Assembly: GCA_963812205.1 (NCBI GenBank)
Contig: CAWEUJ010000004.1
Coordinates: forward strand, 1,257,315-1,321,314
Direction: 5' to 3'
DNA length: 64,000 bases
Source: an uncultured Actinomycetes bacterium
Lineage (GTDB): Bacteria > Actinomycetota > Acidimicrobiia > IMCC26256 > PALSA-610
Part shown: positions 1 through 64,000 of the stretch, piece by piece
Position numbering within the stretch: position 1 is the first letter of the stretch
Layout of the letters: each line of letters opens with the position of its first letter
Notes under the pieces: model-generated
The model's database searches: none
The model's input: only the letters and a program-made list of their open reading frames with translations
What the model was told of the DNA's origin: nothing
Position numbers and translations under genes: made by a program

Positions 1-110
1 ACTCCCCGGAATCTCTCAGGCACCCGAACCGTCGGAGCGAGGCAACTCTGGAGTTCCGCGACAGAGGGGGAGTCGGGCCGTGCGCGGCTCGCACCCACGA
101 CGCGGAACGA
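1..110 (+). promoter_or_regulatory. Glycine riboswitch-like leader (gcvT motif), truncated by the window start
   Basis: The leader directly 5' of gcvP contains CTCAGGCA, CGGAGCGAGGCAAC and CTCTGGAG...ACAGAGGGGGAG. These resemble conserved glycine-aptamer core segments. A glycine-cleavage gene is the canonical context. No covariance model was run. Confidence 0.5.
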
Positions 111-123
111 GAGGTTTCCCGCC

Positions 124-2986
124 ATGCCCGACCAGCTGGCCAATGCAGATTCCGGTTTGGAGGCATTCGTCGACCGCCACATCGGTCCGCGACCGGTCGA
201 CCAGGCCACGATGCTCGCGACGTTGAACTTCGGCTCGCTGGCCGAACTCGTGGATGCCGCGGTCCCGTCGGTGATCCGCGAGCCCGTTGCGCTTTCACTG
301 GTCGAGCCGATGTCGGAGACCGAGGCGCTCGCCCGGTTACGGGAGCTCGCCGGGCGCAACGAGCTGTTCACCTCGCTGATCGGGCTCGGCTACCACGACA
401 CGATCACGCCCGGTGTCATCGTGCGCAACGTGCTGGAGAACCCGGCCTGGTACACCGCGTACACGCCGTACCAGCCCGAGATCAGCCAGGGCCGGCTCGA
501 GGCGTTGCTGAACTTTCAGACCATGGTGAGCGACCTCACCGGCATGGACCTCGCGAACGCGTCGCTTCTCGACGAGGGCACGGCCGCGGCCGAGGCCATG
601 GCGATGTTGCACCGCATCAATGCGAAGCAGGGCGTGGTCTTCCTGGTCGATGCCGACGCCCATCCCCAGACCGTCGACGTGGTCCGCACGCGCGCCGTTC
701 CCCTCGGGATCGAAGTGGTGGTGGGCGATCCGCATTCCGGCGATCGAATCGACGGGTGCTTCGGTGTCTTGGTGCAGTATCCCGGGAGCAGTGGTCGCCT
801 GCCCGACCTCGCGCCCACGATCGAGCGCGCGCACGCCAACGGCGCGCTTGTCTGCGTCGCCGCCGACCTGCTCGCGCTCACGTTGGTCACGCCACCCGGT
901 GAGATGGGCGCCGACGCAGTGTTGGGCACGACGCAACGTTTCGGGGTGCCGCTCGGTTTCGGCGGCCCGCATGCCGCGTATCTCGCGGTGCGCGACGAGC
1001 ATCGGCGCACCCTGGCCGGTCGGCTCGTCGGCGTCTCGATCGACGCGCAGGGTCGTACCGCGTTCCGCCTCGCGCTGCAGACGCGCGAGCAGCACATCCG
1101 GCGGGAGAAGGCGACGAGCAACATCTGCACCGCGCAGGTCCTGCTCGCCGTCATCGCCGGTCTCTACGCCGCGTATCACGGAGCGGACGGGCTACGCGCG
1201 ATCGCCCGGCGCGTCCACGGATTGACCGCCGGCCTGGCGAGGTCGCTGCGCGCAGGCGGCGTCGAGGTCGTGCACAGCCACTTCTTCGACACGCTGACGG
1301 TCCGCGTACCGGGCCGTGCCGCCGAAGTGTTGGCGGCCGCCGCGGCGCGCCGGATCAACCTGCGCCTGGTCGACGCCGACACGCTCGGAATCGCGCTCGA
1401 CGAGACGACGACGCCCGCGGTCGTCGCGGGGGTGCTGGCCGCGTTCGGTATCGATGGCTCGGCCGACGCGCCGGCAGGCGAGGGCGCGATCCCGGCGGCG
1501 CTCGTGCGCACCTCCGAGTTCCTCACGCATCCCGCGTTCAATGTGCACCGTTCCGAACATCAGATGCTGCGCTACCTGCGTCGGCTCGCGGATCGCGACC
1601 TGGCGCTCGACCGCACGATGATCCCGCTCGGATCGTGCACGATGAAGCTGAACGCGACCGCGGAGATGGAACCCATCACATGGCCGGAGTTCGCGCGTAT
1701 TCATCCGTACGCGCCGATAGGCCAGGCGCGCGGATACCTCGAGCTCTTCGACGACCTCGAGCGTTGGTTGGCCGAGATCACCGGTTACGACGCGGTCTCG
1801 CTGCAACCGAACGCCGGTTCGCAGGGTGAGTACGCGGGCCTGCTCGCGATCCGCAAGTACCACGCGTCGCGCAATGAGGCACACCGGCAGGTGTGCCTCA
1901 TCCCCGCGTCGGCGCACGGCACCAACGCGGCGTCGGCCGCGATGGCGGGTATGCGCGTGGTCGTGGTCACGTGCGATGACCAGGGCAACGTCGATCTCGA
2001 CGATCTCGAGGCGAAGGCCGTCGAGCACGCCGACAACCTTGCCGCGCTCATGGTCACCTACCCGTCGACGCACGGTGTGTACGAAGAGGCGATCCGACAG
2101 ATCTGCGCCATCGTGCACGAGCAGGGCGGTCAGGTGTATCTCGATGGCGCGAACCTCAACGCGCTGGTGGGCGTCGCGCGTGCCCGGCAAGTTCGGTGCC
2201 GACGTGTCGCACCTGAACCTGCACAAGACGTTCTGCATCCCGCACGGCGGTGGCGGTCCCGGGGTGGGGCCGATCGGCGTGCGTGCGCACCTCGCGCCGT
2301 TCCTGCCCAACAACCCGTTGCGGCCCGAGGCCGGGCCGGCGACCGGCGTCGGCGCGATCAGTGCCGCGCCGTGGGGATCGGCGGGGATCCTGCCGATCCC
2401 GTGGATGTACGTGCAGATGATGGGGGGCGCCGGGCTCACGCAGGCGACGCATGTCGCGATCCTCAACGCGAACTACCTCGCGCGTCGGCTCGCTCCGTAC
2501 TACCCGGTGCTCTACACGGGTTCGAACGGGCTCGTCGCGCACGAGTGCATCATCGACATCCGACCGATCACGCACGACACGGGCGTCACGGTCGACGACA
2601 TCGCCAAGCGCCTGATCGACTATGGCTTCCACGCGCCGACGATGTCGTTTCCGGTCGCGGGCACGCTGATGATCGAGCCGACCGAGTCGGAAGACCTCGG
2701 TGAGCTCGACCGGTTCGTCGACGCGATGATCGCGATCCGGTCCGAGATCACCAGGGTGGGGGCCGGAGAATGGCCGGCGGACGACAACCCGCTCGTGCAC
2801 GCGCCCCACACCGCCGAGGACGTGGCCGCCGACGATTGGTCGCGCTCGTATCCGCGTGAGCTCGCCGCCTTCCCGGTCGCCACGCTGCGGCACGCGAAGT
2901 ACTGGCCGCCGGTCGGTCGCATCGACGGCGTCTACGGCGACCGCAACGTGTTCTGCAGCTGTCCGCCCATCGAGGCGTACGCGTAG
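124..2986 (+). pseudogene. gcvP: Glycine dehydrogenase (decarboxylating) GcvP, interrupted by a +1 frameshift near 2180
   Basis: ORF 124..2703 reads as GcvP up to ...[17 protein letters not shown] and then becomes Arg/Pro-rich nonsense. ORF 1826..2986 in the next frame continues [32 protein letters not shown]... to the C-terminal CPPIEAYA. One extra G after CGT at about 2182 explains the shift. Confidence 0.8.
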
Positions 2987-3007
2987 CTCCCGGGCGTACG
3001 CAGGTGT

Positions 3008-3448
3008 TCAGCGGGTTTCGGCCCAGCCGCCCGGCGTGTGCCCGTCGGTGCGGACGAGCCGGTGCGCGAACACCCAACGGTCACCTTCGGGAACGAATCG
3101 GTCCTTGTAACGCCCCCAGTGGTCGACGCCGGCACCCGTCATCACCGTGAAATAGCTGGTCGCCGTCGCGTCGGCCGGCGAGACGATGTCGACGCGCACG
3201 CTCGAGACGTGGTGTTGCATCCGTCCCGGTGGCGCGGTCGTGACGACGTCGCTGCCGACCCCCCGAAAGAAGCCGAGGATCGCGTCGCGTCCGTGCGCGA
3301 CGGCACCGCCTGTGCCTTGGACCTCGAGCATCCCGTCGACGGCGAACAGCGCGGCGACGTCCTCGAACCGCCCGTTGTCGGCGGCATACGTGTACGACGC
3401 GATCGTGTGCCGCACCGCTTCTCGCGCGCTCAACTCCCACGGTTCCAC
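3008..3448 (-). CDS. SnoaL-like / NTF2-fold protein
   Basis: 146 aa. The AREAVRHTIASYTYAADNGRFEDVAALFAVDG...RYKDRFVPEGDRWVFAHR pattern is typical of SnoaL_4/NTF2-like proteins. Confidence 0.65.
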   Translation of the reverse strand: MEPWELSAREAVRHTIASYTYAADNGRFEDVAALFAVDGMLEVQGTGGAVAHGRDAILGFFRGVGSDVVTTAPPGRMQHHVSSVRVDIVSPADATATSYFTVMTGAGVDHWGRYKDRFVPEGDRWVFAHRLVRTDGHTPGGWAETR

Positions 3449-3605
3449 GGCCGTGGACGCTACTCATCGCGGCCACGCTCACGAAGACGGCTCCCGCGAA
3501 AACGAGGTGCAAGCACGCGCGCTAGCACGGGTGCTAGCGCGGGTGCGAGCACTCCGAATTCGGGGCACGCTGCGTTTTGGGCCGTGACGCGATCAGTCCA
3601 GGCGG

Positions 3606-3635
3606 CGATCAGCCGAGGCGCGATCAGCCGAGGCG
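3606..3635. repeat. 15-bp tandem duplication (CGATCAGCCGAGGCG x2) spanning the stop codon of the J-domain gene
   Basis: Read directly. The copies lie at 3606-3620 and 3621-3635. The second copy holds the TGA (3624-3626, minus strand). A partial third copy (GCGATCAG) lies at about 3588. Confidence 0.8.
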
Positions 3636-3950
3636 CGCGGTCGCGGCTTGCAGCAGGTCGGCGAAGGCGCGCTTCGGCGCGGGGCGTCGAGGTGAGTCGT
3701 AGGCGTCGAACCGGGGGCGGATCGCCGCCGGTGGCAGGGGAACGCGAACGGTCGAGCGGGCTTCGAGGGTCTCGACGACCGGGTCGAGGGCGACGAGCGC
3801 GTCGGTCAGCTCGGCGAAGGCGGCGCGGTCGCCGCCGTGGTCGGGGTGGGTGACGAGCGCCCGGGCCCGAAAGGCGCGACGAATCTCGGTGGGTCCGGCG
3901 TCGTCGCCGACGCCGAGCACAATGCGTGCGCGACGGCCGTCCATGGCCAC
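3624..3950 (-). CDS. J-domain (DnaJ N-terminal domain) protein without Zn-finger or C-terminal domains
   Basis: 108 aa. It has GVGDDAGPTEIRRAFRARALVTHPDHGGD with the diagnostic HPD tripeptide. Confidence 0.7.
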   Translation of the reverse strand: MAMDGRRARIVLGVGDDAGPTEIRRAFRARALVTHPDHGGDRAAFAELTDALVALDPVVETLEARSTVRVPLPPAAIRPRFDAYDSPRRPAPKRAFADLLQAATARLG

Positions 3951-4028
3951 CTCGTCCTTGAGTCCTGCTCCCGTCCTGGGAGCGCTTGCACCGCGGATCC
4001 TTCCGCAGCTCTGTCTGATCGGCGCCCG

Positions 4029-4424
4029 CTAGGCGGGGCTGAACCAAAGGAGCCCGACGGTGTCGGAAGCGTGCTCGATCTCGACGACGACGGGGAGATC
4101 GAGCACCAATTCGGACGGTTCGAGACCGCGCAGGTTGCCCACCAGCCGCGGGCCCTCTTCCAGCTCGACGACCAGGATCGCGTACGGCGGGGTGAACGCG
4201 GGATCGACGGCCCGGTGGGTGACGGTCCACGAGTAGACGTGGCCGCGCCCCGTTGCGGGTTCCCACGTCACGTCGTGCGAGCCGCAATGGGCGCAACGAA
4301 GGCGCGGCGGGTGGCGCCAGGTGTTGCACGCGGAACACCGCTGCAGCCGCAACTCGCCCCGGGCCAAGAACGCGTAGAACTCCCCGTTGAGCCCGAACGC
4401 GGCCGGCAACAAGCGATCGCTCAT
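4029..4424 (-). CDS. DUF35 OB-fold / Zn-ribbon protein (thiolase partner)
   Basis: The internal start [10 protein letters not shown]... sits 4 nt into the thiolase stop (ATGA overlap). It has the CxxC...CxxC ribbon ([20 protein letters not shown]) followed by an OB-fold-like segment. Confidence 0.8.
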
Positions 4425-5620
4425 CGGTCGTGCGCCAACACGACGATGCTGCCGTCGCCGAAGTCTCCCCAACCCGTGACGCAACCGATCTCCGCATTCG
4501 CGACCTGCGCCGCGCCCGCCTCGCCGCGGAGTTGGCGCACGGCCTCGACCACGTGGTTCATGCCCCACATGTGTCCCTGCGACAACAACCCGCCGTGGGT
4601 GTTCGTCGGGAGTGCGCCACCGTCGAGCCGGAGCACACCGTCGCGCACGAACGCGCCCGCTTCACCGCGATCGCACAACCCGAGTGCCTCGAGCTGCAGC
4701 AACACCACGTAGGTAAAGCAGTCGTAGATCTCCATGAAGTCGAGCTCGGCGGCGCGCACGCCCGCCGCGCCGAGCGCCCGCGGCGCCGCGTCGGTGAGAC
4801 CGATGCAGAACATGTCGGGCCGGTTGGCGATGTCGTCGGCCGGGTAGGGGTGGCCCTCCGCTCCGGCGAGGATCACCACGGGTTCGTGCGGCATGTCGCG
4901 TGCCGTTTCGACGGCGCTGACCACCACCGCGGCCGCGCAGTCGGTTTCGAGACAGCAGTCGTAGAGCCGGAACGGCTCCGACACCCAACGGGCACCGAGG
5001 TACTCCTCCATGGTCAACGGTGTCCCCCGCATGAGGGCTCGCTCGTTGAGCTGGGCGTGAGCTCGGAACGTCACCGCGATCTCACCGGTGTCGGTGTCGA
5101 GCGTTCCATAGAGCTGCTTGTGCCGCATCGCGATCCACGAATAGAACTGCGCGGCAGACCGGGCGCCGTACGGCAGGTAGTAGTCGAGGACGACGTCGCC
5201 CACTGCGCTGCCGTCCATACCGCGGCGCGGTTGCGGCACACCTTCTCGCGGGCGGAACGCCGAGTAGCCGTTCCAACCGACGACGACGAGCACATGGCGC
5301 GCAACGCCTGCCGCCACCGCCATCGCCGCGTGTTGGAGCGACGCGGTCGGGCTCGCGCCACCCATGTGCACTGTGGTCGCCAGGCGCAGCGTGTCGATCC
5401 CGAGGTTGGCCGCGAGCTCCTCGCTCGTGGTGTAGCCCGGCGGAGGAATGATCCCGTCGATGTCGGTGGCGCGCAGACCGGCGTCGGCGATGGCGGCGTC
5501 GGCCGCCTGGAGGATCAGCTCGACGGGCAGGAACGGCGCGCCCCGCATGTAGTCGGTCTCGCCGATGCCGACGATCGCTGCCCGCCCCCCGAATCCCGAT
5601 CCCAACCCAGTGTCGCCCAC
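4421..5620 (-). CDS. Thiolase-like protein (SCP-x / lipid-transfer type acetyl-CoA acetyltransferase family)
   Basis: 399 aa. [11 protein letters not shown]..., the thiolase fold pattern and the C-terminal [11 protein letters not shown] are typical of non-condensing thiolase-like proteins paired with DUF35. Confidence 0.85.
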
Positions 5621-5729
5621 GGCGGTGGAACCTAGTTGGCGCCGCCGGGCGGCCTTTGGGTGAATCGCTCCCTTTCGGAGCCGATCCTCCGGTCGCTACC
5701 CTTTCAGGAGTGGTGGGGGCTCTGGGGGA

Positions 5730-8270
5730 TTGATGACGTTGTCTGAGCGCTGGCGGCGTACCCGCGGGTATCGACGCGGCCGCGCGGCTGGTCTGGTCGC
5801 GGGCGTTCTCGTCGCGGGTGTGATCACGGTCGCCGGCGCGGAGCCGGCGTGGGCATTGCCGCCGGATGCTCCGGCGCAGCCGTCGGTGGTGGCGGGTGAT
5901 GCGAGTGTGGTGGTGACGTTCGTGGCGCCGGCGGATGGTGGTTCGGCGATCACGGGGTATACGGCGGCGTGTTCGTCGTCGGATGGTGGTGCGGCGGGTT
6001 CGGTGGGTGGGGTGTCGTCGCCGATCACGGTGACGGGTTTGACGAACGGCAAGACGTATACGTGCACGGTGTTCGCGACGAATGCTGATGGTGACGGTCC
6101 GGTGTCGCCGGCGTCGGTGGCGGTGGTGCCGAGCACGGTTCCGGATGCTCCGGCGCAGCCGTCGGTGGTGGCGGGTGATGCGAGTGTGGTGGTGACGTTC
6201 GTGGCGCCGGCGGATGGTGGTTCGGCGATCACGGGGTATACGGCGGCGTGTTCGTCGTCGGATGGTGGTGCGGCGGGTTCGGTGGGTGGGGTGTCGTCGC
6301 CGATCACGGTGACGGGTTTGACGAACGGCAAGACGTATACGTGCACGGTGTTCGCGACGAATGCTGATGGTGACGGTCCGGTGTCGCCGGCGTCGGTGGC
6401 GGTGGTGCCGAGCACGGTTCCGGATGCTCCGGCGCAGCCGTCGGTGGTGGCGGGTGATGCGAGTGTGGTGGTGACGTTCGTGGCGCCGGCGGATGGTGGT
6501 TCGGCGATCACGGGGTATACGGCGGCGTGTTCGTCGTCGGATGGTGGTGCGGCGGGTTCGGTGGGTGGGGTGTCGTCGCCGATCACGGTGACGGGTTTGA
6601 CGAACGGCAAGACGTATACGTGCACGGTGTTCGCGACGAATGCTGATGGTGACGGTCCGGTGTCGCCGGCGTCGGTGGCGGTGGTGCCGAGCACGGTTCC
6701 GGATGCTCCGGCGCAGCCGTCGGTGGTGGCGGGTGATGCGAGTGTGGTGGTGACGTTCGTGGCGCCGGCGGATGGTGGTTCGGCGATCACGGGGTATACG
6801 GCGGCGTGTTCGTCGTCGGATGGTGGTGCGGCGGGTTCGGTGGGTGGGGTGTCGTCGCCGATCACGGTGACGGGTTTGACGAACGGCAAGACGTATACGT
6901 GCACGGTGTTCGCGACGAATGCTGATGGTGACGGTCCGGTGTCGCCGGCGTCGGTGGCGGTGGTGCCGAGTGCCCGGCCGGACGCGCCCGCACCGCCGGC
7001 GGTGGTCGGCGGGAACGGTCGGATCACGGTCACGTTCGTGGCGCCGGCCGATGGTGGCTCGGCCATCACGGGATTCACCGCCTCCTGCACGTCGTCCAAT
7101 GGCGGCGCGGCGCGCTCTCTCGCCGGCCTGGCGTCGCCGATCACGGTGACGGGTTTGACGAACGGCAAGACGTATACGTGCACGGTGTTCGCGACGAACG
7201 CGAACGGCCCGGGCGCGAGCTCCGCTGCATCCGCGGCGGTGATCCCGAAAACCGTTCCGAGCCGGCCGATGGCACCCGCCGTCTCCGTCGGGAACGGTCG
7301 GATCGTCGTGTGGTTCCAAGCTCCTGGAACCGGCGGTTCGCCGATCACTTCGTATCGAGCGCACTGCGGAGCGACCAACGGCGGCTCGAGTAACACGACG
7401 ACCGGCCGGCAATCGCCGATCACCGTGACCGGGCTCACGAACGGTTCGACCTACGTTTGCGCAATCGTCGCGATCAACGCCGTCGGCGCCAGCGCGAGTT
7501 CGCCGGGTTCACGCGCGGTCGTTCCGTTCGGCAGTGGCTTTCGGATGTTCTCCGGCGACGGAGGTGTCTTCGCGTTCGGCGACTCGGGGTTCTACGGCGC
7601 GGCCACCGGTGCGACGCAGTCGCTCGTCGTCGGCATGGCGACGACACGAGATGGCCGCGGCTATTGGCTCGTCGCGCAGGATGGCAGCGTGTTCCACTTC
7701 GGTGACGCGGGAGCCTTCGGTTCGATGTCCGGCGTGCACCTCAACCGTCCGATGGTCGGCATCGCGGCGACACCCTCGGGACGCGGATATTGGCTCGTTG
7801 CCTCGGACGGCGGGATCTTCGCGTTCGGCGACGCTCGGTTCTACGGATCGACCGGCAACATCCGTCTGAACCAGCCCATCGTCGGCATGACGTCGACGGC
7901 ATCGGGACGCGGATACTGGTTCGTCGCGGCCGACGGTGGGGTGTTCGCGTACGGCGACGCGCGCTTCTTCGGATCGGCGGCCGGTCGGAGCACGTCCGTC
8001 GTCGGGATGGCGACGACCGGCACGGGACACGGATACTGGATCGCGTCCGCGGACGGTCAGGTGTTCGGGTTCGGCGACGCCAGGGTTTCGCGATCCGGTC
8101 CCATTCTCGGTCTCCGGCTGCCGATCATGGGCATCGAGGCCACTCCCGATGGCGGGGGCTACTGGATGGCCGGCGCCGACGGCGGGCTCTTCGTCTCGGG
8201 TGACGCGCCCTACATCCACTGGCCCGGACCTCTGCTGCTGCGCAGGATCATCCGGGGCATCAGTCGCTGA
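5730..8270 (+). CDS. Secreted protein: signal peptide, six fibronectin type III domains, and a C-terminal six-fold ~40-aa repeat module
   Basis: 846 aa. The N-terminus is RR-containing and hydrophobic, ending AEPAWA. There are six 93-aa units of the form PDAPAQPSVVAGDASVVVTFVAPADGGSAITGYTAAC...TVTGLTNGKTYTCTVFATNADG (FN3 signature). These are followed by repeats of GYWLVAxDGGVFAFGDAxFYGS. Confidence 0.85.
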   Translation: MMTLSERWRRTRGYRRGRAAGLVAGVLVAGVITVAGAEPAWALPPDAPAQPSVVAGDASVVVTFVAPADGGSAITGYTAACSSSDGGAAGSVGGVSSPITVTGLTNGKTYTCTVFATNADGDGPVSPASVAVVPSTVPDAPAQPSVVAGDASVVVTFVAPADGGSAITGYTAACSSSDGGAAGSVGGVSSPITVTGLTNGKTYTCTVFATNADGDGPVSPASVAVVPSTVPDAPAQPSVVAGDASVVVTFVAPADGGSAITGYTAACSSSDGGAAGSVGGVSSPITVTGLTNGKTYTCTVFATNADGDGPVSPASVAVVPSTVPDAPAQPSVVAGDASVVVTFVAPADGGSAITGYTAACSSSDGGAAGSVGGVSSPITVTGLTNGKTYTCTVFATNADGDGPVSPASVAVVPSARPDAPAPPAVVGGNGRITVTFVAPADGGSAITGFTASCTSSNGGAARSLAGLASPITVTGLTNGKTYTCTVFATNANGPGASSAASAAVIPKTVPSRPMAPAVSVGNGRIVVWFQAPGTGGSPITSYRAHCGATNGGSSNTTTGRQSPITVTGLTNGSTYVCAIVAINAVGASASSPGSRAVVPFGSGFRMFSGDGGVFAFGDSGFYGAATGATQSLVVGMATTRDGRGYWLVAQDGSVFHFGDAGAFGSMSGVHLNRPMVGIAATPSGRGYWLVASDGGIFAFGDARFYGSTGNIRLNQPIVGMTSTASGRGYWFVAADGGVFAYGDARFFGSAAGRSTSVVGMATTGTGHGYWIASADGQVFGFGDARVSRSGPILGLRLPIMGIEATPDGGGYWMAGADGGLFVSGDAPYIHWPGPLLLRRIIRGISR
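5862..6977 (+). repeat. Four tandem copies of a 279-bp unit, nucleotide-identical from 5862 to about 6970 (one FN3 domain per unit)
   Basis: Unit starts are at 5862, 6141, 6420 and 6699. I compared copies 1 and 2 base by base and found no differences. Copies 3 and 4 give identical translation and look identical on inspection, but I did not compare them base by base. Two diverged copies follow (6978-7535) and retain an identical 62-nt core at about 7137-7198. Confidence 0.9.
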
Positions 8271-8478
8271 CGACGACGCGACGCCGGCGCGTACGACGGC
8301 AACGGCCCCCGCGACATTGCGGAGACCGTTCCCGTCATAGCACGTCTGAAGTTCGCTGAGGGGCGAACCGTTCACAGCATCGGTCGGTCGACCCCGCCGA
8401 CGTGAGGTTCCGTGACGATTGTCACATGCGTAGCGCGCGGGGGAGCTGGGAGCCTCGCGCCGGCCGTCCGCGCGCCGC

Positions 8479-9840
8479 TCAGTGCGCGGCGGCGAGCGCG
8501 ACCGCGGTGGTGTGCGTCGTCGCGGGTTCGCCCCACGCCGTCGCGTTACCGAACGCGACGACCTGGCCGTCGGACAACAGCATCCAGTAGCCGCCGCCGG
8601 CCGGCGTCTGCGCGAATGCCAGCGCGGTCGGCCCGGGACACCAGCCCGCGCCGGGGATGGAGCCGGCGAACGGCGCGTGACCGAAGCTGAAAAGGCCGCC
8701 GTCGCTCGCGAGCAACATGTAGCCGTTCCCGTCCGGGGTCGCGATCATCGACGTCACGGGCGCGGCGAGCTTCATGGCGCCTGTCGATCCGCGGAAGCGC
8801 GCGTCGCCGAAGCTGAACACGCCACCGTCGGCGCCGAGTAGCCAGTAGCCACGGCCACGGGGCGTCGCGGCCATCGAGACGATGGGCGAGTTCAACGTCA
8901 TCGAGCCGGTCGAGCCGTAGAAGTGCGCGTCGCCGTAGCTGAAGATGCCGCCGTCGCGCGCGAGCAGCCAGTAGCCGTTACCGGTGGCGGTCGGCGCGAT
9001 CCCGAGGACGGGTTGGTTCAGCCCGATCGTGTCGGCGCCGCCATAGTCGTGTGCGGTGCCGAACGCGTGCACTGTTCCGTGCGCGGTGACCGTCCAGTAA
9101 CCATGGCCGTCCGGTGTCGAAGCGAGCGCGACGTAGGGGTCGCCGGGTGCCGCCGCGGGCGCGTTGGCGAACTTCGGAACACTCCCGAACGCGAGCACCG
9201 TGCCTTGCGCGCTCAAGGTCCAGAATCCCTGCCCGGCCGCCGCGCTCGGATGCGCGGTGGGGTTGGTCGGGTATGCACACAGGCCGTTCGCACCGGCTCC
9301 CTGGGCGAGCCGCAACGACGTGTAGGGGTCGATGAACGTGTCATCCGGTCGGTGCAGTTCGAAGTGCAGGTGCGGGTCGGTCGTCTCGGCCTCCCCGCTG
9401 TCGCCCATGTACGCGATGAACTGGCCGCGCTTCACGTGCACGCCTTCGGCGATACCCGGGGCGAAGCGCCACCGTGGCGGGTTCGCACCGTCGTCGGTGC
9501 CGGGCGTGTCGTTGTTGATGTGGATGTACCAGTACTTCCACCCGTCGGTACCGGTGAGGATGAGCATGTTCCCCGAGTGACCACTCGAGTCGCCGCGCAC
9601 GAACGTGATCGTCCCGTCGTTCGCGGCGAGCTCGTGATCGAGCTTGGCGCCCATGAGGTCGTTGCCGGGGTGCTGGCGGACACCACCGAAGTCGTCGTAG
9701 TAGTGCACGGGCTCGCGGACCGGGAACGTCAACGGGTGGTACTCGGTGTGGTTCGGCGTGAACGCGGCCTGCGCGTTCGGCGCGCCCGCGACGAAGAGTG
9801 CGACGGCCGCGACCGCGACAACGAGCACTCGATCCTTCAA
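8479..9840 (-). CDS. Secreted M23 family metallopeptidase fused to the same ~40-aa repeat module
   Basis: M23 motifs HPGNDL and DPHLHFELH are present. The C-terminal 249 aa consist of GYWLLARDGGIFSYGDAHFYGS-type repeats. The likely start is TTG at 9840 (LKDRVLVVAVAAVALFVAGAPNAQA signal peptide, AGGGGGA 4 nt upstream). The ORF track extends to 9975. Confidence 0.8.
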   Translation of the reverse strand: MKDRVLVVAVAAVALFVAGAPNAQAAFTPNHTEYHPLTFPVREPVHYYDDFGGVRQHPGNDLMGAKLDHELAANDGTITFVRGDSSGHSGNMLILTGTDGWKYWYIHINNDTPGTDDGANPPRWRFAPGIAEGVHVKRGQFIAYMGDSGEAETTDPHLHFELHRPDDTFIDPYTSLRLAQGAGANGLCAYPTNPTAHPSAAAGQGFWTLSAQGTVLAFGSVPKFANAPAAAPGDPYVALASTPDGHGYWTVTAHGTVHAFGTAHDYGGADTIGLNQPVLGIAPTATGNGYWLLARDGGIFSYGDAHFYGSTGSMTLNSPIVSMAATPRGRGYWLLGADGGVFSFGDARFRGSTGAMKLAAPVTSMIATPDGNGYMLLASDGGLFSFGHAPFAGSIPGAGWCPGPTALAFAQTPAGGGYWMLLSDGQVVAFGNATAWGEPATTHTTAVALAAAH

Positions 9841-9993
9841 CGGGTCCCCCTGCACCGTGCCGCTCGCCACATCGAGGCGAGTCGACGAGTCGGCTTCCCT
9901 CTTCAATTTCGGACGGGCGAGACCGACGCTTGATGAGCTCCGGGTGCCTCGAACGGGTGATATTTGCCCTCGCACGCGGCTGGTATGGTGGTA

Positions 9994-10007
9994 TTACCGA
10001 CCGGTAA
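9994..10007. promoter_or_regulatory. Perfect inverted repeat TTACCG-AC-CGGTAA upstream of the acyl-CoA dehydrogenase gene (candidate operator)
   Basis: Read directly in a locally AT-richer stretch 27-40 nt upstream of the ACAD start. No cognate regulator is adjacent. Confidence 0.35.
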
Positions 10008-10033
10008 CATGAATCTAGAGCCTTCTCGTAAGG

Positions 10034-11263
10034 GTGGTCATGACCGACTTCACGCTCGATCTCAACGAGGATCAGCAGCAGATCCAGAAATGGGTCCACG
10101 ACTTCGCCGCCGACGTCATTCGACCCGCCGGGCCCGAATGGGACGAGCGCGAAGAGACGCCGTGGCCGATCATCGAAGAGGCCGCTCGCATCGGCCTTTA
10201 CTCGTGGGAGTTCCTCGCCAACGCGTTCAGTGACAAGACGGGGCTGACGCTCGCGCTCGTGTCGGAGGAGCTCGCCTGGGGCGACGCGGGCATCACGCTC
10301 GCGCTCCTCGGTACCAGCCTGGGTGTGTCGGGGATCGTCGGCAGCGGTACGCCCGAGCAGGTCGCGGAGTGGGTGCCGCAATGCTTCGGCACCGCCGACG
10401 ATCTGCGCATGGCCGCGTTCGCGGTGAGCGAACCCGACGCCGGCTCAGACGTGTCGGGACTGCGCACGCGCGCCGTCTACGACGAAGCCAAAGACGAGTG
10501 GGTCATCAACGGCGCGAAGACGTGGATCACCAACGGCGGCATCACCAAGGTGCCGACGATCCACGTGGTGGTCGCGTCGGTCGATCCCGAGTTGAAGAGT
10601 CGCGGTCACGCGTCGTTCGTCGTGCCCGCCGGCACGCCCGGCGTGAGCATGGGCCAGAAGTTCAAGAAGATGGGCATCCGAGCGTCACACACGGCTGAAG
10701 TCGTGTTCGACGACGTGCGCATCCCCGGCGCGTGCCTCCTCGGCGGCAAGGAGAAGCTCGACTCCCGCCTCGCGCGTGCCCGCGAGGGCAAGAGCTCGCG
10801 CGTGCAGGCCGCGATGAGCACGTTCGAAGCGTCGCGTCCGATGGTGGGCGCGCAGGCGCTCGGCATCGCCCGCGCCGCGTACGAGTACTCGCTCGACTAC
10901 GCCAAGGAACGCCAGGCCTTCGGGCGGCCGATCATCATGAACCAGGCGATCGCGTTCAAGCTCGCCGACATGAAGATGCACATCGACGCGGCCCGACTCC
11001 TCGTCTGGCGCGCGTGCTGGATGGCCGCGAACGGCAAGCAGTTCCACGCCGGCGAGGGCTCGATGTCGAAGCTGTACGCGGGCGAGACCGCAGTCAAGGT
11101 GACCGAGGACGCGATCCAGATCCTCGGCGGCGCCGGCTACGTGCGCGAGCACCCGGTCGAGCAGTGGCACCGCGACTCGAAGATCTACACGATCTTCGAG
11201 GGGACCTCGGAGATCCAGCGACTCGTCGTCGCCCGGAGCATCAGCGGCCTGCACATTCCGTAG
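10034..11263 (+). CDS. Acyl-CoA dehydrogenase family protein
   Basis: 409 aa with typical ACAD N-, middle- and C-domain pattern (...AFAVSEPDAGSDVSGL...WITNGG...YTIFEGTSEIQRLVVAR). The start is GTG 10034 or ATG 10040. Confidence 0.9.
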   Translation: MVMTDFTLDLNEDQQQIQKWVHDFAADVIRPAGPEWDEREETPWPIIEEAARIGLYSWEFLANAFSDKTGLTLALVSEELAWGDAGITLALLGTSLGVSGIVGSGTPEQVAEWVPQCFGTADDLRMAAFAVSEPDAGSDVSGLRTRAVYDEAKDEWVINGAKTWITNGGITKVPTIHVVVASVDPELKSRGHASFVVPAGTPGVSMGQKFKKMGIRASHTAEVVFDDVRIPGACLLGGKEKLDSRLARAREGKSSRVQAAMSTFEASRPMVGAQALGIARAAYEYSLDYAKERQAFGRPIIMNQAIAFKLADMKMHIDAARLLVWRACWMAANGKQFHAGEGSMSKLYAGETAVKVTEDAIQILGGAGYVREHPVEQWHRDSKIYTIFEGTSEIQRLVVARSISGLHIP

Positions 11264-11359
11264 CGACGAGCGGCCTTCAGGACCGACGAGGTACGCGCCG
11301 CCACACCGCCGTCGTTGTTCGTTCCGCTCGGCGAGTGCCGATCGACCTCGCGCTCGATG

Positions 11360-11698
11360 TCAGTCTGTGTGAGGCAACTCGGCCGCGGGACCAATCGCCG
11401 CAGGCGCGACCGACACGGGCGGTGCCGTGCTCGGAACCGTTGCGACGGGGTGCACGGAAACCTGAAGGCGAGTCGTGTGTGATGCGCGCGTGGTTGCGAC
11501 GCGTTCCGGTCGCGGCGCCACGGCAGGAGTGTCGGTCGGTGCCGGGGTGTCCGTCGTGACCGCGGGCGCTCGCACCGCAATCGTGTGTCCGTGGGTAGGA
11601 CGGTCGACCACGACCAACGCCATGACGATGCATGCCGCAATGACGGATACGAGCCACCAAGGAAATCGCTGTCGCCGGTGTTGGCGTGAGGTCGCCAT
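11360..11698 (-). CDS. Hypothetical single-pass membrane protein with a Pro/Thr/Ala-rich tail
   Basis: The internal start gives MATSRQHRRQRFPWWLVSVIAACIVMALVVV (TM helix) followed by a low-complexity PT-rich region. It is co-directional with and downstream of the cupredoxin gene. No recognisable domain. Confidence 0.35.
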   Translation of the reverse strand: MATSRQHRRQRFPWWLVSVIAACIVMALVVVDRPTHGHTIAVRAPAVTTDTPAPTDTPAVAPRPERVATTRASHTTRLQVSVHPVATVPSTAPPVSVAPAAIGPAAELPHTD

Positions 11699-11794
11699 AG
11701 CCGCACCATCCTGCACGATCCCGACCTGACGGGCAACTGTCACGGGACCGGGCAAGAACTCCCGAGGGCTGCGAGGGAGTCTGAAGGGGCGTCG

Positions 11795-12382
11795 CTACTG
11801 GACTGTGAGTTGCGCATACATCCCGGCCGCATAGTGACCGGGGAGATTGCAGATCAGTTCGTAACGACCGGGTGCGAGCGAAACGGTCAGCCAACTGGAG
11901 TCGCCGGGAGCAATCCCGTCACCGGCTCCCGGGCCGCAGCTGTTGGACGCCTCGCCGAGGCTCCCCCGCTCGTCGACGCTACCGTCGCCCAGCAGCGACC
12001 GGGTGCCGACGATCTGCTTGTCGGGCAGTGGGAGCACCAGCAGTTCGTGGTTGATCGAGCCGGCGTTGGTCGCGACGAACGAGATCGATCCGTGCGGAAC
12101 CGTCGCCGTGTCCACGCTGAGTCGCATCATTCCTCCGCGCGCGTTGCCGCCTCCCATCATCGGCCCACCGAACATCGGCCCACCGGCGTTCGTGAGCGTG
12201 ACGTGTACGACGGTTCCCGACAGGTTCGGCACCGTGCACCCTGTCGAGGGTGAAGCACCCGCGCCGAAGAAGTCGCGGTGGCGGTCGAACCCGCCCCGGG
12301 CGCCCGCGATGGCGATCGTGCTGATCGCCGCGAGCAACACCACGATGCCGGCACCGACCGCGATCACCAGAGGGCGGCGCAC
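11795..12382 (-). CDS. Membrane-anchored cupredoxin (type-1 copper site) protein
   Basis: It has the C-terminal ligand set H...CNLPGHYAAGM (Cys, His, Met) plus an upstream INHELLVLP His. There is an N-terminal TM segment (VRRPLVIAVGAGIVVLLAAISTIAIAG). The start is taken as the in-frame GTG at 12382, just after the SHOCT stop. The ORF track runs to 12571. Confidence 0.7.
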   Translation of the reverse strand: MRRPLVIAVGAGIVVLLAAISTIAIAGARGGFDRHRDFFGAGASPSTGCTVPNLSGTVVHVTLTNAGGPMFGGPMMGGGNARGGMMRLSVDTATVPHGSISFVATNAGSINHELLVLPLPDKQIVGTRSLLGDGSVDERGSLGEASNSCGPGAGDGIAPGDSSWLTVSLAPGRYELICNLPGHYAAGMYAQLTVQ

Positions 12383-12386
12383 GATG

Positions 12387-12629
12387 TCAACGCCCCCGGA
12401 GCAGGTCGCGTCGGCGGGTGTACTCGTCGGCGTCGATCTCGCCACGCGCGAAGCGCTCGTCGAGAATCCGTGTCGCGTCGTCGTGCGGTCGCGCGCTCGG
12501 GCCGGCCCCGTGTCCGTGGTCGGTGCGCACCAGGGCAATGATCGCCGCGACGACGATCGCCCAGAAGACAACCATCACGAACGCCATCGCCACCCATGCG
12601 CCTGCACCCCAACTGTCATGCCACCTCAT
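12387..12629 (-). CDS. SHOCT-domain small membrane protein
   Basis: 80 aa. It has an N-terminal TM helix and a C-terminal ILDERFARGEIDADEYTRRRDLL, which is the SHOCT motif. Confidence 0.7.
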   Translation of the reverse strand: MRWHDSWGAGAWVAMAFVMVVFWAIVVAAIIALVRTDHGHGAGPSARPHDDATRILDERFARGEIDADEYTRRRDLLRGR

Positions 12630-12728
12630 ACGTCACGCCACCTCCGGTTACCAGCGTGCATCGGCTCGTGCATCGGGGGACAGGGGCCAAGGTCCCTTGC
12701 ATCGATGCGTTTCGACACGGTGGCCGCC

Positions 12729-14135
12729 TCAGCCGCGGGCGCAGGACGCGCCGAGAGTGCGATCGTCGTTGGTCCACCCGGGCGACTGGGTATCGGGCCA
12801 GTAGTCGCCGGTGTGCTCGTCTTGTCGGTAGCCGACCGGTGCGGGCGAACCGCCGGCGAGTTCGGTGATGGCCTCGATGAGGCGGTCGATGTCGGCGGGA
12901 GAAGTCGAGATGCCCGCGCTGGCTCGTACGGCGCCGGGCATCTCACGCCGGTCGTGGCGCAGGACCGCTTGGCGATACGCGTTCACTTCGTCGGCGGGGA
13001 GGTCGAGCAGGCGGAGCAGGTAGGGGTGCGCGCAGAAGCAGCCGTGCCGGACCCCGATGCCGTACTCCGCGCTGAGTCGAGCCGCGACGAGCGCGTGATG
13101 CATGCCATCGATGATGAACGTCGCGAGCGGCAACGTCTCCGTTTCGAGACCGGGCCCGAGCAGGCGGACGCCGGGTATCGCGCTGAGTCCGGAGCGGAGT
13201 TGCGCCGACAGTCCGCGGTCGTGTTGCTCGATCCAGGCCCACCCGATGCGTTCGATCTCGTCGATCGCCGCGTGCAGCGCGACCGCACCGACGACGTTCG
13301 GTGAGCCGGCCTCTTCGCGTTCGGGTGGGTCGGTCCAGACGACCTCTTCGAGGTCGACCAGATCGACTGCGCCGCCGCCGGCCAAGAATGGGTCTCCGTC
13401 GGCGAAGGCGCGACGCGGGCCGACGAGCGCGCCCGCGCCGAACGGTGCGTACATCTTGTGGCCGCTCCACGCGACGAAGTCGACCGAGGCCGGCAGGGCC
13501 CGATGGGGTGCGACTTGCGCGGCGTCGAGGAACACCGGAATGCCGCGTTCGTGCGCGGCGGTGACGATGTCGTCGATCGGCGGGAGCCAGCCCGTGACGT
13601 TCGACGCGCCGGTGATGGCCAAGAGCTTGGGTCGCGGTGTGACATCGAGCGCGGCGACGACCGCGTCGGTCCCGAAGGTTCCCTCGGGTGCACACTCGAC
13701 GAACCGCGGGCGGCTCGCGCGCGCCCACGGCAGGAGGTTTGCGTGGTGCTCGACCACGGTCGTGACCACGACGTCGTCCGGGCCGAGCCGGAGTCGGTAC
13801 GCGAGGTGATTGATCGCCTCGGTCGTGTTCCGGCAGATGATCGCGATGTCGTCGCCGTCTGCGGGCCGCCCCGCGAATCGGAGCATGGCCGATCGCGCTT
13901 GTTCGTACGCGTTCGTCGCGGTTCGCGACTTGTAGCCGGCGCCGCGGTGCACGCTCGAGTACCACGGCATGAAATCGTTCACCCGGGCGGCAACGGCCGG
14001 GAGCGCGCTCGTGGATGCCGCCGCGTCGAGATTGAGGTAGCGGCGCGCGACACCGTCGACGCACGGGACCTCCACGTCGTCACCCATGAGCTCGATCGGG
14101 AGTGTCGACTCGCCGCTGTCGGCGGGACCTGACAT
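12729..14135 (-). CDS. Aminotransferase class V (cysteine desulfurase-like, PLP-dependent)
   Basis: The internal start MSGPADSG shares its A with the stop of the upstream methyltransferase gene (TGATG). It has the fold-type I pattern and SGHKMYAPFGAGAL (PLP lysine). Confidence 0.8.
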   Translation of the reverse strand: MSGPADSGESTLPIELMGDDVEVPCVDGVARRYLNLDAAASTSALPAVAARVNDFMPWYSSVHRGAGYKSRTATNAYEQARSAMLRFAGRPADGDDIAIICRNTTEAINHLAYRLRLGPDDVVVTTVVEHHANLLPWARASRPRFVECAPEGTFGTDAVVAALDVTPRPKLLAITGASNVTGWLPPIDDIVTAAHERGIPVFLDAAQVAPHRALPASVDFVAWSGHKMYAPFGAGALVGPRRAFADGDPFLAGGGAVDLVDLEEVVWTDPPEREEAGSPNVVGAVALHAAIDEIERIGWAWIEQHDRGLSAQLRSGLSAIPGVRLLGPGLETETLPLATFIIDGMHHALVAARLSAEYGIGVRHGCFCAHPYLLRLLDLPADEVNAYRQAVLRHDRREMPGAVRASAGISTSPADIDRLIEAITELAGGSPAPVGYRQDEHTGDYWPDTQSPGWTNDDRTLGASCARG

Positions 14136-14743
14136 CACCGCGCTCCGGTCGGTCGAGTTGCTCGTACGAGTACGTCGATCGCCGTCTTCTCGCCGTCGTC
14201 GGTCTGCACGGGACGCGCGACGCGCGCCGCCTTCACGACCTCGAGCCCTTCGATCGCGGCGGTGACGTCGTCGGGTCCGTACAGCACCGCCGAGTCTTGG
14301 GGGCCTCCCCAACCCTCGGTCGGGTTCGTGATGTCGTGGCCGACCACGAGCAGCGTTCCGCCCGGTGCGACCGCGTCGGCGGCATGCCGCAACGCTCGCG
14401 AGATCGCCGTTCCCGGAAGATGCAGGTACATGACGATCACCAGGTCGAAGCCGGCCGCGGTCGGCGCGTACTCGGTGACGTCGGCGGTTTCCCATCGCAC
14501 CGATACGCCTCGCGCCTCGGCAAGGCGGTGCGCCTTGCCGAGACCGACGGCGGAGAAGTCGACACCGGTCACATTCCAGCCGCGTTCGGCGAGCCAGACC
14601 GCGTTGCGCCCTTCGCCGCACGCGAGATCGAGCGCGCGGCCGGGCGCGAGCCCTTCGACCTCGGCAACGAGGAACCGGTTCGGCTCAGCCGTCCACACCA
14701 GCTCGTCACCGGCGTAGCGCTCGTCCCATGCGTTGTGATCCAT
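14135..14743 (-). CDS. Class I SAM-dependent methyltransferase (TehB/TPMT-like)
   Basis: The start MDHNAWDERY overlaps the upstream stop (TGATG). It has the SAM motif I LDLACGEGRNAVWLAERGWNVTGVDFS and resembles the tellurite/thiopurine methyltransferase type. Confidence 0.75.
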   Translation of the reverse strand: MDHNAWDERYAGDELVWTAEPNRFLVAEVEGLAPGRALDLACGEGRNAVWLAERGWNVTGVDFSAVGLGKAHRLAEARGVSVRWETADVTEYAPTAAGFDLVIVMYLHLPGTAISRALRHAADAVAPGGTLLVVGHDITNPTEGWGGPQDSAVLYGPDDVTAAIEGLEVVKAARVARPVQTDDGEKTAIDVLVRATRPTGAR

Positions 14744-15093
14744 CACGACACCACGGGCGGAACGAACTCGTCGAATGCGGCCAACGCCCGCGGCCCGTAC
14801 ACGCTCGCCGGTCCGCCGCCCATGAGCAGGCTGACGGCCAGCACCTCGACCACTTCCTCGCGGCTCGCGCCCTTCTTCGCCGCACCTCGGGCGTGGTACG
14901 CGATGCACCCGTCGCACTGCTGGGAGACCGCGATCGCGAGTGCGACGAGCTCTTTGACGTGCGCGGGAAGTCGGCCGGGCGCGAGTGCCTTCTCGTGCAG
15001 CGCGCTGAAGTCGGCCCAGGCTTCGGGGATTGCATGTCGCAGCTCGCGCGTGGGTTCTCGGAGCTCGGATATGACGTCGTGGAAATGGGCCAT
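14743..15093 (-). CDS. Carboxymuconolactone decarboxylase family (AhpD-like) protein with a CxxC motif
   Basis: 116 aa. It has KELVALAIAVSQQCDGCIAYHARGA, the AhpD-like CxxC signature. Confidence 0.8.
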   Translation of the reverse strand: MAHFHDVISELREPTRELRHAIPEAWADFSALHEKALAPGRLPAHVKELVALAIAVSQQCDGCIAYHARGAAKKGASREEVVEVLAVSLLMGGGPASVYGPRALAAFDEFVPPVVS

Positions 15094-15129
15094 GGTGACG
15101 GACTCCTCTGCTTCAGCGACGCGTACTCG

Positions 15130-15399
15130 TCACGAGCTGCATCGTGGTGTGATCCCGAATCGCCGTGCAATCAGCGACGCCGGGCAGTTGCCGACCGCGA
15201 CGAAGATCCACTGGTTGATCCCCACGAAGGTAGTGAGCAGCAAGAACCAGGGGCTGACGGTCGCGGCGAGCAGAACGCTGAGCAATGTCATCGTTCCCGC
15301 CAGCGCGAAGAGGACTCGTTCGAGGGGCCACCTCGGAGCAACCGGCGAGTTGGGCCGGTGCGCGTCGGTGGCGGTGTCGAGTTCGGACAGGTGAGCCAT
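15130..15399 (-). CDS. DUF2892 (YgaP C-terminal-like) small membrane protein
   Basis: The internal start is MAHLSELD. It has two hydrophobic helices and the conserved ...GINQWIFVAVGNCPASLI pattern. Confidence 0.65.
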   Translation of the reverse strand: MAHLSELDTATDAHRPNSPVAPRWPLERVLFALAGTMTLLSVLLAATVSPWFLLLTTFVGINQWIFVAVGNCPASLIARRFGITPRCSS

Positions 15400-15421
15400 C
15401 GTGGATCCCTCCGTGGGTCGG

Positions 15422-17590
15422 TCAGTGACTGAAGTGGATATTGGGGAGGATGCGCTCGAGCCAGCGCGGGAGATACCAGTTGCGATCCCCGATGAGCGCC
15501 ATCGTCGCGGGGACGAGGAGTACCCGGACCACGGTTGCATCGAGGAGGACCGCCATCGCCAGGGTGAGGCCGAGCTCGGTCGGCGGTATGGGTCCGGTGA
15601 TGCCGAACGCGATGAACACGATGATCATGATCAACGCCGCGTTGGTGATGGGTCGACCGGTGCGGGCGATCCCTTCGCCGATGGCCCGGCGGGTGTCGCC
15701 GGTGGCTTCGTACCGTTCGCGGATCGCGGCGAGCAAGAAGAGCTGGTAGTCCATCGACAGGCCGAACAACAGAGCGAAGAAGAACAGTGGTGCCCAAGCG
15801 TCGACGAACGGTTGGTGCTGTATGCCGAGCAGCCCGGTACCGAAGCCGTGTTGGAAGACGAGGGTCGCGAACCCGAAGGCGGCGCCGACGGTCAGCAGGT
15901 TCATCAGGATCGAGGTGACCGCGATGACGAGGCTGCGGAAGACGATGAGCAGGAGAAGGAACGCGACGATCAGGATGATGCCGATCGCGTATGGAGCACG
16001 TCCGGTGAGCACCGCCGTGAGATCGCGGTTCTGCGCGGCCGGACCACCCACCTGCGCGCTGGGAACGGCCGTGGCGAGGCGGGCGCGCAACGTGTTGACG
16101 AGCGTTGCCGTGTGGGAGTCGTCGACCGGGGTCGAGCCGGTGACGCGTACGACGACGCGGCCCGTCGCTGCGGGCGCGGTGACGACGCGCGCATCGACCA
16201 CGCCCGCTACTGCGGCGGAGGTCCGGATGACGCCAGCCGCGTCGCCCGCCGGCGTGGTGACGAACGCCGGCGCTGCGGCACCGGGACCGAACGCGCCGAC
16301 CAGCATGTCGTAGCCGTCGCGGCTCGTGTTGCCCTTGTCGACCACGTGCGCGCCGGGCATGCCGAGATGCATACCGAGCGCGGGGGCGATGAGCGCGCCG
16401 AGCATGACGAGGCCGATGGCCAGCACCATCGCCGGTCGGCGCAGTGCAACGCCGGTCCACCGTTGCCAGCGGCTCTCGGCGGTGATGTCGGGATCCTCTG
16501 TGTTCTTGCGGACGAGCACGCGGTCGCCGAGACCGACGAGGAGCGCGGGCAACAGTGTGAGCGATGCCAGTGCGACGGCGACGACCGACAGGATCATCCC
16601 GAGCGCCATGGACCGGAAGACCATGACCGGGACGATGAATACCGCGGCGAGGGCCATGACGACGGTCAGCGCGGAGAGGAACACGGCCTTACCGGCCGTC
16701 GACATGGTGTTCTCGATCGCGGTGATCGCGTCCTTGCCTTCGGCGCGTTCCTCGCGGTAGCGACTGACGATGAACAAGCTGTAGTCGATGCCGACCGCCA
16801 GGCCGATCATCATCGAGAAGTTCATCGACCACACCGACAGCGGTGTGAACCATCCGAGGATGTGCAACAGCGCGAACCCGACGGCGATGCCGGCCAGCGC
16901 GAGCACCAACGGGAGGCCCGCCGCGATCAGCATGCCGAAGGCGACGAAGAGCAAGATCATCGTGGGTAGGCCGCTCACGAGCTCTGCCTTGTGCAGCGCC
17001 TCGGCGTTGATCTTGTTGAAGTCGCTCCAGACCGGCCATTCGCCGGTCACCTCTGCACGCGCGCCCGGAACCAGCGTCAGCTTGTGTACGTACGACCCGA
17101 GCTCACCTGCGGCGGCGGGTCGGTCTGCGTCTTTGTGCACGACCTGCGCGACCGGGATGAGCGCGGTGTGCCCGTCGGGTGATATCAGGCCGGCCGACGC
17201 CGGCAATGTGAGTGGGTTGGCGACGCCATTCGCGCGCGGCGCGTGCGCCAGCTGCGCCACGAGCTGCTGGAGCGGTGCCGGGTTCGTCGCGATCGGAGCC
17301 GCCTGGTGGTAGACGACGACCGGGTCTTCCGCTCCGAGTTGGGGGAAGTCACGGCGGATCTCGTCGCGCACCCGTTGCGCGGTCGAGCCCTGGGCCTCCC
17401 ACCCGGCACCGGAAAGCGCGCCGGTGAGCGTCAGCGCGAGGGGTGCGGCGGCGAACGCGAGGAGCAGCCAGACCGTGATGACGCTGCGCCGGCGGCGTGC
17501 CGAGAATGCCGCGAGGCGCGAGAACAGCGCCTTCGGGTCGGGCGGTCCCGACGGTTCGTGTCCGGTGACGATGTCGTGTGTGACGGTCAT
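15422..17590 (-). CDS. MMPL family (RND superfamily) transporter
   Basis: 722 aa from MTVTHDIV. It has 12-TM MMPL architecture with duplicated ...GIDYSLFIVSRYREE / GLSMDYQLFLLAAIRE motifs. Confidence 0.85.
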   Translation of the reverse strand: MTVTHDIVTGHEPSGPPDPKALFSRLAAFSARRRRSVITVWLLLAFAAAPLALTLTGALSGAGWEAQGSTAQRVRDEIRRDFPQLGAEDPVVVYHQAAPIATNPAPLQQLVAQLAHAPRANGVANPLTLPASAGLISPDGHTALIPVAQVVHKDADRPAAAGELGSYVHKLTLVPGARAEVTGEWPVWSDFNKINAEALHKAELVSGLPTMILLFVAFGMLIAAGLPLVLALAGIAVGFALLHILGWFTPLSVWSMNFSMMIGLAVGIDYSLFIVSRYREERAEGKDAITAIENTMSTAGKAVFLSALTVVMALAAVFIVPVMVFRSMALGMILSVVAVALASLTLLPALLVGLGDRVLVRKNTEDPDITAESRWQRWTGVALRRPAMVLAIGLVMLGALIAPALGMHLGMPGAHVVDKGNTSRDGYDMLVGAFGPGAAAPAFVTTPAGDAAGVIRTSAAVAGVVDARVVTAPAATGRVVVRVTGSTPVDDSHTATLVNTLRARLATAVPSAQVGGPAAQNRDLTAVLTGRAPYAIGIILIVAFLLLLIVFRSLVIAVTSILMNLLTVGAAFGFATLVFQHGFGTGLLGIQHQPFVDAWAPLFFFALLFGLSMDYQLFLLAAIRERYEATGDTRRAIGEGIARTGRPITNAALIMIIVFIAFGITGPIPPTELGLTLAMAVLLDATVVRVLLVPATMALIGDRNWYLPRWLERILPNIHFSH

Positions 17591-17607
17591 GGCGGTTGCT
17601 CCTGGAA

Positions 17608-18360
17608 CTAGAAGACGAGGCGGTAAGCGACGAACCAAAGCGAGAATGCGACGAGCAGCACGCCGAAGGCGCGTTGGAGGTGTTCGGTACGAATGTGTTG
17701 AGCCCGGTGACTCATCGCCCACGACGCGGGAACCGAGCCCAGGGCGAACACGAGCGCGGCCGCCCAGTCGATGTGGCCGAGAGCCCAATGCGTGATGAGC
17801 GTCGGGACCGTCAGTGCGGCGATGACGACGAGGCTCGTTCCCGACGCTTGGCGCATCGACAGGCCGAGGACGAGCAGGTACGCCGGGACGAGCAGGAAGC
17901 CGCCCCCGTTCGCGAGCAACCCGGTGAACAACCCGACCGCCGCCGCGATCGCGGTGATCAGCACCGGCCGGTCACGGCGAGCGGAGCCGGCCGCGAGGCT
18001 CGCGGCCGAGATCGGGCGCAGGACGCGCACACCGACGACGCCGAGCACGACGCCCGACGCGACGAGCAGGGCAGGACCACCGACCACTCGTGACAGGAGA
18101 GCCCCGACGATCGTCGCGGGGATGCCGCCGATGAGCGACCACCGGGCCACGTCGGCGTCGACCTCGCCGCGGCGTGCGTACTGTCGCGCACCTGCGAGCG
18201 CGGCCGGAATCGTCGCCGGCAGAGGCGACGCGATCGCGGCGAAGCCCGACAGCCCCAACAGCGACATGATCGGGGTCGCGAAGGAGGAGCCGCCGACGCC
18301 GAACAGACCGAAGAGCGCGCCGACCACCAGTCCTGCGACTCCGACTCCCGCCAGTTGCAC
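17608..18360 (-). CDS. TauE/SafE (DUF81) sulfite-exporter family membrane protein
   Basis: It shows a Gly-rich multi-TM pattern (GLFGVGGSSFATPIM...GLLANGGGFLLVPAYL). The start is taken as the in-frame GTG at 18360, after the DUF302 stop at 18371. Confidence 0.8.
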   Translation of the reverse strand: MQLAGVGVAGLVVGALFGLFGVGGSSFATPIMSLLGLSGFAAIASPLPATIPAALAGARQYARRGEVDADVARWSLIGGIPATIVGALLSRVVGGPALLVASGVVLGVVGVRVLRPISAASLAAGSARRDRPVLITAIAAAVGLFTGLLANGGGFLLVPAYLLVLGLSMRQASGTSLVVIAALTVPTLITHWALGHIDWAAALVFALGSVPASWAMSHRAQHIRTEHLQRAFGVLLVAFSLWFVAYRLVF

Positions 18361-18370
18361 GAAGTGCCCT

Positions 18371-18766
18371 TCAGCCGGCGGCGCGAACGCCGAGGACGTC
18401 GACGGCCGCTTGCAGCTTGCCGGCGGCCTCGTCGGCGAGGTCGCGAAAGCGCGGATCGTCCATGAGTTCGAGCGGGTCGACGATCCGCACGCGCGTTCCG
18501 CCCTCGGTCGACTCGAGCACGACGTTGCACGGCAGGAGGAGCGCGACCGACGGGTCGATCTCGAGCGCACGGTGCGCGAGGGTGGGATTGCACGCGCCGA
18601 GGATCTTCAGCGGCGGGCGATCGACGCCCAGCTTCGCTTTCAACGTCGCGGCGACGTCGATCTCGGTGAGTACGCCGAAGCCCTGCGCACCGAGCGACTC
18701 GCGGATCGCGTGCTCGGCATCGGCGAGGGTCATCGCCACGGTGGTCTCGAAGGAGCGCATCATCAT
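18371..18766 (-). CDS. DUF302 domain protein
   Basis: The start MMMRSFETTV overlaps the CsoR-like stop (ATGA). GFGVLTEIDV...KILGACNP...LPCNVVL is the DUF302 signature. Confidence 0.8.
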   Translation of the reverse strand: MMMRSFETTVAMTLADAEHAIRESLGAQGFGVLTEIDVAATLKAKLGVDRPPLKILGACNPTLAHRALEIDPSVALLLPCNVVLESTEGGTRVRIVDPLELMDDPRFRDLADEAAGKLQAAVDVLGVRAAG

Positions 18767-19032
18767 GCCAACTTCAAGAACATGCGCTCGACGTCGTCGA
18801 GCGCGTAACCGTCTGCTTCGGCTTCTTCGGGTCGCTCGACGCAAAACGCGAGCCCGGCCGCGACCAACTTGAAGCCGGCCTGTTCGAGCGCTTTCGTCGC
18901 AGCCGAGATCTGGACCACGACCTCGCGACATTCACGCCCTTCCGACAGCATGCGCTCGACTGCTTGCACCTGGCCCGCGGCGCGCCGTAGTCGCTTGCGG
19001 ACGTCGTCGACGACGTTCTCGGGAATCTCCAT
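18763..19032 (-). CDS. CsoR/RcnR (DUF156) family repressor, CstR-like (two Cys, no His ligand)
   Basis: 89 aa from MEIPENVVDDVRKRLRRAAGQVQAVERML, with AAGGAGGA RBS upstream. Cys35 and Cys64 are present, but the position four residues before Cys64 is Gly rather than the Cu(I)-ligand His of CsoR. Confidence 0.8.
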   Translation of the reverse strand: MEIPENVVDDVRKRLRRAAGQVQAVERMLSEGRECREVVVQISAATKALEQAGFKLVAAGLAFCVERPEEAEADGYALDDVERMFLKLA

Positions 19033-19049
19033 CGGGTCCTCCTTGCCGC

Positions 19050-20141
19050 TCAGGCAGAGCAGCGGTTGGGACCGACCTCGAGTCGCTGGAGTTCCACCAG
19101 CGACAGCGGGGAGCGGCCCATGTTCGCGTTGATGATCTCGGCGTAGTTCGGTGGCCTCGGGGTAGTGCGTGCGACCGCCCATTCGACGAACCGGGCTTCG
19201 TCGAGCGCGAGGGACGGCAATGCGGCCCGCAACCGGCCGAGGCTGGTACCGACCGGCTCGGCCGGGGTGACGCGAACCCCGTCGCCGTAGTGGCCGGGAA
19301 GGACGAGCGTGTCGTCGGCCAGCGTGAGCACGCGTTCGTGCAGCGACCGATACAGGTTGTGCGCGAACTCCTCGGCGCGCTCGGCCAGATCGGGGCGGCC
19401 GACGCCGTCGACGAACAACGTATCGCCCGTCAACACGACGCGATCGCCCACGAAGTAGATCGTCGAGCCCTGGGTGTGGCCGGGCGTACGCAACGCGGCG
19501 ACCGACAGCTCGATGTCGGCGCCGAGAGGGAAACGATCCCCATCGTGGAGGGCTTCGTACGCGAAGTCGAACGTGTCGGCCGGGTTGAGGTGCAGCGACG
19601 CGTCCGAGCGCTCAGCGAGCGCGCGGGCCCCGGAGAGGTGATCGGCATGCAAGTGCGTGTCGAACACATGGCTGATTCGCCAGCCGTGCTCGGTCGCGAT
19701 CTCCGTGTAGACGTCGATATCGATCGACGGATCGATCACGAAGGCTTCGTCGCCGCCGACGGCACCGATGACGTACGAAAGACACCCTTTGCCGCGGCGC
19801 CGTGCCTGCACGATCCGAATGTCATCCAGTTCGACGACCACCCAGTCGTAGGTCGCGCCCCAGGCCACCATTCCGCCCCGGAGATTGGCGACCCGCCGGC
19901 CCTGAGCGGCGACGAAGTCGGCCGCCTGCGACGAACGGCTCCCCGAGGCGCACACCACGACGATCTCGCGGTCGCGTGGGAGCTCGTCGATGCGACCCGG
20001 GAGCAGGCCGATCGGGATGTTCTTCGAGCCGGGAATCGCCCATTCGGCGGCCTCGCTCGGTTCGCGCACGTCGAGTACGAGCGGTTCGTCGTCCGTCCCC
20101 AACCGCGCCGCCAGCTCGGCCGCGTCTATGTCTCGGTACAT
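19050..20141 (-). CDS. Rhodanese-MBL fold fusion (persulfide dioxygenase-sulfurtransferase, CstB/ETHE1-like)
   Basis: 363 aa from MYRDIDAAEL, with GGGGAG RBS. It has the rhodanese active-site loop CASGSRS and the MBL motif THLHADHLSG. Confidence 0.85.
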   Translation of the reverse strand: MYRDIDAAELAARLGTDDEPLVLDVREPSEAAEWAIPGSKNIPIGLLPGRIDELPRDREIVVVCASGSRSSQAADFVAAQGRRVANLRGGMVAWGATYDWVVVELDDIRIVQARRRGKGCLSYVIGAVGGDEAFVIDPSIDIDVYTEIATEHGWRISHVFDTHLHADHLSGARALAERSDASLHLNPADTFDFAYEALHDGDRFPLGADIELSVAALRTPGHTQGSTIYFVGDRVVLTGDTLFVDGVGRPDLAERAEEFAHNLYRSLHERVLTLADDTLVLPGHYGDGVRVTPAEPVGTSLGRLRAALPSLALDEARFVEWAVARTTPRPPNYAEIINANMGRSPLSLVELQRLEVGPNRCSA

Positions 20142-20198
20142 CTGAGTACTCCCCGATCGAGGTGACCGCGACGGCTTCTGTGGGGTGTTCCGAGCGGA

Positions 20199-20234
20199 TA
20201 CACCGCCGTGTAACCAGTATACCCCGGGGGGTAT
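20199..20234. promoter_or_regulatory. CsoR/CstR-type operator: ATACCCC-GG-GGGGTAT (20219-20234) plus degenerate TACACCGCCGTGTA (20199-20212)
   Basis: A G/C-tract flanked by an ATAC/GTAT inverted repeat is the described architecture of CsoR-family operators. It lies 58-93 nt upstream of the rhodanese-MBL start, in the divergent intergenic region. Confidence 0.6.
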
Positions 20235-20518
20235 TCCGGAGGGCTCTCGAATCTCACGGCTTCGCGCCCACGGGTCGCGTCGCGGGCAAGGGCGCGGCAG
20301 GAGCCGCGCCGAGGGACGGGGTCGATCTCGCCGGGAGTCACTGATGAGGCCATCGAGTCGATCTTCCCCGGACCCGGCCGCTCCGAACACCCGCGAAGGT
20401 CGTACGTGTGCGGCCGAAGGTCCCGCGTGCCTCGGGCGGCAGCGGCAGGGCCGAACGTCCGCTGCGGCGGAGGCGCACGTCCCTAGGCGGCCCTGGGCCG
20501 GTCGGCCACGCTGAGGTC

Positions 20519-21652
20519 GTGACGTTCGTCGGTCTCGTCCTGCACAACGTGCTCCGCCGCCGCATGCGCGCGGTCGTGACCGCGATCGCCGTTGCGATCG
20601 GTGTGACCGCGGTCCTCACCCTCGGGGTCCTGACCACGTCGCTGCGCCAGACGGCCGTCGCCATCCTCCGGACCGGGAACGCCGACTTCAGCGTGTCGCA
20701 GAAGGGCGCGTCGGACATCCTCTACAGCGCGCTCTCGCAGGGCGACATCGACACCCTGCGTGCCACCCCCGGCGTGGAGGCCGCGACGGGGGTGTTCGTC
20801 GCGACCGGGAAGATCAACGCCAAGCACCCGTTCTTCATCGAGATCGGGATCCGCACGGCCGACCAACCCGAGTTCGGCGTGACGGTGCTGACCGGCCGTT
20901 CGTACCGCGAGACGGCGTCGAGCGCGCAGGGTACCGGTGAGATGATGCTCGGGTATCGCGCCGCGAAGGACTTCGGTGTCCGCGTCGGCGACACGTTCGC
21001 GGTCGAAGAGCGCAAGTTCCGCGTCGTCGGCCTCTTCTCGACCGGAAACGTCTTCGGTGACGCGGCCGGAATGTTCCCGCTCACCGACCTGCAGGGGTGG
21101 CATCGTCAGCCGGGCGTGTACACGCTCGCGTTCGTCCGGGCCCGGCCGAACGTCTCCATTCCCGATCTCCGCCGTCGCATCGAGAACGCCAGCCCGCGGC
21201 TCGCGACCGCACGCAGTGAGAGTGACTACGGGCGCGTCGACCGGAACCTCGTCCTGATCACCGCCGCGAACGTGGGAGGGTCGATCCTCGCGCTCTTCAT
21301 CGGCGCGACGGGTGTGATGAACACGTCGCTGCTGTCGTTCTACGAGCGCCTGCGGGAGTTCGGTCTGCTCCGCGCCGTCGGGTGGAACCGGCGGCGAGTC
21401 TTCCGCCTGGTGCTGGGTGAGGCGCTGATCGTCAGTCTCGTCGGAGCCGGCGCGGGCATCGGTATCGGCTTGGGCGCGATCCAGGTGCTCACGCACGTGG
21501 ACGCGCTGGTGGGCGTGTTCCAGCCCGTGTACGAGGCGTGGCTCTTCGGCCGCGCGCTCCTGTTCGCGTTCGCGATGGCGATTCTCGGCGCCCTGTACCC
21601 GGCCGTGCGCGCCGCCATGCTCACACCTCTGTCGGCGCTCCAGCATGAGTGA
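20519..21652 (+). CDS. ABC transporter permease, FtsX/MacB-like
   Basis: It has an N-terminal TM, a large periplasmic domain and a C-terminal FtsX 3-TM module (LREFGLLRAVGW). The start is taken as the GTG at 20519, 2 nt after GAGG. The ORF track starts at 20408. Confidence 0.75.
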   Translation: MTFVGLVLHNVLRRRMRAVVTAIAVAIGVTAVLTLGVLTTSLRQTAVAILRTGNADFSVSQKGASDILYSALSQGDIDTLRATPGVEAATGVFVATGKINAKHPFFIEIGIRTADQPEFGVTVLTGRSYRETASSAQGTGEMMLGYRAAKDFGVRVGDTFAVEERKFRVVGLFSTGNVFGDAAGMFPLTDLQGWHRQPGVYTLAFVRARPNVSIPDLRRRIENASPRLATARSESDYGRVDRNLVLITAANVGGSILALFIGATGVMNTSLLSFYERLREFGLLRAVGWNRRRVFRLVLGEALIVSLVGAGAGIGIGLGAIQVLTHVDALVGVFQPVYEAWLFGRALLFAFAMAILGALYPAVRAAMLTPLSALQHE

Positions 21653-22346
21653 TCGTCCCGTTCCCGCGCTCGAGTTGATCGACGTCGTGAAGTCGTACGG
21701 CGGCGGTCGCGGGGTCGTGCTCGATGGCGTCTCGCTCACTGTCGGCCCGGGCGAGTTCGTGGTGATGGTCGGCCCGTCGGGGGGTGGGAAGTCGACCGCG
21801 CTGCACCTGATCGCGGCGCTCGACCGCCCGAACTCGGGAACCATCCGCGTCCACGGTCGCGACCTCGCCCACGGCCGCCACTTGGACCGCTACCGCCGCC
21901 AGGAGATCGGGCTCGTCTTCCAACTCCACAACCTTCTCCCGCACCTCGATGCGCGCCAGAACGTCGAGATCGTCATGCTCGGGACGAGGACACACCGGGG
22001 TGCTCGCCGCGCGCGTGCAGTCGCGCTGCTCGACCGGGTGGGCCTCGGGCGCCAGGCCCGCGTGCGCCCACCCGAGCTGTCCGGCGGTGAACGTCAGCGC
22101 ATCGCAGTGGCACGCGCCTTCGCCAATCAGCCCAGGCTCGTCCTGGCGGACGAACCGACCGGCAGCCTCGACGAGGAGAGCGGCACCGCGGTGATCGCGA
22201 TGCTGAGGTCGTGTTGCGACGAGGGCGGCGCGGTACTGGCGGTGAGTCACGATCCCCGGCTCACCGCCGCGGCCGACCGCGTCGTGCGGCTCGCGGACGG
22301 CCGCATTCACCCGGTCGGGGGCGCGCAGGCTCCGATCGCGCGCTGA
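21645..22346 (+). CDS. ABC transporter ATP-binding protein (MacB/LolD type)
   Basis: It has Walker A GPSGGGKST, signature LSGGERQR and Walker B LVLADEPT. It overlaps the permease stop by 8 nt. Confidence 0.9.
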   Translation: MSDRPVPALELIDVVKSYGGGRGVVLDGVSLTVGPGEFVVMVGPSGGGKSTALHLIAALDRPNSGTIRVHGRDLAHGRHLDRYRRQEIGLVFQLHNLLPHLDARQNVEIVMLGTRTHRGARRARAVALLDRVGLGRQARVRPPELSGGERQRIAVARAFANQPRLVLADEPTGSLDEESGTAVIAMLRSCCDEGGAVLAVSHDPRLTAAADRVVRLADGRIHPVGGAQAPIAR

Positions 22347-22379
22347 ACCGGCGCACGAATCCGGCACCGGTAGCTCCGG

Positions 22380-23684
22380 TCAGCTTCCGTCTTCGAGGTT
22401 CAGCATGGTGGCGTAGGGGACGAGCAACGGGACGAGCTCGAACGCCGGGTCGAGTTGCGCGGCGACACCCTCGCACATCGTCACCGTCTTGAGGAGCAGC
22501 GCGAGATCACTGGGCAGCCGCAGGTGGTGTGCACGCACGACGCCCATGAGATCGGTGAGGAGCGGACCGATGTGGAGCTGCTCCAGGGGAGTGCCGGCGT
22601 ATTGGTCGAGGAACCGGAACAGGTCTCGCTCGAGCGACGGGCGGTCGACGTCTTCGCACGCGATTCCGAGGCGCAACAAGCCGTCGGCCATACGCTCGGC
22701 ATCGGTCGTGACGAGCGCGACGACGATCGTCCCGAGTCCACGGGTTGCCTGCCGTGGGACCGATCCCACCATCCCGAAGTCGACGAAGCCGATGCGGTCC
22801 GCCGATTCGACGAAGACGTTGCCCGGATGCGGGTCGGCGTGGAAGAACCCGCGGGCGAAGACCATCGAGAAGTACGCCTCGGCGAACGTCCGCGCGACGA
22901 TCCCCCGATCGATTCCGCTTGCGTCGAGCGCGTGCAGGTCGTCGATCTTGACGCCCCGGACGCGTTCCTCGGTGATCACGTCGGCGCGCGTGTAGTCCCA
23001 GAAGATCTTCGGTATGTGCACGCGCTCGTCGCCGGCGAAACCGGCCGCGACCAACTCCGCGTTGTGACCTTCTCGCATGTAGTCGAGCTCGCCGAGCAGC
23101 GTCCGTCCGAACTCGTGCGCGAGCCCGACGGGGTCGTAGCGGGCGGCGACCGCCGAGCGTCGCGCGGCAAGGCCTGCGAGCCGGTCGATCAGCCCGAGAT
23201 CGATGTTCACCTGGTCGATCACTCCGGGCCGGCGCACCTTCACGATCACGTCCGAGCCGTCCGGCAACGTCGCGGCGTGGACCTGGCCGATCGAGGCGGC
23301 CGCGATCGGCACGGGGTCGAACCAGGCGAACGCCTCTCGCAGCGGGCGGCCGAGCGCCGTCTCGACGGCCGTGACGATCTGCTCCGCCGGCACGGTGGGT
23401 GCGGCGTCTTGGAGGCGCGCCAGCTCGACTTCGTATTCGGGTGAGACGAGATCCGGGCGCGTGGAGAGCACTTGCCCCAACTTCATGAACGTCGGCCCGA
23501 GCTCTTCCAGCGCGCGGCGAAGATGCACCGGACCGGGTTCGGAGGTGCGCGGCGATGCGTGACGCGTGCCGTGGACGAGTCCGCGCAGGTCCAAGACGTC
23601 GAGCAGTGAGCCCAATCCGTGTCGCAGGAGGACGAACGCGACCTCGCGGGCCCGGTGTGTGCTCGACTGTTCGTTCGCGCTCAT
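22380..23684 (-). CDS. ABC1/UbiB-family atypical kinase
   Basis: 434 aa. LGPTFMKLGQVLSTRPDLVSPEY...ASIGQVH...HADPHPGNVF are UbiB/ADCK hallmarks. Confidence 0.85.
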   Translation of the reverse strand: MSANEQSSTHRAREVAFVLLRHGLGSLLDVLDLRGLVHGTRHASPRTSEPGPVHLRRALEELGPTFMKLGQVLSTRPDLVSPEYEVELARLQDAAPTVPAEQIVTAVETALGRPLREAFAWFDPVPIAAASIGQVHAATLPDGSDVIVKVRRPGVIDQVNIDLGLIDRLAGLAARRSAVAARYDPVGLAHEFGRTLLGELDYMREGHNAELVAAGFAGDERVHIPKIFWDYTRADVITEERVRGVKIDDLHALDASGIDRGIVARTFAEAYFSMVFARGFFHADPHPGNVFVESADRIGFVDFGMVGSVPRQATRGLGTIVVALVTTDAERMADGLLRLGIACEDVDRPSLERDLFRFLDQYAGTPLEQLHIGPLLTDLMGVVRAHHLRLPSDLALLLKTVTMCEGVAAQLDPAFELVPLLVPYATMLNLEDGS

Positions 23685-23744
23685 CGATCTCGGTTCGGAA
23701 CGGTCATCGGCGAACGGTCGAGGTGCAGTACCCGGTGCACGTCA

Positions 23745-24350
23745 TCACGCCGTCTTGACGACGGCGTACCAGATCCGTTCGGCCACGCGGACGAGGCTCT
23801 CGCCGAGGCGCGCGTACCGACGGTACAGCTCCCGACGGCCGGTCACCTCGCCGACGTCGCTCACGGCCTGCAGATCCGACATCGCCTTGCGGTAGAGGCG
23901 CTCGAGGGCTCGCTCGCAGCGGATCGCGGCATCGGCCTCTTCGGTGGCGCGGTCCTTGTCGCCGGGCAGTGCCGCGAACGCGGTCGAGAGGTGGCGGACG
24001 CCGTCGGCGAGCGTCACGCTCATGCTCGCCAGCGCGGTGTCGGGCGCCATGTTCATCAGGTCGGCTTCGCGCACGGCATTCTTGGCGCCGTTGAGGATCG
24101 CGTCGAGCCGCTCGGACAGCTCGTAGATGTCCTCCGGGTCGAGCGGGGTGCTGAACGCGGCGCGGAGTTGGCCGAGGAGCTCGCGACGAGCCGCGTCGGC
24201 TTCATGTTCGGTGTCTCGCACCGTGCGCGCGGCGGACGCGTTCCCGGCCGACCACTGCGCGAACGCGTCGAGGCCGGCGACGGTGATCTCGGCCTGCGAT
24301 CGGAGCAGCGCGATCAGATCGGGTGTATGGGGCAGGAACCACCGCTTCAT
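23745..24350 (-). CDS. DUF47 (PhoU-like, Pit accessory) protein
   Basis: 201 aa from MKRWFLPHTPD. The helical DUF47 pattern is present. The start overlaps the pitA stop (ATGA). Confidence 0.8.
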   Translation of the reverse strand: MKRWFLPHTPDLIALLRSQAEITVAGLDAFAQWSAGNASAARTVRDTEHEADAARRELLGQLRAAFSTPLDPEDIYELSERLDAILNGAKNAVREADLMNMAPDTALASMSVTLADGVRHLSTAFAALPGDKDRATEEADAAIRCERALERLYRKAMSDLQAVSDVGEVTGRRELYRRYARLGESLVRVAERIWYAVVKTA

Positions 24351-25350
24351 GTGAACGCCCTCCAGAGGGGCAAGAGCACGCCCGCGAGCATCGCGCAGGC
24401 CGGGAGCGTCACGACCCAGGCCAATCCCATCTCGCGCACTACTGCCCACCGTACGTGTCGCCAGCGTTGCTGGGCGCCGACACCCACGATCGAAGAGGCC
24501 ACCACGTGAGTCGTGCTCACCGGTGCGCCGAGCGCGGCGGCAGCGAAGATCACGCTTGCCGAGCTGGCCTGGCTCGTCAGGCCGTCGAGGGGCCGTAAGC
24601 GCACGATTCTCATGCCGAGCGTGCGAACGATGCGCCAGCCTCCGAGGCTCGTGCCCAACGTGAGCGACGCCGCGGAGAGCAGCTTCACCCACAGCGGCAC
24701 CGCGAAGTGCGCGAGGTTTCCGTGCGCCACGAGGAGCAACGTGATCACGCCCATCGTCTTTTGCGCATCGTTCGTGCCGTGACTGAACGCGAGCGCGGCC
24801 GAGGTCCCCCATTCGGCGCGCCGGATCGGCTTCTCGATCTCACGGCGCGCGCGCCGCAGCGCGGTGACCGCGAAACGATGAGCACCGAACCCGACCGCGA
24901 AGCCGAGCAGGGGTGAGATCGCGAGTGCACTCAGCACGCCCGCGACGCCGACCGGGCGCACACCGTCGAAGCCGCCCCAGCGCACCGCGTGTGTCCCGCG
25001 CCGGCGACGGCCGCGCCGACGAGGCCCCCGACGAGCGCGTGGCTCGAGCTCGACGGCAGGCCCTTCCACCACGTGAGCACGTTCCACAGCAGCGCGGCGC
25101 TGAGGGCCGCGCCGACGGTGGCCGTCGTCGCGCTCGAGCGGACGTCCACGACCCCCGCAACGGTGCTCGCCACCGCCGTTCCCGCGATCAGCGGTCCGAG
25201 GACGTGAAACGCAGAGACCCAGGCGAGCGCGGGGCCCGGACGAGCGGCCCGGGTCGCGACGAGCGCGGCGATTGCATTCGATGAGTCGTGGAATCCGTTC
25301 GTGAAGTCGAATGCCACCGCGACCAGCACGGCGACGAGCAGGCCCAGCAC
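24347..25350 (-). pseudogene. pitA: PiT-family inorganic phosphate transporter, frameshifted near 24987
   Basis: The N-terminal part (ORF 24931..25350) reads MLGLLVAVLVAVAFDFTNGFHDSSNAIAALV...SSSHALVGGLVGAAVAGAGHT. The continuation AVRWGGFDGV...FSHGTNDAQKTMG... lies in another frame (the 3' part of ORF 24347..25528). One base appears to be missing in ACG(G)CGGTG. Confidence 0.8.
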
Positions 25351-25536
25351 TCACATCACCGTCGGGCCCGGTCAGACATGTCGACCCCTCGCTGTGGTCC
25401 CCGTCCATCGTCGCCGGGGCCCGCCCGGCCAACGAGGGCCGAAGGACCCGACGACCCGGCCCGCTCGTCCCTGTCCGGCGACGCGTTCCTCCGTCATTGT
25501 GGGGAGCAGATCCGCAACAAGGAGTCACTCAGCGTG

Positions 25537-26350
25537 ATGGCCCGCATGATCATCGTCCCGCTCGACGGCTCGGAGTTCGCCGCGCGCGGTTCCCGTTGCT
25601 CGCGCCGTCGCTTGCCGGGTCGGCGCCCGGATGATCGTCATGTCGACCCGGTGGGAACAGAATCCGGAGGAGACTGGGAAGTACCTCGAACGCGTCGCGC
25701 AGGAACAACACGACGTCGAGACCGAGGTGATGCTGGTCGACCAGCATCCGGCGTGGCGCGCGATCGCCAGCGTCTCCAGCGCGCACCCCGACTCCGTCGT
25801 CTGTATGACGTCGCACGGCCGGGGCGCGTTGCGCTGGGCGATGCTCGGCAGTGTTGCCGAGGATGTCGTGCGACATGCCCGAAAGCCGCTGCTGCTCGTC
25901 GGCCGTCATTGCGCGGTCGACTGGTCGCTGCGTACCGGGCGTCTCCTCGTCTGCGTCGACGCGTTCAGTGATCCCGAGGCGGTGGTGCCGGTCGCGTCGG
26001 AATGGGCCAAGGCCTTCGGTCTCGATGTCCAGGTCGCGATGGTCTCGCATCTGCTCGACGCCGAGTCCGAGACCTATGCGAACACCACCGTCCACGCGAT
26101 CGCCGACCGCTTCGTGGACGAGGGTGTGGCCGCCGAAGCGATCATGTTGCGCGGCTCTTCGCACATCGCGGCGACGCTCGCCGACTTCGCAGGGGATCTG
26201 CCGGCCGACCTGGTCGTGATCAACGCGAGCGGGCGCGACGGCGTGTCGCGTGTCGTGCTCGGGAGTGTCGCGATGGGCGTGGTGGGCCTCGCGCCCTGCC
26301 CGGTGCTCGTCATACCCGCTCCCGCGCACAAGGCGCCGAAGGAATCCTGA
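25537..26350 (+). pseudogene. Tandem universal stress protein, frameshifted near 25585
   Basis: MARMIIVPLDGSEFAA (frame 1, AAGGAG RBS upstream) matches the N-terminus of the paralogue at 53614. The expected continuation RAVPVARAVACRVGARMIVMSTRWEQ...TSHGRGALRWAMLGSVAEDVVRHA is in frame 2 (ORF 25631..26350). The shift falls in GCCGCGCGCGGTT. Confidence 0.7.
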
Positions 26351-26351
26351 C

Positions 26352-27488
26352 ATGCACGGCATCAAGGGCTTCCGCATCGGTTCGATTGCGGGGCTCGATA
26401 TCAAGCTCGACTGGAGCATTCTCATCATCTTCTGGTTGTTGACGTGGAGCTTGGCCGCGTCCGGGCTCCCCGCGTTCACCGCCGGATACGGGACCGCGCA
26501 GTACTGGGTCGCGGCTGTCGCGACGACTGTCGCCTTCTTCGTTTCGCTCCTGGCCCATGAGTTGAGTCACTGCGTCGTGGCCCGCCGGCACGGCATCCAC
26601 GTGCGCGACGTCACGCTCTGGCTGCTCGGGGGAGTGTCGCGGTTGGAGCAGGAGCCGCCGACTCCCTCGGCCGACCTTCGCATCGCGCTCGCGGGCCCGG
26701 CGATGAGCTTCGCGCTGGGCGCCGGCGCGTTCGGTGTGGCCGTGCTCCTGGTCGCGCTGGGCGCACCCGACCTCGTCACGTCGTGCGCGGTCTGGCTCGC
26801 ATCCGTCAACATCATCTTGGCCGTATTCAACCTGGTGCCGGCCGCGCCGCTCGACGGCGGTCGGGTCCTGCGCTCGATCCGTTGGCGGCAGACGGGCGAT
26901 CGCGCTCGGGCCACGATCGACGCTGCGCGCGCGGGCCGCGTCTTCGCGTTCGTTCTGGTCGGGTTGGGATTCTTCGAGTTCCTCGTGGGTGTCGACGTGT
27001 CGGGCCTGTGGTTCGTGCTCCTCGGCTGGTTCCTGCTCTCGGCCTCGCGCGTCGAGGAGATGCAGGCGCGGATGACGCGCAGTCTGGGAACGACCCGTGT
27101 TCGCGATCTCATGACCCCGGACCCGATCTCCGTGCCCGGCACGATCAGCGTCCACGACGCGCTGCACGACTACGTGCTCGCGCGGCACTGTTCGTCGTTC
27201 CCGGTGCTTGCGGCCGACGGCGGGTGCACCGGACTCGTCACGCTCGGTCGCATGCGGTCGGTCAGACCCGAGCTGCGCACGACGACGCCCGTCTCGGCGA
27301 TCTCCTGGACGCTCGTCGATCTCACGACCGCCGCTCCCGACGAGCTGTTGCTCGACGTGTTGCGCCGGAGCAAACCCGGTGGAGACGGTCGGATCCTCGT
27401 GTGTGAGGGGGCGGCGGTCGTCGGCATCATCTCGCCGACCGATATCACCCGCGCGCTCCAGGCGATCGACGCCGAGACCGTCTCGTGA
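26352..27488 (+). CDS. Site-2 protease (M50) with a C-terminal CBS pair
   Basis: 378 aa from [10 protein letters not shown]. It has the HELSH zinc motif, [12 protein letters not shown], and then two CBS-like segments ([13 protein letters not shown]... / ...[10 protein letters not shown]). Confidence 0.85.
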
Positions 27489-27522
27489 TCGCGGTGGTCG
27501 ACTCTGTCGTGGGAGGTACCCG

Positions 27523-29274
27523 GTGGTGCAGGAAGAACGCATACACAAGGCGCGAGTCGCAGCCGTGGCGCCCAACCTCGACGACTACGACGCCGCGCGT
27601 CGGTCTTTCGGATGGGACACGGCGCGCGGCCGCCTCGACGGGCTGCCGGCCGGAGGCCTGAACATCGCGCACGAGGCCGTGGTCCGCCACGCGCGCGGAC
27701 CGCGGGCGGGTCACGTCGCCATCCGGTGGCGCGGCAAGGACGGAGCCAGGCGTGATCTCACGTACCGCGATCTCGACGCCCTCACGAATCGCTTCGCCAA
27801 CACGCTGCGCTCGCTCGGGGTGCAGCTCGGTGACCGGGTTTACACGTTGCTGGGACGCGTCCCGGAATTGCACGTGGCGGTGCTCGGCGCGCTCAAGGCG
27901 GGCGCGGTGGTTTCGCCGCTCTTCTCCGCGTTCGGCCCCGAACCGATCCGCCAGCGGCTCCTCCTCGGCGACGCCCGGGTGCTCGTGACGACCGCCGCGT
28001 TGTATCGGCGCAAGGTCGAGTCGATCCGCGCCGACGTGCCCGGTCTCGCGCACGTGCTGTTGGTCGGGACCGACGAGTTCGACGAGCAGCAACGGCGCGC
28101 GTCCGACGAGTTCACGATCGCGCCGACCGACCCGGCGCAACTCGCGCTGCTGCACTTCACGAGCGGCACAACCGGGACGCCGAAGGGTGCGATGCACGTG
28201 CACGAAGCCGTCGTCGCGCACGAAGCCACGGCACGGTTCGCGCTCGACCTGCATCCCGACGACGTCTTCTGGTGCACCGCCGATCCTGGCTGGGTGACCG
28301 GGACGTCGTACGGCATCATCGCGCCATTGACGATCGGCGCGACCCTCGTTCTCGACGAAGGCGAGTTCGACGCGCAGCGGTGGTACGAGACGCTCGAGCG
28401 TGAGCGCGTCACCGTCTGGTACACCGCACCCACCGCGATTCGCATGATGATGCGGGCGGCGGGGGTCGACGCCCGCACACGCGACCTGTCCGCGCTTCGC
28501 CTCGTCGCGAGTGTGGGCGAGCCGCTGAACCCGGAAGCCGTGCGCTGGGGTGTCGACGCGCTCGGTCTCGCGATCCACGACAACTGGTGGCAGACGGAGA
28601 CCGGCGGGATCATGATCGCCAACTACCTGTCCGCCGACATCAAGCCGGGTTCGATGGGCCGGCCGCTCCCCGGCATCGACGCCGCGATCCTCCGGCGCGA
28701 CGAACACGGCGAGGTCGTGGTCCGCGACGGAGTCGTCGAGAGGTGCGAGACCGGTGAGGAGGGGGAGCTCGCGCTGCGCGTGGGCTGGCCTTCGATGTTC
28801 CGCGGGTATCTCGGCGAGGACGAGCGTTACCGGAAATGCTTCCGCGACGGCTGGTACCTGAGCGGGGATCTGGCGCGCTGCGACGACGACGGCTACTACT
28901 GGTTCGTCGGCCGCGGGGACGACGTCATCAAGTCGGCCGGTCATCTCATCGGCCCCTTCGAGGTCGAGAGCGCGCTGATGGAGCACCCCGCGGTCGCCGA
29001 GGCCGGGGTGATCGGCAAGCCCGACCCGATCGTCGGTGCGGTGGTGAAGGCGTTCGTGGTGTTGCGCGCCGGCTACGAAGCGAGCGACTCGTTGCGCCTC
29101 GAGCTCGTCGGCTTCGCCCGCAAGCGGTTGGGAGCCGCAGTGGCCCCCAAGGAGATCGACTTTCGCGCGGACCTCCCGAAGACGCGTAGTGGAAAGATCA
29201 TGCGGCGGCTGTTGCGGGCGCGTGAGCTCGGATTGCCCGAAGGAGACCTTTCGATGCTGGAGACGCAGTCATGA
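27523..29274 (+). CDS. acsA: Acetyl-CoA synthetase, AcsA (short Bacillus-type AMP-forming acetate-CoA ligase)
   Basis: It is collinear with B. subtilis AcsA as I recall it ([63 protein letters not shown]). The start is GTG 27523/27526, after GGGAGG. Confidence 0.8.
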
Positions 29275-30239
29275 CCGAGCTCCTCGACTCCGCGGACGCC
29301 CTTGCACTGCTGCGCGAGATGTTGCGCGTCCGGCGGTTCGAGGAGCGCTGCGTCGAGCTCTACAGCGCGGGACGGATCCGCGGTTTCGTGCACCTCTACA
29401 TCGGCGAGGAAGCCGTGGCGGTGGGCGTACTCGACGCGCTGTCTCCCGACGACGACGTCGTCGCGACCTACCGCGACCACGGTCACGCCCTGGTCCGGGG
29501 CGTGGCCGCGCCGGCGATCATGGCGGAGATGTACGGCCGCCAGGAAGGATGCAGCCGCGGCCGCGGCGGCTCGATGCACCTCTTCGACGTCGCTCATCGC
29601 TTCTACGGCGGCAACGCGATCGTGGCCGGCGGCCTGCCCGTGGCAGTCGGTCTCGCGTTGGCGCGGAAGATGCAGGGCCGCGGCGGTGTCGTTGCGTGCT
29701 TCTTCGGCGAGGGCGCGGTCGCGGAGGGCGAGTTCCACGAGTGCATGAACCTTGCCGCGCTCTGGGAGCTCCCGGTGCTCTTCTGCTGCGAGAACAACCT
29801 GTACGCGATGGGTACGGCACTCGGTCGATCGGAGTCGGAGACCGATCTCGTCCTGAAGGCTTCGAGCTACGAGATGCCGGCGTGGCCGGTGGACGGGATG
29901 GACGTCGTCGCGGTGCGCGGCGCCACCCGGCGCGCGGTCGAGTCGATCCGGGCCGGGGGCGGTCCGCATTTCCTCGAGCTGCGCACGTACCGGTTCCGCG
30001 CCCATTCGATGTACGACCCGGAGCGCTATCGCGACAAGGTCGAGGTCGAGGAGTGGAAGTTGCGCGATCCGATCACGGCGCTGGTCGAGCGCTCCTCGAT
30101 CGGCCCGGACGACGTCGCCGCGCTCGAAGGGGAGATCGCGCAAGAGGTCGACGCCGCGGTCGCGTTCGCGGAGGCCGGAACGCCCGAACCCGTCGAGGAC
30201 CTGACCCGATTCGTGACGAGTGAAGCGGGCCGGACATGA
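29271..30239 (+). CDS. 2-oxoacid (pyruvate/acetoin) dehydrogenase E1 alpha subunit, TPP-dependent
   Basis: 322 aa. It has [32 protein letters not shown] and the GDGA-like TPP motif [14 protein letters not shown]. The start overlaps the acsA stop (ATGA). Confidence 0.9.
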
Positions 30240-31229
30240 CCGGGGAAACGATCGAGCTCACCTACCGCGAGGCGATGCGCGAAGCGATGCGCGAGGCGAT
30301 GCGCGCCGACCCCCGCGTGTTCCTCATGGGAGAGGACGTCGGCCGCTACGGCGGTTGCTTCGCGGTGAGCCTCGGACTGCTGGAGGAGTTCGGACCCGAC
30401 CGGGTGCGCGATACGCCGCTGTCGGAGTCGGCGTTCGTCGGCGCGGGCATCGGCGCCGCGCTCGGCGGCATGCGCCCGATCGTCGAGATCATGACCGTGA
30501 ACTTCAGCCTGCTCGCGCTCGATCAGATCATGAACAACGCGGCGACGCTGCTGCACATGTCGGGGGGCCAGTGCAACGTGCCGGTCGTCATACGCATGAC
30601 CACGGGCGCCGGCCGCCAGGTCGCGGCGCAGCACTCGCACAGTCTCGAGGGGTGGTACGCGCACATCCCCGGGCTGCGCATCCTTGTGCCCGCGACGGTC
30701 GAGGATGCGCGCGACGATGTTGCGGCCCGCGCTGGAGGACCCGGATCCGGTGCTCATCTTCGAGCACGCGGGCCTCTACAACACCTCCGCCGAGGTCGCG
30801 ACCGATCTCGGAGCCATCGACATCGAGCGAGCGGCCGTGCGCCGGCGCGGCGCCGACGTCACGCTGATCACCTACGGCGGAACCCTGCCGATGACCCTCG
30901 ACGCGGCCGAACGGCTCGCGACCGCCGGGACGGAGGCCGAAGTCGTCGATCTGCGAACGCTTCGCCCGCTCGACGACGAGACGATCATCGATTCCGTGCG
31001 GCGGACACATCGGGCGGTGATCGTCGACGAGGGCTGGCGGAGCGGCTCGATCTCGGCCGAGATCAGCGCCCGGATCATGGAGCAGGCGTTCTACGATCTC
31101 GACGCCCCGGTCGAACGGGTGTGTGGGGCCGAGGTCCCGATGCCGTACGCCAAGCACCTCGAGGAGGCGGCACTCCCCGGCGTGGACGCGATCGTTGCCG
31201 CCGCGACCCGGATGGCGCCGCGTGCCTGA
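30236..31229 (+). pseudogene. 2-oxoacid dehydrogenase E1 beta subunit, frameshifted near 30714
   Basis: ORF 30236.. reads correctly to ...[14 protein letters not shown] and then turns to nonsense. ORF 30684..31229 continues [21 protein letters not shown]... to the end. The junction GCGCGC-GACG-ATG has one base too many or two too few. Confidence 0.8.
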
Positions 31230-32463
31230 GCCGAGCGGGATCTTTCGCATGCCGTCACTGGGCGCCGACATGGATTCGGGCACGGTCCTCGAATGGCTCG
31301 TGCACCCGGGCGACGTGGTGCACCGGGGCGACCTGGTCGCGGTGGTGAAGACCGACAAGGCCGACATCGACGTCGAGATCTTCGAAGACGGCGTGATCGG
31401 CGAGTTGCTCGTCGCGGAGGGAACCGAGGTCGCCGTCGGGACACCGCTCGCGACGCTCGTCGGCTCGGCGCCGGTCGCGCCGCCGGTCGCGCCGCCGGTC
31501 GAGACGCCGGCCGCGCCGCCGCGCCCGGTCGTGGCTCCGGTCGAGACGCCGGTCGAGGCGCCGGAGCCCGTTGCGCCCCGGCCGGCCCCTCGCGTCGTCG
31601 CGCCGCCCCCGCCCGGCCCCGGTGGGCGCGTCATTGCGTCACCGTACGCACGCCGGCGCGCCGCGGAGCTCGGCGTCGACATCGAGGCACTGACGCCGGA
31701 GCGCGCCGGTCATCCGATCTCGGCGGCCGACGTGGAGCGCGTCGCGGCGGCGACGACGACGACAGGGGAGCGAGCGGCCGGCACCGAGCCCGTCGATCAG
31801 GCCGCCGCGATGCGTCGTGCGATCGGCAATCTCATGGCTCGCTCCAAGCGCGAGATCCCGCACTACTACCTCGAACACGACATCGCGTTGACGCACACCC
31901 TCGCGTGGCTCGCATCGCACAATGCCGGGGTCCCGGTGGAGCAGCGGGTGTTGCCGGCGGCGCTGTTCTGCAAGGCGGTGGCCCTCGCGGCCCGTGAGAG
32001 CCCGGCGCTCAACGGCTTCTGGCACAACGACGGGTTCACACCCGGTGCCGGTGTGCACCTCGGAGTCGCCATCGCGCTGCGCGGCGGCGGCCTGGTGGCG
32101 CCCGCGATCCGCGACGCCGACGGGCTCGAGTTGGCAGAGATGATGGCGCGATTGCGCGACCTCACGGCGCGTGCCCGAAGCGGCCGGCTCCGCGGCTCGG
32201 AGATGACCGACGCGACGATCACCGTCACGAACCTCGGCGACCAGGGCGTGCGCGCGGTGTTCGGTGTCATCTATCCCCCGCAGGTCGCGCTCGTCGGCTT
32301 CGGGAAGGTCTCCGAACGTGTGTGGGCCGATGACGGTTCGATGGCGGTGCGCCCGGTCGTGTCGGCCACCCTCTCGGCCGATCACCGCGCCACCGACGGC
32401 CACCTCGGCGCACGGTTCCTGGCCCGTATCGAAAAGCTCCTGCACCGACCGGAGGAATTGTGA
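31222..32463 (+). CDS. Dihydrolipoamide acyltransferase E2 (lipoyl domain, PSBD, catalytic domain)
   Basis: It has the lipoyl motif [12 protein letters not shown], a Pro/Ala linker, the [20 protein letters not shown], and the catalytic DHRATDG. The start is GTG 31222 (overlapping the E1-beta stop) or ATG 31249. Confidence 0.85.
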
Positions 32464-32714
32464 GCACAGACGTTTCTGCGGCGATTCGGCGCGCGATCGC
32501 CGGAATCGCCCCCGAAGCCGATCTCGACGCGTTGGCGCCCGATGCCGATCTCCAAGAGGAGCTCGACCTCGACTCGATGGACTTCCTCAACTTCCTCATC
32601 GCGCTCGGGGAGTCCACGGGCGTGCACGTACCGGAGTCGGACTACGCGCAGGTCCGGACCTTCGGCGGTTGCAGCGCCTACGTGAGTGCCCGCCTCGAGG
32701 CCACACAGGGGTGA
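32460..32714 (+). CDS. Acyl carrier protein-like (phosphopantetheine attachment site)
   Basis: 84 aa and acidic. LDLDSMDFLNFLIAL contains the DSx Ser attachment motif at the start of helix 2. The GTG start overlaps the E2 stop (GTGA). Confidence 0.7.
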   Translation: MSTDVSAAIRRAIAGIAPEADLDALAPDADLQEELDLDSMDFLNFLIALGESTGVHVPESDYAQVRTFGGCSAYVSARLEATQG

Positions 32715-33550
32715 GCACCGATCTGCCGGCTCGGCGGCCGCCGCGGTCGCGGCGCCGGATCGTCGTTGCCGTCGTGGTCGTCGTGGCGTTCGTCGCGATC
32801 GTGGTCGTCGTGATCCTTTGGAACCGAAGCGGTGCGCACCAGGCGTCGACGAGCGACGCGCAGCGCCGCTTCGAGCAGAGCTCCGCGACCCAACCGCCGA
32901 ACACGAGCGTGCTCCGACCTGCGGCCGGCGTGTACTCGTATCGCGGTTCCGGAACGGAGCACCTCTCGCTCCCGCCCAAGACGCAGAACCAGGGTCCGCT
33001 GATGCCCGCGACGGTGACGCACCGCACCGACGGCTGTTGGACGTTCCGGATCGACTACAACACCGCGCACTGGCAGACCTGGATCTACTGCCCGCGCAAC
33101 GGCGGCCTGGTCGAGCTCGGCGGTCAGACCTTCGAGCGATGGGACTTCGTGTTCACGAAGTACGACAGCACGTCCACCTTCACGTGTGATCCGCCTTCGG
33201 TCGCGATCCGGGCCACGATGCGTGCCGGCGATCAGTGGCGCCAGACGTGTAGCGGGAAGAGCTCCGGCACGACGGGAACGGCGACGACGTCGGGGCCGTA
33301 CACGTTCGTCGGCCCGGAGAACGTCGTCGTGGGCGGCACGGCGGTTCCCGCCTATCACTTCCGCCAGGTACGTACGCTGAGCGGGAATCAGACCGGGACG
33401 CAGAGCGCCGATCTGTGGTTTGCGGTGAACGACGGCCTTCCATTGCGGAACGAGCGTCAGGTCACCGTGCACACCGACACGGTGATCGGATCGTCGACCT
33501 ACACCGAGAGCGGCAGCTTCGAGCTCACGTCCCTGGTGCCCCAGCACTGA
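32711..33550 (+). CDS. Hypothetical N-terminally membrane-anchored protein
   Basis: 279 aa. The GTG start overlaps the ACP stop (GTGA). It has an Arg-rich N-terminus, a TM helix (IVVAVVVVVAFVAIVVVVILW) and then a Cys-containing extracytoplasmic domain with no motif I recognise. Confidence 0.55.
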   Translation: MSTDLPARRPPRSRRRIVVAVVVVVAFVAIVVVVILWNRSGAHQASTSDAQRRFEQSSATQPPNTSVLRPAAGVYSYRGSGTEHLSLPPKTQNQGPLMPATVTHRTDGCWTFRIDYNTAHWQTWIYCPRNGGLVELGGQTFERWDFVFTKYDSTSTFTCDPPSVAIRATMRAGDQWRQTCSGKSSGTTGTATTSGPYTFVGPENVVVGGTAVPAYHFRQVRTLSGNQTGTQSADLWFAVNDGLPLRNERQVTVHTDTVIGSSTYTESGSFELTSLVPQH

Positions 33551-33566
33551 TCGAGCCGCCGGCCGT

Positions 33567-35999
33567 TCATTCCACGAAGCGCAGCGTGCTCGGCAGGTTC
33601 ATCGCGCGCAGGCGGCGAACGTTCAGCAAAGGGGCGAGCGCAGCGGCGGCGAGTCCGATCGCGATGGTCAGCAGGTACGACGCCGGCGTCACCGCCTGCA
33701 GGACGGCAAGGTCGGGCACGGCGGAGGGGAACACCGTGTCGAGGATCCAGCGCAGGAGCGCGGCGCCGAAGCCGAGGCCCAGCGCGACCCCGACCAGGCC
33801 GAGCAGCATGCTCTCCGTCACCGACATGAGCGCGACGACGCGGACGCGCACACCGAATGCGAACATCGTTGCGTGCTCGCGCGCACGTTCCTCGGCACCG
33901 ATGTGGCTGGCGTTGAACGCGACGAGGAATGCGAGCGACGCGATCACGATCTGCAGGATGACGAAGAAGTTTCCGACGACCGAGAGCAGGTTGCGCATCG
34001 TCTTCGACAGTGAGCCGGCCGAGAGCGCCGACGCGACTCCGGGCATCGCGGCGATCGATTGTTGCAGACGCGACATCGAGACATTCGCTCGTGGTTGGAC
34101 CTTGACGGTGTTGACGATGCCGTCGAGTCCCATGATCTTCTCGACGCCGAGATTCATGAAGGCGACGAATCGGTACGGACTCGTATGCACGCCCGCGACG
34201 GTGATGGTGCTGTCGGCGAAGCGGAAACCGGTACCGACCCGCAGCGGATGGCGCAACGTGATCCGGTCGCCGACGCGAACATGGAGATCGGATGCTGCCT
34301 TCTTGGAGACGACGATGCCATCGCCCTTCACGTGGAGCGCGACGATTGCCGCGGGCGCGGAGAGGCGGCTGTCGAGGTCGACGAGACTGAGCGAGACACC
34401 GAGCGTCGTCCTGCCGTGCACGAGATATCCGCCGGTGTTGAGGCCCGGCTCCGCCTTGCCGACGAGCGCGGAATGTTCGATGCGCTGCACGAGCGGCGAC
34501 GAGACACTCTGGTAGCCGGCGAGATCGACGAGCAACCGATCGCCGGTGGAGCCGGTCAGGATGCGCTCGCCGTTCGAGATCGTCGCCGACGCCGAATCGG
34601 TCGCCCCGAGCGCGGCCAGCAGCGGCGCCATGATGAACGAGATTGCGAGGATCGTGAGCACCGATCGCGCCGGTGCGCGCACGATCCGGCGGACCGGGGC
34701 CTGCAGGGTGATGCTGCCGGGAAGACGCACGCGTCGCAGGAGCCGGGTCAGACGGTGGCCGCCGGTCCGGAGGTGGGGCGGGAGGAGCGCGTCGACGGGC
34801 CGCACCCGCACCGCGCGCCAGACCGGGAACGCGCTCGCGACCAGGGGGACCAGCAGGCCGAGGAGCGCGGCGCGCGCGAAGAGCCCGGCCTGGAACGGAG
34901 TCCGCCACACCGGGAGCGGAGCGCTGTCGCGGATGACGGAGACGATCCAGGTGGCGATCAGCCAACCGGCGCCGACGCCGAGCGACACACCCAAGATCGT
35001 GATCTCGGCCGCGACGAGCATTGTGCGGGCCGCGATCTTGGTGCGCGGTACTCCGAGTGACATCGCGATGCCGATGTCGCGCCGCTGGGCCTCCACGACG
35101 CGCTTCGTCAGGTTGAACGCGGCGAAGCCCGCGCCGGCCAGGATCATCAGCGCGAAGACGTCGAAGAGATGCCGCTCGCTGTCGACCTCGCCGTAGAGCG
35201 CGCGCACCGACGGTTCGTCGCGTCGCGCCGTGACCGTGAGCGCGAGGCCGGGAAGGTCCGTGGCGAGCGATCGCCCGAGCCCGGCGGTCGCGCGCTCGAT
35301 GTCGGTGCCGGGTTCGGCGCGCACGACGATGTCGTCGACTTGACCGGAAACGCCGGCGAGCCGCTCGGCCAACCCGATCGGCGCGAACAGGACGGCACGG
35401 GTCGCCTGTCCCTGGATCGCCTCGCCCGAGGTCGTGTTCAGGTCGAGGTACTCGGGTGACAGCGCGAGGCCGACGTAGTGCACGTCGGTCTCGCCCACGC
35501 GAAGCGTTCCCGCGGCGGGGAGATGGTGCTGGCGCGCGAAGTGCAGGTCGAGGAGCGCGACCGGAGCGCCGGCATCGGCGATCGTGAGGTCGCGGCCCGC
35601 CGTGACCTTCCACTGGTCGATGCGCCGCCCGTGCGCGAGGTCGACGCCGAGCACCTCGCCGGCCGCGGGCACGAGCGACGTCCCGCTCGTCGCGGTGACC
35701 GGCACGTGGACCAACAGGCGCGCTTCGAGGCCCGCGATCCAGGCGCCGCCCGCGGCCGCGACCGCGGCGACGGCGCGATCGCGACCGATCGTCTGTCCGC
35801 CCAGCACCGAAATCCGTACGTCGTGGGCGTTCAGCCGGGCGGCGCTCGCGTCGAGCGAGCTGCGCCGCCATACCGACGTGGACCCGAGGCCCGCATAGAT
35901 ACCGGACCCGAGCGCGATGATCGCGGCGATCGCGATCACCTGGGGCGCGCGCTTGCGCAGGTCGCGACCGGACCACCTCAGCCAGAACCGCAGGCCCAC
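33567..35999 (-). CDS. ABC transporter permease with duplicated FtsX modules (MacB-like, about 10 TM)
   Basis: About 810 aa with two FtsX-type 4-TM blocks and large loops. The start is taken as GTG 35999, 4 nt after the corrected ATPase stop (36004). The ORF track extends to 36074. Confidence 0.8.
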   Translation of the reverse strand: MGLRFWLRWSGRDLRKRAPQVIAIAAIIALGSGIYAGLGSTSVWRRSSLDASAARLNAHDVRISVLGGQTIGRDRAVAAVAAAGGAWIAGLEARLLVHVPVTATSGTSLVPAAGEVLGVDLAHGRRIDQWKVTAGRDLTIADAGAPVALLDLHFARQHHLPAAGTLRVGETDVHYVGLALSPEYLDLNTTSGEAIQGQATRAVLFAPIGLAERLAGVSGQVDDIVVRAEPGTDIERATAGLGRSLATDLPGLALTVTARRDEPSVRALYGEVDSERHLFDVFALMILAGAGFAAFNLTKRVVEAQRRDIGIAMSLGVPRTKIAARTMLVAAEITILGVSLGVGAGWLIATWIVSVIRDSAPLPVWRTPFQAGLFARAALLGLLVPLVASAFPVWRAVRVRPVDALLPPHLRTGGHRLTRLLRRVRLPGSITLQAPVRRIVRAPARSVLTILAISFIMAPLLAALGATDSASATISNGERILTGSTGDRLLVDLAGYQSVSSPLVQRIEHSALVGKAEPGLNTGGYLVHGRTTLGVSLSLVDLDSRLSAPAAIVALHVKGDGIVVSKKAASDLHVRVGDRITLRHPLRVGTGFRFADSTITVAGVHTSPYRFVAFMNLGVEKIMGLDGIVNTVKVQPRANVSMSRLQQSIAAMPGVASALSAGSLSKTMRNLLSVVGNFFVILQIVIASLAFLVAFNASHIGAEERAREHATMFAFGVRVRVVALMSVTESMLLGLVGVALGLGFGAALLRWILDTVFPSAVPDLAVLQAVTPASYLLTIAIGLAAAALAPLLNVRRLRAMNLPSTLRFVE

Positions 36000-36003
36000 G
36001 GCC

Positions 36004-36715
36004 CTACCAGCGCAGTTCCGCGACCGGCACACGGCCGCCGGCCGGCGGACCGTCGGAGACGATCCGACCGCCACTCAACTCGACGACGCGATCGGCCACC
36101 CGCGCGATCTCGCGATTGTGGGTGACGACGAGCACCGTCCGACCGGCCTGCGACTGTTGCTGCAGCAGGCTCAGGATTTGCACGCCGGTGTGGAAGTCGA
36201 GCTCGCCTGTCGGTTCGTCGGCGAGGAGAACCGGGTTGCCGGTCGCCAGCGCTGCGCGCGATCGCGACGCGCTGCTGCTCACCGCCCGAGAGCTCGTGCG
36301 GGTAGTGCTGCACCCGCGCCGCCAGCCCGACGTCCTCGAGTACCTGCAGCGCGCGCTCGGCCGCTCCGCGCCGACCCGAGATCTCGGCGCCGAAGCGGAC
36401 GTTCTCCAGCGCGGTCAGCTCGGGGAAGAGGTTGAACGCCTGGAACACGAAGCTGACGGTCTTTCGGCGGTACTCGAATTGCTCGGCCGTCGACGCGCCG
36501 GTCAGCCGCCGACCCGCGACCTCGATCACACCGGCGCTGGGGGTGTCGAGCGCCCCGATCAGGTTGAGCAGCGTCGTCTTGCCGCTGCCGGACGGTCCGA
36601 GTACCACGAGCAGCTCGCCCACTCCGACCGACAACGTCGCGCCGTCGAGCGCGACGACGACTCCGGCGACCGTGTCGAATCGTTTCGACACGTCCCGTAG
36701 CTCAATGAGCGACAT
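36004..36715 (-). pseudogene. ABC transporter ATP-binding protein, frameshifted near 36253
   Basis: ORF 35978..36715 is correct through Walker A GPSGSGKTT and LSGGEQQRVAIAR, then turns to nonsense. ORF 36004..36282 continues ALATGNPVLLADEPTGELDFHTG...VVTHN. An extra A sits in GCGCGC-A-GCGCTG (T at 36253 on the plus strand). Confidence 0.8.
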
Positions 36716-36781
36716 GGCGTCGGAGTCGATCCGGCGAGACGTAGAGGCCGGGTGCCGATGTGCGGGTACTCGCCATACCGC

Positions 36782-37816
36782 TCAGTAGCGGACGATCAAG
36801 ACGATGCCGCCGTGGTCGAAGAGCGTGCCGTCCGGGACGGTCGTCACCTGTCCGCCGTGCTCGAGGACGGCTTCGATGACCTGGTCGACCGCGTCGTGGT
36901 GCGACTCGGTATCTGCAGCCGCGACACGGAAATTCTCTTCGAGGATCAACTCGTGTCCCCGTCCTTCGAGCGCAGCGGTCAATACCGGGGCGAAGCGCGT
37001 GGCCGCACCGCTTCCGACGGCTTCCTGCGCGCGGCGCACGGCCTCGTCGGACCGGCGTGCGAGCTCCGCCTTCAGCGCCGGTTGCACGACGGCCTCGATG
37101 CTCGCGACGCTGTCCTCGACGTGATTGCCGTGGACTCGCCCGACGACGTCAGCTGCGAACTTCGTCACCTCGTCGAAGTACGCGAGCTCCCGAACCGGCG
37201 CGACGACGACGAGCGGCCGGTGGTCGCGCGCCTGCAGCTCGGCCAGCGCGGTGTCGACCTCTCGTAACACGAATCGATGCGCCTCGGCCTCCTCGTGCTC
37301 GCCGATGGGAAGATCTCGATGGGGCGTGTCCTCTTGCACCGGTGGCGAGAGGTGCAGTGGAAAGCCGTGACCGTGGACCTCACGCAGGCTCGCGCCGATT
37401 GCCTCGAAGCAGCGGGCCCGTTCGGCGGCGAGGACGAGCACCCGCGCGTGCAGCGTCTGGCGGATCGCGTTGACAAGATCGCGGGTCGCGAACGCCTCAC
37501 CGACGACGACGCGGCTGAACACCGGGAACGGCAGGGGCGCGACGTGGGCTTCGTCGGCCGTCACCAGAACGGCAACGGCTTCCGACGGGTGGGCGAGGTC
37601 GACGCCCACGATCGCGGCCTCGATGCGACCGAGCAGCGGCGCGACGAGCCGCTCGTCGTACGTGTTCAACACGGCGTCGATCGCCTCCTTGCGGAGTGCT
37701 TCGAGGCGGCGCGGATCCTCCAGGTTGCCCGGACGGCGCCGGTCCAGCCGGCACAGGATCGACACGGCGGGGTTCCCGCGAACCTCCGCGAGCTTCTCGA
37801 TGTCGGTCATGTCCAT
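36782..37816 (-). CDS. eRF1-like (bacterial archaeo-eukaryotic release factor, baeRF) family protein, Rv2629-like
   Basis: 344 aa. The pattern AVSILCRLDRRRPGN..., ARVLVLAAERARCFEA..., ELILEENF..., GGIVLIVRY resembles the eRF1/Pelota-like actinobacterial proteins. This assignment is from memory of the family, not from a search. Confidence 0.5.
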   Translation of the reverse strand: MDMTDIEKLAEVRGNPAVSILCRLDRRRPGNLEDPRRLEALRKEAIDAVLNTYDERLVAPLLGRIEAAIVGVDLAHPSEAVAVLVTADEAHVAPLPFPVFSRVVVGEAFATRDLVNAIRQTLHARVLVLAAERARCFEAIGASLREVHGHGFPLHLSPPVQEDTPHRDLPIGEHEEAEAHRFVLREVDTALAELQARDHRPLVVVAPVRELAYFDEVTKFAADVVGRVHGNHVEDSVASIEAVVQPALKAELARRSDEAVRRAQEAVGSGAATRFAPVLTAALEGRGHELILEENFRVAAADTESHHDAVDQVIEAVLEHGGQVTTVPDGTLFDHGGIVLIVRY

Positions 37817-37925
37817 CGAACGCCTCCTCGTTGTGGCCGGGTCCAGCGTGGGCTGTTCCGGCCCCCGAAGCCAGAGCCGAGGGCCTCGGTCGGCGCGGAC
37901 GTTCGGCCCTACTCGCGGTGCACCC

Positions 37926-38438
37926 TCAAAGGACGCGTTGCATCAAGACCAGCTCGAGCCAACGGTCGAACTTGCGGCCTACCTCCGGCATTCGTGCCAC
38001 GGTCGCAAATCCGAGCCGTTCATGGAAAGCGATCGAATCGGTGTTGGCGCCGTCCACGGCTGCGACCATGACGTGGACGGCGTTGGCGCGGGCCCGTTCG
38101 ATCAATGCTTCGAGCAACGATCGGCCGAGGCCTCGACCCCAATAGTGCTCGTGGACGTGGACGGTGTGCTCGACGGTGTGGCGATAGCCGGGCCACTTGC
38201 CCGAGCCTCGAAAGCTTCCGTAAGCCGTGAAACCGACCACCTTTCCGGCGACCTCCGCGACGAGGACCGGGTACCCGCAGCGCTGCTGACGGCGAAACCA
38301 CGCCTGGCGCTCCCGAAGCGTCTGCAACGAGTCGGTCCACGCCACAGTCGTCGTCGGGATCAAGGCGTTGTAGAGGTCCCGCAACGCCGGCATGTCGCCG
38401 TCAATCGCGTCGCGAAGGTTCGAATACCTCGATTCCAA
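37926..38438 (-). CDS. GNAT N-acetyltransferase (phosphinothricin acetyltransferase-like)
   Basis: 170 aa. It has the acetyl-CoA binding motif HVHEHYWGRGLGRSLLEALIERA and a PAT-like N-terminus. Confidence 0.85.
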   Translation of the reverse strand: MESRYSNLRDAIDGDMPALRDLYNALIPTTTVAWTDSLQTLRERQAWFRRQQRCGYPVLVAEVAGKVVGFTAYGSFRGSGKWPGYRHTVEHTVHVHEHYWGRGLGRSLLEALIERARANAVHVMVAAVDGANTDSIAFHERLGFATVARMPEVGRKFDRWLELVLMQRVL

Positions 38439-38565
38439 GATGTACAGACTGCCCGATCGCGCGCTGTCCCGGCGAACGCATGACCGTGGTGGCGCGTGGG
38501 TGTGAGCTGTGGACGGCCGCTCATAACTTGCCCATCAATGGGAATTTCTTTGATGCTCGTCGGTG

Positions 38566-39984
38566 TCAGCCGTGGTACTCCGTCGCGGGGTCGATGGTGA
38601 TTGTCATTGCCGGTTTGGGAACGCCGGCGTTGCCCTTGTCGCAATCGAAGGTTCCGGGCTGGATCGGATCGACGCGGACAAACTTGTCGTTTTGAACCTG
38701 CATGGCGACCAGGCAGGTGCTCCCGATGCGACGCCCGACGTCGATGGGCGGGACCATGCCGCCGCCGTCGAAGCTATGCATGTTTCGCAGCGCAGTCAGG
38801 AGATTGGGACGGGTGATCGCGTTCGGGTTGTTGCCGTTCGCCTTCATCGCGTCGTTCACGGCCTGGGTAAAGATCTCACCGGCGATGAACGCCTGGGCGC
38901 CGAAGGCATCAGGCGTCTTGTCGTACTCGAGGAAGTTGTCGAGGGAGGCATTCGAGCCTTTGTCCTCGAAGGGCAGGAAGTTCAGCCATACGTACTGACC
39001 TTCGACCGCGCTGCCACCTTCGGAGATCAACCGGGCGTCGTAGCACTGTAGGGAGCAGTCCCAGGCCTTGACGGTGGAGACGCCCTGTACCTGTGCCTCC
39101 TTGCGCATGAGCACGGTGCTCTTGTAGTCGGACTCGCTGCGCGCGTACGTGGACGTGTGTTCCTTGATCGCTTGCACGACCTGCGTGTAGTCGGTCTGAA
39201 GCGCGGTGCCGCTCTCGCCGAACTCCGCATCGCTGGTGATGCCCATCTTGTTTTCGGCGCGGATGAGCGGCATCGAGGCCGCGATGGTGGACGGCAGGTC
39301 CTTCGGGATCACGAACACGCCGTGCAACGCGCTCGCGCCGAACTTGTTCAGGTAGTAGTCGTATTCGGTGCGGGCGACGTGCTCCGTGCGCGGGCCCTGG
39401 CCGCTGTACGGGCACGAGTAGCCAATCGGCAAAGCGACGAACGAGACGGGCGAGCACTGCTGCGCCGCCTCGGTCTGCAACTCGGCGATGTCGGGCAGCC
39501 CGATCGACTGACCCGCCTTGTCCTTGCAGCCGTTCATCACGCTCACGTCCTGTAAGAACAGCGCGGACGTACCGACAGTCGCGATCGAATCGCTACACGC
39601 GGTCGCGACCGCGTTCGCCGCGTCGGTCGGGCTCAGCTTCGCGTCGCCCTCCTTCACCACGACCTTGCGACACGCCAGGCCGCCCTGGGAGTTGATGTAG
39701 TCGCCCCAAGCCTTCATGCCGTCCCACGAACCCTTGAACAGCCCCGGCCGGATGGAGTTGTTCACGTCCGCGATGACCGTCACCGTGATCGTCGATGCCG
39801 TCACGCCCGTTTCGGTGCTCTGCAACGTCGCCGTCTTGCATACGTTGTTGGTTGTCGTCGGTGGCATCGTGGTGGCGCCCCCGAGGCCGCCGCCGTCATT
39901 GTTGCTGTTGGCGCTCTTGCCACCGCCACACGCGCTGACAACCAGTACCAAAGCCGTCGCGAAAACGTAGCAACGCAGCCGCAT
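38566..39984 (-). CDS. ABC-type solute-binding lipoprotein (LivJ/Peripla_BP_6-like)
   Basis: The start is MRLRCYVFATALVLVVSACGGG (lipobox VSAC). It has a Gly/Asn/Thr-rich linker and a type I periplasmic binding fold pattern. No permease or ATPase is adjacent. Confidence 0.75.
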   Translation of the reverse strand: MRLRCYVFATALVLVVSACGGGKSANSNNDGGGLGGATTMPPTTTNNVCKTATLQSTETGVTASTITVTVIADVNNSIRPGLFKGSWDGMKAWGDYINSQGGLACRKVVVKEGDAKLSPTDAANAVATACSDSIATVGTSALFLQDVSVMNGCKDKAGQSIGLPDIAELQTEAAQQCSPVSFVALPIGYSCPYSGQGPRTEHVARTEYDYYLNKFGASALHGVFVIPKDLPSTIAASMPLIRAENKMGITSDAEFGESGTALQTDYTQVVQAIKEHTSTYARSESDYKSTVLMRKEAQVQGVSTVKAWDCSLQCYDARLISEGGSAVEGQYVWLNFLPFEDKGSNASLDNFLEYDKTPDAFGAQAFIAGEIFTQAVNDAMKANGNNPNAITRPNLLTALRNMHSFDGGGMVPPIDVGRRIGSTCLVAMQVQNDKFVRVDPIQPGTFDCDKGNAGVPKPAMTITIDPATEYHG

Positions 39985-40125
39985 TCTGTCTCCCCCGGGG
40001 TTGTTTGACGGCCGAAGCGTACGGGTCGCCAAACCGGAAGATATGTGATGCTCCGCATCGGAAGACGCGCGAGAGACCCCGCGCGCTGCGGAGCGCGTTC
40101 CCGTTCGACGCGGCAGCCGGCCTGC

Positions 40126-41527
40126 CTATGGTTCGACGATGAACGTCGTCACCATGCCGAACATGCCGTTCGGTCCTTCGGCGTGCGTGAGGATGTGGCA
40201 GTGGAACGCCCAGATGCCGGGCGTGTTGTTCGGGCCGAGGAAGTCCGACGTCACGTGCACGAGTGTCGTAAAGCGTTGCCCCGGGGCGATCGACAGTGTG
40301 TCGACGGTGTACGGGGAGGCGAGGGGATAGCCGTCCTCGCCGATCACGAGTTGCGGCAGCCCGTGCAGGTGCATCGGGTGGATCTGTAGACCTTCGTTGA
40401 AGTAGTTGATCTCCACCCACTCGCCGACGTGTGCGATGACCGGTGCCGTTGCGGGGAACGACTTCCCGTTGAGCGACAGTCCGATCACGCCGGCGTCGTT
40501 GAGCACCATCGGTACGGTCTGGGTGACAGGCCCCGTGTTCGGCGGCAGCGCGGGGTCCCCGACTTGGAAGATCCCCAGCATTCCGTTCGGGACCTGCACC
40601 TGCGCGTCGTGGTGTGAGTGATACATGCCGAGCTCGGGCTTGTTGATCGTGAACGTCGTACGTGAAGCTCTTGCCCGGCTTGATCGGGGCTTGTGTGATG
40701 TCGGGGACGCCGTCCATGTTGAACGGCACCTCGAGCCCGTGGAAGTGCACTCCCGTCGACATCGGCAGCTTGTTGTCGACGACGATGCGCACGGGGTCAC
40801 CGACGTTGACCTTGATCGAAGGGCCCGGGACGGTGCCGTTGAACGTCCACGCGCGGACGGTCTTGCCCGGAGAAACCTCCCAGTTGGCGAGCTCGGCCGT
40901 GAGGTGGAACACCTTCGTCCCGTCGGGCAGAACCTGTGGGACGAGGGGCGTGTTGCCGACGCCCTTGGTGTTCGCGCCGTTCTTCAGTTGTTCGGTGTAG
41001 ACGTTCACGGCCTTCGCCATCGTGGCGTCCATCTGGTCGTTCATGGCCGAGAGCTGTTGGGGCGTCATGCTGTTGAAATCCATGTTCGCCATTCCCGACG
41101 CGCTCGACGCGGCGGCGCCGGAACCGCCGACGACGAGTGATGCCTGCATGCCCAGCTGTTGATGACCGGAGATCGCGCAGAACGCCGTGTAGCTGCCGGC
41201 CTCGAGTCCCTTGAGGTCGACGGTGGCCGACTCTCCCGGCTGCAGGTCCTTCGTGCGGATGTTCGTGCCCTGCACGTTGAAATTGTGCACGGCCGAGCCC
41301 GCATTCGTTACGACGAGTTTGCCGTTGAGCGGCGCGGAGATCGTCGCCGGGGTGATGGAGAACTCCGCCAACGTCACCTGCACCGCGCCCGCGGGCGATC
41401 CGATCTTCCGGCTGTCGGCGTGCGCCGCGACGACGAACGCGAGGAAGCCGAACATGAGCGCGACCAGCGCCAACGCGACACCGGCGGTTCCAACTGCTTC
41501 GCGATCGCGACGCGTGAACAAGGGCAC
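40126..41527 (-). pseudogene. Multicopper oxidase with N-terminal TM anchor and fused cupredoxin domain, frameshifted near 40657
   Basis: The upstream frame gives the TM, the type-1 site AFCAISGHQQLGM, GVHFHGLEV and ...IKPGKSFTY. The downstream frame (ORF 40126..40800) continues FTINKPELGMYHSHHDAQ, HPMHLHG and HCHILTHAEGPNGM. The junction TAC-GACG-TTC has one base too many. The start is GTG 41527, after GAGGAG. Confidence 0.8.
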
Positions 41528-41576
41528 GACTGATCTCCTCGAGGTAAACGGTGAAGGTGGACAGACGCAGGGCGCG

Positions 41577-42179
41577 TCAGCCGACGCTGACCGGAGTGCC
41601 CGGGCTCGCGGCGCCGACGACTGCGGTGAGCTCGAGGTGCTTGACCTGTCGTTCGTGGGCGAAGAACCCGAGAGCGAGCGCGAGCAGTACTGCAATCGCA
41701 CCGATGAGCGCGCCGAGCCCGACCCAGTACGCGATCTCGCCGACGACCGACCAACCCCACGCGTACAGCAACAGGCCGCGCAAGGTCTCACCGCGGAACA
41801 GTGTTTGGGTCTGGCCCGCGAGCTTCGCGTCGTTCGGGTTGGCTTGCGCGGCTGCGCTCACCTGCGAGTAGGTCTGGCCGTTCGCGATGCCCTTGAGGTG
41901 GACCTTGATGAACTGGTCCGCATAGGCCTTCGCCTTCGGACCGTTGTCGACCGCCTGGCCGGCATAGCGCTGCAGCCCCGGGAACTCGTTCGGAGCAAGT
42001 GCGGGCGTCCCCTTCGCGGGGAACCGGATCTGCTGTTCGGCGAGCTGGTTGTGCACCATGCGGTGCGCGAAGCCCGAACCCCACAGCAAGAGCCCGCTCC
42101 CGATGGAGAGGACGAGGAACAACACCGAACCGATGATTACCAAGGTCGGTACGGTCTTCAGCCATTTCGTGATTCGCAT
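41577..42179 (-). CDS. Hypothetical two-TM membrane protein
   Basis: The start MRITKWLKTVPTLVIIG has GAGGGGAG 5 nt upstream. There is a second TM near the C-terminus. No motif recognised. It lies 49 nt upstream of the multicopper oxidase gene. Confidence 0.5.
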   Translation of the reverse strand: MRITKWLKTVPTLVIIGSVLFLVLSIGSGLLLWGSGFAHRMVHNQLAEQQIRFPAKGTPALAPNEFPGLQRYAGQAVDNGPKAKAYADQFIKVHLKGIANGQTYSQVSAAAQANPNDAKLAGQTQTLFRGETLRGLLLYAWGWSVVGEIAYWVGLGALIGAIAVLLALALGFFAHERQVKHLELTAVVGAASPGTPVSVG

Positions 42180-42383
42180 TCCGGCTCCCCTCGCCAGAGT
42201 GACGCGCTCGATCAGCGCGTTCATGGGTTCATCGTGGTGGAGCTACGTGTTGGCGGGCAGGGGCGATGCGCCGGGATGAGCAGGGCCTTTCGACCCGCGG
42301 CGACGGGGCGTCGGCCTCTCGTGAGCTCGGGGGTGGCTCCGTAGCGTCGGTGCGAGCACCGCCACGAGCGGCGTATCCGATCC

Positions 42384-43652
42384 GTGTCCGAGGGAAGCCC
42401 GATGGCCAGCGAATACGGAGTGCATTCCGAGGTCGGCCGGCTCCGCCGTGCGATCGTGCATCGCCCGGGCCTGGAGTTGCATCGACTGACCCCGAGCAAC
42501 TGTGAGGCGCTGTTGTTCGACGACGTGCCCTGGGCCGCGAAAGCGCGTGAGGAGCACGACGCGTTCGCGCAGGTGCTCCGCGACCGCGACGTCGTGGTCG
42601 ACCACTTCGACGCGCTGTTCGCGCAGACACTCGAGATCCCGGAGGCGCGGGCCTTCGTGCTGGATCGCACGTGCAGCGCCGAACAGGTCGGGCCAATGCT
42701 GGCCGGACCGTTGCGCGAGCTGACCGACGGCGTCGAAGCCGCGACGTTGGCCGAGCTGCTCATCGGCGGGGTGACGCGCTCCGACCTGTCACCCCTGCAC
42801 GTGCGCAGTCTGCGCTGGCAGACCCTCGGCCTCGACGACTTCGTCCTCGCCCCGCTACCGAACACGTTGTTCCAGCGCGACAACTCCGCGTGGGTGTACG
42901 GCGGCGTCACGATCAACCCGATGGCCAAGGCCGCCCGGCAGCGCGAATCCCTGCACAGCCGGGCCGTCTACCGGTTCCACCCGATGTTCGCCGCCGCCAC
43001 ATTCCCCGTGTACTACGGCGACGACGACGTCGACCACCGACCGGCAACGCTCGAGGGCGGTGACATCCATGTCCTGGGGCGTGGAGTCGTGCTCATCGGG
43101 ATGGGCGAGCGCACGACCCCGATGGGCGTGGAGATCCTCAGCCGTGAGCTGTTTCGCACGCGTCAGGCCGAGACGGTCATCGCGGTGCAGCTCCCGAAGT
43201 CGCACGCGCTGATGCACCTCGACACCTTGTTGACCATGATCGACCTCGACACGTTCGTCCGCTACCCCTACCTCGACCCCGCCACGATGCGGGCCTTCGT
43301 GGTCACGCCCGCCGACATCGAAGAGGTCGTCGAACACGACACCGGTGGGCTGCACGTCGAGCCTCGCGACGACCTGTTCGGTGCCATCGCCGAAGCACTC
43401 GGTGTCGACAAGGTGCGCGTCCTGTCCGCCGACGAGGACGCGCGTGCCGCCGAGCGGGAGCAGTGGGACGACGCGATCAACTTCCTCGCCGTCGCCCCGG
43501 GCGTCGTCGTCGGCTACGAGCGCAACACCGTCACCAACGCGATGCTGCGTGATCACGGCATCGAAGTCGTCAGCATCCCGGGCAGCGAGCTCGGCCGCGG
43601 GCGAGGCGGGGCTCGCTGCATGACCTGCCCGATCGAACGCGACGGGATCTGA
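42384..43652 (+). CDS. arcA: Arginine deiminase
   Basis: 422 aa. It has [18 protein letters not shown]...FDDVPW...EGGD...[10 protein letters not shown] (catalytic Cys motif). An alternative start is at 42402. Confidence 0.9.
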
Positions 43653-43653
43653 G

Positions 43654-44559
43654 ATGCTGATCGTCGCGGCCCTCGGTGGCAACGCCTTGCTCCGGCGCAA
43701 CGAATCCCTCGACTCCGAGGTGACGCAGCGCAACGTGAAGGTCGCCGCTGCGGCGCTCTCGGACATCGCTCGCGAGCATCAACTCGTCATCACGCACGGG
43801 AACGGGCCGCAGATCGGATTGCTCGCGTTACAGAGCGAGGCGTTCCGCGACGTGCGCACCTACCCGCTCGACGTGCTCGGCGCGGAGAGCGAAGGCATGA
43901 TCGGCTACCTGCTCGAACGCGAGCTCGGGAACGCGCTCGGCGAACGCCCGGTCGCTTCACTCATCACGCAGACGGTGGTCGACGCGCTCGACCCGGCCTT
44001 CCGGCGGCCGACCAAGCCAATCGGTCCTGTCTACGACGCAGCCCGGGCGAAGTCGTTGGCGCGAGAGCGCGGCTGGACGGTCGCGGCCGACGGCAAGGGC
44101 TGGCGGCGCGTGGTCGCGTCGCCGACCCCGCGCTCGATCGTCGAGCTGCCCACCATCCGCTTGCTGCTCGACCACGGAGTACTCGTCATCTGCGCCGGCG
44201 GCGGAGGGGTACCGGTGGTGGTCGACTCGGCCGGCGTCCGCCACGGCGTCGAGGCGGTCGTCGACAAGGACCTGGCCAGCGCGTTGCTCGCACGGCAGCT
44301 CTCGGCGGATCTCTTGCTGTTGTTGACCGACGTGCCCGCGGTCGAGGTCGAGTGGGGGACGCCGGCCGCCCGGCCTCTGGGAACGGTCACGCCCGCCGAG
44401 TTGCAGCGATACCGGTTCGCGGCGGGTTCCATGGCGCCCAAGATCGAGGCCGCGTCGGCGTTCGTCCGGTCGACGCGCTGCCGGGCCACGATCGGGGCGC
44501 TCGGCGACGCCTACGCACTCGTTCAGGGAACGGCGGGAACCTCGGTGGTGAGCGGCTAA
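43654..44559 (+). CDS. arcC: Carbamate kinase
   Basis: 301 aa. It has MLIVAALGGNALL...ITHGNGPQIG...GGGGVPVV...AVVDKDLAS. Confidence 0.9.
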   Translation: MLIVAALGGNALLRRNESLDSEVTQRNVKVAAAALSDIAREHQLVITHGNGPQIGLLALQSEAFRDVRTYPLDVLGAESEGMIGYLLERELGNALGERPVASLITQTVVDALDPAFRRPTKPIGPVYDAARAKSLARERGWTVAADGKGWRRVVASPTPRSIVELPTIRLLLDHGVLVICAGGGGVPVVVDSAGVRHGVEAVVDKDLASALLARQLSADLLLLLTDVPAVEVEWGTPAARPLGTVTPAELQRYRFAAGSMAPKIEAASAFVRSTRCRATIGALGDAYALVQGTAGTSVVSG

Positions 44560-44573
44560 GAGGCCTGACGGAC

Positions 44574-44587
44574 GGGCAAGGCGGCCC
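44574..44587. promoter_or_regulatory. Weak DosR-box-like element GGGCA-AGGC-GGCCC upstream of the DevR-like gene
   Basis: It has the architecture GGGnn-N4-GnCCC, about 55 nt upstream of the ATG at 44639. It is degenerate relative to the M. tuberculosis consensus GGGAC-N4-GTCCC. Confidence 0.2.
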
Positions 44588-44638
44588 CCTCCGGCTGCCG
44601 GGCGCTACTGTCGGGCGGCCGGCGACCGGGGAAATTCG

Positions 44639-45298
44639 ATGGGTATTCGCGTATTCTTGTTGGACGACCACGAGATCGTTCGGCGCGGCGTTCGTGAGCT
44701 GCTCGAAGCGGACGACGAGATCGAGGTGGTCGGCGAGGCGAGTACGGCCGAGGAGGGCGTGGCCCGGATCCCGGCGACCAAGCCCGACGTGGCGATCATC
44801 GACATGCGGCTGCCCGACGGCAATGGCGTCGAGGTCTGCCGGGAGGTGCGCTCGCTCGACGGCTCGATCCAGTGCCTGATCCTCACGTCGTTCTCCGACG
44901 ACGAAGCGCTGTTCGACTCGATCATGGCCGGCGCGGCCGGCTATCTGCTCAAACAGATCAAAGGGACCGATCTCGTCGACGCCGTCCGGAGAGTCGCGGG
45001 CGGCCAGTCGTTGCTCGACCCGAGTGTGACGGCCCGCGTGCTCGAGCGCCTGCGCACCGGTCCCGAGGAAGACCCGCGACTCGCGCGGCTCACCGACCAG
45101 GAACGCAAGATCCTCGATCTCATCGCCGAAGGCCTCACGAATCGCCAAATCGGTGAGCGCCTGTTCCTCGCCGAGAAGACGGTGAAGAACTACGTGTCGA
45201 ATCTGCTCTCGAAGCTCGGCATGGAACGCCGCACGGAGGCGGCCGTTTTCGCGGCCAAGTTGTCGGCCCAGCGAAGGCCCGAGGCCCCTCCCGAATAG
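44639..45298 (+). CDS. devR: NarL/LuxR-family response regulator, DevR/DosR orthologue
   Basis: 219 aa, collinear with M. tuberculosis DevR as I recall it (VFLLDDHEIVRRG, PDVAIIDMRLPDGNG, LTDQERKILDLIAEGLTNRQIGERLFLAEKTVKNYVSNLLSKLGMERRTEAAVFAA). Confidence 0.85.
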   Translation: MGIRVFLLDDHEIVRRGVRELLEADDEIEVVGEASTAEEGVARIPATKPDVAIIDMRLPDGNGVEVCREVRSLDGSIQCLILTSFSDDEALFDSIMAGAAGYLLKQIKGTDLVDAVRRVAGGQSLLDPSVTARVLERLRTGPEEDPRLARLTDQERKILDLIAEGLTNRQIGERLFLAEKTVKNYVSNLLSKLGMERRTEAAVFAAKLSAQRRPEAPPE

Positions 45299-45347
45299 GT
45301 GACCATCGGCCCTGGTCCCCGCGCGCGCCCCGGTGGATCATCCGTAA

Positions 45348-45800
45348 ATGAGCACGAAGATCGACCGTAGAACCGGTCTCGAAGAGCTCGATCGGGACGA
45401 ATGTCTCCGGTTGGCCGCTTCGGCGCCGCTCGGTCGCCTCGCCGTCGTCGTCGCCGGGCGACCGCTCGTGTTTCCGGTGAACTTCGCGTTCGACGGAGAC
45501 GCGATCGTGTTGCGCACCGACGCGGGCACCAAGCTCCACGGCGCGCGCAACGGCCCGGTCGCCTTCGAGTGCGACGGTATCGACGGCTTGTTCCACACGG
45601 GCTGGAGTGTCCTCGTCCTCGCCGTCGCCGAAGAAGTCCGCGATCCCGTCGAGATCGCCCGGCTCGAGCAGCTGCCGCTCGGTCCGTGGTGCCCCGGTCC
45701 GCATTCGACCTGGTTGCGGCTCCGGAGCCAATCGGTCACCGGGCGTCGCATCCCGCCCCACGGTCGCACCATTACGGAGGAGGAGTTGCCATGTCGTTGA
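45348..45800 (+). CDS. Pyridoxamine 5'-phosphate oxidase-like (PPOX/Pyridox_ox_2, probably F420/FMN-binding) protein, paralogue 1
   Basis: 150 aa. It has ELDRDECLRLAASAPLGRLAVVVAGRPLVFPVNFAFDGDAIVLRT...GWSVLVLAVA. Three further genes in the window share this pattern. Confidence 0.8.
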   Translation: MSTKIDRRTGLEELDRDECLRLAASAPLGRLAVVVAGRPLVFPVNFAFDGDAIVLRTDAGTKLHGARNGPVAFECDGIDGLFHTGWSVLVLAVAEEVRDPVEIARLEQLPLGPWCPGPHSTWLRLRSQSVTGRRIPPHGRTITEEELPCR

Positions 45801-46432
45801 ACATCATGGTCCTGGAGAGTGACCGGGGCGCCGCCGACAAGGCCGTCCAGGATCTGACCGATGCCGGCCATGTCGTGCTCAGATGCCACGAGCCCGATGC
45901 GCCCGCATTTCCGTGCCGTGGGCTCGAGGATCAGTCGGCATGCCCGCTGCGCTCACATGCCATCGACGTGGCGCTGACAGTGCGGTCGCGGCCGCGTGCG
46001 CAACCGGCGCCGCACGAGGACGGCGTGCGCTGTGCGCTCATGCATCGCGTCCCGCTCGTCGTCGCCGGCCCCGCGGTACTCGATCCGTACGACGAGTACG
46101 AGATGCGCGTGCTGGATCGCGGCGACGACGTCGTCGGCGCGATCGAAGAGGTCGCGGCGAGCGAGCTGCCGCGTCACACCCGTATCGCGACCGAGGCGCT
46201 GGCCGCGTCGCGAACCCCGAACGCGGCGCTGGCCGGCGCCCGGGCCTCGGTGACACGCCGGCGGGGCAGTCTCCTCGCATCGGTCAGCGGTCTCGACAGC
46301 CTCACGCCCCACCAACGCGATGCGGCGATCGTGCGGATGCTGGCGAAGCTACGGGAGTACGACTCGTCGGCGCGAGGCATCGACGTCATTCACGAGGGCT
46401 CCGGGGCGAGTGGGACGCGCCACTCGATCTGA
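45791..46432 (+). CDS. Hypothetical protein (receiver-like N-terminal beta-alpha pattern, no recognisable motif)
   Basis: 213 aa from MSLNIMVLESDRGAADKAVQDLTDAGHVVLRCH, with GGAGGAGG RBS. It overlaps the PPOX stop by 10 nt and the convergent kinase 3' end by 43 nt. Confidence 0.5.
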   Translation: MSLNIMVLESDRGAADKAVQDLTDAGHVVLRCHEPDAPAFPCRGLEDQSACPLRSHAIDVALTVRSRPRAQPAPHEDGVRCALMHRVPLVVAGPAVLDPYDEYEMRVLDRGDDVVGAIEEVAASELPRHTRIATEALAASRTPNAALAGARASVTRRRGSLLASVSGLDSLTPHQRDAAIVRMLAKLREYDSSARGIDVIHEGSGASGTRHSI

Positions 46433-47418
46433 GTCCCGCCCGCGCTCGACAACCGGCTGACCTCGCACGCTCCGCCGAACGTGATGGCGCGCTCGGCCAT
46501 GTTCTGCAAGCCGCTTCCTACGTCGTGACCGTCGATCCCGACCCCGTTGTCGGACACCACCAAGACGAGTTGGCGCGGGCCGGCCGCGAGTTCGACGCTG
46601 ACCTTCGACGCGTGCGCGTGCCGGGTCACGTTGCTGAGCGCCTCGCGCAATGTCGCGAGGACGTGTTCTCGGATCGCGTTCGTCGTGACCGTGTCGACGG
46701 GACCGTCGAACGAAACCGACGGCTCGAAGCCCAATGCGCGGCCGGCTTCGCGAGCGACGTCGAGGACGTCGTCGCGCAGGCTCTGCGCAAGGGGCCGTCG
46801 CGTGTGCAACGCGAAGATCGACGACCGTATCTCGCGGATCGTCGTGTCGATCTCGTCGATCGCGAGCTGCACGCGCTCGAGGGCCGGGTCGTTCGGCCGG
46901 CTGAGCGCGGCTTGCAAGGAGAGCCCGACCGCGAAGAGCCGTTGGATCACCGTGTCGTGGAGATCGCGGGCGATGCGTTCCCGGTCGTCGACCAGTGCAA
47001 GCTCCTCGTGCGCGCGTCGGAGCTCCTCGTCGGCCGCCCGCCGTTCCGCGACGTCGCGGATCATCACCACGACGAGGAGCCCGTTCTCGGTGCGCAGCGG
47101 GCTCAAGCTGATCTCGACGGGGAACTCGGTACCCGAGTGGCGGCGCCCGTGCAGATCGAGCCCGGTTCCCATCGATCGGGTGCGGGGATGCGCGGCGTAT
47201 TCCGCTCGCCGGCCGGCGTGCGGGGCGCGCACGGCCTCGGGCAGCAGGACGTCTACCGACTCACCGACGAGGTCTGCGAGCGCATACTCGAAGAGTCGCT
47301 CGACCATCGGGTTGGCGAAGAGGATCGTTCCCTTCTCGTCCACCACGAGGATGCCGTCGGGAGCCGCATTGAGAGTCTGGCGGAGCACATCGTCCGAGAG
47401 CGGTGATTCCGATGACAT
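46390..47418 (-). CDS. Soluble PAS-HisKA_3-HATPase sensor histidine kinase
   Basis: 342 aa from MSSESPLSDD, with GAGGAA RBS. It has a PAS domain (APDGILVVDEKGTILFANPMVERLF), the H-box DRERIARDLHDTVIQRLF, and an ATPase domain (VSDNGVGI...GSGLQNM). No TM or GAF domains. Confidence 0.85.
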   Translation of the reverse strand: MSSESPLSDDVLRQTLNAAPDGILVVDEKGTILFANPMVERLFEYALADLVGESVDVLLPEAVRAPHAGRRAEYAAHPRTRSMGTGLDLHGRRHSGTEFPVEISLSPLRTENGLLVVVMIRDVAERRAADEELRRAHEELALVDDRERIARDLHDTVIQRLFAVGLSLQAALSRPNDPALERVQLAIDEIDTTIREIRSSIFALHTRRPLAQSLRDDVLDVAREAGRALGFEPSVSFDGPVDTVTTNAIREHVLATLREALSNVTRHAHASKVSVELAAGPRQLVLVVSDNGVGIDGHDVGSGLQNMAERAITFGGACEVSRLSSAGGTQIEWRVPLAPEPS

Positions 47419-47464
47419 CGTTCCTCGGGCCTTTGTCACTGCACGTTGGTAACGCGAGGATCTT

Positions 47465-47481
47465 GGTCCAGAATTTGGACC
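47465..47481. promoter_or_regulatory. Perfect palindrome GGTCCA-GAATT-TGGACC in the divergent kinase/PPOX intergenic region
   Basis: Read directly. It is a 17-bp site with 6-bp perfect arms, in the most AT-rich patch of the intergenic region. It lies 47 nt from the kinase start and 60 nt from the PPOX start. Confidence 0.4.
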
Positions 47482-47540
47482 CGGGTTGATTGGCCTTTCG
47501 GCCCTGCCCGGTGGCGGGGTCACCGTCGAGACTAGACACG

Positions 47541-47984
47541 ATGACGGACGCGAGCATCTTGTCCAATCCCGGTGATGGATTCGTCCCGTTGACGGACGCG
47601 GAATGCCGGGCCCTGCTCGGGACACGGACCTTCGGTCGCATCGGGATGACGAGCGGCGGCCTGCCCGTGATCCTCCCGGTCCGCTACATCTACGCCGACG
47701 ACACGATCACGTTCCGCACCGGCAACGATGTGAAGCTGCGGGCCGCGGGGAACGGTGACGTGCTCGCGTTCGAGGTCGACGCGTACGACGCCGGGGCCGA
47801 CGACGGTTGGACGGTGCTCGTTCTGGGCCGAGCGACTGTGCTCACGACCGAGCACGAGCACGACGGGCTTCCGACGCTCGATCCGCCCTCCACCGGCAGA
47901 CCTCGCAGCCATTACGTGCGGCTGAATTGCGAACTCCTCAGTGGCCGGCGTCTCACGCCGCCGATCGCCACCCGGAGGGCCTGA
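47541..47984 (+). CDS. PPOX-like protein, paralogue 2
   Basis: It has LTDAECRALLGTRTFGRIGMTSGGLPVILPVRYIYADDTITFRT...GWTVLVLGRA. Confidence 0.8.
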   Translation: MTDASILSNPGDGFVPLTDAECRALLGTRTFGRIGMTSGGLPVILPVRYIYADDTITFRTGNDVKLRAAGNGDVLAFEVDAYDAGADDGWTVLVLGRATVLTTEHEHDGLPTLDPPSTGRPRSHYVRLNCELLSGRRLTPPIATRRA

Positions 47985-48077
47985 GGTGAACGACGGCAAC
48001 GAGCCGGTGTGTGGCCCCCGAGCAACCGCGCGCGTCGTACCCCCGAGCGGCAAGCGAAGCTGAGCGAGCCGCCGGGC

Positions 48078-49607
48078 ATGAGTGCTGCCCAGGTCGCCGA
48101 GCAGCGGACGCGCTTCGGCGAATGGCTGCAGCGCCGGGCGCCGCAGACGCCGATCGTGGTGGTCGAGACGCACGTATCGATCGTGGCGTTGGGTGACGAT
48201 CGCGTGTGGAAGCTCAAGAAGGCGGTGCGGTTTCCGTTCATCGACCTCTCGACTCCCGAGCTGCGCCGAGCGAACGCCGAACGAGAAGTCAGTGTGAACC
48301 GGCGGTTCGCACCGGACGTGTACCTCGGCGTGGTCCCGCTGGAAGATCGCGGGGGAGAGGTGGTCGACACCGTCGTCGAGATGCGCCGGATGCCCGACGA
48401 GCGTCGCCTCGCGTCGTTGGCCCGCACGGCGGACCCGACCGCGTGTGTCGACGCGATCGCACAGGAGCTCGCGCGCATGCACCGCGCGGCGCCGACGAGC
48501 CCGGAGATCGACCGAGCCGGGATGCCGGCGACCCTGCTGCGCTTGTGGTCGAGCACCGTCGACGAGCTGAACCTGTCTGCGGGATCGGTCCTGGACGCTG
48601 ACCTTCTCGGTCGTGTCGATCGCCTCGGCCGGGAGTATCTGGCTGGTCGCACTCCGCTCTTGGAAGCGCGCGTGGCCGGCGGTCGGATCCGAGACGGGCA
48701 CGGCGACCTGCTCGCCGACGACGTGTTCTGTCTCGACGACGGCCCGCGACTCCTCGACTGCCTCGAGTTCGACGACGCCCTCCGATTCGGCGACGTCGTC
48801 GCCGACGTGGCGTTCCTGGCGATGGACCTCGAGCGGCTGGGGCGCGGCGACCTCGCGCGCCGCCTGCTCGACCGGTACCGATCGGCGAGCGGCGACAGCT
48901 GGCCCCCCTCGCTCGCCGACTATTACGTCGCCTACCGCGCCCTCATTCGCTCGAAGGTGGCGTGTCTGCGGGTCGACGCCGATCCGGTCGCCGCCGCGTC
49001 GGCCCGGCGGTTGCTGGCGCTCGCCGCCGACCACCTCACGCGCGGACGCGTCCGCCTCGTGCTGGTCGGCGGCGCGCCGGCGACGGGCAAGACGACACTG
49101 AGCCGCGAGCTGGAACGCAGTACCGGATGGCGGGCCCTGCACTCGGACGAGATCCGCAAACACCTCGCGGGGCTGCAGCCGACGACATCGGCCGCGAGCG
49201 TGCTCGATCACGGTTTGTACGCGCCGCAATGGAACGCACGCACGTACGACGCACTCCTCGAATCGGCGCGGGGCCTGCTCGCTTCGGGAGAGAGCGTGAT
49301 CCTCGACGCGTCGTGGAGCGACCGGGATCGTCGCGCCGACGCGCAGCGCGTCGCGGAGACGACGTCGAGCGAGCTCGTCTCCTTCTGCCTGAGTGCCCCG
49401 CCCGAGGTGGCCGAGGCGCGCGTGGCCGAGCGGGCGACCGCCCGCGTCGAGGGCTCGGCCGCCGACGCGTCGGACGCGACGGCCGCGGTCAGCGCCGCGG
49501 TCCGAGCCCGGTTCGACCCGTGGCCGTCGGCGTTCGTTCTCGACGCCACCCGCGCTCCGGCCGTCCTCGCGTCCGAAGCGATCGAACGCCTCGACGAGGT
49601 GACGTGA
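48078..49607 (+). CDS. Bifunctional APH-like phosphotransferase / P-loop (AAA_33) kinase, Rv2004c-like
   Basis: It has an APH catalytic-loop-like segment DGHGDLLADDVFCLDDG and the C-terminal Walker A GGAPATGKTT. This architecture matches the DosR-regulon protein Rv2004c (from memory). Confidence 0.7.
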   Translation: MSAAQVAEQRTRFGEWLQRRAPQTPIVVVETHVSIVALGDDRVWKLKKAVRFPFIDLSTPELRRANAEREVSVNRRFAPDVYLGVVPLEDRGGEVVDTVVEMRRMPDERRLASLARTADPTACVDAIAQELARMHRAAPTSPEIDRAGMPATLLRLWSSTVDELNLSAGSVLDADLLGRVDRLGREYLAGRTPLLEARVAGGRIRDGHGDLLADDVFCLDDGPRLLDCLEFDDALRFGDVVADVAFLAMDLERLGRGDLARRLLDRYRSASGDSWPPSLADYYVAYRALIRSKVACLRVDADPVAAASARRLLALAADHLTRGRVRLVLVGGAPATGKTTLSRELERSTGWRALHSDEIRKHLAGLQPTTSAASVLDHGLYAPQWNARTYDALLESARGLLASGESVILDASWSDRDRRADAQRVAETTSSELVSFCLSAPPEVAEARVAERATARVEGSAADASDATAAVSAAVRARFDPWPSAFVLDATRAPAVLASEAIERLDEVT

Positions 49608-49610
49608 TCG

Positions 49611-50009
49611 TCACGCGTTCGGGTGGAGCCGGCGCCCTTCGATCTTCTCGATGGTGACGTGCACGAGATCGTGCCGCTCGCTTGCGGGCCAGAACTCCTC
49701 GAGCCGGGCCGAAGCCTCGGTGAGTGCCGGTGTCGCGACGCGCGCCTCGTGCGCGTGCCCGACCACGAGCACGCTCCAGCCGCCGTCGCGGTCGTCGACC
49801 TCGAAGGCCACGCGGGTGTCGAGCGCCGCCGCCATCAACTTCGTGCCCGGGTCGGTCCGGAACACGACCTCGTCCTTGGCGACCGCGTAGTAGACGGGCA
49901 GGATGACCGGCTCGTCGGCGATCTTCGTCCCGATCCGCCCGAACGAGTTGGCCCGGAGCAATTCCATGCACTCGTCAGGCCCGATCCGGTCGAGTCCTCG
50001 GCTGGTCAT
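49611..50009 (-). CDS. PPOX-like protein, paralogue 3
   Basis: It has IGPDECMELLRANSFGRIGTKIADEPVILPVYYAVAKDEVVFRT...GWSVLVVGHA. Confidence 0.8.
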   Translation of the reverse strand: MTSRGLDRIGPDECMELLRANSFGRIGTKIADEPVILPVYYAVAKDEVVFRTDPGTKLMAAALDTRVAFEVDDRDGGWSVLVVGHAHEARVATPALTEASARLEEFWPASERHDLVHVTIEKIEGRRLHPNA

Positions 50010-50027
50010 GGCGCCTCCTTCGTGTCG

Positions 50028-50042
50028 GTGGCAGCGTGCCAC
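50028..50042. promoter_or_regulatory. Perfect palindrome GTGGCA-GCG-TGCCAC just upstream of PPOX paralogue 3
   Basis: Read directly, 19-33 nt upstream of the start at 50009. It could be an operator or a 5'-UTR hairpin. Confidence 0.25.
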
Positions 50043-50157
50043 ATCCAGAACCCTGCCTGCTCTGGTCCCCGCCAAATAGAGGCGACCGGCCCTGGTTCTC
50101 GTGCCGCTCGCGATTGACGATCGAAGCGCAACGATGCTCCGACGAGAGGAGACGGGG

Positions 50158-51201
50158 ATGAAGGCACTCGTGTATCACGGCCCGGGCCGCAAAGCGTGGG
50201 AGGAAGTGCCGAAGCCGGCACTCGTCGCCGACACCGATGCGATCGTACGTGTCGACGCGGTAACGATCTGCGGTACCGACCTCCACATCCTGAAGGGGGA
50301 TGTGCCCGAGGTCGTCGACGGTCGGGTGCTCGGCCACGAAGCGGTCGGTACCGTCGAAGAGGTGGGCGCGGGTGTGAAGAACGTCAAGCCCGGCGACCGG
50401 GTGCTGGTGTCGTGCATCACGTCGTGCGGCGCGTGCCGGTTCTGCCGTGAAGGTCACTATGGCTTGTGCATCGGTGGTGGCGGCTGGATCCTCGGTCATC
50501 TGATCGACGGCACGCAGGCCGAGTACGTGCGCGTGCCCTTCGCCGACACGTCGACGTATCCCGTACCGAACGGGGTCTCCGACGAGGACACGCTGATGGT
50601 CGCCGACATCTTGCCCACCGGCTACGAGGTCGGCGTTCTGAACGGCCATGTCTCTCCCGGCGACGTCGTCGCGGTCGTCGGCGCGGGACCGATCGGGCTC
50701 GCGGCGATCACCGGGGCGCGGCTGTACAGCCCGGGCCACATCGTCGCGATCGATCTGGCGCCGTCACGGCTCGAGGCCGCGAAGCAGTTCGGGGCCGACG
50801 TCGTGGTCGACCCGGCCCACGAGGACCCGCTCACGGTCGTGCGGAGCCTGACGAACGGCCTCGGCGCCGACGTCGCCATCGAGGCGGTCGGTACTCCGGC
50901 CACGTTCGAGCTGACCGTCTCACTGGCCCGCTCCGGAGGTCACATCGCGAACATCGGTGTGCACGGCGAGCCGGCGACGCTGCATCTCGAGGAGCTGTGG
51001 ATCAAGGACGTGACGATCACGACCGGCCTCGTCGACACGTCGTCCACGCCGACGTTCCTGAAGCTGCTCGCGGGACGTCAGGTCGACGCCGGTCGATTCG
51101 TCACGCATCACTTCGCACTCGACGAGTTCGAAAAGGCCTACGACGTCTTCGCCCGCGCGGGCGAGACCGGCGCGTTGAAGGTCGTGTTGCAGCGGCATTG
51201 A
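50158..51201 (+). CDS. Zinc-dependent alcohol dehydrogenase (MDR family)
   Basis: It has MKALVYHGPG...ICGTDLHILKG...GHEAVGTVEEVG, a structural-Zn Cys cluster CGACRFC, and the Rossmann GAGPIGL. GAGGAG RBS upstream. Confidence 0.9.
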   Translation: MKALVYHGPGRKAWEEVPKPALVADTDAIVRVDAVTICGTDLHILKGDVPEVVDGRVLGHEAVGTVEEVGAGVKNVKPGDRVLVSCITSCGACRFCREGHYGLCIGGGGWILGHLIDGTQAEYVRVPFADTSTYPVPNGVSDEDTLMVADILPTGYEVGVLNGHVSPGDVVAVVGAGPIGLAAITGARLYSPGHIVAIDLAPSRLEAAKQFGADVVVDPAHEDPLTVVRSLTNGLGADVAIEAVGTPATFELTVSLARSGGHIANIGVHGEPATLHLEELWIKDVTITTGLVDTSSTPTFLKLLAGRQVDAGRFVTHHFALDEFEKAYDVFARAGETGALKVVLQRH

Positions 51202-51232
51202 CCCGAGTCCGGGGCGGGCGCGGCCCTGATGT

Positions 51233-51787
51233 TCACTCGGCGCGGTGCAGGGTGTTGTGATCGGTGTGGGGAAACGGCTCGTCGAACTCCGTCATGTCGA
51301 GCATCGTGATCTCGTGGTACGTCCAGGTGCCGTCGTCGTTGATCGTGATCGTCACCGCGTAGCTCGAGGTCGACGCGTTCGCAGCCAAGTACTTGTTCTG
51401 GCCAATGGTGTAGTTGGGATCGTCGGCCGCCGCTTCGAGGGAGAAGGTCGTAGCGTCGTGCGGGACCGTTCCGCCCGCGAGCACCGTGATGCCACGCGGT
51501 ACGACGAAGCCGCGGAGGGTCTCACCTGTCGCGCCGTCCCAGAGCCAGTATCCGACCTCGGTGTGAAACGGGTTCTCCTCGTCACCGCGCCACATCGCGG
51601 TCTTGTAGTCGAGGCCGTAGAGCGATTGGCGCCCGTTTTGCACCGGACCGAACGGTTTGAAGCTCAACTTCTCGCGATACGGCGTCGCGAGCACCGCGTG
51701 CTGCGTGTGCGAGTAGGCGGTGTCGAGACCGCCCTCGCCGTACCAGTCGCCGGCCAGCGGCGCGAGCGGCCCCCAATGGTCGGCCAT
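51233..51787 (-). CDS. Heme-binding beta-barrel (nitrobindin/THAP4-like, DUF1794) protein
   Basis: 184 aa from MADHWGPLAPLAGDWYGEGG. The pattern ...YREKLSFKPFGPV...LYGLDYKT...FHTEVGYWLWD resembles the nitrobindin fold family. Confidence 0.6.
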   Translation of the reverse strand: MADHWGPLAPLAGDWYGEGGLDTAYSHTQHAVLATPYREKLSFKPFGPVQNGRQSLYGLDYKTAMWRGDEENPFHTEVGYWLWDGATGETLRGFVVPRGITVLAGGTVPHDATTFSLEAAADDPNYTIGQNKYLAANASTSSYAVTITINDDGTWTYHEITMLDMTEFDEPFPHTDHNTLHRAE

Positions 51788-51819
51788 GTCGATGCTCCGT
51801 TCGGTCGTTCGCCGAGCGA

Positions 51820-52257
51820 TCAGGGAATGATCAGCAACGGGCGGTTCAGGTGATGCGACAGGTGGTGGCTCGTGCTCCCGAGGATCAACTCGGCGAAGCC
51901 GCCGCGGCCCCGGCGGCCGGTGACCACGAGATCGGCGTCTTCCTTCTCGGAGAGCGCGATGATCGCCGGTGCCGGCGAACCGTCGATCACCACTGCCCGA
52001 AACGGAACATCCGCTCGCTCGAGGGGAGCGCACCATTCGTGCAGGATCTTCTCGCGTAGCTCCGCCCGATCCGCGTCCGACGGCGCCGGCAGCGGTGCCG
52101 GAATCGGGGCGAAGCCGAAGCCCCCGTCGGCGTATATCGGCATCTCGAGCGCGTATACGGCGATGATCTCCGCGTCGAGCGCCTTCGCGTGCGCGGCACA
52201 CCATTCGAGCGCTCGAGTCGCCGGCGCCGATCCGTCTACTCCCACGATGATTTTCAT
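51820..52257 (-). CDS. Universal stress protein (single Usp domain)
   Basis: 145 aa. It has MKIIVGVDGS...DLVVTGRRGRGGFAELILGSTSHHLSHH (ATP-binding G-2x-G-9x-G(S/T) motif). Confidence 0.85.
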   Translation of the reverse strand: MKIIVGVDGSAPATRALEWCAAHAKALDAEIIAVYALEMPIYADGGFGFAPIPAPLPAPSDADRAELREKILHEWCAPLERADVPFRAVVIDGSPAPAIIALSEKEDADLVVTGRRGRGGFAELILGSTSHHLSHHLNRPLLIIP

Positions 52258-52292
52258 ACCCTGATCTTGTCGCGTCGGCGAGCCCGTCGTGA

Positions 52293-52306
52293 GGGGCGAA
52301 AGACCC
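52293..52306. promoter_or_regulatory. DosR-box-like inverted repeat GGGGC-GAAA-GACCC upstream of the USP/nitrobindin operon
   Basis: It lies 36-49 nt upstream of the USP start at 52257. It has the same half-site spacing as the M. tuberculosis DosR consensus GGGAC-N4-GTCCC, and the arms are mutually complementary at 4 of 5 positions. Confidence 0.35.
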
Positions 52307-52360
52307 TGAGCGGCGGGGCTCCGGCCCCTGACGGCCGAAGCCCCCGGGAACGAGGGGGCG

Positions 52361-52384
52361 AGCTACAGGTAGAGCTACAGGTAG
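52361..52384. repeat. 12-bp tandem duplication (AGCTACAGGTAG x2) spanning the stop codon of PPOX paralogue 4
   Basis: Read directly. The second copy contains the TAG stop (52375-52377, minus strand). Confidence 0.8.
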
Positions 52385-52815
52385 TCGCCGGCACGGAAGT
52401 GCCAGAGCGGCTCCGCGCCGTGGAGCTCGCGCCCGCTGATCGCCCACGGGTCGACGAGCAGCCAGGCGTCCCTGCCCGCGAGCCACGGCTCCGAGTCGTA
52501 CTGCTCCCGAAACGCATCGGAGTTGGGCGTGGCATGCAACAGATCGCCGCGGACGAGGACCGACCAGCCCTCGTGATGCCCGGGATCGATGCTGTCGACC
52601 TCGAAGGCCACGCTGGTGGGTGCTTGCTCGACGAGGTTGCCGGGCCGTGTCCGCAGCGCGATCAGGGTCCCAGACGGAGCATCGACGACGCGGTAGTTCA
52701 CGGGCAGGATGACCGGGCCCTCTTCGGCAATGAACGCGATGCGACCGATGCTCTCTCTCCGCAAACGCTGCAGGCATTCTTCGTCCGAGAGTGTTTCGAG
52801 CTCGCCGTCAGTCAT
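52375..52815 (-). CDS. PPOX-like protein, paralogue 4
   Basis: It has LSDEECLQRLRRESIGRIAFIAEEGPVILPVNYRVV...GWSVLVRGDL. The start overlaps the tandem-USP stop by 8 nt. Confidence 0.8.
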   Translation of the reverse strand: MTDGELETLSDEECLQRLRRESIGRIAFIAEEGPVILPVNYRVVDAPSGTLIALRTRPGNLVEQAPTSVAFEVDSIDPGHHEGWSVLVRGDLLHATPNSDAFREQYDSEPWLAGRDAWLLVDPWAISGRELHGAEPLWHFRAGDYL

Positions 52816-53614
52816 GGCCGGTCGCCTCGGTCATGTGATGGGTCACGAGTAACGGGCACGGCGCGAGATGCAAGACGCCCATCGTCACGCTGCCGAGCGC
52901 CACCCGCGCCAGGCCGTGCCGGGCTCGGCAGTTGATCGCCACGATCGCCGCCGGGAGCTCCTCGGCGTAGTCGGCGAGCGCACCGGGCACGTAGCTACTG
53001 CGCAGCAGCGCCGACCGCACGTGATCCGAGCCCCCGAACGGAGCGGTCACGAGGCCGAGGAGCTCGTCGGGATGCTCCGAGTTCTCCACGTCGAGCGGAT
53101 GCGTCACGACGGCGACGTCGACGTCCAGACCCAGCAGGGCTGACCATTCACCGGCCGCGGCGGCGAGCTCTTCGGACCCTTCGAGACCGTCGGAGCACGC
53201 CAGGAGGTGTGAGGAACGCGTCAGGAAGTCGGCCCGGCAATGCTGCCCGACGAGGAGTATCGGTCGTCCGGCGTGCCGTATCACCTCCTCGGCCACGCTG
53301 CCGAGTGCCGCCCAGCGCAGTCGACCGCGGCCGTGCGTGGTCATGCAGATGACGCGATCGTCGTCGCCCTCGACCACCTCGACGAGTGCCGCTACCGGGT
53401 ACGTGGTCTTCGTGCCCACGATCTCGACCGGAACCCGCGCAGTGCGCGCCGCGCATTCTTCGAGGTACTCGGTCGGCTCGAGGGGTCCGTAGTGTTGCGC
53501 CGAGACCAGCAACAGACCGCCGCCGACCCGTTCCGCCAGCGTCTGCGCCACCGGCAAGGCGCGCTCGGCGAACTCGGATCCGTCGAGCGGGACGACGAAC
53601 GTCTTGGGTGCCAT
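52808..53614 (-). CDS. Tandem universal stress protein (two Usp domains)
   Basis: 268 aa. It has MAPKTFVVPLDGSEFAERALPVA...TTHGRGRLRWAALGSVAEEVIRHA plus a second Usp half. Confidence 0.85.
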   Translation of the reverse strand: MAPKTFVVPLDGSEFAERALPVAQTLAERVGGGLLLVSAQHYGPLEPTEYLEECAARTARVPVEIVGTKTTYPVAALVEVVEGDDDRVICMTTHGRGRLRWAALGSVAEEVIRHAGRPILLVGQHCRADFLTRSSHLLACSDGLEGSEELAAAAGEWSALLGLDVDVAVVTHPLDVENSEHPDELLGLVTAPFGGSDHVRSALLRSSYVPGALADYAEELPAAIVAINCRARHGLARVALGSVTMGVLHLAPCPLLVTHHMTEATGHD

Positions 53615-53620
53615 GTCGAT

Positions 53621-53664
53621 CCTCTCGGTGACGCGGCCTCTCGGTGGCGCGCGGCCTCTCGGTG
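53621..53664. repeat. Three direct copies of CCTCTCGGTG(A/G)CGCG in the leader of the tandem USP gene (minus-strand sense CACCGAGAGG)
   Basis: The copies are at 53621-30, 53637-46 and 53655-64 (spacing 16 and 18 nt). The copy nearest the ATG supplies the GAGAGG Shine-Dalgarno. Confidence 0.7.
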
Positions 53665-53713
53665 GCGCGCGGCCTGTGGCTTCGACGCTAGGCGCGATGC
53701 CGGCACGGGTTCA

Positions 53714-53749
53714 GGGGATCACGCCCCCGCCTGACGGGACGAAGGGCCC
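53714..53749. promoter_or_regulatory. Two adjacent DosR-box-like elements: GGGGA-TCAC-GCCCC (53714-27) and GGGAC-GAAG-GGCCC (53736-49)
   Basis: They lie in the divergent region between the tandem USP (start 53614) and the 746-aa unknown (start 53774). They have the architecture GGGnn-N4-GnCCC. Confidence 0.3.
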
Positions 53750-53773
53750 GAGGGTCGCCGGCGATCCGATTGA

Positions 53774-56014
53774 ATGCCCGGCGTGAGCGATGGCGACGCA
53801 CGCGGATACAGCCTCGGCGCGGGCCCGCTGCAGGTTCGTCTGACGGCCGGCGGCGTGTTACGTGTTGGATGGGACGAGCCCGACTGGCTCGGGCCCGCAA
53901 CGCTGCGAGTGCCGGGACCCCCCACGATGCCCGCGGTCTCGGGCTCCGACGCGTGGCTCACCGTGGAGTCCGGCGGTATCCGCAGTGAGGTGCGCGCCCT
54001 CTCCGGAGAACCGGTCGTCGTCGTCCGCCTCGAGGCGCTCGTCGCGCGCTCGGGCGCGGGCTCCGGGAACTTCGCGGAACCCGCGATCGCGTGGCACTTC
54101 GCGCCCGCCGAGCGCGCCGAGCGCGGCGCCCCGGAAGGGATGCGCGCGTTCGGTCACCAGTACACGGAGTTCGCGTTGGCGGTGTTCAGCGACGCCGCGT
54201 TGTCGCGTTGGCGACTCTTGCCGTTCCGACCGGCCGTGGTGATGCCGCTCGGGGTGGTCGCGCCCGACGGCCGGACGATGTTGCTCGCGCCGCTCACCGC
54301 GTTCCACGAGCAGGTGATCGCGGTGCCCGCCGGCCGGGAGCAATCCGGGGCCGGTCTGCGCGCGGGCTGGCACGGCGACATCGACGACGTGGAAGCAGGA
54401 TTCGCGACCGAGCTCGCGATCATCGCCGGCGATGGAGTGCGCGACTGCTTCGCGCGCTGGGCTCGCTTGCTCCGGGAGGCATCCGGCGTGGCCGCACCGT
54501 CGCGAGACGCCGATGTGCTCGGGACCCGGCTCTCCTACTGGACCGACAACGGCAGCGCGTACTGGTATCGCACCGAGCCGGGACTCGACACCGCGTCGAC
54601 GATCGTCGCGGCGGTCGATGATCTCGAGGCGCGCGGTGCGCCGGTCGGTGCGGTCCAGCTCGACTCGTGGTGGTACCCGCACGAAGTGTTGCGCCCGTTC
54701 GACACGGACGAGTGGGTTGTCCCGCCGACCGGCATGGTTCGCTGGGAACCCCGGGCCGACGTGCTGCCCGACGGCATTGCCGCGTTGCGCGAACGGCTCG
54801 GGCGACGTCCGCTCGTCGCGCACTGCCGGCATCTCTGCGCGCAGTCTGCGTACGCCGGCGACATGGCGATGTGGACCGACGGCGACCGCGCGCATCCGCA
54901 GGACGCCGAGTTGTACGAGCGTCTTCTCGACCAGGCGGTCGCGTGGGGCGTCGAAGTGTTCGAGCACGACTGGCTCATCGAGTGCTTTCTCGGCGTGCGC
55001 GGCCTGCGCGCGCCCGGCCGGGCCGCGGCCTGGCAGGAGGGCATCGACGCCGCGCTCGAAGCGCGCGATCTCCACGCGCAGTGGTGCATGGCATCGCCCG
55101 CCGACTTCGCGCAGACCAGCCGGCTGCGAAACGTCACCTCGATCCGCACGAGCGGCGACCACGGCTACATGGTCGGCCCCGAGGTGTTGTGGGCCTGGTT
55201 CCTGCACACCAACGTGATGGCGCGCGCGCTCGGCCAGTGGCCCTACAAGGACGTGTTCCACTCCGCCCGCACCTCCGAGACGCGCGAGGTCGAGGCGTTG
55301 CTCGCGGCGCTTTCGGCGGGTCCGGTCGGCATCGGTGACCGGATCGGCGCCGCCGACGTCGACCTGATCCGGCGGACATGCCGCGCCGACGGCGTGCTCG
55401 TACGCCCCGACGTGCCGATCGCCGCGATCGATCGCGCCGCTTTCACCGCTCCCGTATGGTCGGGCGAACTGATCGTCGCGAGTACGCACTCGCAGCACTC
55501 CGCCGGGCGGTGGGCGTACGTCACAACGTGCAACGTGGGATCCGACGAATCTCGATCGGCGCGGGTGTCCCTTGCCGACCTCGGTGAGGACCGTCCGGAG
55601 ACGCAGGAGGTCGCGGTCTACGACTGGCGGAGCGGCCGGGTCGAGGTGATCCCCGGCGACGGCGGATTCGAGGTCACGCTCGCGCGGGCCGAATGGGACT
55701 ACCGGGTGGTCGCGCCCGTGCTCGCGAACGGCATTGCGGTGCTCGGTGACCCGACGCTCTATGCCTGCGCAGGCGACACGCGCGTGGCCCGCGTCACCGA
55801 TGAGCGCGACCGGGTGGTCGTCACGTTGTTGGGCGCGGGCGAGCGCGTGCACGTGCGCGGTTGGGCGCGCCGGCCGGTCGCGGCACGAGCCTGGTCGCCG
55901 GCTGCCGGCGGTGCCGAGGTCGAGGTGACCAACGCCGCCGATACCGGCGAGTGGGACGTCGAGGTCTCCGTCCCCGGAGCCGGCTGGGCGAAGCTGTACG
56001 TCCGGTTGGCCTGA
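53774..56014 (+). CDS. Large conserved hypothetical protein (possible TIM-barrel glycoside-hydrolase-like core)
   Basis: 746-aa ORF with normal amino-acid composition for this genome. The segments VQLDSWWYPHE and VEVFEHDWL resemble beta-strand-end acidic motifs of (beta/alpha)8 glycosidases, but I cannot assign a family. Confidence 0.5.
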   Translation: MPGVSDGDARGYSLGAGPLQVRLTAGGVLRVGWDEPDWLGPATLRVPGPPTMPAVSGSDAWLTVESGGIRSEVRALSGEPVVVVRLEALVARSGAGSGNFAEPAIAWHFAPAERAERGAPEGMRAFGHQYTEFALAVFSDAALSRWRLLPFRPAVVMPLGVVAPDGRTMLLAPLTAFHEQVIAVPAGREQSGAGLRAGWHGDIDDVEAGFATELAIIAGDGVRDCFARWARLLREASGVAAPSRDADVLGTRLSYWTDNGSAYWYRTEPGLDTASTIVAAVDDLEARGAPVGAVQLDSWWYPHEVLRPFDTDEWVVPPTGMVRWEPRADVLPDGIAALRERLGRRPLVAHCRHLCAQSAYAGDMAMWTDGDRAHPQDAELYERLLDQAVAWGVEVFEHDWLIECFLGVRGLRAPGRAAAWQEGIDAALEARDLHAQWCMASPADFAQTSRLRNVTSIRTSGDHGYMVGPEVLWAWFLHTNVMARALGQWPYKDVFHSARTSETREVEALLAALSAGPVGIGDRIGAADVDLIRRTCRADGVLVRPDVPIAAIDRAAFTAPVWSGELIVASTHSQHSAGRWAYVTTCNVGSDESRSARVSLADLGEDRPETQEVAVYDWRSGRVEVIPGDGGFEVTLARAEWDYRVVAPVLANGIAVLGDPTLYACAGDTRVARVTDERDRVVVTLLGAGERVHVRGWARRPVAARAWSPAAGGAEVEVTNAADTGEWDVEVSVPGAGWAKLYVRLA

Positions 56015-56155
56015 TCGCGCCCTCGGGTGCCCGGCGGCTCGCGGTGACGGGCCGTGCTCGCCGTGACGGACCGTGTTCGCCGTGATCAACGTCCCGGGCG
56101 CGGCGAAACTCGCGTGCCGGGATCGGATTCCCAGGCCGGTGGCGAGCGCGACACA

Positions 56156-56701
56156 ATGGTCGCGATGCTCGAAGTCGTGTTGGTGGAACCGCAGATCGCG
56201 ACGAATACCGGCAACATCGTCCGGCTGTGCGCGAACGTCGGCGCGCGGCTGCACCTGGTACGACCGCTCGGATTCTCGCTCGACGACGCGGCGCTGCGCC
56301 GCGGTGGGCTCGATTATCACGAGCTCACCGACACACAGGTCTGGGATACGTGGGCCGAGTGCCGCGCCGCGCTCGGGGGAGAACGCCGCTGGTTCGCGAC
56401 CACGACCCGCGTTCCCCATCGCCGCTACGACGACATCGCGTTCCGGCCCGGCGACGTGGTGGTGTTCGGCTGCGAGGCGAACGGTCTCGGTGATGTACTT
56501 CTCGGCGAGTTTGCGGACGATCACCGCCTGCACATCCCGATGCGGCCGTCGAACCGCAGCCTCAATCTCGCGAACGCAGTAAGCGTCGTCGCGTACGAGG
56601 CGTGGCGCCAACACGACTTCGTCGACGCCGCGACCGGAACGTTCGAAGAATCGCTGCGCCCGGCCCGTCGAGTAGGGCTGCAGGTGGTCGGTCCGGAATG
56701 A
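56156..56701 (+). CDS. trmL: tRNA (cytidine/uridine-2'-O)-methyltransferase TrmL (SpoU/TrmH family)
   Basis: VLVEPQIATNTGNIVRLCANVGARLHLVRPLGF...SLNLANAVSVVAYEAWRQ are the typical TrmL motifs. The start is MVAMLEV at 56156. Confidence 0.8.
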   Translation: MVAMLEVVLVEPQIATNTGNIVRLCANVGARLHLVRPLGFSLDDAALRRGGLDYHELTDTQVWDTWAECRAALGGERRWFATTTRVPHRRYDDIAFRPGDVVVFGCEANGLGDVLLGEFADDHRLHIPMRPSNRSLNLANAVSVVAYEAWRQHDFVDAATGTFEESLRPARRVGLQVVGPE

Positions 56702-56729
56702 CCCGGCGCCCCTTACGGTTTCCCGCGCC

Positions 56730-57080
56730 ATGAACCCGGGCCACACCGTCACCATCACACCCGCCGACCTCCACGTCGTCGTCGAGGTCGACGGCCACCG
56801 GATCGCCGAGACCGAGCATCCGGTATTGCTCGAAGAGACGGGAATGCCCACCCGGTACTACCTGCGGCGCGAGGACGTCCGCATGGATCTGCTGCGGCCG
56901 ACGAGCTTCAGCACGGAGTGCCCGTTCAAGGGCCAAGCCTCGTACTGGACGCTCCAGCTCGGCGACGCGGTGCACGACGGCATCGTTTGGAGCTACGAGA
57001 ACCCCGTCGCCGGCGCCGAAGGCATCGCGGGGCTGCTGTGCTTCTACAACGACCGCGTCGACCTCACCGTCGGCGACTGA
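56730..57080 (+). CDS. DUF427 domain protein
   Basis: 116 aa. It has PTRYYLRREDV...TECPFKGQASYWTL...AWSYENP-like motifs. Confidence 0.8.
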   Translation: MNPGHTVTITPADLHVVVEVDGHRIAETEHPVLLEETGMPTRYYLRREDVRMDLLRPTSFSTECPFKGQASYWTLQLGDAVHDGIVWSYENPVAGAEGIAGLLCFYNDRVDLTVGD

Positions 57081-57083
57081 ACG

Positions 57084-58115
57084 TCAGCGCGAGACGGATT
57101 CGGCCGGCGTGATGAACCGGCCGTCGGGGTCGCGTGCGAAACGCCCGGCGTCGCGCGGGTGCACCGGATCGTCGCTGGGCCACGGCCAACCGCCGAACTG
57201 CGTCGCGCGGTAGTCGGCGAAGGCCTGCTCGATGCCGGCCTGGTCGTTCATCACGAAGGGCCCGTACTGCGCGACGGGCTCACCGATCGGCCGACCTTGC
57301 AGGACGAGGGCTTCGGCGCCGTCGGGCCCGGCGGTGACGGTGACGTCGTTCTCGACGCGCAGGCGGGCGCCCGTCGAAGCTTCGAGCTCGTGCTCGCCCA
57401 CGTGCGCGCCGCCTTCGAAGACGTACAACACGCGTACGGTGTCCGGGCCCGCGGCGGGGGGAAGAGTCCACTGCGCGCCGGGCGCCATCTCGACGAGCCA
57501 GATCGCGAGATCGGATTCGGGCCGGGACGCCCATGAATCCGGCGGGGGCGGTGGCGGTCGGAGCCCGGCGAGCACGCCCGCGACCACTGTGACGTTCGTC
57601 GTCCGCCCGGCCGGGTCGGCGACGACGTGACGAGGAAGGTCCTCGTCCCACAACATCGTGAAGTACGCGTCGACCATCTTGTCGTGGGCCGGGAGGTTCA
57701 ACCAGATCTGGAACAGCTCCACCGGATTCGGCGCGTCGCGCTCGAGCAGGGGGAACATCTCGCAGTGCACGATTCCCTTGCCGGCTGTGAGCCATTGCAC
57801 GTCGCCCCGGCCGAAGCGCGCGGTCGCGCCGAGCGAGTCGGAATGGTCGATGAAGCCGCGCCGTACGAGCGTGACGGTCTCGAAGCCCCGGTGGGGATGT
57901 TGCGGGAAGCCGGCGACGGCCGTCCCGTGGTACATGCGCCAACCGTCGATGCCGGCGAAGTCGTTGCCGATGTCGCGGCCGGCGAGTGATGCGTCCGGGC
58001 CGAGGCGGTCGTTGCCGGCGGGGTAGTTGTCGACGTGATGTACGCAGAACAGGAACGGGTCGATGGTCGCCCACTGGAACCCGAGCGGCGCGATTTCGAT
58101 GACCGGATCGTCCAT
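57084..58115 (-). CDS. Pirin family (bicupin) protein
   Basis: 343 aa from MDDPVIEI, with GGAGG RBS. It has the metal site FPQHPHRGFETVTLV and a second cupin half. Confidence 0.85.
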   Translation of the reverse strand: MDDPVIEIAPLGFQWATIDPFLFCVHHVDNYPAGNDRLGPDASLAGRDIGNDFAGIDGWRMYHGTAVAGFPQHPHRGFETVTLVRRGFIDHSDSLGATARFGRGDVQWLTAGKGIVHCEMFPLLERDAPNPVELFQIWLNLPAHDKMVDAYFTMLWDEDLPRHVVADPAGRTTNVTVVAGVLAGLRPPPPPPDSWASRPESDLAIWLVEMAPGAQWTLPPAAGPDTVRVLYVFEGGAHVGEHELEASTGARLRVENDVTVTAGPDGAEALVLQGRPIGEPVAQYGPFVMNDQAGIEQAFADYRATQFGGWPWPSDDPVHPRDAGRFARDPDGRFITPAESVSR

Positions 58116-58159
58116 CCTCCAAGGATACGGACTCTGCCGCCGCGCCGGATTCCCCGGAG

Positions 58160-58369
58160 TCAGTCGAGCTCCGGCAGGTTGATGGGTTCGGGCCGGGGAT
58201 GGCAGGCGCCGCATGCGAGGGCGTCGTCGACGACGATCGCTCGGACCGGGCTCGAGTGTTCGAGGAGCTCGAGGATGAACGGCCGCGTCTGCACATGGTC
58301 CTCGCAAACGGCGCGTCCGCAGAATCGGCACACGCCGACTGCGGTTCGCTTGCAGTGCCAACAGTCCAT
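58160..58369 (-). CDS. DUF2180-like small Cys-rich (zinc-ribbon) protein
   Basis: 69 aa. MDCWHCKRTAVGVCRFCGRAVCEDH plus a C-terminal CGAC give eight Cys/His ligand candidates. Confidence 0.55.
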   Translation of the reverse strand: MDCWHCKRTAVGVCRFCGRAVCEDHVQTRPFILELLEHSSPVRAIVVDDALACGACHPRPEPINLPELD

Positions 58370-58419
58370 CGTGGGTTCCTCGGAAAAGTGGGGTGAGACC
58401 TCGACGTGGTCCGGCGACG

Positions 58420-59238
58420 TTATGCGCGCTCGAACACCGTTGGCGCCGACGACGCGCGCTGCGGGTGGGCGAGGGCGTCGGCGACGAGCTCCTCGAATGC
58501 GGGTCGCTCGAGCCGGAAGACCCGGGCGGGTGTGGCGGCGCGAACCGTCGCCGTGCGGGGCTCGTCGGTCAACAACGCGATCTCGCCGAAGTGATCGCCG
58601 GGCCCGAGGGTCCCGACGGGTTTCGCGTCGCGGGCGACATCGAAGCGCCCCGATCCGATGACGTAGAACGCGTCGCCGGGTTCGCCTTGGCGTATGAGGG
58701 TTTCGCCGGGCGCGACCCGTTGCCAGGTTCCCCGCGAACGCAGCGCGCCGAGCTGGGGGAGCGTCAGGTGCGCGAACGCGGGCAGGGCCTGCAGCGCACC
58801 GAGCTCGTGGACCGTCGGCGCCAAGGTGGGTACCGCGATGCGATCCGCGAGCAGCCGGTCGAAGGTTCCCTTGTCGATGGCGAACAACTCGGCGCGCGTG
58901 AGTGCCCGCACGCCGGCATTGCGCGGCGCTCCGGTCGCGACACCGAGCTCACCGAACGCGTCGCCGGGACCGAGCCTCGCGATCGATCGTTCGCCCGCCC
59001 GGTCGGCAAGGTGCTCGACGACCTCGAGTATTCCGCTGCGGACGACGTACATCGCGTCGGCGCGATCGCCCTGGCTCACCACCGTGGTCTGCTCGGAGAC
59101 GGGAACCAGGCGGACCCGTCCCGCGAGGTCGCTCAGCACGTCGGCCGGAAGATCGTCGAACAACGGCGACTCGTCGAGCAGGTGGGCCGCCTCCGTGCGC
59201 CAGCCGCGCTGAGAGCGGAACCGGATCCGCTTCAACAT
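58420..59238 (-). CDS. Protein with two cyclic-nucleotide-binding domains
   Basis: 272 aa from MLKRIRF. There are two CAP-type cNMP modules, with GDAFGELGV...RNAGVRA and GDHFGEIALL...RTATVRA phosphate-binding cassettes. The start overlaps the upstream M50-like stop by 7 nt. Confidence 0.8.
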   Translation of the reverse strand: MLKRIRFRSQRGWRTEAAHLLDESPLFDDLPADVLSDLAGRVRLVPVSEQTTVVSQGDRADAMYVVRSGILEVVEHLADRAGERSIARLGPGDAFGELGVATGAPRNAGVRALTRAELFAIDKGTFDRLLADRIAVPTLAPTVHELGALQALPAFAHLTLPQLGALRSRGTWQRVAPGETLIRQGEPGDAFYVIGSGRFDVARDAKPVGTLGPGDHFGEIALLTDEPRTATVRAATPARVFRLERPAFEELVADALAHPQRASSAPTVFERA

Positions 59239-60503
59239 TCGCGCGCGGAGCGCGCTCGGGCGAGCAGGAGGGAGACGATGCCCCCGATCAGCGGGCCGGC
59301 GATGAACGTGACGAGAACGACCAGGAGGACGATCCCGGCGACGCCCTCGTGCGACATGCGGTCGAGGATCGGTCCGAAGGTGTCGCGCCACAACAGACCT
59401 GACCATGCGAGCGCGATCACGGTGAACACCGCCCCGAGCGTGCCGTAGAACGTGATGCCGATCTCGGCCACGGTCAGCCGCTCGCGGCGGCGGAGCTTGT
59501 GCCAGAGGTCGTGTCGGAGGAACGCGACCGAACGCGGTCGGAGATCGGGAACGCGTAACGCGTCCGAGAGGGCCCAGTAGCAGTCGAGCTCGAGAAACGG
59601 CACGAGATTGAGGATCAGCACGAAGTAGTTGAGGATCACGAACGTGTAGAGCACCGGCGCCAGCGCGATGTGAGGCCGTGCCCACAGCGCGATCGCGGCG
59701 ACTCCCGTCACCACGGCTTCGAAGAACGGTCCGGCCAGCGATTGCGTGATCCGCTTGCGCCGATCGAGCATCAAGACGTCGGAGCTGTCCACGTAGAACG
59801 ACGGATTTCCGAAGGCGATCCGAAAGCCGGAGCTCCGGACCCGCCGACCGTGATGGATCAGATAGGCGGCGTGTCCGAGCTCGTGCACGAAGACGAGTAG
59901 GAGATTCAGCGCGAGGAGAACCGCGAACACACTTCCGGACGAGTTGGAGCTCAACGCGTGCGTGTGCCCGCGCACCGACACGAAGGCGGCAACTCCTGCG
60001 ATCGCAATCGCCAGACCGGCGACGGTCGCAACGCGCGTGAACGCGTACCGCAGCCCGCGCGCGTGTAACCAGCGGGTGAACGCCTCGGCGCCGCGCCACT
60101 CGACGCTCGGGTCCCTGGCGAAGGTGATGAGCCGGGTCCGCAGGCGGTGGGGTGCGGTCGCGCGCCGAAGCGCCTCCTCGACGTCGACGTAGCGATCGGT
60201 GAGGAAGCCGCCCGAGTGGAGCAGCCGTACGAGCTCGACGACGGGCGCGACGTCGAGTCCACCCGTGCTCTGCAGACGGCTCACGCAGATCTCGCCGACG
60301 GTGCGCGTGCCGTCCATCAGTGGGAGCAGCGCGGCTTCGTCCGGCTCCAGCCGGAAGTACGTCAGGTCGCGCCGGTTCGCGACCATCACGTAGTCGCGAC
60401 CACCGCGCGCGTCGAACGCGGCGACCTCGACCCATTCCCCGACCCGGGGCCGGGAGCGCGCGTCGTCGACGCGCTCGCCGACGACCTCCCAGAGGTTCAA
60501 CAT
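59232..60503 (-). CDS. M50-like integral membrane zinc metalloprotease with a cytoplasmic N-terminal domain
   Basis: 423 aa. It has the HELGH zinc motif within a TM helix, later NLVPFLELDCYW (the NxxPxxxLDG-like second motif) and multiple TM helices. Confidence 0.7.
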   Translation of the reverse strand: MLNLWEVVGERVDDARSRPRVGEWVEVAAFDARGGRDYVMVANRRDLTYFRLEPDEAALLPLMDGTRTVGEICVSRLQSTGGLDVAPVVELVRLLHSGGFLTDRYVDVEEALRRATAPHRLRTRLITFARDPSVEWRGAEAFTRWLHARGLRYAFTRVATVAGLAIAIAGVAAFVSVRGHTHALSSNSSGSVFAVLLALNLLLVFVHELGHAAYLIHHGRRVRSSGFRIAFGNPSFYVDSSDVLMLDRRKRITQSLAGPFFEAVVTGVAAIALWARPHIALAPVLYTFVILNYFVLILNLVPFLELDCYWALSDALRVPDLRPRSVAFLRHDLWHKLRRRERLTVAEIGITFYGTLGAVFTVIALAWSGLLWRDTFGPILDRMSHEGVAGIVLLVVLVTFIAGPLIGGIVSLLLARARSAREC

Positions 60504-60538
60504 CGCGTCAGCGGTGGCCGAGCGGCGTTGCGGGCGTG

Positions 60539-60712
60539 CTAGTCGTCGATCTTGTTGACGTGCGCCTCGTGCGTCTTGATCTCCTTGCCGTGCCTTTCGA
60601 GCGCGACCGTGAGCCCGTCGCCGATGACGTGCTTGTCGGTGATCGCACCGCGCTCACCCTTGAAGTCGCCCTCGGTGATGATCACTTTGTCGCCAACTTT
60701 GAAGTGGGTCAT
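60539..60712 (-). CDS. Small KOW/SH3-like beta-barrel protein
   Basis: 57 aa from MTHFKVGDKVIITEGDFKGERGAITDKH (KOW-like G-D-K-V...G-x-x-G pattern). It is Lys-rich and visibly less GC-rich than its neighbours. It lies 35 nt upstream of the M50-like gene. Confidence 0.45.
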   Translation of the reverse strand: MTHFKVGDKVIITEGDFKGERGAITDKHVIGDGLTVALERHGKEIKTHEAHVNKIDD

Positions 60713-60794
60713 GCCTGATCCTCGCACGGGTACGGTTCGTCCTCAACGATGGTCGGCCGGCCGTTCGCCCGCCGCGCGGCGAGCCGGACGTGGA

Positions 60795-62987
60795 TCACGC
60801 TGCCGACTCGCCGGTCGCCGGTGCAGATTCGGCGGCGGCCTCGTCGGGTGTGATCGACGGACCCTCGACGTCGAGGTGGGGGAGGATGCGATCGAGCCAA
60901 CGGGGCAGCCACCAGTTGGCGTCGCCGAGGAGCTCCATCGTCGACGGGACGATCACCATCCGGATGAGTGTGGCGTCGATGAAGATCGCGCTCGCGAACC
61001 CGATCCCGAACAGCTTGATGATGATGTTGTCGCCGAGGACGAACGACAAGAAGAGCGTGCACATGATCGCGGCGGCCGCGGTGATCACGCGCGCGGTCGC
61101 CGACAGGCCGTCGGCGACCGCCCCGTTGTTGTCGCCCGTGCGGAGGTATTCCTCGCGGATGCGTGACAGCAGGAACACCTCGTAGTCCATGGACAGGCCG
61201 AAGAGGATGGCGAACATCATGATCGGGAGGAACGCCTGGATCGGCCCCTCCTTGCCGACGCCGACGAGCTGTTTGCCCCAGCCGTACTGGAAGATCATCA
61301 CCACGACGCCGTACGCCGCGCCGATCGACAGCAGGTTCATGATCGCGGCCTTGAGCGGCACGAGGATCGATCGGAACACCGTCATGAGCAACAAGAAGCT
61401 GAGGAGGATGACGACGGCGATGAACAGTAGGAGCCGTTGTCCGAGCAAGGTCGCGAAGTCGTCGGTCAGGGCGTTGAACCCTCCGACGTAGACCTTCTCT
61501 CCGGTACCGGCCGTCGCCTGCGGTATGACGTCGTGGCGGAGATGGTGCAAGAGGGTGCTCGTGGCACTGTCCTGCGGCGAGGTGGTCGGGTAGAGGCGAA
61601 TCACCGCGGTCGTCCCGGTGGGGTTCGTGACGGCCGGCGACACGGATGCGACGCCGGCCGTCGTGGCGATCGTGGTGCGCAGCCGGGTCAGGTCCGCAGT
61701 GTGGTCCCGACCGGCGGGCATCTCGATCGCGAGGAGGAACTGTCCGTTGAACCCGGGACCGAATCCCTTCGCGAGGAGGTCGTACGCCTGGCGCGACTGC
61801 GTGCCGGCGGGATCGTTGCCGGCGTCGACGAACCCGAGCCGCAGCGAGAGCACCGGCGCCGCCAGTGCGAGCACGATGCCGAGGCCGGCGATCGTCAACA
61901 ACCACGGCCGGCGTTGCACGAACCGGCTCCAGCGGTGCCAGATCGTCTCGCGCGTACCGCCGCCGTCGTTGTGCACCCACGGCAGGCGGAGCTTGTCGAT
62001 GTTGGTGCCCACGAAGCCGAGGACCGCGGGGAGCAGCGTGACCGCGGCGGCGACGGTGAGGGCGACGACCGCGGCGGCGCCGATGCCGAGCCCGCTGATG
62101 AACGACAGGCCAATGGCCAACATCCCCAGCAACGCGATGATCACCGTGAGACCCGCGAACAGCACCGCGCGTCCCGACGTGTCGACGGCGGTGATCACCG
62201 CCTGTTCGGGGTCGAGGCCCACGTGGAGCCCCTGGCGGTAACGGGTGACGACGAACAGCGCGTAGTCGATGCCGACGCCGATGCCGATCATTGTCGCCAG
62301 CGTGGTCGCGAAGCTCTGCAGCGGATAGAGGTGCGTCAACAGTCCGATGATCGGAAGGCCCACCGCGATGCCCGCGAGCGCCACGATGATCGGCAGCGCC
62401 ATGGCGAGGACCGATCCGAACGCGATGAGCAGGATGAGGATGGCCGCGAGGATGCCGATGCCTTCGCTCGACGGGGGTGCCTGGCGCTCCGACTGCTGGA
62501 TGAGCTGACCACCGAGGCGCACCTCGAGTCGCGCAGTCGTGTGGCGATCGGCGAGCGCGAGCATCATTTTGCCGACCGAATTGGGAACGTCCTGCGACTT
62601 GGTGTCGAGTTGCGCGTTGGTGAGGGCCACGGTCCCCGATGCCGAGATGCTTCCCGGCGTGGTGAAGGGGTCGCCGACGCCGGCGACGTGTTGCACGCGG
62701 GCGAGCGCGGCGAAGAACGCCCTCGCCTGCTGTTGCACCACCGGGTCGTGCATCGACGGGGTGCCCTTCATCACGACCTGTACCCCGTCGCCCGATTCCG
62801 CTTTGAAGTTCGCGGCGAGCAGGTCGGAGGCGCGGGTCGATTCGGTGTTGGGCGCGCTGAAGTTGGTCGTGAAGTTCGTCCCCGCCGCGGCGGAGGCCAT
62901 GTTGACGCCGACGAGCGCCGCGAGCCACAGCAACACGACAAGGCGACGCCGGCGGTAACAGAAGCGGGCGAGGGCGCGCAGCGACAT
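60795..62987 (-). CDS. MMPL family (RND superfamily) transporter, second copy
   Basis: 730 aa from MSLRALARFCYRRRRLVVLLWLAAL. It has GIDYALFVVTRYRQ and GLSMDYEVFLLSRIREE motifs. Confidence 0.85.
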   Translation of the reverse strand: MSLRALARFCYRRRRLVVLLWLAALVGVNMASAAAGTNFTTNFSAPNTESTRASDLLAANFKAESGDGVQVVMKGTPSMHDPVVQQQARAFFAALARVQHVAGVGDPFTTPGSISASGTVALTNAQLDTKSQDVPNSVGKMMLALADRHTTARLEVRLGGQLIQQSERQAPPSSEGIGILAAILILLIAFGSVLAMALPIIVALAGIAVGLPIIGLLTHLYPLQSFATTLATMIGIGVGIDYALFVVTRYRQGLHVGLDPEQAVITAVDTSGRAVLFAGLTVIIALLGMLAIGLSFISGLGIGAAAVVALTVAAAVTLLPAVLGFVGTNIDKLRLPWVHNDGGGTRETIWHRWSRFVQRRPWLLTIAGLGIVLALAAPVLSLRLGFVDAGNDPAGTQSRQAYDLLAKGFGPGFNGQFLLAIEMPAGRDHTADLTRLRTTIATTAGVASVSPAVTNPTGTTAVIRLYPTTSPQDSATSTLLHHLRHDVIPQATAGTGEKVYVGGFNALTDDFATLLGQRLLLFIAVVILLSFLLLMTVFRSILVPLKAAIMNLLSIGAAYGVVVMIFQYGWGKQLVGVGKEGPIQAFLPIMMFAILFGLSMDYEVFLLSRIREEYLRTGDNNGAVADGLSATARVITAAAAIMCTLFLSFVLGDNIIIKLFGIGFASAIFIDATLIRMVIVPSTMELLGDANWWLPRWLDRILPHLDVEGPSITPDEAAAESAPATGESAA

Positions 62988-63038
62988 GGGGGGAGGCCTC
63001 CGGGAACACCGTGTGAAGGGGGCGCGCGGCCCCGCACA

Positions 63039-63059
63039 ATAGTAAGGAGACCTGACTAT
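63039..63059. promoter_or_regulatory. 21-bp near-perfect palindrome ATAGTAAGG-AGA-CCTGACTAT between the MMPL and MarR genes (candidate MarR operator)
   Basis: Read directly. 8 of 9 arm positions are complementary. It ends 2 nt before the MarR ORF start and lies 52 nt upstream of the MMPL start. Confidence 0.45.
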
Positions 63060-63060
63060 A

Positions 63061-63624
63061 GTGGGTCGTGTGACCGCCTCCCGAACTGCCGCGTCGCGTT
63101 CCTCGTCGTCGGCCGGCCCGCCGCCGGAGGACGTGCCCGCGGACGTGCCCGGGGACGAGCTCGTGGTCCTCGTTCTCCGTACCGCCAAGGCGATCGTCGA
63201 CGGGCTGCGGGCCGCGCGCCCCGCCGGCTCGTCGTCGCCGATGACGGTCGTGCACGGCCTGGCGGCCCGGTACCTGCGCGGTCGTGACGACGTCACCACG
63301 GTCGACCTGGCCCGTCACCTGGGGATCACCAAGCAGTCCGCGTCCGAAGTCGTATCCCTGTTGGAGCGGACCGGAACCGTGCGGCGCGCGCCGCACCCGA
63401 GCGATGGCCGCGCCCGCGTCATCTTGCTGACCGAGGAAGGGAACGCTCGGCTCGAGCTCGGACGCGAGCGTTGGAACCGAATCGAAGACGGGTGGGCGGA
63501 GCTCGTGGGTCGCGACAAGCTCGACGTCATGCGCGACGTGCTCGAAGAGATTCTCGCGGCCGACATCGCGGCGCGCGACGAAACGCGGGTGGTCGATCAG
63601 AACGCGACCTGCTCGGCTTCGTAG
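63061..63624 (+). CDS. MarR family transcriptional regulator
   Basis: It has a winged-helix segment VTTVDLARHLGITKQSASEVVSLLERTGTVRRAPHPSDGRARVILLTEEG. The Ser/Pro-rich N-terminal extension suggests the true start may be later. Confidence 0.8.
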   Translation: MGRVTASRTAASRSSSSAGPPPEDVPADVPGDELVVLVLRTAKAIVDGLRAARPAGSSSPMTVVHGLAARYLRGRDDVTTVDLARHLGITKQSASEVVSLLERTGTVRRAPHPSDGRARVILLTEEGNARLELGRERWNRIEDGWAELVGRDKLDVMRDVLEEILAADIAARDETRVVDQNATCSAS

Positions 63625-63751
63625 CTCGTGCAGTCGACAGGTTGCGGCAAGGCCGCACGCGCCGGCACTGCCGACGCCGGGCGCGCTGCACGATGGCCTA
63701 GCGTTTGGCGCGTCCGAACGATATTCGCGGGTGCGACGGGAACGAGACATC

Positions 63752-64000
63752 GTGGGCACGACGGCGCGCGTCCTTTTGGCAACGCTGACGACTGCCGTTG
63801 CCGCGGTCGCAGTGGATCCGACGCCCGCGGCCGCAGACGCAAGCAGTTGCCTGGCCGGCACGCCGACCTCGGCCGCCGGCTACCAGGCGGTTGCCGACGG
63901 CCGGAACGCGAGCTTCGGCGTCGGTGACATCACATCCTCGGTCGGGCTGCCCGACGGCCGGCGCTTCTTCGCGCTGGGCGATACCGCGTACTACAACGTC
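63752..64000 (+). CDS. Secreted protein, 5' fragment (runs off the window end)
   Basis: This is my own translation: (V)GTTARVLLATLTTAVAAVAVDPTPAAADASSCLAGTPTSAAGYQAVADGRNASFGVGDITSSVGLPDGRRFFALGDTAYYNV. It has a signal peptide and a mature domain. The start is GTG 63752 or the in-frame GTG 63731. It is absent from the ORF track because no stop is reached. Confidence 0.45.
   Translation, partial: MGTTARVLLATLTTAVAAVAVDPTPAAADASSCLAGTPTSAAGYQAVADGRNASFGVGDITSSVGLPDGRRFFALGDTAYYNV

What the first reader, a model, noticed from the sequence alone, without database searches (positions are those of the whole stretch)
5862..6977. Four nucleotide-identical 279-bp tandem repeats, each encoding one FN3 domain
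About 1.1 kb of perfect tandem repetition lies inside a secreted-protein gene, followed by two diverged copies that still share an identical 62-nt core. Perfect identity implies very recent expansion or ongoing concerted evolution by unequal recombination. The gene is therefore a likely length-variable (contingency-like) surface protein. The true copy number is also hard to assemble, so the figure of four is itself uncertain.
Basis: seen in the sequence. Interest (0 to 1): 0.6.

Follow-up and report, generated by a model that had tools for sequence, protein, structure and literature searches.

The report
Gene-converted, strand-skewed FN3 repeat array
Four letter-for-letter identical copies of a 279-base domain-coding unit sit in a secreted protein gene of a soil actinobacterium because one copy recently overwrote its neighbours. 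The block also has the lopsided G+T composition of a known but unexplained repeat class called GRINS, so it is a clean new example of known things, not a new kind.

Summary
Perfect period-279 identity runs from 5862 to 6970 (3.97 units). The last 7 nt of unit 4 differ. Unit 5 shares a 67-nt exact core with units 1-4; unit 6 does not.

The gene (5733-8270, +) encodes a signal peptide, six FN3 domains and an unnamed six-bladed beta-propeller.

The syntenic orthologue in the nearest genome (93% nt identity) has exactly the same length and also six units. There, units 1-4 differ from each other by 3-41 nt, and all four window units are nearest its unit 1. So the window's array was homogenised by intragenic gene conversion or unequal recombination, not lengthened. 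Other species of the genus have 5, 5 and 8 units.

Units 1-4 have almost no C at codon position 3 (GC skew +0.34, TA skew +0.33). They meet the published definition of GRINS (PMC8256042). This scan has reported GRINS before on other DNA.

One addition: in this genome every GRINS-like repeat has its G+T-rich strand on the leading strand, whichever strand codes.

"Contingency-like" is not supported, because the unit is 93 codons and stays in frame.

The parts
5733..8270 (+). Gene for an 845-aa secreted protein: leader, six FN3 domains, C-terminal six-bladed propeller. Start is ATG 5733 (an in-frame TTG lies at 5730); stop is TGA 8268-8270.
   Evidence: ORF list and translation. Pfam fn3 x6, E 1.2e-66. 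The orthologue P0002 starts at the same ATG.
5733..5861 (+). Leader of 43 aa: an Arg-rich N-region, a hydrophobic stretch AAGLVAGVLVAGVITVAGA, then AWA followed by LP. This is a probable Sec signal peptide with an AXA cleavage site. A role as an uncleaved membrane anchor is not excluded.
   Evidence: Read from the translation. Homologues also end their hydrophobic stretch in A-x-A just before the first FN3. No signal-peptide predictor was available.
5862..6970 (+). Tract of perfect period-279 identity (3.97 units). This is the gene-conversion product.
   Evidence: a run of 830 positions with w[i]=w[i+279], starting at 5862.
5862..6977 (+). FN3 units 1-4 (5862-6140, 6141-6419, 6420-6698, 6699-6977). 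GC skew +0.34, TA skew +0.33. Codon position 3: G 61, T 23, C 9, A 0 of 93.
   Evidence: The 1-kb GC skew of +0.36 is the second strongest in the 4.1 Mb genome, z 7.3.
6971..6977 (+). 3' border of the converted tract. The last 7 nt of unit 4 keep the unit-4-type ending (Ser-Ala-Arg, as in the relative's unit 4).
   Evidence: The protein reads PSAR here and in P0002.
6978..7256 (+). FN3 unit 5, 74.6% identical to unit 1, with ordinary composition (GC skew +0.02). It pairs with unit 5 of the relative.
7132..7198 (+). A 67-nt core in unit 5 that is identical to units 1-4 and is written with the G/T-ending codons of units 1-4. Probably an older short conversion tract; it is also present in the relative's unit 5 with 2 changes.
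7257..7535 (+). FN3 unit 6, 53% identical to unit 1. It belongs to a clade made of the last unit of every orthologue.
   Evidence: clade support 97.
7536..8267 (+). C-terminal module of six ~42-aa 'GYW' repeats, predicted to be a six-bladed beta-propeller. It is under strong purifying selection (dN/dS 0.08) and is a probable cell-wall or surface-binding module.
   Evidence: Repeat family D2. AlphaFold2 pLDDT 90.5, pTM 0.88. Foldseek top hits are propellers. No Pfam, NCBIfam or PDB sequence match. Homologues fuse it to many extracellular enzymes. dN/dS.
5862..7259 (+). Extent of the GRINS element by the published definition: a duplicated region with at least 80% identity, mean |GC skew| 0.29 and mean |TA skew| 0.30 in 150-nt windows.
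   Evidence: G000:C4:1263176-1264573, which is window 5862-7259.
8479..9975 (-). Convergent neighbour: a weak M23-like peptidoglycan hydrolase match followed by the same propeller repeats. It is context only, not part of the array.
   Evidence: (family D3).

Best explanation
The array is real. It is the N-terminal part of a six-domain FN3 rod in a secreted, probably wall-associated protein of an uncultured Acidimicrobiia-type actinobacterium.

Shown:
- In the window's lineage, the sequence of unit 1 was copied over units 2, 3 and all but the last 7 nt of unit 4. This happened by homologous recombination between the repeats, either gene conversion or an equivalent contraction and re-expansion.
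- It happened very recently compared with the split from the nearest known genome.
- The number of units stayed at six.
- The same four units already formed a partly homogenised block before that split, and they carry an intense G+T-over-C+A bias at silent sites. This makes the block a GRINS (genetic repeat of intense nucleotide skews), a described class whose cause is unknown and which is linked to frequent gene conversion.
- Across the genus, the N-terminal units evolve in concert within each lineage and vary in number (3 to 6). The last two units and the propeller are stable orthologues.

Inferred:
- The FN3 units, joined by short proline-rich linkers, act as a stiff spacer of about 20 nm. 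This estimate assumes about 3.5 nm per FN3 domain, from general knowledge.
- The propeller holds the protein at the cell wall, or alternatively is the part held away from the membrane.
- The high DNA identity makes further gain or loss of 93-residue steps likely, as in 'Periscope' surface proteins.
For: Identity and borders.

Domains: six fn3; propeller model with pLDDT 90.5 and propeller fold hits.

Orthologue in G018:
- Same synteny (thiolase upstream, M23-propeller gene downstream).
- Same length of 2538 nt, 93% identity, no indel.
- Its units 1-4 differ from each other by 3-41 nt.
- The window's units differ from its unit 1 by 14 nt and from its units 2-4 by 22-33 nt.

Unit tree:
- Window units 1-4 plus relative units 1-4 form one clade (support 97).
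- The window's units nest with the relative's unit 1 (support 90).
- The last units of all orthologues form one clade (support 97).
- G010 units 1-3 form their own clade (support 96).

Timing: 0 differences in 830 sites gives less than 0.36% divergence, against dS of 0.16-0.22 in the flanks.

Unit numbers in syntenic orthologues are 5, 5, 6, 6 and 8. The sister FN3 array has 2 units here and 3 in the relative.

GRINS criteria are met, measured against the definition read in PMC8256042. The skew is carried at codon position 3. The unskewed orthologues of other species are also less alike.
Against: - Neither the copy number nor heterogeneity within the population was checked directly.
- The assembly has indel errors elsewhere: the second tuf copy is split into two frames.
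- Conversion cannot be told apart from contraction followed by re-expansion to the same number.
- Secretion, wall binding and the spacer role are inferred from sequence and from domain fusions in homologues, not shown.
- The protein has no separate head domain of the kind typical Periscope proteins have.
Confidence: 0.8

Rival explanations
1. Recent tandem amplification. The array shrank to one or two units by unequal crossing-over and then re-expanded from unit 1, ending by chance or by selection at four skewed units again. The identity would then record real, fast length change.
For: - The number of units differs among species: 5, 5, 6, 6 and 8.
- The sister FN3 array has 2 units here and 3 in the relative.
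- The large FN3 array has 12.7 copies here and 17.8 in the relative.
- Perfect identity of whole units is what amplification gives.
Against: - Gene length is exactly the same as in the relative, 2538 nt.
- The last 7 nt of unit 4 keep the unit-4-type border. Re-expansion would therefore have had to rebuild the same architecture exactly.
- A short 67-nt tract copied into unit 5 shows that conversion without length change does happen here.
Confidence: 0.15
2. Assembly or polishing artefact. The true units differ, as in the relative, or the true number is not four, and the assembler or polisher copied one unit over the others.
For: - The assembly is a metagenome-type genome with 87% completeness and indel errors.
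- All four of its best arrays are 100% identical, while the relative's orthologous arrays show 1-7 mismatches.
- No reads could be examined.
Against: - The 1.1 kb array lies on a 1.58 Mb contig in a 6-contig assembly, so reads longer than the array were very probably used (inference).
- The window's unit is not the majority consensus of the relative's units. It has the unit-1-type tail, which is found in only 1 of the relative's 4 units.
- Length is exactly collinear with an independent assembly.
- Other arrays of the same assembly are not perfect, at 97%, 90% and 81%.
Confidence: 0.04
3. Identity is kept by selection on the protein or on translation (a preferred codon dialect), without recombination.
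For: tuf, the classic highly expressed gene, uses the same codon dialect. Per 93 codons, position 3 is G 58, T 21, C 13, A 1.
Against: - Selection on the protein cannot hold about 80 silent sites per unit identical.
- Ribosomal protein genes next to tuf have ordinary codon use, with C3 of 0.38-0.55.
- The CAI-like score of the units is 0.61, at the 17th percentile, so they are neither optimal nor especially rare.
- Repeats coded on the other strand show the mirror-image dialect.
- The FN3 units are the least constrained part of the gene (dN/dS 0.5-0.8).
Confidence: 0.01

Closest known systems
[quoted passage not shown]
   Same: - A duplicated coding block longer than 500 bp.
- More than 80% identity between copies (here 100%).
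- Mean |GC| and |TA| skew above 0.15 (here 0.29 and 0.30), of the same sign and strongest at codon position 3.
- A mild shift of amino acids towards Gly and Val.
- Copies group by genome, not by position, which indicates gene conversion.
- Orthologues in other species lack both the skew and the high identity.
   Different: - GRINS were described mainly in polyketide synthase modules of Streptomyces. This one is a head-to-tail array of whole FN3 domains in a secreted protein of an Acidimicrobiia-type genome.
- The copies are perfectly identical, against 75-95% in the paper's examples.
- The skew has one sign throughout, whereas PKS GRINS can switch sign within 1 kb.
- In this genome the sign follows the replication strand, a relation I did not find tested in the parts of the paper that I read.
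Periscope Proteins (SasG, Rib, Sgo_0707, CdrA and others; Whelan et al. PNAS 2021, PMC8201768; review PMC9704523)
   Same: - A single-chain secreted protein with a tandem array of folded beta-sandwich domains.
- Very high DNA identity between units.
- Short, proline-rich linkers.
- In-frame unit.
- Repeat number differs between related genomes.
   Different: - No LPXTG anchor and no separate N-terminal ligand-binding head. The only other domain is the C-terminal propeller.
- Variation between strains of one species is not shown.
- The nearest relative has the same number of units.
Concerted evolution of tuf duplicates in bacteria (PMC6053082 and the work it cites)
   Same: Paralogous coding copies are kept alike by recurrent gene conversion. 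In this genome the two tuf copies (97.1% identical, 18 kb apart) carry the same G/T-ending codon dialect as the array.
   Different: The tuf copies are dispersed, essential and strongly constrained. The array units are adjacent and weakly constrained (dN/dS 0.5-0.8).
Contingency loci (phase-variable simple sequence repeats of pathogens)
   Same: Repeat-mediated, recombination- or slippage-prone variation in a surface protein gene.
   Different: Contingency loci use units of 1 to about 9 nt whose gain or loss shifts the frame or the promoter spacing. Here the unit is 279 nt (93 codons), so the gene stays in frame and only its length can change.

Membership tests
GRINS (PMC8256042) | Duplicated region longer than 500 bp | tested here: met
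   1109 bp of perfect periodic identity. 1398 bp at 80% identity or more.
GRINS (PMC8256042) | More than 80% DNA identity to another region of the same gene, cluster or genome | tested here: met
   Units 1-3 are 100% identical. Unit 4 is 97.8% identical to unit 1.
GRINS (PMC8256042) | Mean absolute GC skew and TA skew above 0.15 (150-nt windows, step 30) | tested here: met
   Mean |GC| 0.29 and mean |TA| 0.30. Per unit, GC +0.34 and TA +0.33. The definition was read.
GRINS (PMC8256042) | GC and TA skews correlated and carried mostly by third codon positions | tested here: met
   Position 3 is G 61, T 23, C 9, A 0. Four-fold sites are G 58, T 13, C 1, A 0. Both skews are positive.
GRINS (PMC8256042) | Signs of gene conversion between the copies | tested here: met
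   Units group by genome, not by position. The relative has the same number of units, but diverged.
Periscope Proteins (PMC8201768, PMC9704523) | Tandem array of highly identical, independently folding domains in one chain | tested here: met
   Six Pfam fn3 stretches, four of them nucleotide-identical.
Periscope Proteins (PMC8201768, PMC9704523) | Repeat number varies between closely related strains | not testable with these tools
- No conspecific copy is on record.
- Between species the number is 5, 5, 6, 6 and 8.
- The nearest genome has the same number.
Periscope Proteins (PMC8201768, PMC9704523) | Located at the cell surface (secreted and anchored) | tested here: inconclusive
   - The leader has an AXA site, judged by eye.
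- The propeller is fused in homologues to peptidoglycan hydrolases, glycosidases and proteases.
- Earlier notes e1-3225234 and e1-2113730 read the propeller as wall-binding.
- No LPXTG motif and no experiment.
Periscope Proteins (PMC8201768, PMC9704523) | Stalk projects a distinct functional domain away from the cell | tested here: inconclusive
   There is no domain N-terminal to the array. The propeller could be either the anchor or the projected head.
Contingency locus (phase-variable simple sequence repeat) | Short unit whose copy-number change switches expression by frameshift or promoter spacing | tested here: not met
   The unit is 279 nt (93 codons) inside the ORF. Any whole-unit change stays in frame.

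The most novel reading that the evidence does not exclude
In this genome the polarity of GRINS skew is set by the direction of replication, not by the gene. All six repeats that meet the GRINS definition have their G+T-rich strand on the leading strand, whether they are coded on that strand or on the other. So do the near misses: the tuf pair, a 0.9-kb pair and a second FN3 array.

If this holds widely, GRINS would arise from a process acting on the lagging-strand template during recombination between repeats. Two candidates are cytosine loss on long-lived single-stranded DNA under strong GC pressure, and one-sided handling of heteroduplex mismatches (NucS, which is present here, is known to act on G-T, G-G and T-T). 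That would give a testable cause for a class of repeats whose origin is unknown.
Probability: 0.25. Interest if true: 0.65.

Novelty: new member of a known kind. Interest (0 to 1): 0.4.

Why it matters
- It gives a clean, datable case of concerted evolution inside one gene: four identical units here, the same four units diverged in the sister genome.
- It links two separately described ideas. One is the nearly identical domain arrays of bacterial surface proteins ('Periscope' proteins). The other is GRINS, the unexplained strongly skewed repeats tied to gene conversion.
- The side observation that skew polarity follows the replication strand in every such repeat of this genome is a cheap, testable clue to how GRINS arise.
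- For annotation, it warns that the odd codon use of such blocks is not evidence of foreign DNA.

Tried and rejected
- **Other copies of the same species:** the exact protein is not on record elsewhere. The protein search found only one hit at 90% identity or more, the 845-aa orthologue. Two exact-pattern scans of metagenome contigs, one for the unit junction and one for the conserved core, found nothing.
- **Expression signals:** no promoter-like or terminator-like sites were found around the gene.
- **Propeller:** no match in Pfam, NCBIfam or PDB by sequence.
- **Idea that the G/T-ending codons are rare, slow codons that help identical neighbours fold:** rejected. GCG, ACG, TCG and CCG are the commonest codons of this genome, and the CAI-like score of 0.61 lies at the 17th percentile.
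- **Idea that it is the dialect of highly expressed genes, because tuf shares it:** rejected. Ribosomal protein genes are ordinary, and repeats on the other strand show the mirror image.
- **Idea of an antisense gene:** rejected. The antisense frames are open, as is usual in GC-rich DNA, but the FN3 match in the plus frame is overwhelming.
- **Idea that high identity as such goes with skew:** rejected. Dispersed copies 99.6-99.9% identical (C4:136312, C4:1078244 and C4:1082705; IS-like by pattern, not annotated) have |skew| of 0.06 or less.
- **A filter error of mine:** my first codon statistic used a GC3 filter that excluded this gene and tuf. It was redone without that filter.
Full report
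**1. Observation**

Tandem Repeats Finder reports one array at 5862-7198, with period 279, 4.8 copies and 95% matches. A direct test shows that w[i]=w[i+279] holds for 830 consecutive positions from 5862. Perfect periodic identity therefore spans 5862-6970, which is 1109 bp or 3.97 units.

- Units 1-3 are identical.
- Unit 4 differs only in 6 of its last 7 nt.
- Unit 5 is 74.6% identical and shares an exact 67-nt core (7132-7198).
- Unit 6 is 53% identical and shares no long core.

It is right for one of the two 'diverged copies with an identical core' and wrong for the other.

**2. The gene**

The array lies in the ORF 5733-8270 on the plus strand. The product has three parts.

- A 43-aa leader: an Arg-rich start, a hydrophobic stretch and AWA before LP. 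Homologues have the same A-x-A just before their first FN3.
- Six Pfam fn3 domains of 93 residues each, joined by proline-rich linkers.
- A 244-aa C-terminal module of six ~42-aa 'GYW' repeats. This module has no Pfam, NCBIfam or PDB sequence match.

With an alignment of homologues, the C-terminal module folds with pLDDT 90.5 as a beta-propeller, and its best Foldseek hits are propellers. In homologues the same module follows chitinase, GH43, GH3, SpoIID, amidase, CHAP, subtilase and many other extracellular domains. The convergent neighbour (8479-9975, minus strand) joins a weak M23-like hydrolase match to it. That pattern fits a wall- or surface-binding module. Two earlier notes of this scan reached the same reading. 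I tested only the fold and the fusion pattern.

**3. What happened to the array**

The window lies at G000:C4:1257315-1321314, in a genome of 4.1 Mb in 6 contigs. The best homologue, P0002, comes from a 3.7 Mb contig of another assembly (G018). It sits in the same neighbourhood, with a thiolase upstream and the M23-propeller gene downstream.

The two genes are exactly collinear: 2538 nt each, 181 substitutions and no indel. In the relative, however, units 1-4 differ from each other by 3-41 nt. The relative has three kinds of 3' tail: unit 1, units 2 and 3, and unit 4. All four window units carry the unit-1-type tail. They differ from the relative's unit 1 by 14 nt and from its units 2-4 by 22-33 nt. 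The last 7 nt of the window's unit 4 keep the unit-4-type border.

A maximum-likelihood tree of all units from five syntenic orthologues shows four things.

- The last unit of every gene forms one clade (support 97).
- Unit 5 of the window and unit 5 of the relative pair together.
- Units 1-4 of both genomes form one clade (support 97).
- Within that clade the window's four units nest with the relative's unit 1 (support 90).

G010 units 1-3 also form their own clade (support 96). So the N-terminal units evolve in concert within each lineage, and the two C-terminal units are stable orthologues.

Between the two genomes dS is 0.16 for the thiolase and 0.21-0.22 for unit 5 and the propeller. The identical copies show 0 differences in 830 sites, an upper 95% bound of 0.36%. 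The homogenisation is therefore very recent relative to the split.

The 67-nt core in unit 5 is written with the G/T-ending codons of units 1-4. It is also present in the relative with 2 changes. It looks like an older, short conversion tract.

Because the unit number and gene length are unchanged, gene conversion is the simplest account. Contraction followed by re-expansion to the same number cannot be excluded.

**4. Length variation**

Syntenic orthologues in the genus carry 5 (G010), 5 (G013), 6 (G018), 6 (window) and 8 (G016) units.

I compared other tandem arrays of the genome with G018.

| Array | Copies here | Copies in G018 |
|---|---|---|
| FN3 pair | 2.0 | 3.0 |
| 396-bp array | 3.0 | 3.0 |
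| 126-bp blade array | 4.5 | 4.5 |
| Large FN3 array | 12.7 | 17.8 |
| 306-bp array | 4.1 | 12.0 (orthology doubtful) |

So arrays of this kind do change length on this time scale, but this one has not done so since the split. Variation within a population could not be tested.

The unit is 93 codons, so changes alter length only. The term 'contingency-like' does not fit.

**5. The skew**

Units 1-4 have G 127, C 62, T 60 and A 30. Codon position 3 is G 61, T 23, C 9 and A 0. The 1-kb GC skew of +0.36 is the second strongest in the genome, z 7.3.

The relative's units 1-4 share the bias. Units 5 and 6, the propeller and the orthologues of other species do not.

I first took this for odd codon usage and tested three ideas.

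- *Rare, slow codons.* This fails. The NCG codons are the commonest of the genome, and the CAI-like score of 0.61 is unremarkable.
- *The dialect of highly expressed genes.* This looked promising because tuf has the same position-3 make-up. It fails because ribosomal protein genes are ordinary.
- *An antisense gene.* This has no support.

[quoted passage not shown] GRINS are defined as duplicated regions longer than 500 bp, with more than 80% identity and mean |GC| and |TA| skews above 0.15. The skews are strongest at third positions. GRINS are linked to gene conversion, are found in many phyla and gene families, and have no known cause.

Applying that definition to the whole genome gives six GRINS. 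This array is one of them, at window 5862-7259, with mean |GC| 0.29 and mean |TA| 0.30. The amino-acid make-up is shifted mildly in the published direction, towards more Gly and Val. This scan has reported GRINS several times on other DNA, including in adhesin repeats.

**6. A side result on GRINS polarity**

In G000 the strongest skew islands are repeats kept alike by recombination.

- the two tuf copies (97.1% identical, 18 kb apart)
- this array
- a perfect 396-bp x3 array
- a perfect 126-bp x4.5 array of propeller blades
- a perfect FN3 pair
- arrays of 306 bp, 258 bp and 279 bp x12.7
- a 0.9-kb pair

More than 20 arrays of 72-87% identity have |skew| of 0.11 or less (one short blade-repeat pair is an exception, see below). 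Dispersed copies 99.6-99.9% identical (IS-like by pattern, not annotated) have |skew| of 0.06 or less.

In all six strict GRINS and in all the near misses (nine repeat families in total), the sign of the skew equals the sign of the weak background skew of the surrounding 200 kb. dnaA lies at C4:259841-260326, beside the skew switch of contig C4. The G+T-rich strand is therefore the leading strand.

This holds whichever strand codes. Three families are coded on the G-rich strand and six on the C-rich strand, and their codon use is mirror-image. Four-fold sites are G 58 and C 1 in this array, against C 62 and G 3 in the 396-bp array.

Nine of nine gives a two-sided binomial p of about 0.004. It is weaker if neighbouring repeats are counted once.

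The GRINS paper mentions replication-linked deamination as a possible source. It sets it aside because PKS GRINS switch sign within an element. Here 95-100% of the 150-nt windows in each element share one sign.

This is one genome, so it is a lead, not a rule. NucS is present. Its known preference for G-T, G-G and T-T mismatches is from my own knowledge and was not tested here.

**7. Artefact check**

*Against an artefact:*
- The gene is collinear with an independent assembly.
- The unit is not the majority consensus of the relative's units.
- The contig is long.
- Other arrays in the same assembly are imperfect.

*For caution:*
- The assembly has indel errors. The second tuf copy is split into two frames, and another note reports a split gcvP.
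- All four of its best arrays are perfect, where the relative shows 1-7 mismatches.
- No reads were seen.

**8. Verdict**

The feature is real.

It is a new member of two known kinds, GRINS and Periscope-like identical domain arrays. It comes with one modest new clue, the link between skew polarity and replication direction.

Noticed in passing
G000 genome: C3:300452-301062, C3:320092-321263, C4:1263176-1264573 (window 5862-7259), C5:31222-32489, C5:154199-158460, C2:1353960-1356288: Six repeats meet the published GRINS definition. In all six the sign of the GC and TA skew equals the sign of the background skew of the surrounding 200 kb. The G+T-rich strand is therefore the leading strand, whichever strand codes. 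Codon use is mirror-image between repeats coded on opposite strands.
   Followed up: partly
G000:C4:497569-498756 and C4:515717-516908 (outside the window): There are two tuf copies, 97.1% identical and 18 kb apart. They have the strongest GC skew of the genome (+0.35 to +0.385) and the same G/T-ending codon dialect as the array, while neighbouring ribosomal protein genes are ordinary. The second copy is split into two frames near codon 212, which is either an assembly indel or a pseudogene. tuf is poor in C at position 3 in most genus members examined and in several members of the order, and rich in C at position 3 in others that mostly have a single copy or diverged copies.
   Followed up: partly
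G000:C4:362092-362645 (locus L023:3093-3646) and G018:C3:1784186-1785019 (L022:3186-4019): A second FN3 array with the same skew (codon position 3: G 58, T 27, C 8, A 0) has 2.0 perfect units here and 3.0 units (98% identical) in the close relative, within otherwise collinear flanks of 94% identity. This is a direct case of a copy-number change on this time scale.
   Followed up: yes
G000:C3:300452-301018: A perfect tandem array of 126 bp x 4.5 encodes identical propeller blades ([42 protein letters not shown]). The blades of one propeller are therefore being homogenised as well. The relative has the same 4.5 copies at 98% identity.
   Followed up: partly
window 5862-6140 compared with L009: Synonymous divergence of unit 1 from its orthologue (dS 0.079) is less than half that of the flanks (0.16-0.22), while dN/dS is high (0.53, against 0.08 for the propeller). 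Silent sites of the skewed block seem to change more slowly, or in a biased way, but the numbers are small.
   Followed up: no
window 8479-9975 (minus strand): The convergent neighbour joins a weak M23-like peptidoglycan hydrolase match to the same six-blade propeller module. The gene pair is conserved in four other genomes of the genus.
   Followed up: partly
G000:C5:26634-27547 and C5:28238-29151: A 0.9-kb pair, 97% identical and 1.6 kb apart, contains blade repeats and has a GC skew of -0.30. It lies next to the 306-bp GRINS array, and all have the polarity of that contig's background.
   Followed up: no

Follow-up and report, generated by a model that had tools for sequence, protein, structure and literature searches.

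In Streptomyces coelicolor, the ScCsoR (CstR) circuit comprises csoR, pdo-tauE, and rhod (PMC7533328). Its repressor, like the "cluster 3" actinomycete CstRs (PMC8643695), is a two-Cys protein with a 29-residue Cys spacing that belongs to the cluster it regulates and acts on a persulfide dioxygenase (PDO)-rhodanese and TauE through an ATACC-N6-GGTAT operator, often in tandem. This site, together with an x-C-x-C motif, defines the actinomycete CstR group (PMC8643695, PMC7533328). The cst operon of Staphylococcus aureus (cstR, tauE, cstA, cstB, and sqr) and the CstR operons of Enterococcus faecalis and streptococci likewise combine persulfide-sensing x-C-x-C repressors with sulfurtransferases, a PDO-rhodanese (CstB), a TauE-type exporter, and a GC-rich palindromic operator. 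Arthrobacter plasmid "SUL" modules, known by annotation only, carry a CsoR-family regulator, a small hypothetical protein, a sulfur dioxygenase, two rhodaneses, TauE, DUF302, and a second transporter (PMC6305408).

The gene array described here, located in a 64 kb window (the whole stretch of DNA that was analyzed), shares all the features of the S. coelicolor circuit given above. It differs in being an apparent single nine-gene operon, in having the rhodanese N-terminal to the PDO, and in adding an MMPL transporter, DUF2892, DUF302, AhpD, a methyltransferase, and a SufS-like enzyme. The S. coelicolor circuit as described has no MMPL, which is here the most constant target. The staphylococcal, enterococcal, and streptococcal operons, from another phylum with another low-molecular-weight thiol background, lack RND/MMPL, DUF2892, AhpD, methyltransferase, and PLP enzyme genes, and the second transporter of the Arthrobacter modules is an MFS protein rather than an MMPL. 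We found no paper on an MMPL inside a reactive-sulfur cluster in the literature searched, where this arrangement appears to be undescribed, as the preliminary description of this DNA had proposed.

GC3 frame analysis and ORF calls place nine co-directional minus-strand genes in 12729-20141, read from 20141 down to 12729:

G1, 19050..20141, minus strand: N-terminal rhodanese plus C-terminal metallo-beta-lactamase-fold persulfide dioxygenase, 363 aa (Pfam Rhodanese 4.7e-17, Lactamase_B 3.9e-19)
G2, 18763..19032, minus strand: CsoR-family repressor with a CstR-type fingerprint (Pfam PF02583, 1.5e-19)
G3, 18371..18766, minus strand: DUF302 protein, 131 aa (Pfam 6.9e-24)
G4, 17608..18360, minus strand: TauE/SafE-family anion (sulfite) exporter, 250 aa, Cys-free, GTG start (Pfam 5.1e-42)
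G5, 15422..17590, minus strand: MMPL (RND superfamily) transporter, 722 aa, Cys-free (Pfam MMPL 7.8e-76 in two stretches)
G6, 15130..15399, minus strand: DUF2892/YgaP-TM-like two-helix membrane protein, 89 aa (Pfam 17.8 bits against a 25.3 cut-off)
G7, 14743..15093, minus strand: AhpD/CMD-family protein, 116 aa (Pfam CMD 1.3e-20)
G8, 14135..14746, minus strand: small class-I SAM methyltransferase, TehB/TPMT-like, 203 aa from a GTG, with an ATG 3 nt later
G9, 12729..14138, minus strand: SufS/CsdA-like class-V PLP enzyme, 469 aa (Pfam Aminotran_5 6e-74)

The gene order is the one previously listed, and Pfam (Rhodanese+Lactamase_B, Trns_repr_metal, DUF302, TauE, MMPL, CMD/AhpD, TehB/TPMT-type methyltransferase, and Aminotran_5) agrees with every earlier domain call except DUF2892/YgaP-TM, which falls below the cut-off. 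The preliminary description counted ten genes; their common direction stands, but only nine lie inside 12729-20141. A possible tenth, also co-directional, lies beyond a gap of about 154 nt:

G10, 11795..12571, minus strand: membrane-anchored sulfocyanin-like cupredoxin, start uncertain (Pfam SoxE 2.7e-5, Copper-bind 2.1e-4)

Junctions within the array range from -4 to 36 nt, with gaps of 17, 10, 17, 22, and 36 nt and three overlaps (cATGAtg, gTGATGg, and gTGATGt), consistent with the spacing and overlaps reported earlier, and ribosome-binding sites precede G2, G5, and G6. Because no gap exceeds 36 nt, there is no space for separate promoters between the genes. A terminator search found no terminator-like site between array genes; it returned five such sites against 3.4 expected, the three minus-strand matches all falling within coding sequence, and an Rfam search gave zero matches. 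With a single operator at its head, the array looks like one operon, as had been suggested, and its genes are probably co-transcribed.

The regulator G2 has Cys35 and Cys64, and Gly60 occupies the position of the Cu-ligand His of CsoR, in an alignment to Cu-CsoR structures and to PDB 7mq1, a chain deposited as "csoR" that we take to be the E. faecalis CstR of PMC8643695. By this two-Cys, no-His fingerprint, G2 appears to be of the persulfide-sensing CstR type and not a copper-sensing CsoR. Two sites upstream of G1 are candidates for its binding:

CstR/CsoR-family operator, 20219..20234, no strand assigned: ATACC-N6-GGTAT palindrome, ATACCCCGGGGGGTAT, 78 nt upstream of the G1 ATG
Possible weaker second site, roughly 20198-20213, about 21 nt downstream of the operator: TTACACGGCGGTGTAT, 4 mismatches

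The operator has the form ATACCCC-N2-GGGGTAT. With up to 2 mismatches allowed, it is the only such site in the 64 kb window, against 0.03 expected. The same form is found at the ScCsoR site of S. coelicolor (PMC7533328) and the cst operator of S. mitis (PMC8643695). Since copper-sensing CsoR also shares it, the inducer is read solely from the fingerprint and the neighborhood.

This ambiguity invites a reading of the locus as a copper-responsive CsoR regulon, in which the MMPL and the G10 cupredoxin would serve copper homeostasis with the sulfur genes as bystanders. The operator form is common to Cu-CsoR and RicR sites, and MmpS6/MmpL6 of Mycobacterium bovis is linked to CsoR/RicR copper responses (PMC9048740). 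A type-1-copper-like cupredoxin also recurs near the MMPL: among the 80 MMPL loci from 80 Acidimicrobiia genomes that form our comparison set, 6 have a G10 homolog 10 kb or less from the MMPL, a related cupredoxin family recurs in 11 MMPL loci, and one cupredoxin adjoins CstR (in L084). However, the MMPL-linked G2 homologs with an intact site are all C-G-x-C and lack the allosteric His, and the sole C-H-H-C protein found, a distant paralog in L011, is encoded 6 kb from the MMPL with no such operator nearby. No CopA/CopZ-like family occurs among the annotated recurrent neighbors, which are instead PDO, rhodanese, TauE, and an SQR-like protein. We regard the copper reading as very improbable. 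In the persulfide-sensing reading, the nine-gene operon would be repressed by its own product G2, bound at the operator upstream of G1. By analogy with characterized CstR proteins, accumulating sulfide-derived persulfides or polysulfides would cross-link Cys35 and Cys64, releasing G2 from the DNA and allowing expression of the entire gene set.

Two of the regulated genes, G1 and G4, fit an oxidation and export route of known type. The nearest solved structures to G1 are the PDO-rhodanese fusions 3tp9 and BpPRF (5ve3), the CstB-like 3r2u, and ETHE1, and its translation contains the HxHxDH motif and a rhodanese C64-x4-R loop. G1 would convert thiol persulfide to sulfite, which G4 would export. 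G3, nearest in structure to TT1751 (1j3m, 7.7e-31) and with conserved Cys59 and Cys80, may contribute accessory thiol chemistry, probably accepting, reducing, or methylating sulfane sulfur along with G7-G9.

The MMPL transporter G5 has the two MMPL repeats of MmpL3 and of MMPL/HAE2 RND transporters generally, including the Asp-Tyr proton-relay pairs in TM4 and TM10 (D269-Y270 and D614-Y615), which are invariant among its homologs. MmpL3 structures match it at 201 bits, placing it in an MmpL3-like class without the C-terminal domain; an MmpL3 ortholog is ruled out by a score of 238 bits against a cut-off of 1400. It further differs from MmpL3 in being Cys-free, in lying under a CstR-type operator, and in having DUF2892 rather than MmpS as its partner. 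Cysteine is absent from 117 of 120 MMPL homologs, a phylogenetically related set, compared with about 7 residues expected at a background of roughly 1%. Both G5 and G4 lack cysteine, whereas all of the soluble or small partners retain conserved Cys residues.

Among these partners is G6, which is 42-51% identical to RefSeq-annotated DUF2892 proteins of Rhodococcus and Nocardia. It is the stand-alone equivalent of the membrane domain of Escherichia coli YgaP, a rhodanese with a DUF2892 two-helix anchor encoded in the sulfide-responsive ygaVP operon. Unlike YgaP, it has no rhodanese fusion, its Pfam match is below threshold, and it carries a conserved CPAS...C cysteine pair (Cys72 of the CPAS motif invariant, Cys87 conserved) that is predicted to face the cytoplasm. 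In Rhodococcus jostii RHA1, counterparts of both YgaP halves lie on either side of the pump: the start of the MMPL gene is overlapped by a rhodanese gene, and DUF2892 is encoded after the regulator. In Azospira, H2S induces one DUF2892 gene about 10-fold (PMC5358917).

Across the comparison set, 62 of the 80 loci have the operator upstream of the MMPL start and no more than 400 nt from it, mostly at 35-135 nt and frequently as two sites in tandem. Of the 15 further loci having upstream sequence, all except one have it at the head of a co-directional string that contains the MMPL. A C-G-x-C regulator is encoded within 3 kb in 38/80 loci, and a DUF2892 gene is directly downstream in 31 of the 74 loci over which this was counted. 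Neighbors recurring at the MMPL include a CstB-like PDO-rhodanese (18 loci), TauE, DUF302, thioredoxin, and an SQR-like flavoprotein, with PDO-rhodanese, DUF302, TauE, AhpD, methyltransferase, and SufS-like genes behaving as accessories shuffled around it. The module thus has the MMPL as its core; the MMPL does not merely "extend" it, as had first been thought, but is its most constant operator-controlled gene.

Alternatively, three independent pieces could have come together by chance: a CstR/PDO/TauE module, a lipid-type MMPL, and an AhpD/methyltransferase/desulfurase block, none related to the others. Gene content near the MMPL is highly variable, and the exact nine-gene order is shared with a single other genome (L003, MMPL 98% identical), so this particular combination could be recent and partly fortuitous. 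Yet genes of the first and second halves of the array occur together in 23 of the 80 MMPL loci, an association (odds ratio 10, p = 0.02, uncorrected for phylogeny); the link between the halves posited by the preliminary description thus extends to other genomes. Where homologs of G9, AhpD, and the methyltransferase occur apart from any MMPL, they still have CstR, DUF2892, DUF302, and Trx as neighbors and the same operator ahead of them (L084 and L085). The same families recur in many orders in two classes of Actinomycetota: on pRHL3 of R. jostii RHA1 and on a plasmid of R. qingshengii the module recurs with its operator, a C-G-x-C regulator (the G2 homolog of RHA1 is WP_041813759.1), and an MMPL free of Cys (37-41% identity), and pNF2 of Nocardia farcinica and pR8L1 of Rhodococcus sp. 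008, compared by gene content only, have the MMPL-regulator-DUF2892 set. These clusters and the tie between operator and MMPL in essentially every locus having upstream sequence largely refute chance assembly, against which the lack of room for separate promoters also speaks, and we give it the least credence of any explanation. Gene order, operator, regulator fingerprint, and these conserved links are direct observations, and a reactive-sulfur role for the array is well supported at the sequence level.

The remaining genes, G7-G9, are among the accessories. G7 has a C60-D-G-C63-x3-H67 motif that is at least 90% conserved, scores 50.3 against the TIGR00778 ahpD domain (cut-off 27.8), and matches the AhpD structure 5dik at 2.2e-22. 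G8 scores above the Pfam cut-offs of both TehB (40.7 bits versus 20.4) and TPMT (34.2 bits versus 26), its nearest structure being the uncharacterized Slr1183, followed by TehB structures. Aligned to the cysteine desulfurase 8odq, G9 keeps the PLP Lys (SGHKM) and the catalytic Cys (HGCFCAHP versus GHHCA), and its C-terminus is extended by about 45 aa, the last of them Cys. The coupling of AhpD to a methyltransferase had been thought to be without precedent, but both G7 and G8 match NCBIfam models of methyltransferase-AhpD fusion selenoproteins (MduS, NF045649; ArsM_AhpD_UU, NF041537), G8 corresponding to the methyltransferase part and G7 to the AhpD part. These matches support a functional pairing of the two adjoining, overlapping genes. 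Unlike in the fusions, G7 and G8 are each encoded on their own and carry Cys in place of Sec, and their scores are far below the family cut-offs.

Such matches raise the prospect of selenium and tellurium handling, which the preliminary description had put forward, with G9 as a selenocysteine lyase, G7 reducing or carrying the chalcogen, G8 methylating it as TehB or bacterial TPMT does, and the MMPL exporting the product. G9 matches the selenocysteine lyase model SclA (2.8e-36), its homologs are named "selenocysteine lyase/cysteine desulfurase" in the sources, and in vitro both selenite and tellurite react with S. aureus CstR. However, G8 scores only 42-46 bits where the TehB equivalog models require 218-303, no selenium-specific gene such as SelD was seen in the array, and the methyltransferase (12-15/80 loci) and SufS-like gene (5-6/80) are accessory, whereas the constant partners are sulfur genes. 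With the TehB/TPMT Pfam matches of G8 as its base, support for a selenium or tellurium role goes no further than family resemblance, and we consider such a role unlikely.

Slightly better placed, while still doubtful, is detoxification by an Mdd-like methylation of H2S and methanethiol: sulfide or persulfide would be turned into MeSH, DMS, or dimethyl polysulfides and, in this hydrophobic methylated form, exported by the MMPL. Class-I methyltransferases of three families unrelated to one another are repeatedly found beside the MMPL (12-15, 12, and 4 loci), and a fourth example is divergent to it in Rhodococcus sp. 008. Many Actinomycetota have MddM1/M2 (MddM1, PP661493), H2S-induced cytoplasmic methyltransferases of about 205-210 aa acting on H2S and MeSH (PMC12904073); G8 has 203 aa and matches UbiG and TPMT models. 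Nevertheless, most MMPL loci have no methyltransferase, and a pump is not needed for MeSH and DMS, which diffuse freely.

We consider it probable that the array is a CstR-repressed operon in which G1 and G4 carry out persulfide oxidation and sulfite export, G5 and G6 form the core and are proposed to remove hydrophobic sulfur, and G3 and G7-G9 are accessory, add-ons in this lineage that probably accept, reduce, or methylate sulfane sulfur. The Cys-free, proton-driven, MmpL3-like G5, acting with G6, would remove hydrophobic or membrane-partitioning sulfur species beyond the reach of TauE, the likeliest cargo being zero-valent sulfur or organic or methylated polysulfanes. Hydrophobic sulfane sulfur is our best guess for the substrate; RND/MMPL precedents involve lipids and siderophores, and small sulfur species may need no pump. 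As the most consistently regulated gene of the system across Actinomycetota, the MMPL points to an exported sulfur compound.

At a GC content of 69%, the window yields ORF lists crowded with spurious frames; third-position GC profiling reveals minus-strand coding that is unbroken from about 20141 down to 12729. This interval holds nine genes, the ten of the preliminary description being a miscount, and they are numbered here in transcription order (G1 to G9), with a possible tenth gene (G10) beyond them.

Genes of the array, named from Pfam/NCBIfam matches
G1, 19050-20141, minus strand, rhodanese plus MBL protein
G2, 18763-19032, minus strand, CsoR-family regulator
G3, 18371-18766, minus strand, DUF302 protein
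G4, 17608-18360, minus strand, TauE
G5, 15422-17590, minus strand, MMPL transporter
G6, 15130-15399, minus strand, DUF2892-like protein, the only one of the nine with a match under threshold
G7, 14743-15093, minus strand, AhpD/CMD protein
G8, 14135-14746, minus strand, class-I methyltransferase
G9, 12729-14138, minus strand, class-V PLP enzyme
G10, 11795-12571, minus strand, sulfocyanin-like cupredoxin with a membrane anchor and the type-1 copper motif C-x2-P-G-H-x4-M

The junctions from G1 to G9 measure, in order, 17, −4, 10, 17, 22, 36, −4 and −4 nt, and the overlaps described earlier (ATGA, TGATG and TGATG) read identically at the three −4 nt junctions. A terminator scan found no convincing terminator inside the array, its matches being at chance level and within coding sequence; a sigma-70 promoter scan returned zero sites, and no Rfam elements were found in 11000-21500. 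G10 is co-directional with the array, about 154 nt beyond G9, and its homologs and relatives lie near MMPL or CstR genes in 6 + 11 loci, plus L084, one of the loci compared with the window. On the other side, an FtsX-type ABC permease and ATPase (20408-22346, plus strand) diverge from the intergenic region that bears the operator.

This operator is a perfect palindrome, ATACCCC-N2-GGGGTAT, at 20219-20234, 78 nt upstream of G1, and is the single match in the 64 kb even at two mismatches, where 0.03 are expected. Its ATACC-N6-GGTAT form is common to the experimentally defined site of the sulfane-sulfur sensor ScCsoR from S. coelicolor (PMC7533328) and to the core of the cst operator of S. mitis, likewise defined by experiment (PMC8643695). 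A degenerate TACAC-N4-GTGTA repeat lies 21 nt downstream of the window operator (about 20198-20213) and may be a second site.

The regulator G2 matches the CsoR/RcnR fold (PF02583) with 70.6 bits against a cut-off of 22.8. In alignment it has Cys35, Gly60 and Cys64, the Gly replacing the His that binds Cu(I) in CsoR, and its two cysteines are spaced by 29 residues, the same as in reported CstR dithiols (PMC7533328, PMC8643695). The x-C-x-C fingerprint defines candidate persulfide sensors, including a large actinomycete "cluster 3" (PMC8643695). G2, a candidate CstR that would release DNA on persulfide or polysulfide but not on Cu(I), has the features of that group in its two conserved Cys with no His at the Y position, in the ATACC-N6-GGTAT operator found in promoters of regulated genes (window, Acidimicrobiia loci and plasmids), and in a sulfide/persulfide detoxification neighborhood of persulfide dioxygenase (PDO)-rhodanese, TauE, SQR-like protein, thioredoxin, and rhodanese. 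That the array is a copper CsoR regulon is contradicted by the regulator sequences, and we rejected this reading because they are without the His ligand: C-G-x-C is the pattern of all MMPL-linked regulators whose site is intact (the L013 copy is truncated), and the sole copper-type C-H-H-C paralog found, in L011, lies 6 kb away without such an operator.

An exact-sequence look-up of the window MMPL gave no match, and its close homologs (77-92% identity) come nearly all from Acidimicrobiia metagenome-assembled genomes (MAGs). Scanning GTDB species representatives yielded 80 MMPL loci of 68-98% identity, with which the ten window proteins were compared by tblastn.

Window gene families near MMPL in these loci
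CsoR-family gene within 3 kb of MMPL, 38 of 80 loci
DUF2892 directly downstream of MMPL on the same strand, 31 of 74 loci
DUF302 within 3 kb, 17 loci
AhpD within 3 kb, 16 loci
rhodanese-MBL within 3 kb, 14 loci
G8 methyltransferase within 3 kb, 12 loci
TauE within 3 kb, 11 loci
SufS-like enzyme within 3 kb, 5 loci

Only L003, with an MMPL of 98% identity, repeats the complete nine-gene order, and many relatives have rearranged subsets: G2-G5-G6-G7-G8-G9 in L004, G1-G8 followed by G10 in L006 and L076, G2-G3-G5-G6-G8-G9 in L009, and G5 directly followed by G9 in L010. Genes of the first half and of the second half occur together in 23 of the 80 loci, so the two halves are linked in other genomes, the opposite of what the preliminary description had named as grounds for abandoning a single system. 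The half-to-half association has an odds ratio of 10 (p=0.02) among full-flank loci, a statistic that ignores kinship.

The exact ATACCCCNNGGGGTAT is present in 47 of 82 loci, and with up to two mismatches 62 of 80 have the operator in the 400 nt that precede the MMPL start, typically at a distance of 35-135 nt. Upstream sequence is absent in 3 of the other 18, and in the remaining 15 the motif heads a co-directional string containing MMPL in all except L004. Several loci, such as L030, L043, L047 and L050, have operator and MMPL with no other recognisable sulfur gene near. Since the operator accompanies MMPL in nearly all loci, MMPL is the most constant member of the regulon, and this linkage indicates that the window lineage merged MMPL into a larger operon under a single operator. 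Tandem operator pairs about 22-35 bp apart are common upstream of MMPL (L016-L081; for example 4103/4136 in L018 and 9885/9918 in L025), an arrangement resembling the S. coelicolor pdo promoter. A chance juxtaposition of modules, which the scattered gene orders might bring to mind, is contradicted by the tie between operator and MMPL across Acidimicrobiia loci and by the similar modules on Rhodococcus and Nocardia plasmids. The same context appears in MAG records titled "Bifidobacterium breve," "Bifidobacterium sp." and "Bifidobacteriaceae" (L025, L030, L031, L053, L060 and L079), with MMPLs 71-79% identical to the Acidimicrobiia protein; these taxonomic labels look wrong.

Further neighbors were sought by clustering the surrounding ORFs and naming the clusters by Pfam, with only Pfam-nameable clusters used; a first clustering had merged many ORFs, over-extended and antisense ORFs being common in DNA of 69% GC. 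Recurrent families were a CstB-like PDO with two rhodanese domains (18 loci), a second and a third class-I methyltransferase family (12 and 4), sulfocyanin-like cupredoxins (11), an LPG-synthase-TM protein (10), a SHOCT membrane protein (8), thioredoxin (8), and an SQR-like flavoprotein (5). Second-half genes also occur away from MMPL. Directly upstream of G9 homologs without MMPL nearby comes an AhpD-like gene (L083, L084), and the homologs of L084 and L085 sit among genes for CstR, DUF2892, a G8-type methyltransferase, DUF302, thioredoxin, and DsrE/DsrC, in units headed by operators. This context places the second half in the same regulatory world. A second AhpD/CMD gene in L084 (12904-15341) is strung together with DsrE-like, DsrC-like, and pyridine-nucleotide-disulfide oxidoreductase genes. 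The small AhpD clade is thus suggested to work in general with the sulfur-trafficking proteins of Acidimicrobiia. A 664-residue methyltransferase::SufS-like "fusion" (protein P0151, L085 1954-3948) was rejected as Rosetta-stone evidence; its Arg-rich residues ~166-202 match neither G8 nor G9, and it is probably an assembly frameshift.

G5 matches the Pfam MMPL family in two stretches (255.6 bits), the two-repeat form of MMPL / RND HAE2 transporters, and its Asp-Tyr proton-relay pairs (D269-Y270 and D614-Y615) are invariant. The closest structures are those of MmpL3 (201 bits); against the NCBIfam equivalog for MmpL3, the TMM exporter, G5 reaches 238 bits versus a cut-off of 1400, and it belongs to a paralogous MMPL clade and is not an MmpL3 ortholog. 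Cysteine is absent from 117 of 120 G5 homologs, where about 7 would be expected at about 1% Cys (the background being window ORFs); it is also absent from two Rhodococcus plasmid orthologs (L086 and L087, 37-41% identity) and from TauE (G4, 17608-18360). G6 scores 17.8 bits with the YgaP-like transmembrane family DUF2892 (PF11127) against a gathering cut-off of 25.3, shares 42-51% identity with RefSeq "DUF2892 domain-containing protein" entries in syntenic Rhodococcus/Nocardia loci, and has a homolog in L084 that carries PF11127. The positive-inside rule would place its two conserved cysteines, C87 and the invariant C72 of a CPAS motif, in the cytoplasm. In Azospira, a DUF2892 gene ranks with the transcripts that H2S induces most strongly (PMC5358917).

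Conserved cysteines are found throughout the partner proteins: G1 C64, G2 C35/C64, G3 C59/C80, G6 C72/C87, G7 C60/C63, and G9 C369. The translation of G1 contains the MBL metal-binding motif HLHADH and the rhodanese loop C64-ASGS-R of a PDO-rhodanese, and the nearest relatives of its MBL domain are PDO-rhodanese fusions and ETHE1; compared with CstB, the two domains come in reverse order (Rhd-PDO), and the Blh equivalog is not reached (51 bits versus 625). G7 has the AhpD core (TIGR00778, 50.3 versus 27.8) and a CxxCxxxH motif, C60-D-G-C63-I-A-Y-H67, that is at least 90% conserved. G8 passes the Pfam TehB cut-off (PF03848, 40.7 versus 20.4), but the match spans only positions 24-134 of 193, and scores with TehB equivalogs are 41.6-46.5 bits versus cut-offs of 218-303; its closest structure is the uncharacterised Slr1183, with TehB next, and it is a TehB-like fold without being a TehB ortholog. 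A functional pairing of G7 with G8 is supported because both match NCBIfam models for methyltransferase-AhpD fusion selenoproteins. G9 has the residues of a type II desulfurase, with the PLP-binding Lys in SGHKM and the catalytic Cys in HGCFC369AHP, aligned to GHHCA of 8odq, and bears a C-terminal extension; it falls short of TIGR01979 (258 versus 475) and of the SufS/CsdA equivalogs (172-175 versus 607-661). Pfam finds no SufE/SufU/CsdE acceptor family in the array, and the constant upstream neighbor of G9-type genes is an AhpD-like gene instead.

These families bear on what the array might act upon. A selenium or tellurium handling system could be read from family resemblance, and from that only, but the resemblance concerns accessory genes. 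A possible Mdd-like route of H2S methylation is attractive, since several methyltransferase families recur near MMPL and MddM1/M2 occur in Actinomycetota (PMC12904073), but it would leave unexplained the MMPL loci without a methyltransferase.

Beyond Acidimicrobiia, 59 plasmid records carry an MMPL of 36-42% identity by tblastn; most come from Rhodococcus, whose genes have generic RefSeq names only. The best-documented case is pRHL3 of R. jostii RHA1, at RHA1_RS43875-RS43925, with the order MBL/PDO, thioredoxin, CMD, rhodanese, MMPL, "metal-sensitive regulator," DUF2892, DUF302, TauE, and MBL/PDO. The operator of the window recurs ahead of the first MBL/PDO gene, of the rhodanese-MMPL unit, and of the gene for the regulator, and a one-mismatch variant precedes the second MBL/PDO gene; the regulator, WP_041813759.1, has the C-G-x-C pattern, and the MMPL (722 residues) has zero cysteine. 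Operator, fingerprint, and cysteine content on plasmids were read in RHA1 and R. qingshengii. R. qingshengii, N. farcinica pNF2, and Rhodococcus sp. 008 have equivalent arrangements, with a divergent DUF2892-DUF5313-methyltransferase unit in Rhodococcus sp. 008. Two classes of Actinomycetota, with a tractable model strain among their members, thus carry the module. Integrase, alkylmercury lyase, and MerR genes lie near the plasmid modules (N. farcinica pNF2, L088 10370-11769; L086-L089), proximity to mobile-element and mercury-resistance genes that marks the module as horizontally mobile.

The reading best supported by these sequences is that the array would be a CstR-type, persulfide-responsive operon in which a known half is joined to a conserved core that is new. 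In the known half, PDO-rhodanese would oxidise persulfide to sulfite, which TauE would then export; the new core would be the MMPL pump with its DUF2892 dithiol partner, to which the window lineage would add the thiol chemistry of DUF302, AhpD, methyltransferase, and SufS-like enzyme. A second exported species is implied because MMPL is under constant operator control, is a second transporter beside TauE, and has lost all cysteines. A second transporter, in that case of the MFS type, is found in Arthrobacter SUL modules too (PMC6305408). We favor hydrophobic sulfane sulfur (S8, organic or methylated polysulfanes) as the likely substrate because MmpL3-type transporters draw substrates from the membrane. 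More speculatively, and in our estimation rather doubtfully, the Cys-free MMPL and the DUF2892 dithiol protein could form an exporter devoted to zero-valent (sulfane) sulfur and controlled by CstR; S8 or organic/methylated polysulfanes would be drawn out of the membrane or passed on by a relay of cytoplasmic cysteines (rhodanese, DUF302, AhpD). If true, this would be the first identified sulfane-sulfur efflux system and an unrecognised arm of sulfide detoxification conserved across Actinomycetota. A search of the full-text literature (including CsoR/MmpL, polysulfide, sulfane sulfur, and DUF2892) found no description of an MMPL that belongs to a persulfide or CstR regulon, in keeping with the earlier statement that an MMPL within a reactive-sulfur cluster is not a described arrangement. 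The CstR-MMPL-DUF2892 module is widespread and apparently undescribed, and the operon of the window is an unusually complete instance of it.

For the sensing and disposal of sulfide-derived reactive sulfur in Gram-positive bacteria, CstR-type regulons serve as the reference model; the outputs described for them are oxidation, to sulfite or thiosulfate, and export by TauE. In Acidimicrobiia and on Rhodococcus/Nocardia plasmids, no genes are linked to the operator more constantly than those for MMPL and the small membrane dithiol protein, and this constancy implies a further exported product outside current models. Because R. jostii RHA1, which is genetically tractable, carries the module, the substrate of a persulfide-induced MMPL is a directly testable question. 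The module also provides a physiological context for four poorly understood families (DUF2892, DUF302, the small AhpD clade, and the SufS-like clade) and for one clade of the medically important MMPL family.

Follow-up and report, generated by a model that had tools for sequence, protein, structure and literature searches.

The 89-aa protein encoded between a rhodanese fusion and a DUF302 protein is very likely an Acidimicrobiia representative of the CstR/ScCsoR clade of actinomycetes, a sulfur-responsive repressor of its own persulfide-detoxification operon that would answer to its inducer through two conserved cysteines. Judged from ligand positions and gene neighbourhood, the regulator most likely senses reactive sulfur and not copper. 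The system is a copy of an actinobacterial switch already characterised in Streptomyces coelicolor. The initial annotation of the window (the whole 64,000-nucleotide stretch analysed) had proposed a CstR-type, non-copper repressor. This core reading is supported by an invariant Cys/Gly/Cys ligand pattern, by a separate C-H-C CsoR in the same genome, by a metallo-β-lactamase (MBL) domain that is closest to persulfide dioxygenases (PDO), and by operators beside sulfur genes in 79 of 80 related loci. It also agrees with the characterised ScCsoR (PMC7533328) and with cluster 3 of a CsoR-family SSN (PMC8643695). With these findings, a type of regulator known from work on Streptomyces reaches into uncultured Acidimicrobiia of soil and peat, and the current picture of CsoR-family sensors is unchanged by them.

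The Operon and Its Genes

The genes of the array, all on the minus strand, are as follows.

19050..20141, minus strand: gene 1, rhodanese and persulfide-dioxygenase-like MBL fusion (Rhd-MBL), 363 aa (PF00581 and PF00753)
18763..19032, minus strand: gene 2, CsoR/RcnR-family repressor, 89 aa (PF02583 match; C35/G60/C64, RLRR at 14-17, Q41)
18371..18766, minus strand: gene 3, DUF302 protein, start overlapping the regulator stop (ATGA; Pfam, read from sequence)
17608..18360, minus strand: gene 4, putative sulfite exporter of the TauE/SafE family, GTG start 10 nt past the DUF302 stop (Pfam)
15422..17590, minus strand: gene 5, MMPL-family RND transporter after a 17-nt gap (Pfam; synteny)
15130..15399, minus strand: gene 6, small YgaP-like TM (DUF2892-type) membrane protein (weak Pfam match, E 0.004, below cut-off; synteny)
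14743..15093, minus strand: gene 7, CMD/AhpD-like CxxC protein (Pfam; synteny)
14135..14746, minus strand: gene 8, TPMT/TehB-like SAM methyltransferase, start overlapping the CMD stop (family operator-adjacent in 8 related loci)
12729..14138, minus strand: gene 9, aminotransferase class V or cysteine-desulfurase-like ORF, start overlapping the methyltransferase stop (family assigned by eye only)

Gene 1 encodes an N-terminal rhodanese, with catalytic-loop C64 in CASGSRS, followed by an MBL domain with H163xH165xD167H168, H222, D240 and GRPDL. Its best solved relatives are the PDO-rhodaneses 3tp9 and BpPRF 5ve3, and then the PDOs 4ysb, CstB 3r2u and ETHE1 4chl. The MBL domain matches PDOs with E 3e-31 to 2e-18 and the glyoxalase II GloB more weakly (3e-13), and in the alignment the Cys of its rhodanese domain coincides with that at the catalytic position of BpPRF. 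The candidate iron ligands (HxHxDH plus His plus Asp) and the closeness to PDOs suggest that gene 1 is a persulfide dioxygenase.

The neighbours named in the initial annotation, namely the rhodanese-MBL fusion, DUF302 and TauE, were confirmed by Pfam. The repressor was correctly placed as the second gene of the operon, 17 nt past the Rhd-MBL stop, but this arrangement is not unusual as had been claimed, since regulators of the clade are commonly internal to operons and lie behind another gene in 46 of the 80 related loci. The DUF302 gene adjoins the regulator in about 30 related loci. The MMPL gene is syntenic and 82-92% identical in loci L005-L012, and a relative of the gene 8 methyltransferase matches Pfam PF13649/PF05724/PF03848. 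The same order of genes is found in L005-L012; the gaps measure 10-36 nt, three junctions overlap, and the same-strand array probably runs on to nine genes as one co-transcribed operon. A divergent FtsX/ABC pair at 20.4-22.3 kb was considered as a regulon member and rejected; it is syntenic in the nearest relative, L006, only. A literature search found no published link between MMPL transporters and persulfide regulons.

The Regulator Protein

The regulator belongs to the PF02583 (DUF156) superfamily, which it matches with 70.6 bits against a curated cut-off of 22.8 (E 1.5e-19). The initial annotation had described two cysteines, C35 and C64, and a glycine replacing the Cu-ligand histidine, and had asked for an alignment that might reveal a histidine after all. 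HMMER and MAFFT alignments bear out the glycine. In the HMMER alignments G60 stands opposite the Cu-ligand His of Geobacillus 4m1p ("rHanhC") and S. lividans 4adz ("eHlrhC") and opposite Asn in S. pneumoniae CstR 7mq1; in the MAFFT alignment it stands opposite the His of the genome's own canonical CsoR. The Cu(I)-CsoR x-C-H-C histidine, four residues before the second Cys, is absent from the regulator and replaced by Gly in 204 of 204 relatives. Among the same relatives C35 is conserved in 203 and C64 in all 204. The residue preceding C35 is Glu, at a position where 4m1p, 4adz and the genome's own CsoR have Tyr.

The ligand pattern is that of the CstR-type x-C-x-C set, with C35 and C64 at X and Z and Gly60 at Y. 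No metal ligand is present at position 3, which we take to be the W position and where the residue is Ile or Leu. The FrmR signature (Pro2, Cys35, His60) was not found, as the N-terminus reads M-E-I-P with the Pro internal at 4 and position 60 is Gly; the protein scores 26.6 with the NCBIfam FrmR model, whose cut-off is 133. The RcnR and InrS ligand sets (H-C-H-H and H-C-H-C) are likewise absent, with no His at position 3 (presumably W), Y or Z, and the NCBIfam RcnR model, with a cut-off of 138, gives a score of 24. Overall, the regulator is more similar to the Cu-sensing CsoR 4m1p (E 5e-10) than to the firmicute CstR 7mq1 (E 1e-6), and its best NCBIfam match, which is sub-threshold, is RicR. 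Because overall similarity favours the Cu-sensing CsoRs, the CstR-type assignment is based on ligand positions and context and not on nearest-neighbour identity. The DNA-binding motif R14-L-R-R17 is present, and R14 and R17 of the RLxR motif as well as Q41, the conserved Gln of alpha2, are invariant across the 204 relatives. In S. lividans CsoR, DNA binding is no longer detectable after the substitutions R57A and Q81A (PMC3902906).

Operator and Promoter

The region ahead of gene 1 contains the following features.

20219..20234, no strand: operator ATACCCCGGGGGGTAT, perfect palindrome ATACCCC-NN-GGGGTAT, equal to ATACC-N6-GGTAT and TAC-N8-GTA (exact match, above chance, recurring in relatives)
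20212..20237, minus strand: conserved promoter block GGA-ATACCCCCCGGGGTAT-ACTGGTT in minus-strand reading (ten orthologous promoters aligned; flank profile of 49 promoter-proximal sites)
20216..20221, minus strand: putative -10 hexamer TATACT overlapping the right operator arm (most of the 49 promoter-proximal sites have TATAnT at operator positions 14-19)
20198..20213, no strand: "degenerate second site" ATACACCGCCGTGTAA, core TACACCGCCGTGTA, 3 of 10 mismatches to ATACC-N6-GGTAT, probably a chance match
20149..20154, minus strand: ribosome-binding site GGGGAG, 7 nt ahead of the gene 1 ATG (read directly from sequence)

The palindrome ATACCCC-GG-GGGGTAT, which the initial annotation had noticed in the promoter region, is found exactly at 20219-20234, lies 77 nt ahead of the start codon of the first gene and is rare genome-wide. 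At up to two mismatches the operator pattern is expected 0.03 times per window. Exact ATACCCCNNGGGGTAT sites occur only twice in the 4.1-Mb genome and the reversed control does not occur, while promoter alignment places the same motif ahead of the orthologous operon in L005-L013. A wider regulon in the genome was rejected, as the loose motif (at most one mismatch) has 21 matches, inside the range of 4-121 seen with control palindromes. In this genome, credible regulon operators are limited to the two perfect extended sites. The site had been called a textbook CsoR-family operator. It is a CsoR-family palindrome, but its half-sites are separated by N6, 1 bp closer than the N7 of true CsoRs.

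Operators in the related loci end 26-138 nt ahead of start codons, and the ScCsoR site bsII sits at -9 (PMC7533328). A scan for a full sigma-70 consensus promoter found none and is uninformative for a high-GC actinobacterium; because it gave no promoter, we infer the overlap of -10 hexamer and operator from the recurring TATAnT. The terminator-like matches lie within coding sequence.

The letters of the second site are present as described, yet three-mismatch operator matches number 73 in the window against 60 +/- 8 expected. The site is kept, in more degraded form, in the nearest relative L006 only and is missing in L005 and L007-L013. It was rejected as a functional operator, as the count is not above chance and conservation does not reach past L006. 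True tandem operators are present in more distant loci, spaced 21-26, 31-34 or 44 bp.

Distribution Among Related Loci

With at most one mismatch allowed, 164 copies of ATACC-N6-GGTAT are spread over 79 of the 80 related loci (608 kb), and the other spacers, N3-N5 and N7-N10, occur 0-5 times each in the same loci. The exact site at 20219-20234 and this N6 enrichment match the ScCsoR-clade operator, which is ATACC-N6-GGTAT at target promoters. The operator-adjacent genes include Rhd-PDO and thioredoxin (19 loci each), the regulator itself (18), MMPL (11), TPMT-like methyltransferase (8), TauE (6) and SQR-like genes (2). Neighbourhoods of the CstR type, with genes for detoxifying sulfide or sulfane sulfur such as PDO, rhodanese, TauE or SQR, characterise the window, the 80 related loci and named actinomycetes. 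The queries used detected no copA or copZ beside the regulator in the 80 loci; in the window its neighbours are Rhd-PDO, DUF302, TauE and MMPL.

Plasmids of Pseudonocardia, Streptomyces and Arthrobacter carry regulators of the G-L-x-x-C type with N6 operators near MBL, rhodanese, TauE, DUF302 and trxA genes. These named plasmid homologues, which stand in as surrogates for ScCsoR and Rv1766 in the sequence comparison, are 42-47% identical to the regulator and share GRxC...G-L-x-x-C with it. The regulator type is abundant in uncultured soil and peat Acidimicrobiia (>1,500 database relatives), often with several operators per locus.

The Co-resident Canonical CsoR

The genome contains exactly two PF02583 genes. 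The second encodes a canonical C-H-C CsoR; it is located away from the sulfur operon and has a ATACCCTACGGGGGTAT site of its own. Among CsoR loci of the same taxonomic family, an N7 operator is found in 20 of 30 and an N6 operator in 1 of 30. CsoR operators have been described as TAC-X9-GTA (PMC3902906), which equals ATACC-N7-GGTAT. This spacing is not found at the sulfur operon, whose N6 operator (TAC-N8-GTA) has the same half-sites and is 1 bp shorter than the TAC-N9-GTA of true CsoRs. The genome is a natural test case: its two paralogous repressors prefer the same half-sites, and 1 bp of spacing could be what keeps them from cross-talk. It also offers unexpected candidate regulon members for sulfane-sulfur homeostasis, namely the MMPL transporter, the TPMT-like methyltransferase and DUF302. 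We advance as a tentative and somewhat doubtful joint proposal that the 1-bp difference is the main insulator of co-resident CsoR paralogues across Actinomycetota and that the Acidimicrobiia regulon is extended by the MMPL, DUF2892, AhpD-like, TPMT-like and cysteine-desulfurase-like genes. If true, the extension would point to an undescribed sulfane-sulfur branch, in which a sulfur-bearing compound might, for example, be methylated and/or exported by an RND-type transporter.

Inducer and Proposed Mechanism

It is unlikely that the protein is a general thiol-oxidation or electrophile sensor, in which H2O2, HOCl, quinones, nitroxyl or disulfide stress would oxidise C35-C64' and persulfide would be one inducer among several or a non-physiological one. 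In vitro, the two-Cys CsoR-family protein TTHA1953 is converted into disulfide-linked dimers when treated with H2O2 or Cu(II) (PMC10318464), so that the specificity of the regulator for its inducer is presumptive, and redox stress would also fit the thioredoxin and the AhpD-like CxxC protein in the regulon of the relatives. However, the core partners (the persulfide dioxygenase-rhodanese fusion, TauE and, at some loci, SQR) are specific to sulfide and sulfane sulfur, and the characterised relative ScCsoR answers to polysulfide (PMC7533328).

A sensor of the pathway products sulfite or thiosulfate, acting through S-sulfonation of the Cys pair and mainly controlling TauE export, is improbable. 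The TauE-family exporter within the operon would suit it. Early work on S. aureus CstR reportedly described a reaction with sulfite, but later S. aureus work reportedly favoured persulfide or polysulfide over sulfite as inducers. For a detoxifying dioxygenase, induction by its own product would be poor control logic, and it was polysulfide that released ScCsoR from DNA (PMC7533328).

Least credible is a second sensor of copper or another thiophilic metal that uses two Cys ligands only, with the sulfur genes co-regulated with metal stress: the closeness to Cu-CsoRs in overall similarity and the sub-threshold RicR match are set against the invariant Gly in place of the His ligand, the Glu in place of Tyr before the first Cys, the lack of copA/copZ beside the regulator in the 80 loci with the queries used, the canonical CsoR with distinct operator spacing in the same genome, and the statement of Fakhoury et al. 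(2021, PMC8643695) that in cells CstR does not respond to Cu(I).

For a reactive-sulfur sensor, the following mechanism is proposed. The reduced regulator, by homology a tetramer, would bind the single ATACCCC-NN-GGGGTAT operator, probably as two tetramers per site. As the right operator arm carries the likely -10 of the operon promoter, binding would block transcription. Thiol persulfides or polysulfides may modify C35 and/or bridge C35 to C64 of the neighbouring protomer, upon which the regulator would leave the DNA. Derepression would then yield the rhodanese-persulfide dioxygenase fusion, predicted to convert sulfane sulfur to sulfite or thiosulfate, and the TauE-type exporter. It would also yield DUF302, the MMPL transporter, the DUF2892-type protein, the AhpD-like CxxC protein, the TPMT-like methyltransferase and the cysteine-desulfurase-like enzyme. 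Induction would likewise supply fresh reduced repressor, whose gene is part of the operon, and so close a negative feedback loop. Copper would be handled by the separate canonical CsoR, whose operator has the same half-sites 1 bp further apart.

Comparison with Known Systems

Like gene 1, CstB 3r2u, BpPRF 5ve3 and 3tp9 combine an ETHE1-like non-haem-iron MBL domain and a catalytic rhodanese in one chain, and the metal-ligand motifs and rhodanese Cys are conserved. Gene 1 differs from these PDO-rhodaneses in its reversed domain order, with the rhodanese first, and in having a single rhodanese and no pseudo-rhodanese.

The Cu(I)-CsoRs (S. lividans 4adz, G. thermodenitrificans 4m1p, B. subtilis and the genome's own) share with the regulator the Pfam family, the RLxR motif and Gln, two Cys, and ATACC/GGTAT half-sites with G/C tracts. 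Unlike them, the regulator has no His ligand, Glu for Tyr before the first Cys, no copZA context, and half-sites 1 bp closer. TTHA1953 of Thermus thermophilus likewise has two Cys and acts, as a CsoR-family repressor, on sulfur-oxidation genes; it occurs alongside a Cu-CsoR with no cross-binding between the two, and a 1-bp change in its operator spacing costs 10-15-fold in Kd. It differs in its operator TACNNTACNNNNGTANNGTA, its Sox-gene targets and its phylum (PMC10318464).

The firmicute CstRs (S. aureus, Enterococcus faecalis and Streptococcus; SSN clusters 4 and 10; 7mq1) have the same fold family and two Cys without a His ligand, and they repress rhodanese, PDO and TauE-type genes from a TAC...GTA palindrome with G/C tracts. 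The relation is distant (E 1e-6), and at the place of the His ligand SpCstR has Asn and the present regulator Gly. In the cst operator of S. mitis, ATACC-CTTATGG-GGTAT (PMC8643695), the spacer is N7, compared with N6 at the present operon.

ScCsoR of Streptomyces coelicolor has C37/C66, an ATACCn6GGTAT operator and DNA binding that is released by polysulfide (Lu et al., 2020, PMC7533328). Three separate promoters, two sites at Scpdo and a C-terminal rhodanese on the dioxygenase are found in S. coelicolor, whereas here there is one long operon with a single operator, the regulator as gene 2 and an N-terminal rhodanese on the 363-aa dioxygenase. The operon here has DUF302, MMPL, DUF2892, AhpD-like, TPMT-like methyltransferase and cysteine-desulfurase-like genes in addition. 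The actinomycete cluster 3 of the CsoR-family SSN contains x-C-x-C candidate RSSH sensors and includes Rv1766 (Fakhoury et al., 2021, PMC8643695). ScCsoR and the regulator described here share their phylum Actinomycetota, the x-C-x-C fingerprint with Cys 29 residues apart (C37/C66 and C35/C64), the ATACC-N6-GGTAT operator, autoregulation (predicted for the regulator here), and known or predicted targets that include a persulfide dioxygenase, a rhodanese and TauE.

Gene Array and Probable Persulfide Dioxygenase

The regulatory unit described here is real, well formed and strongly conserved. Its regulator, an 89-aa protein of the CsoR/RcnR family, is encoded by the second gene of a co-oriented array:

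20141..19050, minus strand: gene 1, N-terminal rhodanese plus metallo-beta-lactamase domain (Rhd-MBL), 363 aa, PF00581 + PF00753
19032..18763, minus strand: gene 2, PF02583 regulator, 89 aa, E 1.5e-19, 17-nt gap after gene 1
18766..18371, minus strand: gene 3, DUF302 protein, ATG overlapping the regulator's TGA
18360..17608, minus strand: gene 4, TauE/SafE, starting 10 nt past DUF302
17590..15422, minus strand: gene 5, MMPL transporter
15399..15130, minus strand: gene 6, small YgaP-like membrane protein, weak Pfam match
15093..14743, minus strand: gene 7, CMD/AhpD-like protein
14746..14135, minus strand: gene 8, TPMT/TehB-like SAM methyltransferase
14138..12729, minus strand: gene 9, putative aminotransferase-V/cysteine-desulfurase-like protein, ORF confirmed

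Past TauE, the array stays on the same strand and its junctions are 17-36 nt gaps or stop/start codon overlaps. Persulfide dioxygenases are the nearest relatives of the gene 1 MBL domain (3tp9, E 3e-31; BpPRF 5ve3, E 6e-31; then M. xanthus PDO 4ysb, CstB 3r2u and human ETHE1 4chl), and glyoxalase II is a weaker match (E 3e-13). Gene 1 keeps H163xH165xD167H168, H222, D240 and the GRPDL motif, and in its rhodanese loop (CASGSRS) Cys64 is aligned to the Cys that is catalytic in BpPRF. The rhodanese-MBL, DUF302 and TauE neighbours named in the initial annotation are borne out by the Pfam matches.

A hairpin with a 9-bp stem, GCGCTCGACGACGTCGAGCGC (18784-18804, minus strand), falls within the final 15 codons of the regulator, shortly before the point where DUF302 begins; lacking a T-tract, it is probably not a terminator. 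Genes for a permease of FtsX type and for an ABC ATPase (20408-22346, plus strand) diverge from the operon promoter region. Only the nearest relative (L006) has this arrangement too, so the pair is probably outside the regulon.

Regulator Fingerprint

The regulator carries Cys35 and Cys64 without a His between them. HMMER against solved structures pairs its Gly60 with the His that ligates Cu(I) in two CsoRs (Geobacillus, 4m1p; S. lividans, 4adz) and with an Asn of S. pneumoniae CstR 7mq1; MAFFT pairs it with the His of the genome's own canonical CsoR. No His ligand is present, and the Cys pair with Gly in place of the Cu-ligand His, as first proposed, is upheld. Across 204 aligned sequences, made up of the window protein, relatives from the 80 loci and the 120 best database hits, G60 and C64 are found in all 204 and C35 in 203, and the RLxR DNA-binding motif (R14, R17) and Q41 are invariant. 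A Glu precedes C35, where aligned CsoRs have Tyr. The Pro that FrmR needs is here at an internal position (4), the His set of RcnR/InrS is missing, and scores against the NCBIfam RicR, FrmR and RcnR profiles fall far under the cut-offs. The protein thus has an x-C-x-C fingerprint.

The genome (~4.1 Mb, 87% complete, placed in Acidimicrobiia by its relatives) has exactly two PF02583 genes. The second (locus L001, G000:C4:71203-74445) encodes a textbook C-H-C CsoR and is followed by a permease that ends in a Cys-rich, YHS/TRASH-like metal motif, not by CopA/CopZ.

Operator and Half-Site Spacing

The palindrome reported in the operon's promoter region is exact, rare and conserved. ATACCCCGGGGGGTAT occupies 20219-20234, where 0.03 matches with up to two mismatches are expected per window, and ATACCCCNNGGGGTAT has two exact copies genome-wide, the reversed control none. 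Ten orthologous promoters share the block GGA(AT)-ATACCCC-NN-GGGGTAT-AnTGGTT within otherwise unconserved sequence. ATACC-N6-GGTAT (at most one mismatch) occurs at 164 sites in 79 of the 80 related loci (608 kb), while spacers of N3-N5 and N7-N10 give 0-5 sites each in the same loci, which is a strong internal control. These operators end 26-138 nt ahead of the regulator or Rhd-MBL start codon. Most promoter-proximal sites have TATAnT at operator positions 14-19, so the right arm probably doubles as the -10 element, although the flank is partly symmetric and no sigma-70 promoter emerged from a consensus scan.

The spacing departs from that of a textbook CsoR operator, which the site had been called. 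CsoR operators follow TAC-X9-GTA (PMC3902906), that is, ATACC-N7-GGTAT. The CsoR site of this genome, ATACCCTACGGGGGTAT, is N7, and among 30 CsoR loci from its taxonomic family, 20 are N7 and one is N6. (This site falls inside the N-terminus of the longest CsoR ORF, so the true start is probably a later GTG.) The paralogues thus have common half-sites with spacing 1 bp apart. In another sulfur regulator of the CsoR family, one base more or less between the repeats costs 10-15-fold in Kd (PMC10318464), and by analogy it is plausible that spacing insulates the two paralogues. PMC8643695 prints an N7 operator for streptococcal cst, which makes N6 characteristic of the actinomycete clade and not of CstRs generally.

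The degenerate second site of the initial annotation, TACACCGCCGTGTA (within 20198-20213), exists in the sequence, but we treat it as a chance match. It misses three of the ten specified bases, a level of match that turns up 73 times in the window where 60 +/- 8 would be expected, and it is kept, further degraded, in the nearest relative only; the other eight close orthologous promoters, with shorter leaders, lack it. Genuine tandem operators in more distant loci have start-to-start distances of 21-26, 31-34 and 44 bp.

The sole other perfect operator of the genome, ATACCCCTAGGGGTAT (G000:C4:1528398-1528413; positions 1501-1516 of locus L004), lies 25 bp ahead of what remains of a dioxygenase paralogue, with an EamA/DMT-like gene next. 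This remnant matches the part of the window gene that encodes residues 89-265 (~79% nucleotide identity), carries one frameshift and lacks the rhodanese domain and the C-terminus. The site looks like an orphan operator left from a decayed duplicate; the frameshift could instead be a sequencing error.

Predicted Regulon in Related Loci

Genes starting beside operators were counted by family as numbers of related loci:

Rhd-MBL: 19 loci
thioredoxin: 19 loci
regulator itself: 18 loci
MMPL: 11 loci
TPMT/TehB-like methyltransferase: 8 loci
TauE: 6 loci
SQR-like flavoprotein: 2 loci
AhpD-like protein, 4Fe-4S dicluster-domain Fe-S protein, PIG-L-family deacetylase: sporadic

Together with the dioxygenase-like MBL domain, these families make the context one of sulfane-sulfur detoxification, not metal efflux. 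Of the 80 loci, 31 have the regulator as the first gene after its own operator, 19 have it after Rhd-MBL, and in 27 another gene separates it from the operator. Its place as gene 2 is therefore as first described, but not unusual.

Thioredoxin, which ties with Rhd-MBL as the commonest operator-adjacent gene (L010, L013 and 17 further loci), precedes it within some operons and is absent from the window operon. MMPL, present in L005-L015, L014, L030 and L036 as well as in the window, is 82-92% identical among relatives and so better conserved than Rhd-MBL at 68-78%. At least 11 loci connect it with the regulator or the regulator's operators, in some cases with the two genes divergent and tandem operators separating them; we found no paper tying MMPL transporters to persulfide regulons. 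The methyltransferase lies directly behind an operator in eight other loci (e.g., L018 3281-3886), a linkage that hints at methylation of sulfur (or selenium/tellurium) species as part of the response. In several Acidimicrobiia genomes this type of regulator is present at least twice, and as many as five operators can lie within 8 kb (L034, L067, L068; same-contig pairs L047/L056 and L031/L083). The regulon is expanded in these relatives, and this genome has one copy of the sulfur-type regulator.

Proposed Mechanism and Known Systems

Reduced tetramers on the operator would block the promoter. Persulfide or polysulfide would modify C35, with or without a bridge to C64', and release the protein; the operon would then be expressed, and repressor made from the same transcript would restore repression when sulfane sulfur drops. 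Beside such persulfide sensing, a broader thiol-oxidant sensor is unlikely in this sulfane-sulfur setting and a sensor of sulfite or thiosulfate very unlikely. A two-Cys copper sensor, with Gly60 at the Cu(I)-ligand position, is the least credible.

What this unit adds to the known actinomycete systems, a spacing rule and a longer operon, is of modest interest. Plasmid homologues from Pseudonocardia autotrophica, Streptomyces sp. NA03103 and Arthrobacter sp. (42-47% identity, common G-L-x-x-C motif) have N6 operators and MBL, rhodanese, TauE, DUF302 and trxA neighbours. S. coelicolor ScCsoR (C37/C66) represses PDO, rhodanese, TauE and itself through a 16-bp ATACCn6GGTAT site, present twice in the Scpdo promoter (-48 and -9), and is released from DNA by polysulfide (Lu et al., PMC7533328). 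ScCsoR and Rv1766 fall within SSN cluster 3, whose 3,175 actinomycete members are candidate persulfide sensors of x-C-x-C type and for the most part uncharacterised (Fakhoury et al., PMC8643695). From the defining features of that cluster, the window regulator appears to belong to it, and it is like ScCsoR in Cys spacing, operator formula and kind of targets.
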